A stretch of 64,000 bases of DNA from the NCBI GenBank assembly GCA_026026165.1, contig JAPEUD010000029.1:62001-126000 (forward strand). The letters are read 5' to 3'. Made by a program: the position numbers and the translations under genes. A model generated the notes under the pieces. The model did no database searches and had not been told where the DNA came from. It worked only from the letters and a program-made list of their open reading frames with translations. Of this stretch, positions 1-64,000 are shown piece by piece; positions within the stretch are counted from its first letter, which is position 1, and each line of letters starts with the position of its first letter. This stretch comes from Sarea resinae. Its lineage: Eukaryota.

Positions 1-1805
1 GGTAGTTTATGGTATCATCATTACTATAATCGTTATCAACAAAAACACAACATTATTAAAACAAACAATGCAGCCTTTCCGGGATTCAACAATTCCCTCT
101 ACCTGCATCTATTGCTCATAAAATGCTCACGCTCATATCCATTCATTCATTCATTTGCATCATATCCAATCTCGCGGCTCTTAGTGAGAGACATTGGATT
201 TCTATCAGACCTCAGACAGGCCAGGCCATAGCAGTGGAGTGCAGACGATCCGAACGAATGACAGGAGCCCAGTAGCGAGGATTGATAGATCTAGAGTCGA
301 CCCATGGATATAGGTACAGTAGTGCATGAGATATTCAATCGATAGACAAAGAGATCGAAAAGTTTATATCCACCCCCCCGACATACCTAACCCACCTTGC
401 CCTACCGGCCCCTGCCCCCTGGCCGCCTGGCCGCTGCCCTTCTCTGCCGTACGGAGTAAATTCCACTGTTTCGATCGCTTTGCTAATGACCGTGGAGTAA
501 GGTATGCTTGCTGTCTCGTCTTGTCGGAGCAGCTCCATGCGTCTACATCTGCGTCTCCTCTCGGGCTCCATCCCGCTCGCTACTTGATACCCTCTTCGAC
601 CTAGAGTACCTTGCCGTTCCCTTCCCTTAGTACTGATCTTAATTTATATACCTCACCTTTACGCTTCCCAGCTCCAGCTCCAGCCCCAGCACCAGCACCA
701 GCACCACTACCACTGACTCTACACCCAGAGATCTTCAAAAGAGAAACATAAGCCCCGTCGCCGTGACGCAACGGCGGGATCCTCCGTCCGTTGCATCCAT
801 CCGTCCAAGCAGGCATCCATGCATCCATGCATCTTATGACGACGTCCGCTCGCGTGTCTTGCCAGGTGCCCGTGTCCGTGTCCGTGCCCGCGCGGGCTGA
901 GGATGGGGGAGGGGAAGATCCCTGATGGCTTCCTGATTGGATTTTTGACTTGATTTGATTTGATTTGTGGAATATTGTTTGGGATGGGATGGGATGGAGG
1001 TAGTTCACTGCGTAGTGTAGGTCATGGTATTGTAGTGTAGGGGAGAGTAATAAAGAGCTTCAATAGCTTTACGTGATGTGGGTGGCTACCTCAAGGTAGG
1101 TAGGGAAGTTTGTCGGTCTGAGACTAGAAGGATGAGATGGTGGTGGTGCCGGTGGTGGTGGTGGATCAAGTAGATCAGGTAGGTAGGTAGGTGGGTTATT
1201 TCTTTGCATATAATACCACGGACCAGGTATTCTAGACCTTTGTGCACACACACACATATATATTATATGTGTGTGTATCTGTGCTTGCTTGCTTCCTCCT
1301 CTCCTCCTCCACCTCTCCACGCCTCTGACGAGAGCACGATACTCCGCGTACTCTATCATTTCCCTAGCTGCGCTGACCTGAAGTCCACCCTCTCGCAGAC
1401 AAACAAGCCAACAAACAACCAAACAAAAAAACTCCTTGGCACGAGACGGGACAGAGAGGGTAATATTCTTGTGGCTTTGACTTTGACTTTGATAGTTCTG
1501 GATCAGGATGGTGCCTATCTAAGGTACGGGGGCGCGAGTGGCTCGACGCTGGTGCCAGAGGGAGGCGTCTTGAGGATTTATTGGGCTCTGTGCGTGTGTG
1601 TGTCTGTGTGGGCCTGACAGATGTGAGCGAGAAGGAACGATAGGTAGGTATGACACGGAGAGAAGCAGCCAAGGAATCATGCCCTCGAGCTATACGACGA
1701 CGAGCACCACCACCACCAACACTGCTGGCTTCGCAACAACAAGAAGAAGAACAAAGACTGCTTATACACTTGGAATGAGCACCCACTCCATCGTCTACGA
1801 CCACG

Positions 1806-2958
1806 ATGTTGCTGCCCTCAGCACATAGTCAATGTCTCCCTTCGATAGCAACCCTCGAATCTCTCATCCATCAAGCCCTTCCCTCGGCCTCCTCCAACAA
1901 TCTCACCATCGTCCGCGTCGAAGATTTGCAAGGGACGGTCAATTCCTTGTTCCTGCTCCGGCTGTCTGATGGCTCGGCAGTGGTGCTGAAGATGGCGCCT
2001 CAGCAGCAGCAGCAGCAGCAGCAGCAACGACAGCAGCATTCATCTAGTACGCGGCTGCTGAGACATGAACATCGCTGTCTCGAGACCGAAGCCAGGATCT
2101 TGAGTCTGCTCTCCAATGCCACCACCCCTATCACCACCGATAACAACAACAACAGCAACACACGCATTCGGGTTCCTGACCTCCTTAGTTTCGAAGCGAG
2201 GTGCGGACTATTACGCGCACCTTATATGCTCACGACCTTCACGCCAGGCACCTCTCTTCGAGTCTTGGAGCCGCAGCTAACAGAAGTCGAGACGAAGCGC
2301 ATCTACCGGACATTGGGCACTCTCACAAAGACACTGAGTCGCCAGTACACAGCCGCTGCGTTCGGGCAACCCGCGTTGGTCCAATCAGGCCACGGCAGCC
2401 GAAGCTGGCGCGGCGCATTTTGTTCGCTTCTCGAATCCGTGCTGCGGGACGCCGAGGACATGCTGGTGTCATTGCCGTACGAACAGATCCGAGAACAGGT
2501 CGATCGGGTTGCGGGACTGCTTGAAGGGGTCGTGCAGGCTAGGCTCGTGGCACTGAATCTCGCCGATTCGGGGAACGTGCTGCTGAGTCCGACCACGAAG
2601 CAGATTACAGGACTATCAGGATTCGGGAACGCTATATGGGGTGACGTATTGATGGCTGAGGCATTTGTAGATGCGGGAATGTCTGGGCCTTTCTTAGAGG
2701 GCTTGGGAGCTCCTCGTGTGAGGATTGGAGCAGAGAGGATGCGCGTATTATTGTATGCATTAAATCCGGTTCTCTCCCCGGCTGTGATTGGCTGACGTTC
2801 TTGTTTCTTCCTCTAGATATGCGTGTTATCGTGCTGTCGTCACAATCGCGGCGTACTATTATCGCCCTCGAGATGATGGTCTCGGTTTGAGATTCGAACT
2901 CGAGGCTAGGAAGTCTCTTACGGGCAGCCTAGCTCAGCTAGCGGCTGCGCACATATGA
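1806..2958 (+). CDS. Aminoglycoside phosphotransferase (APH)/kinase-like protein, 2 exons (intron 2753-2816)
   Basis: The 329-aa ORF has APH-like segments (VVLKMAP...LLRHE, EARIL, RVPDLL, PYMLT, FG...W, GNVLL, AIWGD). A GTATGC...GCTGAC...CTAG intron joins it in frame to YACYRAVV...ELEARKSL...* (TGA 2956-2958). Confidence 0.8.
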
Positions 2959-3102
2959 TCAAGGTGTCCCAGAACATTCCTTGATCGTTGCATTCCGAGT
3001 TTGGGCTCTTTGGCGCGATGAAGGTCGAGGGCCTGTACGGTCCTGGGAAGAAGGAACGTTGAAATGGTGTCCGGTGGAAGTAGGGTCCGAGGCGAACGTA
3101 TA

Positions 3103-5166
3103 TTAGCCAGAACTACCTTCATTCCCGTCTTCATCCCGCGGCATCTGCAAACCCAGCATTCCCATGAGATTTCCTCCTGGCCCAGCTAAACCGGCCTGGC
3201 CCTTGAAGCTCTCGAGGAGATTCTTTGCCAGATTGAAATCAATGTCCACTGCTCCGTCTGAGTCGGAGCCCTCGTCGTCATCATCGAGGTTCTCATTTCG
3301 CTTTTCGGTCTCTTTCCCGCTATGGCTCTTTTGCCTCGCTTGTATAGCCTCCTTCTTAGCTGCAGTCTTCTCTACGGGAGGATCGAGGTTTAGCGCCCCA
3401 GATTCTTTCAGCTCGGCTTCCATGCGCTGCATCAGATCTTGTAGGGCTTTGCCTTCGTCCTCCTCATTTTCCACATCTTCCGCGTCCCCCGCATCTTCCG
3501 CATCTTCCGCATCAAGCTCTACGACTCTCGATGCCTTCGTGTCTGTCTCGCGTGTTGTCGAGGAAGCGTTGTCCTTAGTCGCCTCCACTGGTATGCCCAT
3601 CATCTCACGCATCATTCTGGTAAACTCCTCCTCATCAAATGACACATCTTTGTCCTCGCCCTCGGAGCTGACTTCGCTGCTTTCTTCATCATCCTCATCG
3701 TCCTCATCATCAAAGTCCATGTCGTCAAGAAATTCGGCTCCTTCGGCTCCAGCACTGTCATCATTGAGAAATTGCTCGAATCGAGAGACCATCTTTCGCA
3801 AATTCTCTTGAGCCGCCTTATCACCGAATCCGTCAGTTGAAGCAGATGCCCTAACCCCACCCCCTCGCTCAGCACGTTTTCCAGCCAGTTCGGTTTCAAA
3901 ATCCTCGAAGTTGATATCAAGCCACTTCTCATCGTCTTCTTTTCTGCCCCAGCTCCGTATATCTGCATCAGACGGCAGTTTTTCCTCGCCACTCTCCACA
4001 TCTTCTAGGAGCACTTTGATCTCCCTGACTGATATCTTGTCCTGATTCTGAGGGTCTGCTAGAAGCATCTCGAAGCCACAAGCGACTTTCATGCCGATCT
4101 CTGCTTGGTTAGACTCTGTCGTCTGCGCTTCCTTGGGAAGCTTTTCCTGCCATGCCTTGGGTGCCGAAAACTGTTGGCTCTTGAGCTGTGCGTAGCCGAC
4201 TTTGGTGAACTTCGTGCTTATGGCGACCAAATCTTCGGGTGGGAACTTGAGTCCAACTTGGCCTTTCGACTGTAGCGGCTTGAGTGATATGGGGTCTCGG
4301 AGGTAAAACGCCTCTATGGCTGCACTGATATAGGCTGGCTTCTCATGTAGTATATAAGCTAGCTTCCGTGGGACCACTATTCGTGCGAAATGAAAATTAT
4401 CGGCAATTTGCTGCGGGTATTTTTGGAGCCGATAGAAGGCTTCGGACTCGATAAGAGGCGAATGTATTAGCTTAGAGAAGTTCTTCGAGATTGCCGCGAG
4501 AGCTTCTTTTGGGGTTATCGTTCGTGAGGGCAGACGAGCTTCTTTGCTCTCTGTGTGGAGCGGCTCCTGTGGTATTATGAAGAGTTTTCCGTCATGTATC
4601 CAGACCTGACACATGTCAGTCACTATTTCGCGCCAGAATCATATGAATTTAAATGCGCTCACTCGATTGTCCGCAACTTCGGGGTTCAGCCACCGCGGCA
4701 ATGCATTTGCTGCTTCGATGAGCAGGAACTCGCCGTCAGTATCCACCACTCTTATCCATAGAGCCTCGAATTTCTTGCTCAGCTCCCGCAGAATATAGAC
4801 TATCAACCACTCGTCTTCTACAGAGTCCCCAAAATTCGTCCTCCCTTGCAGGAATGTGAGGCCTGCAGTGAGATTCATAAGTTAGCCCGCAATGGATGCT
4901 GCATGAGATCAAGTGTCCTGACCATCTGCCCGCTGGATCGCCAGCTCAAAACCCTCTCTCTGCCATATGTAGTCTCTCAGGAGGCCTTTCTTCAGAGCGG
5001 TGGCGGCCGCCTGTATATCTAACAAGCTCTGTCGTACTTGCGCCGGATCCTTGAGCTTCGAATCGATGATATAGAGGGAGTATTCGACGCAGTCTTCCGG
5101 CAGGCGTTTTGGGAAGCCATCGAAGCCTTCACCAAACCACTTCAGGCCATCCTGAGGGACATCCAT
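3103..5166 (-). CDS. Ecdysoneless/SGT1 (hSGT1) family protein, 3 exons
   Basis: Exons encode EDCVEY...DYIWQREGF, GRTNFGDSVEDEWLIVYILRELSK...DTDGEFLLIEAANALPRWLNPE...NR|VWIHDGKL, AFYLRDP, and C-terminal NLLESFKGQAGLAGPGGNLMG, all typical of the family. ATG is at 5166. Confidence 0.9.
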
Positions 5167-5617
5167 CGCGTGCGCCGTTGTTGGAAGTGTGTTGTGAGGA
5201 GGACAGCGGGCAGCGGGCAGCGGGCAACGGAAATCCAATAAAGTCACTATTTACTACTATGTAGGGCAACGATGCAGTCGATCAATCCCGATCGGATCTG
5301 GCGCGAGAGCTGCGTGATATGACGTTCTCGGCCCCTGAAGGAATTCTGCCCTCTGCGCTACTGGCTCGTCTTGCTCCTCGTACCCATCCCTCCGCCTAGC
5401 TTCTTCGCTTCGGCACGAAGGTAAACAAAACACGTCCTCCCCCAATCATCATCATCGTCTGCCATCAACATACCGTGCATCACCTTCAACGGCCTGGACT
5501 TGGCCTGCGCTCCCTACGTTCATTGTGATCGGTGTCTCTGAGGCTACAGAATATACCATGGAATAATCTTCTGAGTTTATATTTCTATTCCACGCGAAGG
5601 TCCCGACACTTTAGACA

Positions 5618-8600
5618 ATGGCGTTCCCATACCTCGACACACCGCGCACTGACGCGGGCAATGCGACCTCGCTCACCAATGGCCTCGATCTCAACATGTC
5701 CATTGAACAGTCTTTCCAGTCCCCATCCAACGAGAAAAATGATCTCATCAAGCAGATGCAAGGTGGTCGACGCGGTCCCGACTTACGGACGCCTCGATCT
5801 CGAGCAGTGTTGGGCGACCGCCGCAACCAGGCTGGAGCACCTCAGGCCGAGTTTACGCCTTTACTCAAAAGCGTCACGAAGAAGAACCTTCTTCGGCGTC
5901 AAAGCGGCGGACGAGAAAATGCGGTTCCACAGACACCAGTATTCTTGAAGCCTGGCTACCGCGCAGCCCAGAGCCCGGCCCTGCCGGGGGAAAGCTCAGG
6001 ACTCTACGAGGATCATACGGGAAGCTCATACGATGGCGAAGCTACTCCAGTACCACAGGTTGCCAGCAGTAGCGCCACTTCAACTCCTTTGGCCGTGTTA
6101 CCCAAGAGGGATGGTGGTGGCATGCTAGCAGACAGTGCTAATGCAATGACACTCAGAGAGCAGGAAAACGTCAGTATCTTTCATGTGATACCAAAGGCTT
6201 GTCTAACAACAATGTACAGATAATCAACAAGATTGAGAAGGAAAACTTCGGTCTGAAGCTCAAAATCCACTTCCTGGAGGATTCTCTTCGCAAAGCCGGA
6301 CCCGGATTCAGCGAGGCTGCGCTAAAGGAAAATACCGACCTCAAAGTCGAAAAGGTCACGCTCTCGAATGACCTGCGACGATACAAGAAGACCCTGCTCA
6401 ACGCTGAACGTGAGGTCGAAATGTACCGACAGCAACTCATGGATGTACAAGAGAAGGTCAAGCGGAAGCACATGGATGAGAGCCAGCGTGAGGAGCTTGC
6501 TCGTTTGCAAAGTGCGCTCGAGGAGAAGGAAGACGAGATCCAAGACTTGAGGGAGAAATTGGAGTCTGCTCAAGGCCAGGACCAAGAGGTTGAAAAGCTT
6601 CGGGATGAAATAGGTGACTTGGAGGGGGATCTACGGGAGAAGGACAGGATTATCGAAGAGAGAGAGGATGAGATCGTACGTTAGAATGCCTAAACTTTGT
6701 GACCTATGACTGACACAGGCGAAGGACGAGATGAAAGCCAATGCTACCAAAGACTCAAATACAGCTGAGGAGCTCGCGGAACAGCTGGAAACTGCACAGG
6801 GGCGTGTGCAAGAACTTGAGCTTTTACAATCATCTAAATCGGACCAGGCGCAAGAGCTGGAAAGTGCGCAGCAAGACCTTGCAGAGCTGGAAGAAAAGCT
6901 AGAAGATCTGCAAGAAAGAGCTGAGCGTGCAGAATCAGAAGCTAGAGATGCGCGGGAGGACCGACAAGAGGCACTCGAGGAGAAGCAGCATGCCGAAGAT
7001 GATCTGAATGAGGTATGTAATGGAATGCAACTTGGCAGAAGACCGCGCTGACCCTGGCGCGTAGTTGCGGGACGAGATGGCCAACAAATCCTTCACCACG
7101 AAAGGCCTTAGTCGCCAACTAGAGGAGAAGACGAACAAGCTCCAAGATGAGCTGGAGAGTCTTCGGGAAGATTATACAACGGTGCAGGCCCATTATCAGG
7201 TCAAGGTCCGCGAGACTGAAAAGCTGCAACAAAAAGTCGAGTCATTAGAGCAAGACAGCGATTCAAAGGAGCGGGCCTTGACCGAGGCTCTCGAGTCAGC
7301 CCAGAACGAGTGTGATGCCGCTAATCAGGAAAGAAACTCGTTGTCACAGAGATTACAAGCTGTTTCCAAGGATTTAGAGAACAAGTCTCAAGAGAAGGCC
7401 CTTCTGCAAACTCGACATGATGCATTGACAGACGAATCCCAAGGACTCCAGAAAGAATTAGCAGCAGCACAATCTAAGGTCCGGGAACTTGAGAGGAAGC
7501 TCGATTCTGAAACCCAGCTAGCCTTCGAGAATGATCATGCGCTGCGTGAGCAAGGCCAGGAAGAAATCGATACGCTCCAAGATGAAGTTGATAGTCTCCA
7601 TCGTAAAATGGCGGAGTGGCAAAGCCAATTTGATTCCCAGAATGACAGATGGGAAACACAGCGTCGATCTTTGGAGACACAGCGGGACCAGGCGGAAGAC
7701 CAAGCGGCAGGCTTGAAGCGGACAATTGAGAAACTTCAGGAAGCGGAGGGAACTTTGTCAGGCCGTGAGATGAAGCTTAAAGAGGCGCTTGATAGCGAGA
7801 ACGAGAGGCATCGAAGGGAAGAAACTCTCTTGTCCAGGCAAATCCAAGAGCTGCAGACTGAAGTCGATTCACGAAGAAGAGGCCTTGAGGAGGTCAGGGG
7901 AGAACTGGCCAGGGTGAAGGAAGATCTTAGGATTAGCAAACGCCAAGAGGAAGCTTTGACCGAAAAGACACAAGGCCTGGAAGACGAGATCGAAGTTCTT
8001 CAGGGGAGCTTGGACGAGGAGTCGGAGCGAGCGAGAGAGGAAGTTTCATCAGTTCGAGCAGAGGCAGAGGGGCTGCGACGACAGCTACATACGCTGAAGC
8101 AGGATCTGGCCAAGGCTCAAAATGCGCATGCGGATGCTCAAGCCCGGATTGAGACTTTCCAGGGGAACTTGCAGGCCGGCGAAGGATCGAAAGAACAGCT
8201 GGCGCAGCGACTCCAGGAGATCGAAATTCAGCTAACGAAGACCAAAAAGGAAAAGCAGAACCTTCAAGATCAGCTCGCCAATGTCAATATCGAGATGCAT
8301 AATCTGAAGACTGCATCCGCAGAGACGGAGGCTGAGAGAGATGAGATGAAGAGTCAGCTCAAGCAGATGCAAGAGCAGGTTGATGAGACGTTTCGACTTG
8401 ATCAGGAGAAGATAGATTTGCGCAAGACAAAGATAAAGCTGGAGAGCGATTTGAGTAGGGTAAAGGATGAACGTCGTGGCCTCTTGGAGAAAAATGAAGC
8501 CTTAGAGAAAGAATTGGAAATCGAGATTGAGAAGGCAAGCTCAGAAGAAGCCCGATTGGTGGCTGAGGTTGAGGATCTTCAGCGAAGACTCTCCACTGCG

Positions 8601-10038
8601 ACAGAAGGTAAAGATCGAGAGCTCATGGCGGCCAGACGCAATGTGCAGCGCCTTGAGCTCCAATTGAAAGAGCTGGAGAGCTTGCGGCAACACGGCAGTA
8701 GTGACGGAGATACAGCGATAGAGCTGTCGATGATTCGACACGATCTTTCAAACGCGCGCAACAAGGAAGCAGAGTACCTTCAGCGAGAAGCCACCAACAA
8801 AGAGACCGTACGGCAATTAAGGCTCAAGATCGCTGATCTAGAGCGAGATCTTCATGAAGTCGAAATGTCTAAGCTCCTAGTCGATTCACCAAAGTCTTCG
8901 GTCAGTGGATCAGCACGCAAGTCCGAGGTCGATGAAACTCGTAGGCAACTCGCAGAAGCGCACCAGCAGATGAAGGAACTCCGAGCCAAGACCAAGGATG
9001 TGGAGCGAGAGGCCCAACGAAAGCTGATAGCTTCCGATCGAGAGCATCAATATAAGCTGGATACCTACGAAAAGGAACGTGAGGAACTGGAAGCGGAACT
9101 TGTGGAGTGCCGGCTTCAGCGAGATGAACAGAAGACAAGGAGCCAATCAATAGAGCAGACTTTGGAGAGACTTCGGACAAGGATCCGCCAACTGGAAAAG
9201 GACTTGCACACTGCCCGTCTCGAAAACGCCGACCAAACGATTGCGGAAGAACGAAAAGATCTCCACGATATGGTCAAGGAATCTAAGCTCGAAGTCGAAG
9301 AGTTACAACTCGAGCTCTCTGACCGGGACCGACGGATCGAGACTCTCTTGTTCAAAGAGACAGAGCTTCGCGCATCCCTACAACGTGTCCGCCAAGAGCG
9401 TGGCACTCAGGCCGTGCGAGCGGAGGCCGCGACTGGCGAGCTCGAGTTACTGCAACGTAGGTATGAGCTTGCGATGGATGACATGGCACGTCTGCAAGAG
9501 ACGTGGGAGGAAGAGCGTCGAGCACTCACGCACAAGGTGCGGTTTGTGAACACGAGCGTCAGCAGCGTCCATGAAACAGCTGAGGTGGCACGACTCGAGC
9601 ATGAAATCAAGGAGAAAGAGAAGCGGCATCTGCTCGAACTCAAGGGCCTGGCAAAGCAAATGCAGTATCTGCGGGCTAAATGCAAGAGAGAGGAAATGTT
9701 CCGATCTGACTTGGCCTTCTCCAAGAAGTACATGTTGATGCAGATTAACATGTACACAATTTGGTAAGCTTTCTTCTGTGAAGCACATGAGGAGTCAATT
9801 CTAACTTCGTTATAGCAACAAGGCGGAGCTACAGATTCTGGCGGATATGGGCCTCACACCCGATCGCTCGATCCGTGAAAAGAGGCCAACCTTCAAGGTG
9901 GTGGCCTGGATGGTCTTGTCGAGTGTCAGAATGAAGAGACTGCAGTCGCAATGGGCAGAGAACAAGACTCTCTATAATACTCTGCTGAAGAAGAGAGAAC
10001 AAGCGAGACGGGCTTCTAGGAAGATTACAGGACATTAG
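5618..10038 (+). CDS. pcp1: Spindle pole body pericentrin-like protein (Pcp1/PcpA/Spc110 type), 5 exons
   Basis: N-terminal centrosomin motif 1 (TLREQEN|IINKIEKENFGLKLKIHFLED), a very long coiled coil, and a C-terminal PACT-like region (EMFRSDLAFSKKYM...RPTFKVVAWMVLSSVRMKRL). Introns are near 6170-6219, 6677-6726, 7013-7064 and 9764-9815. Confidence 0.85.
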
Positions 10039-10628
10039 CTGGCCAAGGGGTGTGCCTCCTTTTTTTGGTGTTTACGAGTTCGTTCGTTATCGTATGGGGC
10101 GGGGTTCGGGTATAGTCTATTGGATGATATCTTGTATGGCGTTTGGATGTGTGTGAGGGCTTGGCTTTGCTCTCTGGTTGTGCAAGAGGGCGAACTGTGG
10201 CGGTAGAAAAGTTCGCTGTGGTGTTCGGTCAATGAAATATCAATTTGAGTATACCCTTGTTAGGGCCAGAGTGACGAATCAGGCGACCATATCGCAATCA
10301 AGATATTTATGGTGCAGGTCGATAAGGTGGCATAGTAACTTTTTATATTCTCGACGATGCTTCGAATTCGCAGGAGTCAAGTCAACACAGCTTTGTGGTG
10401 TTCATACAATCGACCCTATCCCGCGTAGCTTACGATTGCATCAGGCGTTGGTGGTTGAAGGGTTGGCGATTACGGTACGCGACGGGCACAGAAGATGCGT
10501 TTTCAAATCATAGGTCAACGCCCTCACAGAAATTCGGGAAACTTTCAACTTCCTCACCATCGCAACGTTCAACTTCTACACGCCTCTACCTTTCCCACTC
10601 TCTCGACTCTCACGCCCTCACCACCACC

Positions 10629-11740
10629 ATGGGTGTGCCCTTCGACTATGCGCCTGACCGGCCGGAGCACGTCGATGCTATTCTCAATGGTCTCGACCGC
10701 TACAACCCCGAGACGACGTCGGTTTTCCAGGACTACGTGGCTTCACAGTGCGAGGAGAAGACGTATGACTGCTATGCCAACTTGGCTCTCCTGAAGCTGT
10801 AAGTTGATTTCTTTGCGCTTCGCAGCAGCGCCGCCTGTACATTGGCCAGCTGTTTCAGGCTCAATTCGATGAGGCGCGTAGCCTCTTAGATGATGATCAA
10901 TTTTACAACGTTTCCTATTACCTGACGGGCCCACCGGAGCTTGAATCACTCCGGGTCCTATGAAGCGATTGTATATTAGCTCTATCTGACACTCTTTCCC
11001 CTCGATCCCACCTGTCATTTCAGCAATTTTTTTGCATGCCAAGAAGTCTGCACACGGCTAATGCAAAACCTGCGATCCGCACCCACAGCTACCAATTCAA
11101 TCCCCATCTCGCGCGCGACGAGACCATTACCAACATCCTCGTCAAAGCCCTCACGGTCTTCCCCTCTGCCGACTTCAGCCTGTGCCTCCACCTCCTCCCT
11201 CCCCACATTCTCACCCCACACGCCGTGGCATCAGGCCTCGAGAACCCCGCTGCAGGAGACGCGCCTCTCTCTGAAGCCGTTCAGAAGCTTGCTACCCTTA
11301 ATACTTTACTTTCAGGCGCGCAGTATGCTCAGTTCTGGACAACACTGGACAGTGATGATCTGTATGCTGATCTGGTGGCCGATGTTGCCGGATTCGAGGA
11401 GTTGATGCGCGTGCGAATTGCAGTCAACGTGAGCCAAAGCTTCCGCGAGATTGAGCGAAAAGTGTTGGAGTCATGGTTGGGCCTGCAAGGGAAGGAATTT
11501 GAGCGGTTTGTGAGCGAAGTGTGCGGATGGGACATCAGTGAGGGAGTGGTGGCTGTGCCGGTCAACAAGGAGAACGAGGCCAAGGGTACCATTGTGAGGG
11601 AAAATGTCAAGTTTGATCGTAAGTTCACCCTCCCCGCTCAGCTCTCTCTTGTCTCCCTGTTTGCATCTCACGCTCCTTCTAACGCGCTTTGCACAGAATT
11701 CTCGCGCATGATCAAGAGGGCATATGAGCAGCCGGCATAG
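10629..11740 (+). CDS. eIF3k: Eukaryotic translation initiation factor 3 subunit K, 3 exons (introns 10799-11088, 11619-11696)
   Basis: [14 protein letters not shown]...GLDRYNPET...[17 protein letters not shown]...[17 protein letters not shown]...[18 protein letters not shown], with canonical splice signals. Confidence 0.93.
10885..10994 (+). ncRNA. Intronic box C/D snoRNA with two predicted rRNA guides (SNORD44-like D-box guide)
   Basis: Box C ATGATGA 10890-10896, D' CTGA 10922-10925, an internal hairpin (CCGGAG/CTCCGG), C'-like ATGAAGC 10960-10966 and box D CTGA 10986-10989. TATTAGCTCTA before box D is antisense to conserved 18S UAGAGCUAAUA. ACGTTTCCTATTA before D' pairs (one G:U) with conserved 25S UAAUAGGGAACGU. 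Confidence 0.85.
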
Positions 11741-12236
11741 GACTGCTGTCTCGCCGAGGAGGATTGGAAGGGCTGGATGGGACATTGTTAATGAATCTAT
11801 GCGTAGCCATGATGAAAAGCTCTTCCTCTTCCGTTTTGGAAGACTACGGACGCTATATGGGTTGGCATTCGGCGTTTTGTGTGCTACTTTCCGCATCTGA
11901 ATAGATGTGGTGACTTGAGGAGAAATAGAAAGTGTCTTCATTCTCAGAGGAAAAGGAAATCAAAAAATGATTGACTGTTATGATCTATTCTCACCATCAT
12001 CGATTCGAGCAGTGTCCCAATGCTTGAGCCGTCCACTCTGAATTTGCTTAGGAAAGTTGCGCTTGGGGGCTTCACGGACCCTGTAGAGAAGGGTGGGAAG
12101 AAAGCAGTACGGCCGACGTCGCGCGCACGGATGCAGTTCGCGATATCGACTTTTTCGGCGGGGTATTATTATTGTTTGGCCAACGCTCCCTTTCATTTCG
12201 ATTGACCCTTTTCCCTCTTTTCCCGTAAAACCAGAA

Positions 12237-13719
12237 ATGGCGCCCTATGATAGCGAGTCTTCCGGCGACGAAGAAGAGGAAAACTACACCGAGACAAACG
12301 TGCTCTTAGGCTATGCCTCTAAAGAACCCACCGACGACGCCTTCAGCCAGCTGGGAGGCTTTCCTGTATGCTCCGCTATCTCATGTCTTTCTGTGCCAAA
12401 ACAAGTAATGCTGACACTCTTTGCAGACATGGCTCGACCCCTCAACTCCCCCTCCGGCCTCTCTCGCGAAATGCAAAGTCTGCAACGATCTCATGACGCT
12501 CCTGCTGCAACTGAACGGTGACCTACCCGAGCAATTCCCTGGCCACGAACGTCGTCTCTATCTCTTCAATTGCAGACGCCGCACGTGTCAGCGCAAGAGT
12601 GGTAGCGTGCGCGCTTTCAGAGGGGTGAGAGCGACGAAGATGGAGGACAAATCGTCGTCTAGGAGAAAAGAAGATGTGGAGAAGCAGCAGCCGCCCCAGC
12701 AGGAGACAAAGCGCAGCGCCGATGTAAATATTGGAAACAGTCTGTTTGGGACCACGTCTTCGTCCAGCAACGCGCCTGCGAATCCTTTCTCGACCTCTAC
12801 GTCTTCGTCCGCAAATGCTTCTAGCAATCCCTTCTCGACGTCCACGTCCAATCCGTTCTCTACCTCTGCCTCCACGCTTCCCCCCCTTGACTCCCTGGCC
12901 GCCAAGCCACCCCAGCGTCCTTCTACACAGGAAGAAGAACAAGACAAGCTCCCCGAAACATTCGCCTCGAAAGTGCGCATCTCGTCTCCTACCCCACCAC
13001 CACCTTCGGTCTGCAAACCCTCAGAGCCCTGGCCCCCACAAGAGAAATTCCCCACTCCCTACCCCTCCTACCACTTAGACGCAGACTACGAAACGCTGGA
13101 ACCGACGCCCCTCCCCTTGCCCACACAAGCCATGGACATCGACGCAGCCGAGTCTGCAGCAACAGGGGGAGGAGGAGGAGGCAAAGATGACGCGTCCGGC
13201 AGCGCCTTCGAATCCGCGCTCGACAAGACCTTCCTCCGGTTCGCGGACCGTCTAGCCCAGAACCCGGAACAGGTGCTCCGGTACGAATTCGGAGGTGCGC
13301 CGCTGCTGTACAGCACCTCTGACGGCGTGGGCGCCTTGTTCGCCTCCCCGTCGGCGTCGGCCCAGAATGTGAAAGTGACTACTTCTACTGCCTCTACTAC
13401 TTCGCGGCTAGGTGGAGCGGGAGGGCGAGGCATGCCGCCATGTGCGAATTGCGGTCGAGGCCGCGTGTTCGAGTGCCAGCTTACCCCGCAGGCGATCGCG
13501 GAGCTCGAGGTCGACGAGACGGGCCTGGAGGGCATGGAGTGGGGGACCTTGATCGTGGGCGTCTGTGGCGCCGATTGCGTGCCGAGTGGTGGTGCGTATT
13601 CTTCTGCTTCTGGTGCGGGTGCTAGTGTCGACGGAGGGAAGACGACGGGTGTTGGGTATTTGGAGGAGTGGGTGGGCGTGCAGTGGGAAGAGGTTGCTCA
13701 GCCTGGGCCTAGGAGGTAG
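12237..13719 (+). CDS. TSR4: TSR4/PDCD2-like 40S biogenesis factor (uS5 chaperone), 2 exons (intron 12366-12426)
   Basis: TNVLLGY...SQLGGFP|TWLD...CKVC...LLLQL...ERRLYLFNC, plus a PDCD2_C region (NPEQVLRYEFGGAPL, CANCG...FECQL.P, MEWGT). Confidence 0.9.
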
Positions 13720-14414
13720 TGTGGTATGGCTGTCTGTCTAGGTGTAGGGACTGGAGGGGGGGGGGGGGACAAGGAAGGTGATTGAGGAAGAGAATATTCG
13801 CGAATGGCTTTGGTGTCGGCTTTGAGGGCTATTCCGTCCTCGTCACATTTCCTCAATCACGCCTTGACGACGGAAGAGAGCATATGGATATAGTCAGATC
13901 AGCCAATCAGAACATGTGTGGATGTGGGAAAGGGGGCGAGGGGCAATGGGCAAGGAGCGTGCATCTATACACATGCATAAATCAACGAATAAATGAATGA
14001 ACGATGGCGTCTCAAGTGCCTTTTACACTTCCTCATCTATCAAACTCGCTGTCCTCGGTCCTTTCCCTTTCCCTTGTCTTGCCTTGTCATGCCGTGTATT
14101 GCGTCCTTCATTTGTCTATCTTTTACGTCCGTCCGTCTGATAGGTTATCATTTCATAGTATTACAAAGGTTTAGGGTTTAGAATATCACCTGTGACTCAG
14201 AGGCCGATCGACAGGGTAAGGAAGGACGAAGAAGAAAGAGAAGAAAAGAAAGAAAGGAAAAGGAAAAACAAAAAGGGAAAAGATGAATACCGCGGAAACA
14301 CTACACCACCCCACCCCTTTTCCCACATCCCCCCAACGAAAAAAAAAAAGAAAAAGAAAAAGACCTCGGCTTGGACCAACACACACGACCCGCCAACAAC
14401 GACAGCCCAAACAC

Positions 14415-14466
14415 TGCCAACGAGCAATGCCAACGAACAATGCCAACGAACAATGCCAACGAACAA
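14415..14466. repeat. 13-bp tandem repeat (TGCCAACGAACAA) x4
   Basis: Directly visible, just downstream of the stop of the 14478-15440 ORF. Confidence 0.85.
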
Positions 14467-14477
14467 GGCACAGATGT

Positions 14478-15440
14478 TCACCGACTATCCTCGCCCCGGA
14501 AAAACTTGCGCCACTCACGCACGACGCGCTCGTCGCGCTCGGCCTCGACGCGCTCGATCTTGCGCTCCATCTCCTTGATCTTGCCGGCCAGGCCCAGGAA
14601 CATCAGGTCGCCGTCGGCGCGGTGCTGGATCGCGGGCTCTTGCACGGCGGTCCAGTTCCAGGCGTCGTTGGCGTTGGCGTTGTCGGTGTCGTTGGTGGGG
14701 CGCGGCAGGTCCCAGCTGTCTTTGGACAGGGTCGGGGTCTGAGGCTCGTCTAGCTGTGGGGGGAAGGGGCAGTAGGAGGTCTGGGGGAGGCCGGTTGCAG
14801 CGGCGGCGGTGGTGGTGGCAACAGAAGAGCTCGGGACGCACGCGTTGCCGTTGTCCTTGTCGTCGCCGTCATCCCCCCAGCCGACGTGCTCGGACACTTT
14901 GATCAACGGGTAGGTTTTTTTCTTCTTGTCGGCGGCGTGCTGGACGAGGGCCGCGAGCCGGACTTGGCATTCCTGGATGATGGCCGCGTAGTGCGTGTCG
15001 ATGTTCTGCGTCAGCGTCAACGTGGCCGTGATGTGGCAGTGTCGACAGGCCTGGAAGCCCGGGTGCGAGAGCGCGTGGGTGCAACGACGTTGGCTCACGA
15101 GGCCGTTGGCTGCGGTGCCTTTGACATCACTAACATCACCACCGCCGGAGAGGGAACCGGAGCCAACGTTGTTGGTGTTGTTGTTGTTGTTGTTGTTGTT
15201 GTTGGCCTCAGCGGCAGACTTGATTGAGCTGGCCGAGGAGTGCACTTCGGACGGGCTGCATGTGCCTGGGCAGGGACTGGTGGATGCGGTGGCATTGGCG
15301 TTCAGGCTCGTGCTGCTGCTGTTGGCAGGGTTGGGCCAGAGCAGCGGCAGAAGCTCATAGATGGGTGTTTGGGGCGCCCCAGGGGTCGAGGCGGGCGGTG
15401 GCACCGGAGAGGGCGCGAAGGGAGGGAGACGGAGTGGCAT
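14478..15440 (-). CDS. Hypothetical protein (low complexity, Cys/His cluster, C-terminal coiled coil)
   Basis: GC-rich 320-aa ORF with a good ATG context (CAAAATG), a poly-N tract, a CTHALSHPGFQACRHCH motif and C-terminal KIKEMERKIERVEAERDERVVREW. I recognise no family. Confidence 0.6.
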   Translation of the reverse strand: MPLRLPPFAPSPVPPPASTPGAPQTPIYELLPLLWPNPANSSSTSLNANATASTSPCPGTCSPSEVHSSASSIKSAAEANNNNNNNNNTNNVGSGSLSGGGDVSDVKGTAANGLVSQRRCTHALSHPGFQACRHCHITATLTLTQNIDTHYAAIIQECQVRLAALVQHAADKKKKTYPLIKVSEHVGWGDDGDDKDNGNACVPSSSVATTTAAAATGLPQTSYCPFPPQLDEPQTPTLSKDSWDLPRPTNDTDNANANDAWNWTAVQEPAIQHRADGDLMFLGLAGKIKEMERKIERVEAERDERVVREWRKFFRGEDSR

Positions 15441-16625
15441 TTTGTTCTTCTGGTGTTGTGATGCTCACGGACCTGAAGACGGTGTGCAATTCAGCTGGTG
15501 AACTGACTTGACTTGACTTCGGTTGAGCTGAAAGGAAATCAGCCATCTTTTCACGGTCACTGCCATTTGTTGTTTGGGGGTGAATGGAGGGGAGAGAGTA
15601 GGTGAGCGAGTCGAATGGTGAGAATGCCATACCAGATAAGACTTGGAGCGGGCTTGATCTGCTGAGCTGAGCAGAGTCGAGCTGAGCTGAGCCTGGGGTT
15701 AGCATGATCACGAAACCAAACGTTTTTAATGAGGAGACAGAGATGATAGCATACCAGATGAGAGCAGAAGTCGTACAAGACACCAGCCGACCAGGGGTTC
15801 TGGGATGTCTAGCAGCTATGTCGGTTCCAGTCCTCTACTCTCTTTGTCAAGGGCCCAGTTGCATCCAAATGAGTGAGTACATGAACGAAAGGACAGCAAG
15901 TAGTCGTCTCGAGGTGGTGGCCTTGTTTCTATAGTTGCTGCCATCTGGACACGAACGCGGAAGCGAGAGTGAGGTGTGAATTGTTTGCATTTCACTTCAC
16001 GGCAACGTTGTGAATCGTTAGGAGACGAATTGATCATTGGCGTCACAGCCAGAGATGACGATGTGACTGGAGTGGAGGGGATTCGCAGTGGTGAGAAGCG
16101 AGATGGTGAATGGGAAAACCTCTTCTGTGCAAGTGGTACTGATGACAGCGTCTAGTCAATGCATACTTATGAATGAGCGGATGAGATGTTAATGATGCTC
16201 CTCAAAAGTGTCAATTTTCGTAGCTTTCATATCAGAGGAACGACAGATATATGATTTCCGTCATAGGGGCCGAGGCAAACACCGTAAAGGAACAAACGAG
16301 TGATATACAGTGAGCACCATACAAATGACAGAGTTACTTGTATGTAGGACTTATCGACTTGACAGGGCAAACACGGCTTGGCCCGCGAGCTGACCGGCTA
16401 GCGTGTTTGATCGATAATTAGCATAAACACCAAATAAGAATCGGATATTGTCTTGCGGTAGTTCACAGATGATTTAGTTGAGCAGCCCTGATTTGATCTT
16501 CTGTATCGAGAATTTTCTCTACCGAGAAGAGGACCGGAAAATGAGTAGGGACAAGACGCACATCCACCAAACGCTGATGCAACCAACCTGAACACTAGAA
16601 CACCAGCACCCCCGAACAATTTCCA

Positions 16626-19600
16626 CTAAATACCAAATTTTCCAGTGAGACCTATTGCAAAGATGGTTAGTAGTGAAAACGTCAATTTGTTTCCTATCTC
16701 ACTGAGAACGGGAACGGGAAGCACTCACCCCCAATGATGACTTTCCTCTTCGTCTGACTGACAAACTTATTGACATCATCTGCCCATCCCATGCTGCTCT
16801 CCTCAAGCCTATCCATCGAGTCTCCCATGATCCCCAGCTTCTCGGTCCGTTCGTTGAGCTGCCGCTGCATATACTGCCAGTAGCTTTCATCTTGGCCTTG
16901 AGCAGCAGCAGCGCCACCAGTGGGCCGTCGTTGATTGCTGCGTTGCTGTTCGTCCGCTATGCTCTGCTCGAGCATTCGCCGCGAGGGTTTTCGGCCAGGA
17001 CCTCCAACTGCGTGGTGTCTTTAGTAAGCATACACGCAAACATATACAAACAGGACTTACTCAAAGTGTCCATGTCTGCTGGAGTAACGTATTGAGTGCC
17101 TGAGATCCATTGCAGGTTTGATATGGTTGGTCTTGGAGGTATCACATGTTGCGGATCAAAAAGTCGATCATTCGAAGGCATCCTGTAAGAATTAGCGAAA
17201 AGAAATGTACGAGACACTGAAGGGGTCGCACAGTCCCTGCCCTGTCCCCCAAACATTCATAAAGGCAAGCTCTGATGGGCCTGTCCAGGCCAAAGCATCC
17301 CCAGATTTCGTGAAGACAGCATCGGATAATTTTTTCACATCTACTATGCGGTCGACTCTAGCTTCACCAAGTTCTTTCAACCCAGGCAGAGAGAAGGCCT
17401 TGGTGAACCCATCGCCGAAGAAGCCGACCAGAGCGTAGCCACTGTCTTGATATCGAACAATCCCAGCCGAATCACACAAAGCGCGATCCCATGTTTTGTG
17501 AGCCCCTTTGGCAGAAGTGGGCTTGAAGATCCGCACTTCTGCTGGAGTCACGGCTACTACTACACCGTTGACCTTGATACCGTTTCGTAAATTGCCCACG
17601 GCGTTCTGACTCGCGTAAGCACCGCCGCCGGTATCTGCGTTGACCGGGCATATGGAAATGACACGGCCTTCGAGGGAAGTGGACCCAGCAAATTGTGCAG
17701 AGTATCCTCCCTTGGCTTCGGGAAGAAGCTTGAAAGTAGCTATACGTCCTAATTTCGTCCCAACAAACAACAGGATACTCGAATAATCTGTTCCAGACTC
17801 GAGTCAGTCATCTATAAAAATCAAGGCGAGAAAAGCAATCTTACCCTCGCCCTCCAAGGTCATAACGCCAAATTCCATCAGAGTGGGATAATCAGAAGCA
17901 CCCTGACTTGCACTGTTGCTCCTCCTTCGTAGGCTCCCGTGCTTTTTCTGGCTGATCAGGTCGGCCAACGTCGCCTGAAATATAACCGCCGGACCTCGCA
18001 TATCAATAATAGTGACGCTCCCATTTTCGTACCCAATTCCTGCAAATCCAACATCGCTCATCTTGATTGCAGACACACGACCTTGTCGTTGGTCAAGCAA
18101 GACAAATGGCAGTAGACCCTCTTTTAACCCTGGATCCGTTCGATCTTTGATAATGGTCAAGCTTCCAGGGGGGGGAGCATTGAATGCCTCCATTGGCGCT
18201 TCCAGCCCGTATTTTTGATTTTTGTCCCACCTGAAGATCACGACTTCACCAGTCTGCATACCCACCGCTAGTTCGGCAGTTGCACCAGACAAAGACATTT
18301 GACTGATTTCGACATCATCCAGCCGACCAAGCGCACGAGCTACATCGACCTGGAGGACGCCTTCATTCTCAATCTCATCAGCATGGCCTGTGTCCCAGAG
18401 TCGAATTGTACCGTCCGCATGAGCAGTCTGGATGATATTTCGACCCTCGAATCTCTTCAGCGGGCGGGGTGCTTCAGCACCACCCCTTAAGATGGGTGGG
18501 CCTTGTTGCCTCGATTCCGTCATGCCAAGCCATCTACCACGCTCTATTTGAGCGACAGCAATCTTATTGACGAAAGGATGAACAAACGACATCGACACAT
18601 GCAACTGGTTCGTTGGGGAAATGGGATGGCCATTTGGAAAGCTTAGGGTAATGACTTCGCCTGAGGACATTTGGGCCATTACTGCAATTGGGTCCTGAGC
18701 TCCTGCATAGTACGGGGAGAAGCGAGGGATGAGACAGAAATCGACAACATTTGCCATAGCAGGCGTCTCAAGGATGAATTGCCTTTTTGGTGCGCCAAAA
18801 TGGTCAGAGAGAGCTTGCCATGAGGACGTTGCGTAGATCGGTGTTCCGCCTAGATCTAGAAAAGTGAGACCCTTGGAAGACTGCCGAGCCGGTGCCCCTC
18901 CGGCCACAAGAATACCCGTATCATCTGGGTTCTTTTTACAGCACCACGCAATCCGAATCAACGGCTCCCTGACGGTGAAAGTTTCGGGACCGGCCTGGTA
19001 AGTGCCTGTCTTTGTACCGGGTTTATCCACATCTCGGTCCTGTAGAGTTCTAGCCATGACTAACCGCCCATCTTTTGGATCCCAAAAGACTAGACTGCCG
19101 TCTTCATGTCCCGTCAATATGAACGTGCCGATTGGATGCCATAAGGCGTGCGTCAACTTGGGATGCCGAGCAACATTCATCGTACTGGGATCTGAATCTC
19201 CCCCAGGAGCACCCGGTGGAACTTCGTACGAGAAGAACTTGAGAACTGCATTCTCTTTGAAGGAGTAGATGGCCGCGCCTTCTCCGTACCCAACGAGTAA
19301 CGTGCCTATATCTCTGGGATGCAACGAAAGAGAAATTACTGGTAGTAATCGAGCTCGAGGATTCCTCTCTCGCCATAGATTTGGTATCTTGAAGGGCGCC
19401 GGAACCTCTCGATCGAGGTCGTACGAAACAATGTCACCTGTTCTGTCATCAGCATCGATCGGTCGTGATGTTCTATTCTGGAGAGCGTACCGTTTTGTAG
19501 TCCCTAGGTGATTTATTGAGCCAGAGGATTAATGACTAGCTTCTGATTACGGTACTTACAAGAAATATCCAATCTAGACTTGGATCTGTCAACAGGGCAG

Positions 19601-20051
19601 TTACAATCCCTGGCGGCGTATAGCTGGCTTGACGCCTTCCGGCTGGTAGGGAATAAATTACGAGCTCATTCTGCGAGTCCAAGCTTATGAGCTTATCTGC
19701 ACAGAACTGTAAAGTCCTAATAGATGCCTTGCGTGGAAGAGTGAAGGACACAGAGACTCGTTTCTGTCCAAACACATAGACCTGTCCGCTTCCGTATTGT
19801 GTCTCGTTCGTTCCTACTGCGAGGAGGCCTTGTACGGGATCATATGCCAAGGCCGACATCTGAGAGTTGATGCCAAAGCGAGCCACCTAAGAGTTGTCGA
19901 AGGTCAGAGAAGTGGAACGTTGGGAGGGCGGGGGGAGAATGGGGATCTTTCCCAAGGCGCATACATCGTCCAGCATGAACAGCTCCGGACTGATGCCAGC
20001 GGAAAAGTCATTCTGTATGCCTGCCAGCCGTCCACGCAGGAAGTGTGCCAT
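16626..20051 (-). CDS. SRO7: Sro7/Sro77 (Lgl/tomosyn) WD40 exocytosis regulator, about 8 exons
   Basis: MAHFLRG...FGINSQMSALAYDPVQGLLAVGT...VYVFGQ, HPRDIGTLLVGY, Lgl_C region, and a tomosyn-like tail (LNERTEKLGIMGDSMDRLEESSMGWADDV). The last exon GLTGKFGI* has its stop at 16626-16628. Confidence 0.9.
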
Positions 20052-20656
20052 ATTCGAGCCTCAATCGCTCAATCTAATGCTTGCTAGAATACAGGTGGGC
20101 GGGGCAGGAAAGGGTCCCAAGTGAGCGTCCCAAGGTATCTGATGAAGAGCAAGACGATGCAGGCAATAGAAGTCAGGAGGCTAAATCGAGTATGTCTGTC
20201 TGCACCTCTTACTCTGAAAAGAGCATACTAGGTCATCTCGGCGTCGTTGCGGTGGTTGGTCTCAGCAACATATGGCTCACGTACGATTTACAGCGAAGGC
20301 TTGGCCCGTTGGAATGGCGACCCGCTAGCAGTGGGGACGTCACCGCCTTCGGCAAATTACCAGGGCCGCACCACCACCATCCATGCAGGGCCCAGAGCCT
20401 ATCAATAAATCACGAAGTGAACCTGAATTCTCTTCTTGCTTCTCGAATTGATTTCCTCGACTGTATTCCTATGGGGCTATCTTGCTTGCTATTAAACTTG
20501 ATGGGGGTAATCTTGCTAAACAAAGTTGACGGAGAGGTAACATGTTTGGGCTCCCGGTCGGGGTGGTTGGGACATGGAGCTAAATACGAAAGAAACCGCT
20601 GTGGAGACGTAACAGATATGAATCACTACTGCTCCACAACGAGGGAACATTGGTGA

Positions 20657-21704
20657 TCAATGCGCCATCACCGCCTCCCCTTGGTGCTGCTGACCCAAAG
20701 GCTGCCCCTTGGAAGCCGCTCCGTTGGTAGGCTTTTCGCCGTCCTCGCCCATGTCCATATCTTCATCCCCATCTCCTTCACCCTCCTCCTCCTCGATGTC
20801 TTCCTCCTCACTTCCACTGCTTTCGGCTTCAAGGTCCTCGCTGCCGTCATCAGAAGCTTCGTCTTCCTCCTTGTCCACTACCTTGGAAGGGCCTGCAGTG
20901 TCTTCAGCGCCAGCCATCTCCGCATCGTCCCCGTCGACCTTCTCGCCAGTCTCGCCTTCCTCGGCTTCAACGAGCTCCTCCTCTTCTTCTGCCCCATAAG
21001 CTGTCTCGTCATCCTCGACCGCGTCCGCTTCGGGCTGTTCCGGAGGATACTCGGCCGGCGCAGATTCCTCAGTGTCCCTGTGGCATTGCGCCTTAGCTGC
21101 ACGAACGAGGCGCGTTGGGGGTGCAGTGATACGTACCACTTAATGGCAAATCGGGTGACCCTGGGCTTCTCCGCGAGGACGTTGCGCCTGACCCTCTCGA
21201 TGACTGGCTTGGCAGGAGGTTCGGCATTCAGCTCGTCAGAGTCGTACTCATTGTTGACGTAGTAACCAACGCGTACAAATTCCCTTCCATCGTAACTGCA
21301 GGTCAGGAGAATGACGGTGACGCCAAGAATTTCAGAGGCGGGGATACGCTTCAGATCGGGCGCATCAGCTTCGAAGACGAATTTATTGACCCCCACAGGA
21401 ATTGGCCCAACGAGCAACGAGTCGAGCTCTTGGTCGTGTTCGGAGCTAAGATTGGGTTAGGCATCGCAGAATGAAAGGCAAGCAACGAGTGTGAGCTTAC
21501 GAAGTCGCGGAGCCCACGTAGGTCAGCTTCCACTCCAAATCTGCAGGGTTGATTTAGCAATTTGAGAAAGCTTTCGACCGGCATTGCTGTCGTACCCTTC
21601 TGGAGTTGTTCCAAGCACTCGAAAGTGATCTCGAACTCGTAGGGCGCGTTGAATGCGGCCGGGTTGTTCAGGACTTTGACGCCCAGCAGAGAAACAACCG
21701 ACAT
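20657..21704 (-). CDS. ASF1: Histone H3-H4 chaperone Asf1, 4 exons, acidic tail
   Basis: [16 protein letters not shown]...[56 protein letters not shown]...[11 protein letters not shown], followed by a D/E-rich tail. Confidence 0.97.
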
Positions 21705-22662
21705 TTTCGCGGGTGCTTGCGATCGTGGTCGGCCTTGACCGAGGGCAATGGAATGGAGAGAAGGGTTGAAGAGACGAGGTAAGTGGAGTTGAGTGGAGGG
21801 GAGTAGAAGTAGAGTATCGTGTCGTGTCGTGTAGTGTAATAGAAGGGAAGAGTGAAGAGGGAAGAGAAGTGAGGGCTGTGATGTTATTGAGGGTTGTGGG
21901 TTGTGGGTTGTGGGCTGTGGTGTTGTTGTTATTGTGGTGGTGTCTCCCTGTCAATATGAATCTTTGGTCTCCCGCGGTCTGCTACTTACTGTAGTCAGGT
22001 AGAAGTAGGGAAGGTTAGCTAGAAATGCCCCTCCCGTCGTCTCATCGATCTCTTTTCTCGCGCGCGTCTTTTCGTGTCGCGCATACGAGCCGAGTACCTC
22101 CAGGAGTACATACTATGTACATAGTACTAGTATCCCGAATCGAGCAGCCAGAGTGGAAAAGTGGATTATTAGCTAATTACTGACTAATTACGAGCACTGG
22201 GCACAGCAGGCAGACACTCGACGACCGCGGTACCTCCGTGCACTGCGGCGGTACATCCAAGAGTACTGCGCAGTACTGGGCGACGCCGTATCTGGTGAGC
22301 TAAGTCAAAGTAGGTGTAGTGTCACCAGCCAAGTACCTTCAAGACAGTTCGAGACACCACCTCGAGACAAAGCTCGATTAAAACCCATTATCACCTTCCC
22401 AGCTCATCTTCACGATGCTTCATCAGTGATCGCCTTTGCTTGTATCCTTCAACCATCTCGATTCTGTTGGCTTTGCGCTTCTTCTGTAAGTACTCACCTT
22501 CTCTTCCTCTTCCTCTTCGTCCTCATCTTCTTCCGACCTCTGTCTTGGCCGTCAACCATTTTCTGACGTCGCATGCTCGCCATCGTCAGTTTTCTCGTTT
22601 TTCCGTCGTCCTCACAATCGCACCCGAAGCGTCTATACTGGGACCCTAATATTCTAGCTAGG

Positions 22663-25600
22663 ATGGCTGGCATCGATCCGGAGATGGCCTTCCTCCAGTC
22701 GATGCAGGCGATGAATGAGGCCGCGGGGACGGGTCAAGCACAAGATGGAGTAGAAGATCAACAGAACCAAGCTCTTTCGTCAGACGATGATGATTATGAT
22801 CCTTCGCAGAGCGTGCCTGATATTTCATCCCCCCCATCGCATGCAAATGACACTGCCAATGCTGTTCCAAATGACCTGTCTCCGACTCCTTCATACACAC
22901 CCCAACATCAAGACCTTGCAGGCCCTCATAGCGACGCCGCAACTGCCTTGTCCGGCAAGCCTGCGCCGTCCGCCTCGGTCGCCATCCCAGACTCGCAATC
23001 TCAGAACTCGTCGCGGACTGCTTCGCGCGCTTCCGGACGGCCAGGGAGTGCTGCTCCCGTTTCATCGAAGACGCCAGGCGTGGCTGGGGATTTTACTTCT
23101 ACTGGTGACGGGACAAGTGATACTCAAATGACTCAGTCGTCTGGTCTGGAGGGTTCTTCAAATGTCCTTGGGGTTTCTGAGCATCCTTCGCATCCTTCGC
23201 ATCCTTCGCATCCTTCGCATCCTTCGCATCCTTCGCTTCCTCATACTCCTGTTAATGGCAATTCTTCTTCAAATGTATCAATACAAAATGCTGCTCAAGA
23301 ACAGGGTGTCTCAGGTGTTCTTCCAAGTGGCGTTACTAATACTGTTCCTAACCTTGCTGCCGTCATCCCTAATACTGGTGCCTCCTCAGTCAATGGGGGC
23401 GCTTCAACGCCTACCCAGACTCTTCCCGCCCCACAGCTTCCTTCTGCTATGGCTTCAACTCCCGCAGGAACGCCAGCAGTGGCGGCTCCAAAAGCACGAC
23501 TTCCCCATGACCGCGTTGGTATCCTCGAAGATAGAATCAAGGAAGATCCTCGCGGCGAGATGGATGCCTGGCTAAGTTTGATCGGCGAGCATCGCAAACG
23601 AAACAAGCTCGATGACGCTCGAGCCGTATATGACCGTTTTTTTAAGGTCTTTCCTACAGCAGTAAGTCTTCAAGCTCGTCGATTGATCTTGCGATTAACT
23701 TACCTTTCTAGGCCGAGCAATGGGTTGCTTATGCAACGATGGAGTTACAAAATAACGACTTCTTTCGCGTGGAGCAAATCTTCAACAAAGCTCTCTTAAA
23801 TGTTCCTAACGTACAGCTTTGGTCTGTCTATTTAGATTATGTCCGTAGGCGCAACAATCTCACCACCGATACAGCTGGAACTGCTCGGCAAATAATTTCT
23901 CAGGCATATGACTTTGTGCTGCAGAACATTGGAATAGATAAAGATTCTGGCCCGATATGGCAGGACTACGTTCAATTCATTCGTTCTGGCCCAGGCCACC
24001 TAGGAGGAAGTAGCTGGCAAGATCAGCAAAAGATGGATCTGCTGAGGAAGACCTATCAGCGTGCAATATGCGTCCCAACGCAAGCCGTGAACAGCTTATG
24101 GAAAGAATACGACGGCTTTGAAATGGGTTTGAATAAGATGACGGTAGGTTCATCTTGAATCCCGGGTCAATTGAACAGTGTCCTAATAACCTTCTCAATT
24201 AGGGCCGAAAGTTTTTGCAAGAGAAATCTCCCTCCTATATGACTGCTCGAAGCTCGTTTATCGAGCTTCAAAACATGACCAGAGAGCTTGACCGGACCTC
24301 GCTGCCCAGCTTGCCCCCGGCCTTAGGATTTGACGGAGACGTGGAATACCTGAAGCAAGTTGAACTGTGGAAGAAATGGATTCAATGGGAGAAAGATGAT
24401 CCGTTGGTACTCAAAGATGAAGACGTAGCATCTTTCAGAACGCGTGTCGTCTATGTTTACAAACAGGCAGTAATGGCACTACGATTTTGGCCCGAGCTGT
24501 GGTTCGATGCGGCCGAATTTTGCTTCGAAAATGGTATGGAGAAGGAAGGCAATGACTTTCTGGCTCAAGGAGTCGCTGCCAACCCGGAAAGCTGCCTTTT
24601 GGCTTTCAAGCGAGCCGATCGACTAGAATCTACCACATCGAACGAAGATGGCGAGGAGAGCGCCAAGCGTCGTGGTGCTGCCGTTCGAGAACCCTATGAT
24701 AAGGTCCTGGATGCGTTGTACGAGCTCATCGCAAGGGTGAAAACTCGGGAGGCACAAGATATCGCTCGTATAGGAGAGGCCTTCGCTGCCCCGAGCCGCC
24801 CGACACCCTCCGGCCGGGATGACGACGAAGATGAAGATGACGGGAATGATGCAGAGGCCGAGTCCAGGGAAGCGGCTAAGAAAGCTCAGGTTGAAGCAGT
24901 TCAAAATGGCAATGCAGTGCAAATAAAATTGTTGTCAAGAACAATTTCATTTGCTTGGACAGCGTTGATGCGAGCCATGCGCCGAATTCAAGGTAAAGGC
25001 AAGGTTGGAGATGTTATTGGGGGTTCACGACAGATTTTCACCGATGCCCGCAAGAGGGGCCGGCTCACCAGCGATGTCTACGTTGCCAGCGCTCTCATCG
25101 AGTACCATTGTTATAAGGACCCTGCCGCAACAAAGATTTTTGAACGGGGAATGAAGCTCTTCCCGGAAGATGAGAACTTTGCATTGGAGTACTTGAAACA
25201 TTTAATCGCAATCAATGATATCACAAGTAAGTTTATCCTCAAATACTGCTCAGCATGCACAGTATGCTAATTTTGATCAGATGCTCGGGCTGTTTTCGAG
25301 ACGACCGTCAATAAGCTTTCCCAAAAACCAGAAACACTGCACAAGGCGAAACCAATATACGCCTTCTTTCACGAATATGAGGCCCAGTATGGCGAGCTCT
25401 CCCAAGTCGGCAAATTGGAAAAGCGTATGAGCGACTTGTTTCCTGAAGATCCGCAGCTTCTACGTTTCTCGCGTCGTTACACCTCTCAAGGCTTCGACCC
25501 GACAGCAATACGGCCTATCATCTCGCCGGCTACCCAAGCTAGGCCCAAATTACTTCCTTCGATAGAGAATATAGTGTCTGCCCACAATTCACCTCCCAGC

Positions 25601-26105
25601 CGCTCTACCCAATTGCTCAAGTCACCAAAACGCCCACTTCTAGCAGAGGAGTCAGATACGGAAGTGAATCGTCCACGAAAGTTGGCCCGAGGCGAGTCGC
25701 CTCTCAAGGGAGCAGCTGGACGGAGACTGGATCAACAGAAGCGAAACCGACAACGTATCGAGAGTGATGCTCCTACGCCTTATTCTTCTCTTGTGCCTCC
25801 ACCTCCACCTCCACTTCCTCGCGACGTCATGTTCCTACTGAGTATCATTCCCAAAGCGGAAACATATCAAGCAACAAGGTTTAGTGCTGAGGCGATGGTT
25901 CGACTGCTACGAAACACAAACATCCCTGCCTCTTTCCCACCTGTGAGGCCCCCCATGGGGATCGGCGGGCCTCAGATTCCTCAGGGTCAATTCAATGGTT
26001 AGTGCAAAGTTTCCTTCACTCTAGTCAAGTCTCCCTCTTCACAACCTTTATACCCCCAGCTCGAAGCTCATATTCATGACAGGATATTCCATTTACGGAC
26101 GATGA
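22663..26105 (+). CDS. RNA14: mRNA 3'-end processing factor Rna14 (CstF-77), HAT repeats, about 5 exons
   Basis: RLPHDRVGILEDRIKEDP, VQLWSVYLDYVRR, LWKEYDGFE, YVASALIEY...KIFERGMK. Introns are near 23662-23711, 24144-24201 and 25227-25280. A last intron 25998-26082 giving GYSIYGR* is inferred; without it the stop is at 26002. Confidence 0.92.
23182..23235 (+). repeat. 9-bp coding tandem repeat (CATCCTTCG) x6 encoding (HPS)6 in the Rna14 N-terminal extension
   Basis: Directly visible perfect repeat. Confidence 0.9.
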
Positions 26106-28265
26106 GCACCTTCTTGTTCGATGCTTATCACCAATACTGATGTCATTGCTGGCGTTGGGCGGAGCGGGGCGCATGCTATCAAAATGCACCGAGTAAAAGG
26201 ACCTTGCAAGATATGCGATTCTTTCCCAATCCAGGGAAGGCCTGCGGACGGGAGGGCTTATTCGGTCTACGGAGAAATGAAGAGTGGGGATATTGGTTGG
26301 AAAAATCTCACGGCACACTGGACAGTACTTAGCGGGCTTGCTCTGTCATCTAGCTTATCTTTCCGTTCCTCGCACCATCAAGGGGGATCCGAGCAGAGCT
26401 TAGGATTATCTTCCATGTAGATTTTCAGCGTGAGCGATCACGTACTCGATAAAGAATTACTTCCTGCATATTACCCTCTCTTTCGGTGACCTCGCATGAG
26501 ACGTTGGTAGTATAATTCTGTCCGGTCACGTATAATAAACTACCGTGTGCCATGGATTGAGTTACGAATTGCCACCTGGGCGAAAAGTGATGGGTCAGGA
26601 CAGCGTGACGGGCCCAGTACGAGGCAAGCAGGAGCGGATGTCGTCTATTTTAACGTTGCCCACCTACTCCGCTGCAGCCTCCTCGGGAAGTAGCGACGGC
26701 CTAGACGACCGCCATCAGTAGATAGGCGAGACAGACAGGGTCAACATCATAGACGGTCGTCATGTCTTCGCGTCGGCACATATATACAAACAATAGCACA
26801 ACAACAGACGGCAACGCAATCTTGAAGCCTGAGAGTGGCAAGGAAGCCTGATCCGTCATGATGCTGTCACACGTATCCGGGACGGTGACTGTGATGCCTT
26901 CCATCGTTGCAGAAAGTGTCAAGCACGTCGGGGTGCGTCCAGCAGCTGTTACTTGGCTTGTTTGTCGGTCGTGGCTGCTCTTTCAGACCAATTGCATTGA
27001 TACCACATCAAAGAGCGTCCAAACTGTGTCCGAGGCGTGTTCTTGCTCCCCGCTTCATGGCTCACATAGCGCGCTACCCACTTAATCTCAGGATCCCCGC
27101 GTGAACCTAAAACGCCTTCCTTCCGACTCATGAACTCACAGCCCAGGTATCATCGGTCCACTGCTTCGCCTCGTCTTCTTTCCACGTCTCTCTCCCACCG
27201 CATGCAATCTTCATCGAATGACTGAGGCTGCCCACTTCAATCTTGCACCGAGCTGAGCCTGATCGTCTTTTGATGCTGCTGGCCCTCGGGCACATCCTCG
27301 TTATTACTTCCCGTGACCATCTTCCTCTCATCGAACATCTTCCGCTTGAGTGATCTCGCAGCTTTTCATTACACCAAGTGTGACCTCCGAAGTCCTCATC
27401 GCCTGGACGATTTTCGATATTCACACAGTGTAAGTTCAGACGCGTCGCCTCGTCTTCAATCTCCCGGTCAACATCAACTGCTCGCCTTGTTACCTTCTCG
27501 CCTCCGTGCCCTACCAGCTCCCTTCATTGTCCACACTCATCCCGCTTGAACCATCCATCCACTCAATACCTCACATCCATCTTCCTCCCTGCCTCAACTG
27601 ACCTTTCCTGCCTTCTTCCAAGGTTCATCTCATCCTCGCACTTGCTAAGGTATTCCATCTTACTTCCCATCCTTCCATAACTTCCTCTGCCCACAACAAA
27701 TACCGTCTACCTCCAATCTTGATCTTACATCTTGATCTTACACCTTCCGTCTTCCATCTTCCGTATTCCATCTTCCGTATTCCATCTTCCGTCTTCCATC
27801 TTTCATCTTCCCTCTTACATCTTCCCACTTCCCATACGCATCCAACTCTTTTCTGATAACCACTCCACACTCTTCCACAAAGCCCACCGTTCCAGTCAAT
27901 CTTCTCACGTCTTCTTGCTTCTCTTCACGTTTGACCGGCATCAGCATCAGAGCTGACTCACACGCGCTCTCTTCTCACAGTTCCGTCAGTTTCTCACAAG
28001 TGGAGCTTTTACAAGCCTCACCTCTTCTATCTTACGTACATCGCTTTTGGTAAGCTCGAACTTCTCTCATCCTCAATTGGCTCTTGTACAACCCTGCCTA
28101 TCACTGCCATCAGCTCAAAGAATTAGCAAGCTCTTAGAGCATCTACTTTTGTACAGTCTTTCATCTCCAGTGTTTATGATGGCTCTTCCTTAGTTGACAC
28201 TGTCAACATCCACTGATATCTTGCTAACGTCTTTTGCGAGACAGAAACATATCAAAATCTTAGCG

Positions 28266-31200
28266 ATGGCTGGCGCTGCGAAGAAACGCATGGCCAAGGA
28301 GCGCCAAGCTCAACGCGCCGGAGCCTCAACTGAAAAAGAGCCGGCCACGAGTGAGCCCGAGCACCGCGTCGATGATAGCCCTCCCCTGGGTGGTTTCGAT
28401 GGTGGAAATGCTGGACCACCACAGCAGCCTATTTTGAGTGACCCAGCTCGTGATCCGATGCCGCAGGATCTCGTTGCCAATATCAATCGTCGTCTGGACT
28501 TGGGCGGAGAAGCCTACAACTTGGACCATCTCGTAAGTGACTTTTAAACGCTTCTCGATTGAGCATCCTGTTCAAACGTTCTGATATATTCGCTGTATGG
28601 CATTTGCTTTGCCACTCGCGCTCTTTGTTGCTCAAAACTTGTTGGCTCGCAATCGCTACAAATATTTTGTGAATGTGTTCCCCTGGCCATACCGAGCAAA
28701 CATCAGGCACACCCCCACATTGGGACATACTTTGAACCTGTTCCTTCAAGGACGTTTTCTGTGCATTCACGCTCCAATTCACCAGCCCATCCACCTGGGA
28801 AGCGGGGTAGCTCACAGCTACTGTTTCCAAGTCTATATAAACCCTTCCGTCCTCAGCTTTCCAATCCCTTCCTTCTACCTTTGACACATCACAGCTCTCG
28901 ATATTCCTTTTACCAAACCTTCAGGACACTCTATCTATTATCAGTATCTGCTACCTATCTTTACCCTTTGCTATTCTTAAGACACATTCTACACTTTCTA
29001 TCTACTACTTCCACCACTGTTCACGATGGAGATCATCAAATTCCGTCACTATAACCGCGAGATTAACGAGAACCAGTATGAAATCCCGACCACCTTGTTG
29101 AAGCGTCCCGCGACCTTCAACACCACCGGCAAAGAGGTGACCATCGGCATCAACCATTTCAATGTCACCAAACTGCCAACCAAGACTGTTTATCAGTATG
29201 ATGTAAGTTATTGTATTCTCGACTTGCAACTCTTCAACGATGCAGCTTTGCCTGCCTTGATCACCCTCTATTCAATAGCCTGTATTTGGAATCATTCAAT
29301 TCGCAACTTCCATCCATTAATGGCCATACTGACGGTATATTTACACAGATCTTGATCGGCTCTGGCGGCGAGAAGCGTGGCTTGATCAAGAGAGTTTGGG
29401 AGTCCAAGGCCGTGACTTCGGCTGTCGGTCCCGGCTGGATCTTCGATGGCAACAAGATTGCTTGGTAAGTGTCTTTCCTCATTCACGTGTTCTCAGGCTT
29501 ACGATTACAGGTCCTTGAGGGATATGAAGGATTCGAACATCATGGTCGACCTTGACCTAGAACAAGGCAAGACGCCCCGTGAAGGCCGTGAAGACCGCCA
29601 TAGGGTAGTCATTCGCAAGACGACTCCGGTCAACCTTGCGTCGATTGATGCCTACCTTAGTGGCAAGGTCTCATTCGGTAGCGGTGTCCTTGAAGCTATC
29701 AGTATGTATCTCTTCCAGTCTGCTAGTCTGATTATCTAACGCCTTTCCAGACTTCTTGGATCATTTGCTTCGTCAGACGCCTTCGGTGTCGTATACGAGC
29801 ATCAAACGATCGTTCTTTGCTCGCGGACATGAGCGCTACTATCTCGGTGGCGGCATCGAAGCGTTCAAGGGTGTTTATCAGTCCATTCGTGCTTGCCATG
29901 TAAGTTTGCGATGGCGCCTTTGCTCTTCATGACTAACAGACTTTTAGGGTAGGCGAATGGCCGTGAATGTTGATGTGTCCAACGGCACTTTCTGGACCGA
30001 GTCACCGCTGATTCAGACCGTCAAAGAGTTGGCTAATGCCCGTATGTAGTCCTTCACGTTTCCTCTACGGTATACACTGACAATAATAAAACAGGCGACT
30101 ATTCAGACTTGATCTGGAAACTCAAGCAGGTGAAGGGTAATGCGGCTCAAGAGTTTCGTATGGTCGACTCACAAGGTTTCCGCACCTTGAGGCGACTCAA
30201 GAAAGTGGGCGTCTACGCGAAGCATCGAGGCTTCGAGGAAAGTATGTATGACCCGTCAACTTCTCAGAGACTCCACTAATGCGCTATCAAAATCAGAGGA
30301 GAAGCTTTTCTTGATCGACCGCTTCACTCAGCTCAACGCGAAGGAGTTCACTTTCCCGTACAAGGACCATGCAAAGGGTACCGAGGAGGATATTTCGGTC
30401 TACGATTACTTTTTGAAGAAGTATGATATCGTTCTTCAATACTGGGAGCTTCCCTTGGTCTACACCACAAAGAAGGGCGTCGTCTTTCCAATGGAATGCA
30501 TGATGGTTGCACAGAACCAACGCTATCCGTTCAAATTGGACGAAGATCAGGCAAGTTCCTTCCTTTTGTTACCTCTTTTTGATACTGACGGTCATTGCTA
30601 GACCTCAAAGATGATCAAGTTTGCCGTGACTAGGCCAAAGGAGCGTATCGATGCCATAAATCATGGCTTGTTGATGCTCGAATGGCATGAGGATAAATAC
30701 CTCAAGAACTATGGCCTCCAAATTGACCCCAAGATGGTTCAGGTAAGTCTTCCCTTTCTTTGTCTTATGTTGATATGATGTCATTTTAACCGTTTGGACC
30801 TTCTAGACCAAAGCGCGTGTCCTCAATAACCCTACCGTGGGTTTCCAAGGCTCCGAGATTAACCCTGGGGTATCTGGCCGCTGGGACATTCGAGGCAAGA
30901 AGTTCATCGTGGGCAACAAGCATCCGTTGAAGGCTTGGGGAGTCTGCATCTTTGCTGGGTAAGTCTTGCTTTGATTGCTTTTATTTCTGACTTGCTAATA
31001 CAAATGTAGACGCTACAAGGTGGACAAAGCCAGCGCGGGTAACTTTATTCGCGAGTTCATCAAGATCTACCAGGGTCATGGTGGTGTCGTAGAGAACAAA
31101 AACCCGATCATTGTCGAAGGCATATCCGACGCTGCTAAGGCTGTCGAGGCGACTTGGAATCAAGCGGGCAATCAAGGTCAGTGTCTCTTTCATGACATGA

Positions 31201-32634
31201 CATCGCATCGAATAACTAACTTTTGATTCGCTCCAGCCAACATGCGTCCCCAGATTCTGTTGTTCATGGTTGCGGACAAGAATGCTTTCCATTACACTCG
31301 CATCAAGAAGAGCTGTGACTGCCGCTTCGGTGTTGTGTCCCAAGGTAAGCTATTTGTCGACCAAATGCTGTGAATGATTAGCCGCTCATAATTCTCTAGT
31401 TGTGCAGAATGCCCACGTGCAGAAATGCAATGCGCAGTACATTAGCAACGTTTGCATGAAGATCAATGCTAAACTCGGCGGCTGCACTTCCAAGGTCGGC
31501 AAGGTATGTGATATTGTTGATGCTTAATCTGAGAATGTGCTGACCATCTCTTAGAAACCGCCTACTGGCCATTTTGCGGTTCCTACCATGATCATCGGCG
31601 CAGACGTGTCCCATCCGTCGCCAGGTAGTGATGCGCCTTCCATGGCTGCCATGACCGTGTCTCTCGACAGTAAGTTCACCTCTGCTTTAGTTGAGCTAAG
31701 CTAATACCATGTGTCTAGAATACTGTGCTCGTTATGCCGCAGGTTGCGAGACTAATGGCCACCGTGTTGAGATGATTACGACTGCCAATATCGATTGCAT
31801 TTTGAGATCCCTCATCATGAATTGGGTGACGACTACTGGTGGTGGTAGATATCCTACGAACATCTTCTACTTCCGTGATGGCGTTAGTGAAGGCCAGTAC
31901 CTCAAGGTTATCAACGAAGAGGTCAAGGACATTAAGGCTCTCATCAATGAGATGACTGATGGCGAGATCATGGTAAGTTCTGCTTGTTGACTCTGCAGAT
32001 ATATGAGGCTAATCCGATAGCCCAAATTCATCGTGACGGTTGCTTCTAAGCGCCATCATATCCGTTTCTTTCCGAAGACTACTGATCGTGTTGCTGCGGA
32101 CCGTAATGGCAACCCGGTGCCTGGTACCTTGGTCGAGAGAGATGTGACGCATCCGTTCGAGTACGATTTCTGTGAGTATCTTCTCTGCTGAACTGTGGTC
32201 GAAGCCATCTAACATGCTACAGACCTCAATGCGCACTCTGCCATTCAGGGCACTGCTCGGCCGGTTCATTACCACGTCCTCATGGATGAAGCGGGTATTC
32301 CGGTCAATGAGTTCCAGAACATGATCTACGAATGCTCTTATCAGTACATGCGTTCAACCACCCCGGTATCTCTGTGTAAGTCTTTGTGCTCGCTTTACTT
32401 GAGCCCTGACTAATTTGAACTATAGTCCCGGCCGTGTACTACGCGCACCTGGCTTCGAACCGTGCTCGTTCGCATGAGAATATTCCGGCCAGCTCTGGTC
32501 CTCGTACTGGTCCGGATGCGGTCAAGATCAAGCCCAAGTCTGGGTCTCAGACATCCAAGCCTCCGACGGAGATTGGACCCTTGATCCCATTGAACAATGC
32601 GCAGGGAATTGCCTATGACATGTGGTTCATCTAG
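28266..32634 (+). CDS. Argonaute (PAZ/PIWI), about 18 coding exons; probably SMS-2/S. pombe Ago1-like clade
   Basis: Spliced exons give VYQYD, WIFDGNK, GVYQSIR, NVDVS, SVYDYFLKKY, PMEC, QTSKMIKFA, GRW, GVVSQ, NVCMKINAKLGG, MIIGADVSHP, YFRDGVSEGQY, KRHHIRFF, PGTLVE, QGTARPVHY, RSTTPVSL and YYAHLASNRAR*. The catalytic D-E-D-H residues appear intact. Confidence 0.93.
28834..28841 (+). promoter_or_regulatory. Putative TATA box of an internal Argonaute promoter
   Basis: TATATAAA followed by a CT-rich tract and an in-frame ATG at 29026 in good context (CACGATGG). Confidence 0.45.
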
Positions 32635-33059
32635 GTTGGCGAATGAATGGAGTGTGATGCGTCTTTATGATGCTCTATCTTATGACAGGGACGGCTTGTT
32701 GCCCAAGGGCTTGCGTGCATGCTTTAACATCTTTAGATGCTAACTACTTAGATAGCTGAGCCTAGTCAATTGCACTGCAGTATTTGAATTGAGGTTGTAA
32801 TGTGAGACTGTGACTGATTGTGATATGAACTATGTGGCTATATCTAGCCTTGAGATTCAGGCAATGTGACTGGTTTTTTTTGAAATTCGCCAAATCATGG
32901 TTCTACTTGTGAAGTTTACTCGATGCGGATAAGGCTGAGATGTTGGACAAGTCGAGGGCGATAGAGATGGAGATAGAGATGGAGATGGAGATGTAGATGA
33001 AGGAGTCGAACAAAATAGCAAGAAGGGGTATAACAAAGTAAAAAGAATGGAGTAAAGCA

Positions 33060-35110
33060 ACGACGTAGCAGCAGCAGCAGCAACACAGTAAAAATAGCGT
33101 AAGTAACAAGAGATTAATCAACGTAAGTAGGTAGGTAAGGTAGGTAGGTAAGGTAGGTAAGGTAGGTGGGTAAGTTAGCAATGACCGAGACCGAGAAGAT
33201 CAAGAGGATATCAAGAATCTCAAAGGGGGGGAGAATGGAATGGAAGATGTGTTGGGGAGGCAGGAGGTACGCAGGAGGCGGGCAGGAGGTGCGCAGGAGG
33301 CAGGTGCGCAGGAGGCGATAGGTAGATGGAGGAAAAGAAAGGAAGGAAGGAAGGAAGGAAGGAAGGAAGAACGAAAGATAGAAAGGAAGAACGAAAGATA
33401 GAAATATAGGGAAGATGGAAATTTGGGGAAGAGGAAGGTGGGAATACGACATTCTTCTCTCGAGTAATCTATCTATCTATCTATCTATAAGAAAGAGGAA
33501 AGAAGAAAGAGGAAAGAGGAAAGAAGAAAGAAGAAAGAAGAAAGAGAGAACAAGGATAAGAACACGGCCAGAGTGGACGATTGTGTAAGATAGGTAGATA
33601 GGATAGATAGATAGACTGGCTGGCTGGCTGTGTGAGTGAGTGAGTGACTGACTGATTGACTAACGGACGGCTAGGATACTAGAGGAGGGGGGAAGATATA
33701 GAGAGAGAGAAGAGAGAAGGTTAGGGGAGAGAGAGAGGTAGGAGAGAGGAATATTAGGATGGTGGGATATAGGATATGTGATATGTGATATGTGATATGG
33801 GAAGAGGATCATGGGATAAGTGATATAGGATAAGGGAGGGGGGAGGTAGGAAGAGAGGTCAGGGAAGGTTCTATAGAGAGGGGAGGTGGGATATAGGAAG
33901 AGGGATATAGGATTGGGGATTAGGGAAGGCTAACGCCAGGACGGTTGGGGGATGAGGAGGCGGGGGGAGAAAGAGGAGAAGAGGGATAGAATGAGAAGAG
34001 GGATAGAATGAGAAGAGGGATAGAATGATAAGAGAAGGGAAGAGAGAGAAGAGAGAGAAGAGAGAGAAGAGAGAGAAGAGAGAGAAGAGAGAGAGAAGAG
34101 AGCGAGACAAGAAGAGAGAACAGAGAGTGAAGAGCGAGAGAAGAGCGAGACAAGAAGAGGGGGAAGAACAGACAGACAGACAGATAGATAGATAGGTAGA
34201 CAGATAGCCCCTTTTTTCTGTCTGTCTCTAGTTCTGTCTCTGGTTCTTTCTCTCGTTCTGTCTCTGGTTCTGTCTCTCGTTCTTTCTTTCTTTCTTTCTT
34301 TCGTTCGTTCTTTCGTTCTTTTTTTTGCTTAGTTGTTTAGTTAGTTGGTTGCATTAGGAGGTGGAGGGGCTTAGGATGGATGAGCTTGGACTTGGACTTG
34401 GACTTGGGCATGGATTGGCTTGTATCTCTCTTTCTTCCTTTTTCTTTTTCTTTTTTTTTTCTTTTTCTTTGTCTTTGGGTTTGGGTCTAGGTTTTGGTTA
34501 TGGTTTTGGCTTTTTTGGGCGGGTAGAAGAAGAAGTGAGTAGGGTAGGAGAAGCGAATAGGGGAGGGGAGGGTGGGGGGAAGAAAGCTGGCTGGGTGGCT
34601 GGATGGTTGGGTGGCTGGCTAGCTGGCTAGTTGGATTTGATATGATTGGAGCTGGTATTGGAGCAGGTATGGGAACTGAAGAAAACAATCTTTGGATTTT
34701 GATCTAGATAGTAGATAGTGGACGATAGATGATGGTGATAGATGGCGGATGATGGGTATTGGTGATTGTGATAGAAGACGTAACGGTTTTGAGGGCAGGG
34801 GGTATAGGGTATATATATACACGCGCGATAGGAGGTTCTGGCATGGCGCAGAGGTGGGTATGGGTGGGTACGGCTTGTAGAGGACGAGCGAGGTGGATGA
34901 GAGGAATAGAATGGAAAGGATAGGAAAGAAAGGGAAAAGAATGGGAAAAGGCTGCAAGGATGGGATGAGTGAGGGCACCTGCTGGTGGTGGTGTTCTTGT
35001 TCGTGGTGGGTTTCGTCTTGGTTTTTGTTCTTGTTCCTGGTCTTGCTTTTGTTCTTGTTCGTGGCCTTGTTTCTGGTGTGGATGGCTTGGACTGGTCAAA
35101 GACAAAGGCG
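33060..35110. repeat. Compound microsatellite/low-complexity tract (GTAG, GGAA, GATA, GACA, GAGAGAGAA, TTTC units)
   Basis: About 2 kb of nested simple repeats between the convergent Argonaute and Ras-like genes. Confidence 0.9.
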
Positions 35111-35148
35111 GAGCACAAAAAGGACGACGGACAACGACGACAATGACA

Positions 35149-35958
35149 TCACCAACACTTCAATCGCGCCCAGAAGCCGCCCCGCTGCGTCTTATGGCCC
35201 GGCCGGTCCTCCAGGTCGACGCTGTCGACCGTCTGGTGTTTCTCCGCCCTGTTGGACGTGCCCGCCTCGCCACCCGCACCATCCGCCGCGGCAGAAGAAA
35301 CCGGCGGATTCTCGCGCAATCGATGCGCCGCGCGCGCCTCGACGACCCGCGAGATGATCAGCGCAAACGTCTCGTGCACATTGACCATCTCGCGCGCCGA
35401 CGTCTCCATGAAGCCGTAGCCGCGCTGGCGCGCCCACTCGAGGCCGACCGCGCTGCGCACCTGTCGGGCGGATTGCAGGTCGCATTTGTTACCCGCGACG
35501 ACGCACACGGGCGGCACGTGGTGGCGCTCGTCGCGCGTCTCGGCCTCCATGGTGATGAGGTCGTGGAAGTAGTCGAGCGCGTCGAGCGAGGGCGCCGACG
35601 TGATGTCGTACACGAGCAGGAAGGCGTCGGCCGTGCTGAGCGACGTGGCCGAGAAGAGCGAGCGGTATTCTTCTTGGCCCGCCGTGTCCGTCAGCGATAG
35701 CGTGTAGGTTTTCGAGGTGGGCGGGTGCGCCAGTGAGAGCGTGTACGAGTCTTCGATCGTCGGGTCGTAGCCGTTCGTCCATTCTTGGTGCACCAGTCGT
35801 AGCGTTATCGACGATTTTCCTGTGTGAGGTGGCGGCCGTTAGGCTTTGGTCCGAGTCAAAAGGATAGGGGGGAGGGGGGGGGGGCATATTGAAATGTAGC
35901 GCATACCACAGCCTCCATCCCCGCATATCGTGATTGCTATTCTTTCTGGCTCCTCCAT
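35149..35958 (-). CDS. Ras-family small GTPase, 2 exons
   Basis: MEEPERIAITICGDGGC|GKSS (G1, split by an intron near 35820-35906), YDPTIEDSY (effector loop), DTAGQEEY (G3), GNKCD (G4) and ETSA (G5). The protein ends LKCW*. Confidence 0.92.
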
Positions 35959-38088
35959 TTTGGTTTTTCCCTCACTTTCTCTGTCCTCCCTCTGCGTCTC
36001 TTCCCGTCTCGGCGAGCTGCCTGTCCGTCTGTCTGCGGGTCTGCCCGTTTCCTAGAGCACTGGCACTGTACGTTCCTCTTCCTTGGTATGTCCGTCCCGC
36101 TAGGAGAGAAATCAAAACAGCGAAAGCTACGCCTCCGAGGCTGTGGGCTGCAACAGCTTGTGTCTTCGGTCTGGTGTTTCTTGGTAGATATGTACGTGTG
36201 TATGTTCTCGTGTCCTTCTGCGCTGTGTTGGCGCGACTAGGCGTGTGTGCGCCTCTCTCCGTCCGTTCGTCGCGCCGTGTCTCTTTCTGTGTATATCTCC
36301 CTCTCACTCGCTGCGTTTATGTACACACGACGAATCCAATTGGGCTGGCAGTCTCGGGTCGCGTCAATGCAAGTGCGAATGCGAATGCGAATGCGAATGC
36401 GCTGCTTTTTCTCGAAGAAAGCTAGCACCGAGATAGAGGTTAGATGTAGAGGGGGAGACGGGTGGTTGTGTTTCTTGCGAGTTGTTTGATTGGGGTCCGA
36501 GGGAGGGAGGAGAGGCGACGATGATACGATGGGATGTGCTGTTCTGTCAAGTGATGCGGTGCAATGCGACGCAATGGGCCTCAAGGAAGCCTCTCGCAGC
36601 AGTCGTGGCCGTTGATGTCGCGGCGTTTGGCTGTTTGGCTGTGTTTAGCCGTGTTAGTTCGGCCGTCTATACGTGTAAGATCGACTGATGGTGTCCGCTG
36701 TTGTAGCAGTACTATGTCGCAGTAAGGTCGTACTCGACGAGTAAGCAGAGCAAAGGTACTTTGGTAGTGTGCAGTAAGGCCTCCATTCAATTTACTCTAC
36801 CCCCCTCCCCCTCCCCCCTACACCCACACCTATAGATGAAGGGGAAAAGATCATAAGTGAAATACAGGGCAGCGACAAGAGGAGTATCGATTGCCCTCGT
36901 CCCCATCCCGACGCGATGTTACCCGTTCTATTCCATACCTACTCTTCTACCATATACCTCGAGGGAGAGGAGAAAATCATCATAGCAGCGGAGACAAGGG
37001 ACCGACTCAATAGGGGTTAGGCATATGTGCACACAGCGGCAGTAACAGGAGGTTCTATTGTTTACTCTACAAGTCCTTCGTACCTGGTACTACATGAATG
37101 CCCCTGATCTCGCCCGTCCTGATCTGCCCTGTTCCTGTCCTCGGCCTGGGTGTGCTCTAGGCATGGTCTCGTCTCATCTCATCACATCTCATCTCATCTC
37201 GTCTCGTCTGCTCTGTATCAGTACTTGTACATCTGTCTCTGGCACGAACATACGGGGTGAGGCACTGGACGCGTCGCCGGTTGTTGGCATTATCATTCAG
37301 GTATACCTACTACATAGACGGGGGATACGGTGACTTCTCGGCTCTACTACTCCTCCGTACTCGACTCCCCCGCTGGGGTTTAAGATTACGCTGTATCTGA
37401 TCCTCCAGGATGACACGCAGATGAGATTGGATCCACGTCCCATCCCTCCTCCTCCTAGCAAAGGGAATAGAGGAAATTGGAATTGGCTCATGGCACTCTC
37501 CATCCAGCATGTACGTGGACGAATTCATCATTCAAGTTCATTCATTCTCTAACAGGGGAACCAAGAGCGTAACGACACTCACACAGACGTGGCGTGTCAA
37601 GATCGATACCGAGATAGACGTGGTAGACGACTTCAAAATGTAGAATGATGTTGGATATCCCCGCACGCGCGAAGAAAAATGCAAAGAAAGAACAAGTCAT
37701 TCGCATCCCGTCCCGTCCTGTGGTTCCGTTCGCGGCCGTCTCTGAGGGCAGGCAGCCCTCCGTGCGATCTATAAGTAGCAAAGAATAGAAAATCCAAGGA
37801 AAGAGAATGCTCCGATAAGATAACCTTTCCTATCCAATGATCAATCATCGGCCCGCGACCGAGACTGAGACCAAGACCGAGACCAAACCAACCAGCCGAG
37901 CCCGCGTGCGCCATTTCCCAGACTAACGAAGCCTGATCACCGTAGAGAACCGCAAGAGGATATCGAAGCAAATGCACGACCCTATTCAAGGGACTGTAGT
38001 CTGCTCCTCAATAGAGGACAGAAACGGGACAGGTAAGAGTGAAAGCTAGGCTCTAATTGCTTACGCAACAAGCACTTACGATGCACTC

Positions 38089-41000
38089 TCACTCGGGCTC
38101 GACGGCTTCTTCGATCCGCTCAGGAATGCCTCCTCCGTACCCCTGTGAGGCATGGGCTTCCATGCGTGCCGTCTTCGCGGCGTGACTATTGGCGTTGGCC
38201 ATCTGGGGAGATCGCTTTTCGATCTGATTACCGCCACTTGAGCCGACCACCGCATTTGCGACGCCGTTGGGAGACACATTGACCGATGTTCCCCCCTGCT
38301 TGTCGCTGTGTTGCGATGAAGTCCGCGGCGACACGCGCCCGTTCTAAGACAAGTTAGAGCTGTGAATGGACGCGAACAGAAGAATCTTACCTGCTTAGCC
38401 CACCGCAGACCACAGCTGTTACAGAGATCACGATTGCCACTAGGGCCGCGTCTCCATTCAGGAGTGACCCGCGTGTGACAGTTTGCACAATCCTTTTGCA
38501 TATGTCCTGCACCTTTCCGCCTTTTCCTCTTCTTCTTCGACGCAAGCAGGCCCTGCAACTCTTCGGCCAAGAGCCGATTCCGCTTTTCCATCTGTCGCAA
38601 TTCGTATTGCCAGCTGGTACTACGAGTAGTCTTCAGCTCTTCAAACACATTGTCTTCGGACGCAAGAGCCTCGTCTTGCGAGCCAAGTGCCAAAGCGCTG
38701 CCACCAGCTGCAGTCCAAAGCTGGTCAACAACATGATTCGATGGCGAGCCGTTGGCAGAGTCCTGTCCTTGCAACTGGAGGTTGTTGGAAGAGGCACCCG
38801 AGTAAGCAGAAGGCGTCGAGTTTCCCGAGCCGTGGTCTCCCAACTTTGGATTTGTAGGCGGTGGCATCGATCGAGACAGCTTCAGTAATCTCGTCTGAGC
38901 GACCAAAAAAGTAGGCTTTTGACCTTCTGCCGCGTCGCCGGGATATACAGTCGTTTGAGCTCTCAGTACCTGGCCCCGCTTATTTTGCATCTCGTGTTTA
39001 AAGGACGCTTGCCTTCCAGTTCGAGCAAGCTCAAGTACCCGTCCAAATTCCTTTTTCGAATCGGACCTCATCAGCAGTTGAATGCTGGTTCCTACCAAGT
39101 CGTCCGCTTGCCGATCCAAAAGCGTTCGGACGTTTGAAGTCACAAACAACAGCATCCCAGACGTGGACATTTTGGCCCACATATCGTTCTCGGCGAATCC
39201 GCCAGCGCCGGAGATGTCTTTTCTGGAAAGCGCAAAGACTGGCCTCTCTCGGCCAACTAGAATGATGCACTTCCGACCCTTTCCTTGTTCTGTATGTAGA
39301 GAACCATGACTCTCGAACCACATGTAGCCGCTAAATTTCCGTCGGATGCGAAATACAACATTGACCGGCGACCCGCTTGACGTATCTTTTAATTCGCGAG
39401 TGACGGGAACAATATCACTGGGATGACAGACCGATGACAAGGCCGTCCCAACAAGCTCACTCGCGTCATATTCGAGGACCTTTCTACTTGAAGGCGACAG
39501 ATATAGAAAGAGGCCTTTGAGCGAGAGTACATGGACGACGTCATCGGTGTTCTCGAGCAGGACTTTGTCCCAGATGCGTCTCGATAGTTCGGATTCGCCA
39601 GAGCCGATTGTGCTCAGAACAGTGGAGACCTCATCTCGGCCGATTGTCTGTCCCATATCGGCCTGATTTGAATGATCCGGCGACTGGAAGACGTAGTTGG
39701 GTAGGTATCCTCGTTGATAGTTGATCGCGTATGACCCATCTTTATACCGTTAGGATTGGATTTGAAGCAGGTCGATCGGAAACTTACCGGGATTCTTGTT
39801 GGTAACAGAGTTGGGCTGCTCGACGAGGTCGACCTGGAAGCCTACATAGAACTTGATCTCGCCAGGATCCGACACCGAGATCGGGATCATTGTGAGTAGG
39901 TTCATGAATGGTTGACCGCCTTTCCGGTAATTGATCAGACTGATTTGAGCCTCCTTTCGCTGTGCTATCATATTCTTGAGATATAGAACGGAATCATCAT
40001 CAACGTACTTCCGCTTGATACCTGACTGGACCTTGCCGTCTGGTGCCTGCAAAAACCGGCAATTTCTTCCCAGGATCTCATGTTTTGAATAGCCGGTAAG
40101 GCGTTCGAATACTTCAGAGCAGTATATAATTGGAATGTCGTAGTGCGCGACGTCGCATACCACAAAGGCACATGACATGTCGACGGCACCAATGCTGATC
40201 TCAGGGTTTGGGCGTGTGGCGACTCGCATCTAGGCCAGGTCAGAATGGAAGGGATGGCTAGGTCATGAAGAAGTATTGGGTACGCACGAGGATGTTCATC
40301 ATATCAAAACCACTCGACGAATATGCGTTTTGAAACACATTTTGCGGATGGGAAGCGTCTACTCGGGAGGCCATGCCAGGAGGAAATGAACCTAAGTCAG
40401 GTAAGACTATGGACACAAGCATAAGATGGCAGAAGACAAAGCTCACGAGGCGTCTGAAAAGACAAAGCGCTGCTGTCGGCCGACGTTACCATGGCATCAT
40501 TCTCTTGATTTTTGATGATCGGAGAACCATCAGTATCTCCCATCTCGCCCCCGTGTAAGTCGAGCTGCATGCCTTGCATCTTGTTCGGTAATTGCGTATT
40601 TCGGAGTGCATCAGGGGCGTTCGAGGCATCGTTGGCCTCTAATAAGTCTGGAGGGCTGATCCTGGCAGTGCCTTGATCTTGAAACGTGTTGGAGACCGCA
40701 CCCAAGAAATTCTGATGCATTGGCGGTGCTGCCAGGGCTGACTGGAAGCTTTGCTGCGCGTACATGTCCATGTCCATGGGCGTGGCTTCTCCGCTTGGGA
40801 CCTGGTTCATTGGCCCAGATGTGAAGTCTAGATTCATAGGCATGCCGGCATTCGCATAGTTGCTGGACATGTCAAGGCTCAATGGTCCTTGCGTTTGCAT
40901 AGGCGACTGATATGCGGATGCGGGGGCGGACAACATGTCAAAGCCGGGGCCCATGGTTTGGAATGCGGTATTCAGTGCTAAGCCCCCCGTCGACTGACGT

Positions 41001-41386
41001 CTGTCTGGGTTGTCTGCGTGCGGGGCCGTCATATTAACCCCAACGGCATCTATGGAAGGCCCGGCAGTGGCGGTGCTGGGCTGAAATTGAAAGCGGTCGA
41101 GGTCCCCGCTGCTCCCCACGCCGAAGCCCATCATAGAGCCAGAACCTTTTCGCATATTTTCACCGTGCATCTCTGGCTCGTTCGGATATTGTGGTTGTAG
41201 GCTCTGCCGTCGCTGAAGCTCTTTGTTGTTCTGGCTGATCATCTCGTCTAACGACTGTCCCCCGATCATGGACGAGTCCATGAAATCTCCCCCCATCATC
41301 GACACCGTTCTGCGGCCATTCCTCTGCGCCTGCGCCAGGTGTTGCAGATCCTCCGCCGAATATTGCCGGCCGAAGAACCTGTTCAT
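38089..41386 (-). CDS. wc-1: White collar-1 blue-light photoreceptor/GATA transcription factor, 5 exons
   Basis: YSSSGFDM...|RVATRPNP...GAVDMSCAFVVCD, a LOV domain with GRNCRFLQ, two further PAS domains, NLS KKKRKRRK, and GATA finger CANCHTRVTPEWRRGPSGNRDLCNSCGLRWAK. The exact start is uncertain. Confidence 0.95.
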
Positions 41387-42406
41387 AGCCCCCGCGTGTG
41401 ATGTGTTCTTTCGACTCTCGCGGATGCCAACGGGATTGTCGATCTGATCAGGTCTAACAACGAGACGGTAGTCGATCTCCTGGCGGGCTCATTGCCGCCT
41501 CTCCTGTCTCGCACCACCACTCGACAACCACACGATGGCCCCGTCGCGACGAACAGGACTGGAGTCGGTCGTCGTGGTGAGGTGTGCGGTAGTGCCGCCG
41601 AGGTTGTGTAAATTCGTGAAAATTGAAGCCGGCCGAGCCGGAGAGGAGAATGCGATGTCGGAGGGGGACGAGGAAGTGCCCTAGATCGGGTCTGGAAAGT
41701 CACCACAGCTCCAGGCGCAGTGCGTCAACGAGTCCTGAGTCCGAGTGATGATGCTGGCACGGTTGCAGAGAGGTACGGCGAGCATGAGCGTTGCTGGTCA
41801 ATGCTCGTCACGTCGATGATATCGGGTCGTGGCGGGTCGAGAATCGGTCGAGGCAGACGAGGGTCGGAACAAAGACGAGCAAAGGGATCAGTGGACGATC
41901 AATGTGACGATCCAGGTGATGATCAATGGAGGGGCGATGTCGTGTGGGCTAATTGCTCGTTTGCTGGTGGCCGTGGAATCCGAGTCTGAGCCTGAGTCTC
42001 ACAAGGTTGGTAGAGTGGAGCAAGAAGGTGGTGGACATGGCGGTGGTGGCCGTGGTGGTGGTGGTGGTAGTGGTAGTGTCGGCCGTGGTGGTGTTGGTGT
42101 GTGGTTGTATCGCACATGGATATCGTGAAAGTCCCATGTGCGGGTTTGGGCGGCATCAAGCGACCAGCCCGGTACGAAGTGTGCGGTACTCGAAGTAGGG
42201 GGTACGAAGAATCGCCCTCACCGCTGCCACCGTGTGCGCTGGACTGGCTCAGTGGCAGGTACACTACCTCTTAGTGCGGTCAAGGAGCCTTGGCCGGCGT
42301 ACCTCCAAGTCTCCAAGTGCTGCAAGTCCCTTCGTCTCCACAAGGCCCCTGTGGTGCCCAGTGCTTTAGGCTCATCGTTCGCTCGCCCTCGACGGAAAAA
42401 CCGGGT

Positions 42407-42490
42407 AGATGTGCAGATGTGCAGATGTGCCACAGGCGAGCCACAGGCGAGCCACCGGCGAGCCACCGGCGAGCCACCGGCGAGCCACCG
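42407..42490. repeat. Compound minisatellite: (AGATGTGC)x3 then (GCCAC[A/C]GGCGA)x5.6
   Basis: Directly visible, about 1 kb upstream of the wc-1 ATG. Confidence 0.9.
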
Positions 42491-42818
42491 TCTGCCTGTG
42501 CCTGTCGGTCTGTTGGCTTCCAATCTGTCAGCAAGACCGCGCTCTGCCTCGAGCCCGCCCGTCGCCTGAGTCAGCATCCCACCGAGACCGAAGCACAAAA
42601 CCACAAAACCACAAAACCCCGAATATCGCCGGTAGCCAAGGTACCTTATTGCTACATGTATCTGTACTACTTTACTGCGGACACTGAGGTGAACCTCGTA
42701 GCAACACTCAGGTGGCTGGAGCCTGGGGAGTAAGACTGAAGATCCTCTTGGGTGTCTAGGTATGTATTCCCGTCTACCTCAGCTAACGCCCTCTATCGGA
42801 ATATGCATCTATCTGCAT

Positions 42819-44638
42819 CTACATGGCCTTTCCGGACCCCGCCTGCCCAATCTCCTCGACCGCCTTCAGCAACCCATCGACCGTCCCTTTTCGCGTCTGT
42901 GTGTTCAACACCGCCCGGAAGAAGCTGCCCCTCTCTCCCGGCGCGTAATCGATCATGAACCCACGCGGGATGAGCTGGTGCACGATCTCGCGCGTGGCTT
43001 GCGTGTTCTCCTCGGCCGTTGCTCGCAACTGTCCAGCGGCAGCGTAGTAAAAGCAGACCTGCAGACACGGCGGAGGATTCTCCGACACGAGCACAAGATT
43101 CGACGACCGAGAGATGCGCTCGGCCATGTAGCTGGCCATGTCAAAGGCGTGGTCGATCTGTTCTTCGTACCCTTGCTTCCCGTAATATATCCAGCCGAGC
43201 GCGAGCTTGAGAGCATCGCCCTTTCGGCCACACTGGAGCGTCATATCGGCAAGATCCCAGACTTCTTCCGAGTCGACGCTGTCGTCATGGAAGAGACTGA
43301 GTGGGTGTGTTAGCTTGAGTTGAAGGTGGTGGGGCGGAAGAGGCTTACTATCCAGCTCTCAGAGTGTTAGCTTTGTGAAATTTCCTAAGATCGCTGCCGA
43401 GCAAGAGTGAACAGGTCACGGGCGCTCCCAGCATCTTGTGTGGATTGATCGCAAGACTGTTTGCCCTCTCAACACCCCGTAGTCTCCAATTCTGCTTATC
43501 GGAGAGGACCACTGATCCACCCCAAGAGCCGTCGACGTGCATCCACAATCCAAACTTTCCGCAAATGTCGGCAATCTGCTCGAAAGGGTCGAACGATCCG
43601 AGCACGGTCGTTCCCGCAGTGGCATTCACGTAGAACGGCGTACAGCCCTCGTCTTTGGCTTTCTGGACCAATCTCTCCAGCTCCTGGGGTATCATGCGTC
43701 CTCGCTCGTCGATTGGAACAGACCAGACGTTGTTGCTTCCGAATCCACACATCTGAGCGGCCTTTTCCGCGCTGTAATGACCATGCTGACTCGTGAATAG
43801 GACAAATCTCTTATTGCCATTTCCTTCGATTTTACATTCGGGGAAGAGATAATTACGGGCAATGACGATGGACGTTGTGTTTGAGGCCGATCCGCCTTGT
43901 TGAGCGATTCCACCAGCATGCGGTCCGTTGAAGCCGAAAAGTGACGCAAGGGTCTTCGCAGTCGTCTTCTCGATGATAGTCAAGGCCGGTGAGACTTGGT
44001 ACACGTGCAACTACGCAACATCAACTATGGTCCGCTTCAACTGATGTCATGATGGGTTACATTTGTGTTTAACACGGCCAAAATCAATTCCGAGGCTACT
44101 CCAACCTGATCTTCATTTAGTACAGAAGGAATCGATTGGTTTTTGATTTCACTACATACAGCATTCGTAGAAGCATAGAGCTTGTCCAAAAAGCCTTGAT
44201 CCCACGTATTGACCGAATAGCGCAATATTCGCTGCAGGACCTCTAACAGTCCACCCTGTCCTTGGCCAGCCAACGGAAGATGGAAGTCTAAGAGAGACAA
44301 GAGTTTCTCGGGAGGATGCGATTCCACTAAAGCAGTCCGCGGCTTCTCGCCATTAATAGTGAGTCCGTGACCTGTATACTTTATATCCGCCTCGTCATCT
44401 GCGGAGCGTATGAAGGGAATCAGGAGCTCCTCCACGGCTTTGAGCAACTGTCGTCATAATGAATCAGCCCCAGCGGGTGCAAGTGTATGCATGCATGCCA
44501 TGGATGGGTTTTCAAAGCCGCGCCTCCATATTTTGCAAATCGCAAGCTGCTCACCTGCGAAACTTCATCTGCTCGACTGGCGCATGGCTGATTCCCATTA
44601 GCCGGCCCACCCGAGAGCTCAGAGTCTCCAGCAGCCAT
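42819..44638 (-). CDS. Group II PLP-dependent decarboxylase (GAD/CSAD-like), 5 exons
   Basis: YSVNTWDQGFLDKLY, HVYQVSPALT, GGSASN, HYSAEKAA, ATAGTTVLGSFD, WMHVDGSWGG, PLP-lysine motif NPHK and TLQCGRKGD. Confidence 0.9.
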
Positions 44639-44839
44639 TCTTGGCCAGGAAACGTGAATGGCGATGGCACACAGACCAAGCAGAGTGGAGGTGTAGTAAA
44701 GGCAAAAGCAAATTGCATTGATTGTTGTCGTCACACTTCTCGAGAAAATTCGGATTGTCGTAACTCAAGGTTATTAATGGCGACATCGGTCGTATCGATT
44801 TTCCGTGTGCCGACGCCACTAAATCTCTAGCTCCCTCCG

Positions 44840-47013
44840 CTATACTTGCTCTACGCTCTTCACCCGAGCCGTCACCGGCACACTGTTCGCATCTCTTGCA
44901 TGCGATCCCTTGGATTTATTCAACTTTTCCTTCTTCGCTTTTGCTATCGCAAACTTCTCTCTAGCAAGTGCTATCCCAGACTTCGCTGGCTCTTTCGTCG
45001 TGGGCGAATTGGTGGCTTCACCATCGGTCGCTTTTCCTTTAGCGAGCCATTCGAACTTTCTCCGCTTATAGAGGTCCATCATCCAATTGCGCCAGATTGC
45101 TCGGCCGATATAGAGATCGCGTAGAAGAGTCTCATTATCTTTCAGCTCCTCTGCAATTCGCTCTCGGATGAATAGTAACCCTTGAGTTGCAGTCCAGAGA
45201 GCGTCGACGAGATGGGAGCCTGATGGGTTGATCGCCAGCTCACCAATGAGCCCATAGAAAGACGGGATCATCTTGCGCCGAAAGGCCGGGGTAGACGTAG
45301 TCGAAGTGAGCGAGATCTGGAGGATATGGGAAGATATGGGGTCTTTTGCCATCTGTAATAGTGCTGGTCGTGGAAGCGCAAGCAGTTCGTCAAAGACGAG
45401 GCCGCTCAAGGGCCCGGCTACAGTCAACATCGACTGAACAAGAAGAGACCCATGTAATCGTTGACCATCCGGTTTTGGTGCTGCGATGGCCGATTGATCG
45501 TCACTCTTGTGCTCCGCCTCGTAAAGCTTAAGCGTCTTCAGTAGGCCATTCTCCGCATCGTGACCGTACGCATCGGCGAAAGCTTCTTCAATAGAAGTGA
45601 TGTCGGCCCCTCTGGCAGCACACCGCTCAATCAGCGTCTTGACCACAGCTGTTCTTGAGAGTTCTAGGAGGACAGGTATTTTCGGAGATAGAAGAATATT
45701 AGCCTGCTCGAGGTCCTCTTTACTCAATCGCTCCAAGGCTCTGATAGCAGCAAATCCAGCTACTTCATTCCTAGCGAGGGTTCCCAACCGCTCCTTCAAG
45801 AACGTTCTGTATAGCGCTTTGAATGTTTTGCCGGGCGCATATTTGATGATGGTCTCCAACAGACGCGAACCGATAGGGTCGTACAGAAGTCCATTGATGA
45901 AAGAGGCACTCTCCGTATTTTCCTCAGACAAGTCATCCGGGAGAAGCTTTCGCATTATCGAATTCTCGGCTTTAGCTTTGGCTTTGCCATGCCGAGATAG
46001 TTCAAGCTCAAGAAGTAGTTGTAAAACTGGATTTCCGGTGGGATGCGTAGCCAAAGCTCGCAAGTAAGTAGTATCGAGTCCGGAGACGGTCTCGGTGATC
46101 ATTTTATCGACGGCAATTTGAAAAGAGTCAGGAACAGTACGTTTATCAAGACTGAGCTCGGCCGGCTTGTTGTCCATCCCAGTGATCGCGATCTTTTCCT
46201 TTTTCTTGCTCTGTAAAAGCGACGTGGTTGAAGACTTGGCTAAAGGCTGTCCTGACAGAACCACCAACAAGACGCGAAGAGTATGCGAAGCAAATCGATC
46301 AGTCATGAGATAACCTAGATTGCCTTCTAGCTCGTTCAATGTGTACAGAAATAGATTTTCCATGGTGACGTAAACGTCGCCGCCGGTCGACTTTTGCTCA
46401 TCTTCCTCAAGAGGCGCCGTCAATTCCTTTGTGACTATCGGCGCCGATTGTACGAAGAGAGTTTCGCAGCAATGCGAAGCAAATCGATGCTGCACGAGAT
46501 GCAAAAACCTATCGCAGGGTCAGTAGGGAGCCGCAAATATTGGGCTGACGCAACTTACTGGCCGCTGAATTTCTCAAACAAGTTTTTCAGCTGCTTGGGT
46601 GTAGATAGCATGATCAAACGCTCCATGAGCCTGGAGCACGATTGGCTATTTGCAACCTTGAGCTCCTTGCCCTCTACCTCGCGGTAGACGTTTTCGAGGA
46701 ATAAGACGCGCTCTTCCGGAGTAGTGAACTGATTCAGCTCGAGCATCTCATCCGCTCGGCGGAAGTATTCCTGCTCATGCTCATCTAGCAAGCCATAGAA
46801 GGGCATGGCGCCCAAAGGATTCGTCGCTTCTTCGTCTCCTTCTCCTTCCTCTTCCAATCGGTGAGGTCGTACGTGCGTTTCGACATCAGGCTGCGGATCG
46901 GGCTCGAGCTGGGGCTCGGGCTTCTGCTTCTTGGCTGAAGCGGTCTCTTCCTCATCCGCTCTCTTTCTCTTCTTCTCCTCCCTCCTACCGCGCTTCTTGT
47001 TTTCCTTGGGCAT
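44840..47013 (-). CDS. NOP9: Nucleolar protein 9 (Pumilio-like repeat 18S maturation factor), 2 exons
   Basis: [17 protein letters not shown]...[45 protein letters not shown] and GSRLLE. Confidence 0.95.
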
Positions 47014-47290
47014 GACAGATAGAGGTATCGCAGCGCTGTGGAGATGTGGGAGATGGGCTGGCCGCCTTGCATTTTCTGCCGTCCACTTGCAATTTACTCG
47101 AGGGTCTCGATCTCGCTAAACTTTTTACCGGGCGCTAAGCCTGGTGTTTTCTGCCGGACGAAGGACGAAAATCAACGCCCAATATCTCCGACCTCTTCGA
47201 TATCCTCATATCTTTTCATCTTCCCCAAATCACCCGCACATTTGCCTACGATAGCCATCATATCGTTCATATCACTCCCGCGTCGCAAAG

Positions 47291-48170
47291 ATGGCTGCAG
47301 TAGACGCACCGCAGCAGTCCCCTTTCGTCAAGCAGCTGGCCGCAAATGGTACGAGATCGCCCTTCTCTTCGCCTGCTACTTCTTACATGTTTGAATGCCC
47401 AAATTAACGCCCGCACGTATTCTAGATCGCCAGACTCGTGACAAAGCAGTATCTAGTCTGCGGACTTATCTCAGTGGCAAGAAGCATTTTGGGGAGATGG
47501 AACTACTGAAGTTATGGAAGGGTCTGTTCTTCTGCATGTGGATGAGCGATCGACCACGCACACAACAGAGACTCGCCATCGATCTCGCCGGCCTGGTAGA
47601 GGTATTGCCCGAGGAAACCGCCTTGTCATTTTTAGAGGCGTTTTGGAAGACTATGGCGAGGGAGTGGAATGGGATTGACGTGCTTCGGTGAGAATATCCC
47701 TTGTCAAGCGCTTCGCCAGTCCAACAGGCTGACTGAAAGCGCCTACGAGCAGCATGGATAAATTTCTCCTCCTCGTCCGAACCTACCTCAACGCGTCATT
47801 TCGATATCTCCAGCGTCGGGGATGGGCGGATGTCAAGACGATAGAAGCTTACACAACGATACTATCCTCAACACCGCTGAACCCCACGGACGGCAAAATA
47901 CCCAACGGACTCCGATATCATGTTATCGACATCTACGTTGACGAGCTCGATAAGGTGGACCGGCCGAGAAGCGGCGACATGCCTCTGGAGAGATTGCTGG
48001 AGCCATTGCGAAAGCTGGAGAAAGAGAGCGCAACCAAGGCCGTTAGGCAGAGGACACGCGAGACCCTGACGGATGACCGTTTAGCGGACTGGACCAAGGA
48101 AGAGGAAGACCCGGTCGAGGAAGATACCGAGGAAGATAAAAACAAAGAGTGGGGTGGCTTCGATGGATGA
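47291..48170 (+). CDS. RRP1: rRNA processing protein Rrp1/Nop52, 3 exons
   Basis: SPFVKQLAAN|DRQTRDKA...LLKLWKGLFFCMWMSDRPRTQQRLA...REWNGIDVLR|MDKFLLLVR...GLRYHVIDIYVDEL. Confidence 0.95.
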
Positions 48171-50835
48171 CCATGTCCATACCTTCAGCTTGGCTTCGAA
48201 CGCATCGGCCCTTGTCTCCATCCATCTGGCACGTTCAATGAGATTTCCCGTACCTTGTGATGATTATGCAGCATGCTACACACCTAGCGCCTCAAGGAAC
48301 TCTTTGCTGAGGGATGTGAGCGGATATGCATCTTCTCATTTGGGCCATGGCTTGGGTATCGGCATTAATGGACGTTGGCTTCCGCGCTGTTGTCAATTTC
48401 TTGGTCCCTACAGCTCAACGAGAGCATGCACCGCCTCTTCTCATGCTTCGAAGAACGATCCTCCAATCTGGCGACCATTGTGCCTACGAGCTGATTGAGG
48501 AAGAGCTCCAAAGCAGCTCATCTCCATTGTCCGCCTTTGAAGCTGACAGATCGATTTGTCTGTGTCTTGCATGGTTCTTAGCTTGACATTTATCTCCAAT
48601 GGAAACAGATGCGTTAGGTGAGAGCTGTCACACGCTATCGTTGGTTTATACTCGGCCAACCCTTTAGCTCATCAATTAAAGGTCTCCCTTTACTATTGCC
48701 AGACAGCTGCAGATGAATCTGACCTCGCTTTCCATCTCATTTTCTCAAATAATTCATCGCTGACGGCCTCCTGTCAAGCTTATCCCGGCTTTCAACTGTC
48801 ATTGGGGGGGGTTTAGCAGGGATTTTCGGGGACGTGTAGTAAGAGTTGGACAATCGATTCAGTGCACCAGGGCAATCATGTCTGACTAGAATTTGCTAGG
48901 CTATCGCCACCACTGTGGCGATACTGCCGACACTGCCATGACATATTCAAATTAAGAACATGTCCAATGATGGAAATACGTCGCCAGAGCTCTGTTCTAT
49001 GACCTCGGGATATATTACCTTCAGATTGCAGCCAATTCGACATTCCAGCCAATTCGAAAGCTCAATCACTCGGGTTCGAGTTGCCGGAGATCTTCATGAA
49101 TTGAATTGGTTCACAAAAGCGCAACTGGGCCTAGTATGCTTGCATAACGCGCCGTTCTGTATGCTTCCCTCATGGTGCCCCGGCACTGTGTCTGCATATA
49201 TGAAAATCGAAAGGCAGTTTACATGCTAGAGGACGGCCGGCTTAGGGTCTGGGCGATCCTCGATAAGGCATAAAGTGAAATTGACGAGGCTGGCTTAACC
49301 GGATAGGATGTTCTGCTCCTCGTTTGGCAGGTATGCGCTCTGCATTCCAAGTCATGCAAGGGGGCGTCGCTCCGAGCAGCCCAACGGCGTTCCGAGCCTT
49401 GGTATTGGGGGAAATGGTGTTTGCGAAACTCTATTGCGCGTCCAGATAGCAAATTCATCCGCCTACTCATCCACCTACTCAGCCCATCCACTCCCCTGGG
49501 TCAAGATAGTGGTCATCGGTCCTACTCAACGAATGCTCATTCGGCCAGAGAATTACGATTGAGCTCAAGCCGTCAAACAAGATGTCCAGCGACACTGGTA
49601 ACGACCGGCAATCATCGATCTTGTTCTGTCTGTGTACGTTCAGTGGGGCAAGCAGCCCGTGCGATGTTGAAAAGAGTTTGGTTTCGAAACCAAGCAGGTA
49701 GATGTACCCGAGGAGACCAGGATGCATTGAGGTGCATCATGCTAAATGCTTTCATCGCCAATATTTGAAGCTGAATCGTTGAAACTCAACTGGCAGTGCA
49801 TATCGTCATCCTGATAACGTTGAGAGGAAGTCAACGGGACCAACGGCAGTCCAGCAGTCCTGTGGCTAAGCTTGATACCACACCCCACGAACTTATCTTT
49901 GGCCCCTCCATCAGACGTCCGACCAATGCAGGCCAGTGACCGATTAGATCAGAGCTTTGAGGTGTCTCGAAGTTTCTCTGTTAGGTTGTCAGTCGTTCTG
50001 ACAGAAAGTCCTCTCTGGCAGATCTTACACACGAGGCCTCTAAGAGAAATGAAAACCAATTCGGCCAAACCCTTTCGGAAGCAAGATGAGGAGAAGATAG
50101 AGAAACAGCGGATCAAGCCCCGCAAAGAGAGAGAATATTGCATCCCCAACGCGGAATACGTGAACAGTCGATATTCCCTCGCCCATAGACTACAAGCGGT
50201 GCTGTACAATGCCAACCATCGGATCGAGATTGTCTATCTCTGGTATTTGGCGGAAAGGATGCATATGGCTAGAGGTCTCGGGAGTTGCAACTTTACGCGG
50301 ACGTACCTCTGCCATATCTCGTCTCCTTTGGAATGAACGCAACCTTCCCGCAATAAGATTTCAAAGTCTCTCTACAGGCATACCCTGACAACGTCGAATG
50401 TTTGAAGACCGCTTGATTGGCGCACCCTGCGATCAGACTAACTCGTTCCCGCCATCAGCCATATCCGCAGGGCTCGGACCGCTTTCGAGTCAAGAAGTCG
50501 CCAACCACAGTCCCGTTTCCGGGCACATAGGTAGGCCATGGTTAAATCATGGCAGTTCCAGGACGATACCCCGCGAGGGATCTCATCTGATGAAAATGGT
50601 ATTACGTTTCTCGATCCGGCAGAAGATCTGCCTACGGCCCTTCCTCCCGCATGCAGGTCAAGCTTTCCAGTTTCCCCACAGGTTTCCCAAAAGTCCTAGG
50701 CCTGCAGGCGGTGAGCCAATCAGGCTACAGCAAGGCCGACTGGCTTGCATCCTCGATCGAAGTATATAATTCCCCTGCATCATCCGACATGCAGATCTGC
50801 AGGATTGCCGGGAAGTCTTTCAGTTGCCGCGCGCC

Positions 50836-51646
50836 ATGGATTACTACACATTTAACACATATCCTTACTTGTCGATCCCAGCGACGTATCCTTCGTCCGT
50901 GGATACGGCTACTGACGCAAGCCCGCCGTACGGTCATGTCTATCCTTTTGCGCTGACTGGCCAGGCTTTCGCCGCCCTGCCACAGCAGTACTACACTCTC
51001 CCCTCACCGGGGGAGATGTCTTGGCCACCATCGAGTGACCAACTGCCCGTTGAGGCTGCACCTCTGTTGGAAGAGTCCACTCCCGACCACTCCAGAGTAT
51101 GTTTTCTATCTACACCTCACTGGGAGAGACAGGTGGACATGTCTAACCAGTCCGCGTGTTTAGGCCTTCGCGCCAGCATTGACGCTGGTCAATACACCCC
51201 CGCTCAAGCGCGCCCGCCGCAGCTATCAGGACATTGACCGGATCTATGTCTGCGGCTACAAAGGCTGCGAGAAGAGCTACGGCGACTTGAGCCATCTGAA
51301 CACGCATGTCAAGAATGTCCGCCATGGCGAAAAGCGTCGTCCAGAAGGTACACAGCTTTTCCTATTCGTCCTATTCTCCCCCTCTGCCTCTAATTGCTTT
51401 CGCCTTTCTATCCTCCACCACTCTGACATCAAATCCAACACAGAATTCAAAGCCCTCCGCGAAGAGCGCAAATTGCGCCAACGACAACAGCGCGAGGCAC
51501 ATGAGCGCCTGAACGCCGAGACCGTCTCTGCGGCGGCGGCGGCCAGGAATCTGGCTGCGTATTCTGCGTCGTCGCCGTCGGATATGTCGACGTCGGTGGG
51601 GAGCAAGCGCACGCTTAGCGAGTCGTCTGGGTGGTCGAGTCTTTGA
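50836..51646 (+). CDS. Small single-C2H2 zinc finger protein, 3 exons (introns about 51097-51163 and 51348-51443)
   Basis: KRARRSYQDIDRIYVCGYKGCEKSYGDLSHLNTHVKNVRHGEKRRPE|EFKALREERK resembles a conserved fungal C2H2 family. The splice signals keep the frame; the start exon is less certain. Confidence 0.75.
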
Positions 51647-51989
51647 ATTTTTTTCTTCCTTCATAGAGAAGGGAGGGTGGTATATTTGTATGATGAAGAA
51701 TAAGGGATGTGTGATTGACGATAGAAGGGGGGGTGAGCGGGAGGATGCTAATTGGGTATAAAAAGGGGAGACTAGTCGCTCGTGGCTGGTGGTTTATTAC
51801 TTACCTACTTTTACTTATACCACATACATACCTTTGTGCTTGCTTGCTTCTCCTTTTTCTTCAAAGTCTTGAAAAAGAAAAAAAGAAAAGAGGATGACCA
51901 ATAAGAGAAAATGAATTTGAGTGGATAAAAGGAGGGGGCGGCTGATGATTTATCTCCTGTCTGTCTCTCTGACTGTGTTGGACCGTCCC

Positions 51990-52720
51990 GTCCCGTTCCA
52001 TTCACACGTCGGCTGTTGTCCGTGTTATCGCTTCTCTTGTACTCTCCCATATCTATCAATCCATCAATCCATCAATCAATCAATCAATCAATCAGTGAGT
52101 TGCTGTATCTGCCTATTCGTCCAGCTATCCATCCAGCTATCCACTCACACACACACAAAGACGTCCCCTTCTTCCCTCCTCCCCCTCCCCCAACCACGCC
52201 CCCCTCTTACACGCCCCTACCAGAACGCTCAACAAAACAAAACAAACAAACCAATACCGTCAAGCCAACCAGCTCGTCTGCTTTCCTCTGATACCGCCAC
52301 CTATCCTACCGTATGTCACTATGTCACTATGTCACTCATGTCACTAATCACCCGGGCAGTCAGTCAGTCCCATCCATATGCTTGTGTTGTGGATACGTGC
52401 GAGATACAGATACAGAGTGTGAGGGATATGTTGAGTTCGCCGAGTCCGAAAGCGGGTTGAGGATGAGGATGAGAGCATGGGAGTGTGGGGCCTGGGAAGG
52501 GGGAAAGAGGGGGGGAGGTGGGGGGAAGGGACACTGCAGGGGACGGGGGAGGCAGAGGGGTGTTTTTTTTTTTTTGGTATTTCTGACACTCTTGGATAGG
52601 AGTATAGGGGTAGCGCGGTTGATTGATTGAGTGAGTGGATGGAGGGGTGGATTTCAGGAGGGAGTGGGGAGGGGGCGGGGAGGTAGCTGGGTGATGAGGA
52701 TTGGGTTAGGATTGGGCTGT
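51990..52720. repeat. Low-complexity/microsatellite tract (TCAA, CA, G-runs)
   Basis: Directly visible simple repeats and G-rich runs. Confidence 0.75.
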
Positions 52721-53277
52721 TATACACGGAGGATGAGATGTGTATTATAACTAGTTATTGTCGCAAGCTCGCGGGGTTAGGGATTATATACACTTTGCGA
52801 GAGAACGAGAGAACGAGAGAACGGAACGAACGGACGAGCAAATGGATGAAGATCGGCTGTCCCGTGTCTGGCTGACCTCATTGGCTGTCACGTCACGGGT
52901 TAGGCGTCCTTTTTCTTCTGCTGCGGCTTTGTGATTCTCGTTCTTCTTCTCTTCATTTCCCAGAGGAGGATAAGGGGCCGGGGTGGTGTTTTGGCGTATT
53001 TCGCAAGCAAGGGAACGGGGATATGGTACATATGGATACATGGGGAAAAGAGCACCCGAGGTCGTGGTGCTGAGGCTTTTGTTCGCGGGCGGATGGGTGG
53101 GAGGGAGATGTTTGGTTGGTGATGTTGGTGATCGTGAGGAGGAAAAGGAGTTGATGATAGCGAGCGGAAGGGGGGGGGGGGGAACTGATGATAGAGAGGT
53201 GGAACGAGTTGATCAATCGGCTGTGTGGTTGTTGTTGTTGGCGTTGTGTGTGTTGCTGGTGCTAGTGGTGACGAGGA

Positions 53278-54315
53278 TCATGAAGAGGGAGGCACAGGCT
53301 TTCCCGTTATCTGGGCGAGCTTCTGCTCGAGGGATGCGATTTCTGCTGGTGGACGTTAGATAGCTGGACGAGCTCTGTTCTGCGAGAGTTGTGGGGGAAG
53401 AAGTAAGGTGGGAAATAGGATTCGACTTGTTTGTGGTTGAAAGAGAGATTGATTGCATGTGTATGTGGTCTGTGTTGATGGTGGTGATGATGGTGGTGAT
53501 GGAAAGGCGAAAAGGGGAAGGGGAGAGGGAAAAGGAGAAAGAGGGATTGAATATGGGTAGAAAACGCATACACGTCAGACCGGATGATAGTGCCAAATTG
53601 GAAGACAGTAAACAAGGCGAAAACTGATAGAAACCAGAAGCAAAGAGGAAAGCGCAAATAAGACAGGGCTTGCAAACATCAGATTCACAGGAGCGGATTC
53701 AAGAGGCTCAGATGCCCCGCCACGGCGCGGAAATACTAAAATAAAGAACCTTCCCATTCAAGGACTCGACCCGGGAAAAGGGGGATAGAATGCAAATTGG
53801 GGGGGGGAACTCACATTCCTTAGCCGCCTTCTCCTCGTCAGTCTCGAGCTTCGTCCATGTCCAGTAGATGGCTTGATACGTGAACACGGCACCCAAGAAT
53901 ACTTTCAGTATGGGCGAGCCAAAGGTTTTGTAGAATGAGCCCTTTCATTATATATGTCGTCAATACGGGGTTCTTTGTTCACTTGCCTTGAGTCCTGTAG
54001 GGTTCAAGCAGAGCGAGCAAGGAAAAACAAAATGATCAAGGGAGATAACGCCAAAATCATGCACGGATATAAAACACAGAGGCAACGACATAGAACATAG
54101 GGCACAGGCGCATCAATACTCACATGCGCAGAGGGGGCTTTGGATTCTCCCGCCGCCGGGGGCGGAGGGGGCGGAGAGGAAGATGGGGACAGGGACCGAG
54201 ACGAGCGCGAAAAGTACCGGCTTTTTCGTAGTGGTGCTGCTGAGAGGGTTTGAATGCGGGGAGCCGCGGGGCGCGTGCGGCGCAGGGGGAGCATGGTGCG
54301 CATCGTGGACGCCAT
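53278..54315 (-). CDS. Small mitochondrial inner-membrane protein, INA17-like, 3 exons
   Basis: An Arg/Ser-rich presequence-like exon (MASTMRTMLPLRR...APSAH), then GSFYKTFGSPILKVFLGAVFTYQAIYWTWTKLETDEEKAAKE, then after an intron of about 470 nt SEIASLEQKLAQITGKPVPPSS*. Splice signals are canonical; the family call is from memory. Confidence 0.75.
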
Positions 54316-54747
54316 TATCGTAGGTTACGATACCAGGTGTCTCGTGCCTGCTTCTGGCTGTCTCTTCAAGCAATCGAGATGGTGTTGACTGATGGCGATT
54401 TTGATATCGATGATGAGAGAGGAAGGACGTTACGGACTTAGCGACGAGACGCATCGAGTGGCAGGGATGCGCCAGTTGAAGCGATCTGGTATCTTGTCGA
54501 TATACGCCGAGTAGCAACACCACATAGCCACATCTCCTGCAGCACGCCCCTTTACCATCTTGCACTCTTTACCCTTCATTCCCAGGAGTTGGAGCCAGTG
54601 CCTCAGCTTTCGCGGCATCGAGATACATACAGACACACAGGCAGCAGGCACGGACAGGAGAAGCTTCACCATCCAAAACCGGACACCTCGCCATAATCAA
54701 TCAATCTACACGCACCACAACCCTCACGCTTCCTTCCCTCAATCGCA

Positions 54748-55242
54748 ATGGTAAGCCTAGCCCACACCTCCAATGCCCCTCTCTTCCTCTTCTACTATCC
54801 TCCCCTCCACTCCTCTTCGCCCTGGCATGCCTCACTCCCTAAACCTCACCAGTCCAGACTGACCCCTCTCGCTCACAGGCCCAAACGCCGCAACAACGGC
54901 GCGCAAACGAGCGCTACGCGAAACAAGAAGCCGCCAAACGAGGCAAGCCCGAGAGCGCCATCAAGAAGAAGGAGAAGTTTCGTGCGCCCATCAGCACGGG
55001 CTGGATAGGTAATGTCTCCTGCTCTCCGCTCTCCTCTCTGCCCGCCCCCGTCTCCATCTTCTCGTATCCCCAGCATTCTTGATTCTTCGGCATGCGTGAT
55101 ATATCAGACGCAAAGAAATCCTATGGAGACCGCGAATACGTGGGGCGCCGTGCTCGAACCAGGCTAATGGCGTGACACAGTGGTTCTCGCGTTCGTCGTC
55201 TGCGGAGGCCTGATATTCGAGCTCCTGCGACTGATCTTCTAG
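54748..55242 (+). CDS. YSY6: RAMP4/SERP1/Ysy6 ER translocon-associated tail-anchored microprotein (64 aa), exons 54748-54750, 54879-55008, 55181-55242
   Basis: The spliced product is M|AQTPQQRRANERYAKQEAAKRGKPESAIKKKEKFRAPISTGWI|VVLAFVVCGGLIFELLRLIF*. Both introns are GT-AG with CTGAC/CTAAT branch points. Confidence 0.9.
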
Positions 55243-56203
55243 ATTGGACGCATATGCCGTTTGTCTCTTCTTTGCGATGTTCTTATCGGATCGGTGGACG
55301 AAATGTATTTCTAGACCGCGCAACGGTGTGATGTGGGTGGCAGAGAGAAGGCGAGGCCAGCAGTCTTGAGGGGGGGAGGGTTAGGAAAGAAAGAGAAAAG
55401 AAAGAAAAGAGGACGGAAGTGGGAGCAAAACACTGGCTATCTTACATGCTGCGCCAGGGATAGATTCCACACGAAAGAACGAGGTATCACAAGAAATCAA
55501 GCCAGCCACCGGCAAGCGTGAGCGCATGTGCCGCCTAGTTGTACACGCGAAGGAAATTCTTTGGGGCATAGAATTCTAGATTCATAGGATTCAATTAGGC
55601 GGGTGGACGGCCGGTAGTGCGTTTAAAGGCTTCAGAAAGGCAGGGTTTATCTGCATATATGGGTGGCGTATCACCTTCTCTCATCCACTCACACATCACT
55701 TCACATCACATCACATAACTATCGTGTTCAATCGTCAGGCGTTTCTCTCTTTTTCTTTGTTTTCGAACTATTGAGATTTGAAAAAAAGAGTTGGTATGAT
55801 AAAGGAGGAGCTTCAATTCCCTGGCCTCTTTATACATTGAATCCTGCTTTGCGCGGGTCCTTGGTTAAACTTGGTGCTAAGACTGTTCAGTGTTAATAGT
55901 ATTTTGTGTGATGCGACGTGATGCGACATGATATGATGTGATGGCCACTCGTGTTAATACATTTGTTGAAAAGATTTAGAGTAGAAATGTATGTCCATCA
56001 AGGCCGCTCATTGAGAAGCAGAGAAATAAAAGGACGATGCTTCCATACAATTTCGCACACACACCCCCACACACCCCCACACACCCACCCAGCAGAAGAA
56101 GATGTCACGAGCCCAGACGGGCCCGGAAGCTGTTGGCGAAATCACCGCAGCCTCTACCAGTCAGGTGCTCAGGAACAGACACAAAGAAAACCCACAAGGC
56201 TTC

Positions 56204-58003
56204 TCAAACGCCCGAGTAAACAGCCGTGATATTCCGCCCACACTCAACTCTCTGTTCCATACTAACATTCCTACCACCCACTTTTACCTTCGTCCTCGGC
56301 GTAATCTGGAATCGATGCTCCTCGCCACCGCGTCCACTCTGCTTCTCGGCCAGCGAATCCAGGGGGGCGATATACATAGGATTGGCGACATTGTTGCGGC
56401 GGCCGTTGCCGAGCTGATAGAATTCGTTGGCGCCCCAGAATAGGATGTCGGCACCCCAATTGGTGTCGTCTTCGCCGGAGCGCTGCGAGGCGCCGAGGTA
56501 GGTGACGTTGTCCATGACGGCAGCAGCGTGCGTGGCGCCGACGCTGATGCGCGACATTCGTATTGGGATCACACTATTGAGCTTCTCGTCGTATTCAAAG
56601 AGGCCACTGAGCGCTTTGATTTTCGTCGGCGTGCCTTGCATGTGCGTCCACCTGCCATTGCCGAGCCCGCCCCAGATGCCTTGACCGGATGCCCAGGTGT
56701 CGGCGGTGATGCGGCCGAGGCCGGCTAAACGCGAGGTGGTTGGGTCTTCGTCTTGGCCTGCGACGCGGGTGGCATCGATAGTGAAAAAGCTGTTGACGCC
56801 GCCGGCAGCGATAGAGGTGACTTTGGGGACCTGGTTAGTGCCGCGGTAGAGCTGACCGATGGGGAGGAGGGAGGGCGCGTCGATGTAGGAGGCTTCGGCG
56901 TTGTAGTCGAAGCCAAGCTGGCCGAGGGCGTTGTCGCCGAAGCTGAAGACACGGCCTTCGCGGTCGAGGACCAGGGAGTGGAAGTCGCCTGCTGCGATGC
57001 CGGCGATGTCGAAACCGCGGAGCGTAGTGATTTCGTGGCATTGGTCATAACTGCCTTTCGGGCGTGTGGTCCACGTTAGGCCTGGGATGCCGAGCTGGCC
57101 TCGAGAGGGGAAGTCTTCGGTGCCTGAGGCGGCGGAGAAGACGCGGCCTCGGCTGGTGAGGAGAAGGATGTGTTCGAGGCCGCCGCTAATGGCGGTGACC
57201 TTTTCGTTCCAACTCATGTTCTGCGGGGAGAGTTTGCGATAGCTGATTGGTGATCGGGATTTCCAGAACGGGATCCAGGATCCTTCCGTTGGCTTGGGGC
57301 CTGAGGCTTGTTCGGTTTGGGAGACAGGGAGAGAGTACACGTTACCGTCGGATCCTAAGGCAATAATACGATCGCGAGATAGGGAGACGGACACAAGATC
57401 TTTGCCCTTCAACGTCTTTAAAGGCTGTCGTGTGTCTTTCGAGTAGCCTGCTCCCCACTGGAGCAAGTCGCCTTGGGCGTCAATTGCGGCTCCAAAATAA
57501 TGATCCAATTTCACGTCCCGTAGCAATAGACCGTCGAAGAAAGGTATCCGCCGCGGAGTCCTGACGTAGGCATCGTCGCTATCCGGAGCAGCTACCCTTC
57601 CCTTGTTGGAACCCCAGGCGTACACTCCGGGATTTTCCCAACTCTTCTTCACCTGTACATGTTGCGAGCTGATGAGATCGCGGTTCTCTTCCTTTGACAC
57701 ACCTGGTCGCTTGATGGGGTTTTCGAGTTCGGGCTCCGCTGGCGTCGGAAGCACCTCTGCGTAGGCATCCGAGATCCCGAGTTGAAGCAGTCCACCTCCG
57801 ACTAGGGCTGCCCCGCCGATTGCCAACGCTACGGGAAGACGTCGTGATTTGTTGTGACGTGCGACGGTAGGGTTCCTGGTCTGTGCGTCTTGAGCAAGGC
57901 ACCGAACCTGCTGACGTCTGGATGGTCTTGACGATTTTACAGAGGTAGTGGACCTTTTGGAGGCCCGAAGGATGGTTCTCGACACGGCTTTGGACGAGAG
58001 CAT
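56204..58003 (-). CDS. FMP25: Mitochondrial RCC1-repeat protein Fmp25 (complex III assembly factor-like)
   Basis: Presequence, TM segment, QHVQVKKSWENPGVYAWGSN, and RCC1 repeats (ISGGLEH, IAAGDFHSL, FGDNALGQLG, GANEFYQLGNG). Confidence 0.88.
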   Translation of the reverse strand: MLSSKAVSRTILRASKRSTTSVKSSRPSRRQQVRCLAQDAQTRNPTVARHNKSRRLPVALAIGGAALVGGGLLQLGISDAYAEVLPTPAEPELENPIKRPGVSKEENRDLISSQHVQVKKSWENPGVYAWGSNKGRVAAPDSDDAYVRTPRRIPFFDGLLLRDVKLDHYFGAAIDAQGDLLQWGAGYSKDTRQPLKTLKGKDLVSVSLSRDRIIALGSDGNVYSLPVSQTEQASGPKPTEGSWIPFWKSRSPISYRKLSPQNMSWNEKVTAISGGLEHILLLTSRGRVFSAASGTEDFPSRGQLGIPGLTWTTRPKGSYDQCHEITTLRGFDIAGIAAGDFHSLVLDREGRVFSFGDNALGQLGFDYNAEASYIDAPSLLPIGQLYRGTNQVPKVTSIAAGGVNSFFTIDATRVAGQDEDPTTSRLAGLGRITADTWASGQGIWGGLGNGRWTHMQGTPTKIKALSGLFEYDEKLNSVIPIRMSRISVGATHAAAVMDNVTYLGASQRSGEDDTNWGADILFWGANEFYQLGNGRRNNVANPMYIAPLDSLAEKQSGRGGEEHRFQITPRTKVKVGGRNVSMEQRVECGRNITAVYSGV

Positions 58004-58448
58004 GATTATCTGATGATCGATCAGTGAGGTGCTGTAAGTCAAGATTTGGAAAGGAAAGAGAAAGCGAATCCGTACTCTGTAAGAATGGAATCCTCTGCAG
58101 AGTGATTGGGACGAACGGCTTTACTAGTCATGTTATGGCTGCGACAGTGGTCTTGTCTGACTTTCTGTCCGAATTCCCTTCTCGGCATATCGAGAACGTC
58201 ATGTTGCGGAGAGTGCGGCACTTGCCGGCGCCTATCGCGCTTGCCGCTTGCCGCTTGTCAGAAGGCTGTCAACCTGCCAATAATTGGAACGGGAGACACG
58301 AAGTAGCTGGAGGTTGTACCGTGGGGGTTGCACATCGATGGCGACGACGTCAATCATTCACATTGATCACCTCAATCCTTCCATCGCCTAGGCTTCTCCT
58401 CCCTTACTTCTTCCCGTTCCATTGAGTTCATGCAATGCGGTCGCCGTC

Positions 58449-61224
58449 ATGTATGATGACGCCTGGTACAATACATTCGTGCCCAGCGCACAGTCACAAG
58501 AGGACAGATCCCACCAGACCAAACACAAGCGAAGGGAGTCGTTGTTGAAGCAGCCAAATGCTAGTTCCCTCTATTGCTACGTGCCATCATGAAGCATGAT
58601 GCTGATATGCTCTATAGGACTCCTCGCAAGCGATTGCGGAACCAGCAGAAGAAATTGGGGACATTCCCGAGGAGCCAGAGCTACCAAAGGATCCCCCTGA
58701 AGCTACCGTGGCCCGTCGCGCAAAGAGCTACAGCGATTTCTATAACGTTGTGAGAGCACAAATAAAGAAGGACGCTCTTGGCAGAGCTCAGAAAGCCAAC
58801 GAAAATGAAAAGCCCAGGAGCGGAATCAAGACGGAGCTGGACTTGGGACTGTGGTATCAGGATATCGAGAGCAATCTAATCGATGCCAGCCACGAAGAGT
58901 ACCAGTATTTCTACCTATTCATATCGGACCAAAAGAGGAATCTTACTGACTCATGGTCCACAACCAGGCTATATCGCGATCAACTGGACCTCTCTCTCTC
59001 CCACGTTGACTCCTTGCTCAATGATACATCTTCAACGCTCGATCTACTATCTACTCTCTCGGAGTCCTTCAAGTCTGTTGAAGCTCAGACAACGGCCTTC
59101 CAATCTCAATGTCAAGACTTGCTGTCTGAACAGCAGCGCATTACCGAGCTTGCAAACGGCATCAACAGCAACCTCCAGTTCTACAATTACGTCGAGCCGA
59201 TAACGAGGAGGCTAAATGCTCCTGGCGCGGGAAATTTGGTTCGCGGCACGGAATTTTCGGAGATGTTATCCAATCTGGATCATTGTTTAGACTATATGCA
59301 GGCTCACGTAACTATCGCCTTAGTTTCCGTTCCATTAGATCCTAACTGATCGTTATGTAGCCTAACCATCGAGAGGCATCCATTTATCGCTCCCGGTATC
59401 GACTCCTTCTGACGCGGGGACTCACTCTCATCCGAGTACACTTCGCTACATCTCTCCGTGAGATATCATCAGAAGTCTCTAAAAGGATAGCAGATCGGCA
59501 GCTGAACGAGACGACCATGTCCGCGTTATTATATGCCAAATTTCGCGTCGGCGCTTCTGAACTAAAGCAACTAGCATTTGAGATCCAAAAGCGGGCAGCA
59601 CTGCCCGCTGGTGCGGAGCCTGGTGCCGAGGCCGAGTATCAGAGCTTAATGAATGAACTGTATACGAGCTATTCGGCCACGCGGAGCAAATTGATACTTC
59701 CTGTCGTCTGGAAAAGGATTGGCGAAATAGCTGCGGCCCCGAGCTCAGCTAAGGATCTTGTCGCCTTTGCAAGGAGCAGTATTGGTTACGTGCGTGGCGT
59801 CTGCCTTGACGAATACGACTTGTGGTACGAATGGTTTGAAGGCCCTGACGGACTTTACCAATTTCTCGAATCCGTCTGCGAACCACTTTACGACCATCTA
59901 CGTCCTAGGACCATCCATGAAAATCAGGTTTTGAAGCTATGCGAGCTGTGTACGTTACTGCAAACACGATATATGCACGACCCAGAAGACGACGGAGAAC
60001 CGCCCGAGGTGGATCAATTGGATTTCTCCGTATTGATCCAGCCTGCACTCGAGGATGCCCAGACCAGGCTCGTTTTCAGAACACAAGCAATACTTAGAGA
60101 TGAGATCGAGAATTTCAAGCCCAAGCCCGAGGACCTGGAGTACCCCATTCTCGGTCGAAAGAGGACGATATCCGACTCAAAGGGTGGCGGCCCTGCCCTA
60201 TCCGGGAAACGGAGGTCGTCTGCCATTCCGTCGTTCCTTGGGAAGATGGGAGTGTCTACCGAAGACGAAGATGCAGCGGAGAATAGAGAAGCCGGATGGG
60301 GCTTTGAAAATACGGAATCGCGAACATGGTATCCCACGCTAAAGACGGCCATCTGGCTTCTGAGTAGGATCTACCGACTTGTTAATGTATGTTCCTCTCG
60401 ATCATCGAAATCTATCTCGGCCACTAACTTCCGGGCAGTCTACTGTCTTCGACGATCTCGCCCATCAAATAGTCCATCAGACCACGATGTCTCTGGTTTA
60501 CGCCTCGTCTCAGATCGCAAACAAAGCCACGGCTGTCGACGGACAATTGTTCTTGATCAAGTATTTTCTCATACTCAAGCAGCAGATTGTAGCTTTCGAC
60601 ATCGAATTCGTAACGTCGGACGTCTCTTTTGATTTCTCTGGTGTAACGAACACTTTCTGGGAGCTTCGTGAGCGTGGTGGCCTCTTCAATCCAAGGACGA
60701 TCATGAGCTACGTTGGTGGTGGTCTACTTCCTCGTGTCGTGGAGAACATGCTGGATGCAAAGTCCGAACTAGACGGGCGTTTGAGAACGGTCATCAATGA
60801 GTTCACGCACGCATCTGCAGCGCGTGTCACCCACTCGATATCAGCGTCTGCCATGTCAAAGGGCGACTTTAGTGGAGCAGCTGCTGTGACTGCTATGCGC
60901 GCTGCGGCTGAGAAAGAAGTGCCAGGATTGAGAAAGAAGCTCGATGAATATATCGATGACGTTCGGACCAAAGAAACCTTGGTAGCTGCCGTACAGGACC
61001 AAGTCATGGAAGAATATGATGATTTCCATGAGAAGCTTAGCACGAAGCTTCGCGCTAACGGTCAAGCGGTTAGCAAAAAGGGCAAGGGTAGAGAGGATGA
61101 TATTTGGGACCCCGATACGTTTTCCGAATGGATCATGGGCGTCTTCCGAGTCGGAAAGCTGGCGATGCAAGACTCGGACGAGGATGGCACGATTGATTGT
61201 GACAGTCGAGATGGCAGCACTTGA
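58449..61224 (+). CDS. COG3: Conserved oligomeric Golgi complex subunit 3 (Sec34), 5 exons
   Basis: MYDDAWY, RRAKSYSDFY, Sec34 domain (YVEPITRRLNAPG, YMQAH|PNHREASIY), LLYAKF, LEDAQTRLVFR, WYPTL...LLSRIYRLVN|STVFDDLAHQIV and LFLIK. Confidence 0.93.
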
Positions 61225-61527
61225 AGTTGGAATAAGCTATACGCCGCAGTAAAAGCTTAGCAGTCAATTTAGCATGAGAGTATGAATGCTGAACATGTAC
61301 AAATTCATGGTACACCTTGCGTTTTGCTACTACAAAGGCAATATTTGCAACGCCCAACAGCTAAGTCGTCTTCTGCCGAGATTTTTCAGATCAAGTCCGT
61401 CATGTGCCTCTCTTACTAGCGGGTGATGGCTTCATGGGTCTGATTAGATAGCGCCGTCAGACATATCCGTTGTTTTTGAAGTCGACCCGGACTGGCCAGG
61501 CTCGCTATAGCTATCTATGTTTCTCAG

Positions 61528-62184
61528 GGTTATCTCTTCACACTAGCTTTCATTCTAAAATAGAGTCGAGTAGCGCCTGCAAGCACACTTTCAAGGATCT
61601 CAGACGCATTAACTTCATTATATAATGGCCGAGATAGATATACCTCAAATGCTTTGTTATACTGTGCACTAATCACTTTGCTACAGCCCGCCACGTTCTC
61701 GAGTTAATTTAGGAAACTAGTCAAGGAACGAGGGCATTGCTCTGCTGTAGGCTATAGTCTTCAATCGAATCAGGGGTCACTTGGCTGGCAGCATACGAAC
61801 CATCTTCTCAGGCACACAAAGACGATCGCCAGAGCTCTCTCAACTTTTCTCTACCCGCAGAGCGAGATCTGTGAGATCGAGGCCCACCTCGGTGAGATCG
61901 ATATCGTCTAGTTGGAGCGATTTGCGGTCTATCTTACGTCAAGCATAAAACTTAGAATGATTGCCGCATTTGCAGTGCTGTTTGCTGCCACCTTGGGTAT
62001 CCTCACAAACACTCAGAAACCAGAAATATTTGGCACAACAGCAGCGTATGTCACGATTTCGTTCCTTTTTTTATAGCGACTGACTTGATATATGCAGATA
62101 TGCTGCAGTTCTTGTTGTATTTGTTAGCAGAAACTTTGGGGATCTAGTTGACCATTTTTTTTTTCATTCTTACCTTGCAGTATA
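61528..62184 (+). pseudogene. Decayed DUF6594-family gene fragment
   Basis: KLRMIAAFAVLFAATLGILTNTQKPEIFGTTAA|YAAVLVVFVS across intron 62046-62097 matches the DUF6594 C-terminal motif. There is an in-frame TAG at 61909-61911 and only weak, frameshifted traces upstream, so the 5' boundary is approximate. Confidence 0.7.
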
Positions 62185-62412
62185 GTACCCAAATTCGATT
62201 ATGGGCGGATAAGGATGTTTTTCATTCTTAGCGACCTCAAATATCATCTCATCCATACTTGAGGCCTTAGAGCCGTATGGAGAGACCGGACTGAAATGTC
62301 TGAAAACATGACTACTGACGCCTGAATATCCACCTAAAAGTGCTTCAGATTTACTACCTCAGCTCCCATCTCCACAGGAAATCTTGAAACATAGATAACC
62401 CAGAAAGCCCCC

Positions 62413-63543
62413 TCAATACGTCGCATTTAACCTCATTGCAATATACTCTTCGCTATTGATGGGATCATACTTTTTCGGTTTCGTCTCACTCCAACATCCA
62501 GGGATGCAATCGATGGTGGCATCGCGATTCGCGCCGCAGAAGTAGGGGATCGAATATCGAGGCGCCGTCATTTTCCTTCCAGTCACTTCATCGTTCGTAC
62601 CTTCAAAAATTGGCGGCGCCCGAACTCTGTGAAGAGTCGACTTCAGATTGTCGTTGGACCAGCGCATCAGGAAATCTCCAATATTCACGATTATCGCACC
62701 GTCCACTGGAGGAGCCGGGACAAAACAGCCCGGAGAACGAGGGTCTTGGACTTCCAAGCCGCCGCACTGATCTTGGACAAGTATCGTCAATGTCCCAAAG
62801 TCACTGTGCGCGCCAATTCGCTCCTTCTCGCCTTTGCGTAGGGACTCTTCTTCCACCGACGGATAATGAAGCAGTCTTAGCTGGTTCTGGGCGTCCGTGT
62901 GAAAAGGGTCGAAATAATCCTCCTCCAGGCCCATCCCGATAGCGATGGAATGCAAGATGTTGATCTGAGTTTTCCTCGCCGTCCAGTAATAGTCCATGCA
63001 GAAGTCAGCAAAGCCAGGTATCGTCGCTGGGTCTGGCCATATGTTCGGGTAGAGATCATCATCTTCCCGACTGCATTCGAATGATTCCTTGACGTCGGGT
63101 ACCTTTCGCACTTCCGAGATGTTGTCCCTATCGAAGACCATCTGCGACGCCTTTTCTTTTCCGATCCCGCTATAGCCGCGGTGGTAACTGCCAGATGGCG
63201 GATGGGGGCATTTCATCTTCTCTTCCAACGGCAGGTCGAAGAATTTCTTGCTCTACATCCTATCAGCCGCCATCGGCCCTCTTCCCTTCCACCGCTCCGC
63301 CAGCTAAAGCCCGAGCAATCGCTGGAATAGATGCGAAGTGCTGCTTACCCAGTTGAAACATTCATTGACCTTTTCCAATGGAATGCCGTGGTTTACGAGA
63401 TAGACGAAACCCACTTCTCGAAAGGCTGTGTAGATATCATTTGCGGTCTGCTTCTTCTCCGCATGTGACTCCGCATTTAGGAATTTGGAGAAATCAATGA
63501 TCGGGACTGGCGAATCCTTGGGCGAATCGTGAAGCGATCCCAT
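62413..63543 (-). CDS. 2-oxoglutarate/Fe(II) dioxygenase (IPNS/thymine dioxygenase-like), 2 exons
   Basis: DIOX_N (VPIIDFS...AFREVGFVYLVNHGI), SKKFFDLP...RGY, LRLLHYP, iron ligands HSD (HSDFGTLT) and H (STLHRV), and the 2OG-binding RYS motif. Confidence 0.93.
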
Positions 63544-64000
63544 CTTTGCGCCATAGACCTGCGGTCGGTGAAGGATGCGCTGGAATCGAGATGCCCTTCT
63601 GTCGAGAGACGTGCGATGTGTGATTGTCGATTCAAGAGTAAGCAGAGAGTAAGCGGATGATGATGATGATGTTGATACCCGCTGTAGCTTATGATGATTG
63701 CCGACCCTTATCTTTGGTCTTATCATCTGGTTCGGTATTAATCCTCGTTGACGTGGGACAGACATGCATGCGATACGCAGTTCAGTTCAGCCTGAATGCA
63801 ATGTTAATGCCAGCCAAAGGGTCAATACTCGTATTGCGTGCCCCGATGTTCATCAACTGCCGTGGTATTTTACGATGGGATTCAGACAGCATGTTGCATG
63901 GATCGCCAGGACGTGGGGTACCCGTATGGAGGGCTTTTTATATCGATAATGTCTAGCCATTGACCCTCGATAATCTCTTTCTCACCCTCAAGATCGTGTC

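Follow-up and report, generated by a model that had tools for sequence, protein, structure and literature searches.

The stretch of DNA analysed here, hereafter the window, comprises 64,000 nucleotides of contig JAPEUD010000029.1 from Sarea resinae and carries on its + strand a gene for subunit K of eIF3 (eIF3k), whose first intron harbours a box C/D snoRNA. The gene consists of three exons. Exon 1 (10629-10798) starts with an ATG at 10629 and comprises 56 codons plus 2 nt (spliced reading ...LALLKLYQFNPHL...); it is followed by the snoRNA host, intron 1 (10799-11088), which has a length of 290 nt, runs from GTAAGT to CAG and displays a putative branch site CTAAT (11058-11062) located 27 nt upstream of the 3' splice site. 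Exon 2 (11089-11618), recognised by its Pfam, PDB and Atlas matches, is separated by intron 2 (11619-11696; 78 nt, GTAAGT...CAG, with a CTAAC branch motif) from exon 3 (11697-11740), which ends in TAG. With both introns removed, the coding sequence amounts to 744 nt, that is 247 amino acids and a stop codon. Exon 2 matched the Pfam family CSN8_PSD8_EIF3K at 1.4e-37, all five of its matches among PDB sequences were eIF3 subunit K, and its nearest Atlas clusters were those of EIF3K; among the best three of these, two have Ascomycota as their most frequent phylum. The preliminary description, which had named eIF3k as the host gene, was therefore right on the Pfam and PDB matches, and its remark on the unusual length of intron 1 is borne out by the 78 nt of the gene's only other intron, the sole comparison drawn here.

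The snoRNA spans positions 10886-10993 (+ strand), as delimited by its box layout, by the fact that this is the sole generic layout in the window and by the family alignment A1, with mature ends that are approximate. Its C box ATGATGA (10890-10896) is separated by an 11-nt spacer from the 13-nt D' antisense element ACGTTTCCTATTA (10908-10920), the +5 nucleotide of which is A10917, and a single spacer nucleotide, C10921, precedes the D' box CTGA (10922-10925). A hairpin at 10927-10958 forms the canonical stem of an internal K-turn and bears a putative apical-loop motif, TGAATCAC (10942-10949), corresponding to a loop that is conserved and unpaired in part of the family. The C' box ATGAAGC (10960-10966, with TGAAGC at 10961-10966) is followed after a short spacer by the 11-nt D antisense element TATTAGCTCTA (10974-10984; +5 nucleotide T10981), a single spacer T and the D box CTGA (10986-10989). 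The C box thus lies near the 5' end and the D box near the 3' end, D' and C' are joined by a hairpin, and both antisense elements have at least 10 nt, each with a 1-nt spacer before D' or D. A generic regular expression for the C-D'-C'-D layout, applied to both strands of the 64-kb window, revealed one match, at 10890, while 100 first-order Markov simulations of the window gave an expected mean of 0.05. The complete dual-guide layout claimed from a first reading of the letters was found with all boxes at canonical spacings; the observation is confirmed, and the element is a genuine, ordinary box C/D snoRNA.

For the target sites we used two fragments of eukaryotic rRNA from a viral-contig collection, L088 and L089, which do not come from this species. 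Both were fetched by motifs containing the targets, so that the guide matches hold by construction and only the Rfam assignment and the Rfam consensus count as independent. Positions 1-110 of L089 (- strand) were assigned to SSU_rRNA_eukarya with 30.2 bits (E 3.6e-7), a value under the gathering score, which a piece of 110 nt would not be expected to reach. With TAGAGCTAATA of this 18S fragment the D guide pairs over 11 contiguous Watson-Crick positions, and the duplex reaches -16.2 kcal/mol including a bulged extension. The target is partly in lower case in the Rfam SSU consensus and hence not universal among eukaryotes. Opposite the +5 nucleotide, T10981, stands the second A of the TAGAG in L089, and this is the sole register in which the N. 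crassa entries A154, A159, A161 and U167 all agree with the sequence. In the N. crassa table, Am161 is matched to human U44 and Arabidopsis snoR18, and a table of PMC6461891 gives human A166/SNORD44 as equivalent to Arabidopsis A162/SNOR18a,b. As the bases agree at all four N. crassa sites, the D target corresponds to N. crassa Am161, human A166 and Arabidopsis A162. The claim that the D guide addresses the same 18S A as SNORD44 is thereby upheld by 11/11 pairs, by the N. crassa register and by the equivalences in the literature. S. cerevisiae appears to lack this site, for which the N. crassa table shows '-' entries.

The D' guide is directed at the large subunit. L088 was assigned by Rfam to LSU_rRNA_eukarya at 130 bits (model positions 2922-3300), and the guide forms 13 contiguous pairs with TAATAGGGAACGT of this fragment (-17.2 kcal/mol), namely 12 Watson-Crick pairs and one G.U pair at T10913. 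In the Rfam model the target is part of the upper-case consensus; it adjoins the A-loop hairpin on its 3' side, in agreement with the earlier claim of a 25S pairing just downstream of the A-loop. When the count along L088 is started at the A-loop G (G2922 of yeast, G2923 of Arabidopsis; Table 2 of PMC8053127), the nucleotide facing the +5 nucleotide A10917 is a U at +13. This predicted U is U2936 in Arabidopsis, U2893 in N. crassa and U2894 in C. thermophilum. In yeast numbering it is U2935, and S. cerevisiae is not known to carry a 2'-O-methylation at the predicted 25S site. The register was checked at four further positions, where the A at +12 corresponds to A2935, the A at +24 to A2947, the C at +26 to C2949 and the C at +37 to C2960 of Arabidopsis; all four are methylation sites listed in PMC8053127. 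The fungal D'+5 nucleotide therefore points to the U one nucleotide 3' of A2935, the Am site of Arabidopsis SnoR18, and, because the spacer is invariant in the family described below, the one-nucleotide offset is a family property. As read from the U24 example in the same source, known non-canonical second sites lie at +6 and not at +4, so the plant nucleotide is no obvious alternative target of the fungal D' guide.

Relatives of the element were sought in metagenomes with a guide and box pattern made up of two blocks 22-52 nt apart, the first with 7 nt of the D' guide and, after 0-3 nucleotides of any kind, CTGA, the second with 10 nt of the D guide, a single unspecified nucleotide and a further CTGA; the pattern held no letters of eIF3k. 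The scan returned 87 loci, of which 86 were usable by regular-expression match (L067, which contains N, was left out), and these were condensed to 61 unique relatives, or 62 family members including the window copy. In tblastn comparisons, exon 1 of eIF3k was found directly upstream and on the same strand at all 86 usable loci, and exon 2 directly downstream at 79; the other seven contigs end before it. All 52 unique complete orthologous introns, placed by inference at the same codon position, run from GT to AG, with lengths of 181-406 nt and a median of 223 nt. The distance from the end of the D box to the 3' splice site, 99 nt in the window, amounts to 65-141 nt (median 81) in the relatives, and the length from C box to D box ranges from 75 to 102 nt across the family. 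Exon 2 of the relatives displayed 50-93% identity to that of the window, so the sample is phylogenetically broad.

Conservation of the letters that belong to the pattern is given by construction, and introns without the guides are invisible to such a scan; the positions outside the pattern are therefore those to be read. The C box TGATGA was exact in 55 of the 61 relatives, and 46 of them showed RTGATGA. The D' spacer was a C in every one of the 61, though the pattern permitted 0-3 nt of any base. The extension of the D' guide read [A/C]ACGTTT in 56/61, and in the remaining five it differed only by C/T changes opposite an rRNA G, with pairing kept. Further, the first T of the D guide was retained in 54/61 relatives, and for the C' box, TG was invariant in alignment A1 and TG(A/G)NG present in 58 of the 62 members. 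The comparison of orthologous introns proposed in the preliminary description thus revealed conservation of C, C', the D' spacer and the guide extension beyond the scan pattern, and its suggestion of retention in a translation-factor intron was borne out at 86/86 usable metagenomic loci. As judged from these sequences, the snoRNA is kept in the same eIF3k intron across many fungi, and it is because the snoRNA resides there that intron 1 of eIF3k is long and positionally conserved in them.

The hairpin between D' and C' is a further feature common to most of the family. In the window it folds with -14.6 kcal/mol (z -2.66 against shuffles) and recurs in the fold of a 145-nt stretch; among the 62 members it folds in 57, with a mean z of -2.2 and values below -1.5 in 44. 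The stem sequences differ, examples being CCGGAG/CTCCGG, GAAATC/GATTTC, CAGGC/GCCTG and GAGCCCG/CGGGCTC. No terminal stem was seen within 8 nt of the C and D boxes of the window copy (+1.5 kcal/mol), which is otherwise complete in its canonical features, while about half of the relatives displayed terminal stems of 4-6 bp, again of differing sequence (for example AGCGCA/TGCGCT, GGTACC/GGTACC and GGGAC/GTCCC). When the 8-nt flanks outside C and D were paired with their own partner, the mean energy was -2.46 kcal/mol, compared with -0.75 kcal/mol for pairing with the flanks of mismatched members (Mann-Whitney p 3e-5), and terminal stems appear to covary within the family. RNAalifold predicted no pairs on the MAFFT alignment of the 62 sequences because hairpins of variable length stand out of register in it, so that the structural support is per sequence, from the folds and the flank test, and not column-wise. 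In a second alignment, of 33 spacers, some stems were again out of register.

The apical loop of this hairpin shows a motif of its own, TGAA[TC]C, which is present and unpaired in 39 of the 62 members. In the window the loop motif TGAATCAC is Watson-Crick complementary over 8 bp to GTGATTCA, a stretch of the 18S fragment situated 73 nt 3' of the site addressed by the D guide; with shuffled spacers, 8 bp were attained in 8 of 200 trials, and other members lengthen the match in differing directions, up to 10 bp. In yeast snR70, a conserved loop on the D'-C' stem pairs with rRNA and stimulates methylation (PMC3116282). The two loops are alike in being conserved, complementary to rRNA and placed atop the D'-C' stem; the extra pairing of the snR70 type, however, adjoins the methylation site, whereas the match of the window loop lies 73 nt away in the 18S.

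The closest functional counterpart is found in plants. Arabidopsis RiboMeth-seq assigned SnoR18 to 18S A162 and 25S A2935 (PMC8053127, Table 1). Seven C/D families are conserved throughout land plants, among them snoR18, whose genes are organised in polycistronic clusters. A single box C/D snoRNA is thus assigned in Arabidopsis, and predicted in these fungi, to serve 18S A162 together with the 25S stretch beside the A-loop; the plant genes, however, lie in the said clusters and the fungal RNA in an eIF3k intron, and within the same 13-nt stretch of 25S the plant site is A2935, whereas the fungal D'+5 position points to U2936. The preliminary description was correct that plant snoR18 guides both regions, but this does not extend to the same 25S nucleotide, which in the fungi would be the U beside the plant Am. 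On the evidence of the guides, the predicted function of the fungal RNA is that of plant snoR18. The term 'ancestral', as applied to this dual guide, would rest on the shared pairs of targets and not on sequence homology.

SNORD44 (U44) guides the equivalent 18S nucleotide, A166, as does the window D guide. SNORD44 is intron-encoded, with GAS5 as its host; it acts as a single guide and is not known to have a partner site in 28S. No SNORD44-like sequence similarity was detected with Rfam at E values up to 10, where only the sub-threshold Afu_300 aligned to the element. At the gathering score, Rfam 15 gave no match in the whole window, and the Rfam comparison proposed in the preliminary description accordingly returned no family at threshold for the element. 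A permissive Rfam scan yielded chance-level matches only (mir-72, CRISPR-DR64, snoU82P and Afu_300). Identity with Afu_300 (RF01509) was rejected at 16.2 bits and E 1.5 against a gathering score of 40 bits, the alignment covering mainly the boxes while the guides differ; Afu-300 has been described as an orphan snoRNA from an intergenic cluster of A. fumigatus.

Catalogues of fungal snoRNAs were compared as well. The A. fumigatus list contains no snoRNA with these two targets, the paper on T. rubrum ncRNAs mentions neither U44 nor snoR18 nor eIF3, and the main text of the modification paper on C. thermophilum (PMC12723226) names A-loop sites only. The fungal snoRNAome survey gives, in its main text, no eIF3k host and names no host genes. 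A literature search for eIF3k together with snoRNA revealed no fungal paper by title, and a broader search returned no mention of eIF3k. From these main-text catalogues, the family appears not to have been described in fungi, though relevant entries may be present in the family tables of the survey and in the site lists for C. thermophilum.

The catalogued snoRNA that comes nearest is CD32 of N. crassa, one of 55 C/D snoRNAs in the list for that species, and the element might be its ortholog (CD_32 in the survey) and hence already catalogued, with the D' target switched in one lineage. CD32 is intronic and has a length of 82 nt, within the 75-102 nt of our family, and its D guide, like that of the window element, forms 11 pairs without mismatch at 18S Am161; moreover, the 3' part of the window D' guide has 5 complementary nt in the 18S stretch to which the D' guide of CD32 is directed. 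That D' guide, however, forms 11 pairs at 18S Um167, whereas the window D' guide finds at most 5 contiguous complementary nt in the 18S fragment compared with 13 in the LSU fragment and is directed at 25S. CD_32 was furthermore traced only in Sordariales in the fungal survey, and the main texts name no host gene for CD32. Taken together, we regard this orthology as rather unlikely, and it is a matter of filing, not of function.

A different objection would grant a real snoRNA in which methylation is directed by the D guide alone. The D' guide and the loop would then have a non-methylating role, for example in chaperoning the folding of the peptidyl-transferase region, or would serve to modify another nucleotide or another RNA. 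The D'+5 nucleotide is unlike the mapped plant site, the G.U wobble is kept in 59/61 members, no LSU site at 2892 or 2893 occurs among the 55 N. crassa C/D snoRNAs listed, and conserved C'/D' motifs with no known methylation target occur in yeast (PMC3116282). In the yeast snoRNAs with an inactive C'/D' described there, however, the adjacent 'guide' is not conserved, whereas the 13 nt of the D' element that pair with 25S are conserved here, vary only in ways that preserve pairing and stand at a fixed distance from D'. A conserved pairing stretch at an invariant distance from D' is what characterises a methylation guide in use, and we consider a silent D' guide improbable. Lastly, a conserved element in the intron that regulates eIF3k, through control of splicing or autoregulation, and merely resembles a snoRNA would suit the strict tie to one intron of one gene; a chance arrangement of boxes is the other form of this view. 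Against it, the conserved letters are precisely the snoRNA boxes and two rRNA-antisense stretches, each one nucleotide from D' or D, while variation is unrestricted in the hairpin stems and elsewhere in the intron, and with 0.05 layouts expected per window and recurrence in 86 loci, chance is excluded. Such an explanation strikes us as extremely improbable.

The reading that we prefer is that of an intron-processed box C/D snoRNP with an RNA of about 105 nt and two active guides, which we hold to be highly probable. That the element is a snoRNA follows from its architecture, its rRNA complementarity and its conservation in the same intron, while expression, the processing route, protein binding and the methylations are what we infer from established snoRNP biology. 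A metatranscriptome run with 0.13 of the sampled words in common gave contigs over exon 2 of relatives and a 34-nt piece of the intron start; no contig of that run covered the snoRNA, which is uninformative either way. In the proposed route, the snoRNA would be transcribed within the eIF3k pre-mRNA and freed on splicing of intron 1, and the freed intron would then be trimmed to the ends shielded by Snu13, Nop56, Nop58 and Nop1/fibrillarin. These core proteins would assemble on the terminal C/D motif and on the internal C'/D' K-turn, with the 10927-10958 hairpin as its stem. The antisense elements would pair with pre-rRNA, and fibrillarin would thereby be placed at the nucleotide facing position five upstream of D or D'. 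The 2'-O-methylation expected of the D guide is that of the 18S A numbered A161 in N. crassa, A162 in Arabidopsis and A166 in human, and the one expected of the D' guide is that of the 25S U located thirteen nucleotides 3' of the A-loop G.

As a more far-reaching and tentative proposal, which we consider possible but doubtful when all its parts are taken jointly, the dual-guide pairing may predate the split of plants and fungi and the RNA may have stayed locked in the eIF3k intron in filamentous ascomycetes, with the 25S target shifted by one nucleotide to a fungal Um beside the peptidyl-transferase A-loop and the apical loop docking on 18S as a third, conserved antisense element that aids the reaction.

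The gene is of an ordinary kind and would be unsurprising to a snoRNA specialist. It does fill an annotation gap, being a representative of a widely conserved fungal snoRNA family that matches no model in Rfam 15 and whose 25S guide function has no counterpart in the lists for N. crassa and A. fumigatus, the 18S function being represented there by CD32 of N. crassa alone. For the ribosomes of these fungi, two rRNA methylations are predicted, both apparently missing from S. cerevisiae and one situated beside the A-loop. For the family, the plant and fungal guides offer a clean case in which to study how the two guides of one RNA stay coupled, or become displaced by a nucleotide, from plants to fungi.

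At window position 10913, within the D' guide of the predicted box C/D snoRNA, a U faces a G of the rRNA, and this G.U wobble is retained in 59 of the 61 relatives, a fully pairing C being found in only two of the 61. The copy in the window lacks a terminal stem, such a stem being present in about half of the relatives. Directly 5' of the snoRNA, the minimum-energy fold places a small hairpin, GAGGC...GCCTC, at window 10871-10885. On the opposite strand within exon 1 of the eIF3k host gene, a match to mir-72 (window 10737-10781, minus strand) reached 16.3 bits, short of the family's gathering score of 60, with an E value of 0.7; it was taken as a chance match.

The two contigs used as rRNA targets for the guides are filed in a viral collection. 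In L088 (1-338), the first 130 nt or so are eukaryotic LSU rRNA, extending from the A-loop to the sarcin-ricin region, and the AT-rich sequence that follows gives a poor alignment to the rRNA model; the contig could contain an insertion or intron in rDNA, or could have been assembled as a chimera. In L089 (1-407), 107 nt of 18S-like sequence are joined to unrelated, coding-looking sequence, and this contig is probably chimeric.

While the stems of the D'-C' hairpin are variable across the family, its apical loop (window 10940-10949) keeps an unpaired TGAA[TC]C motif in 39 of the 62 members of family alignment A1. The loop of the window copy, TGAATCAC, displays an 8-bp complementarity to 18S rRNA, the complementary stretch lying 73 nt to the 3' side of the D target; in other members of the family the match to 18S reaches 9-10 bp. 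This complementarity of the apical loop may provide an accessory pairing of the snoRNA with the rRNA.
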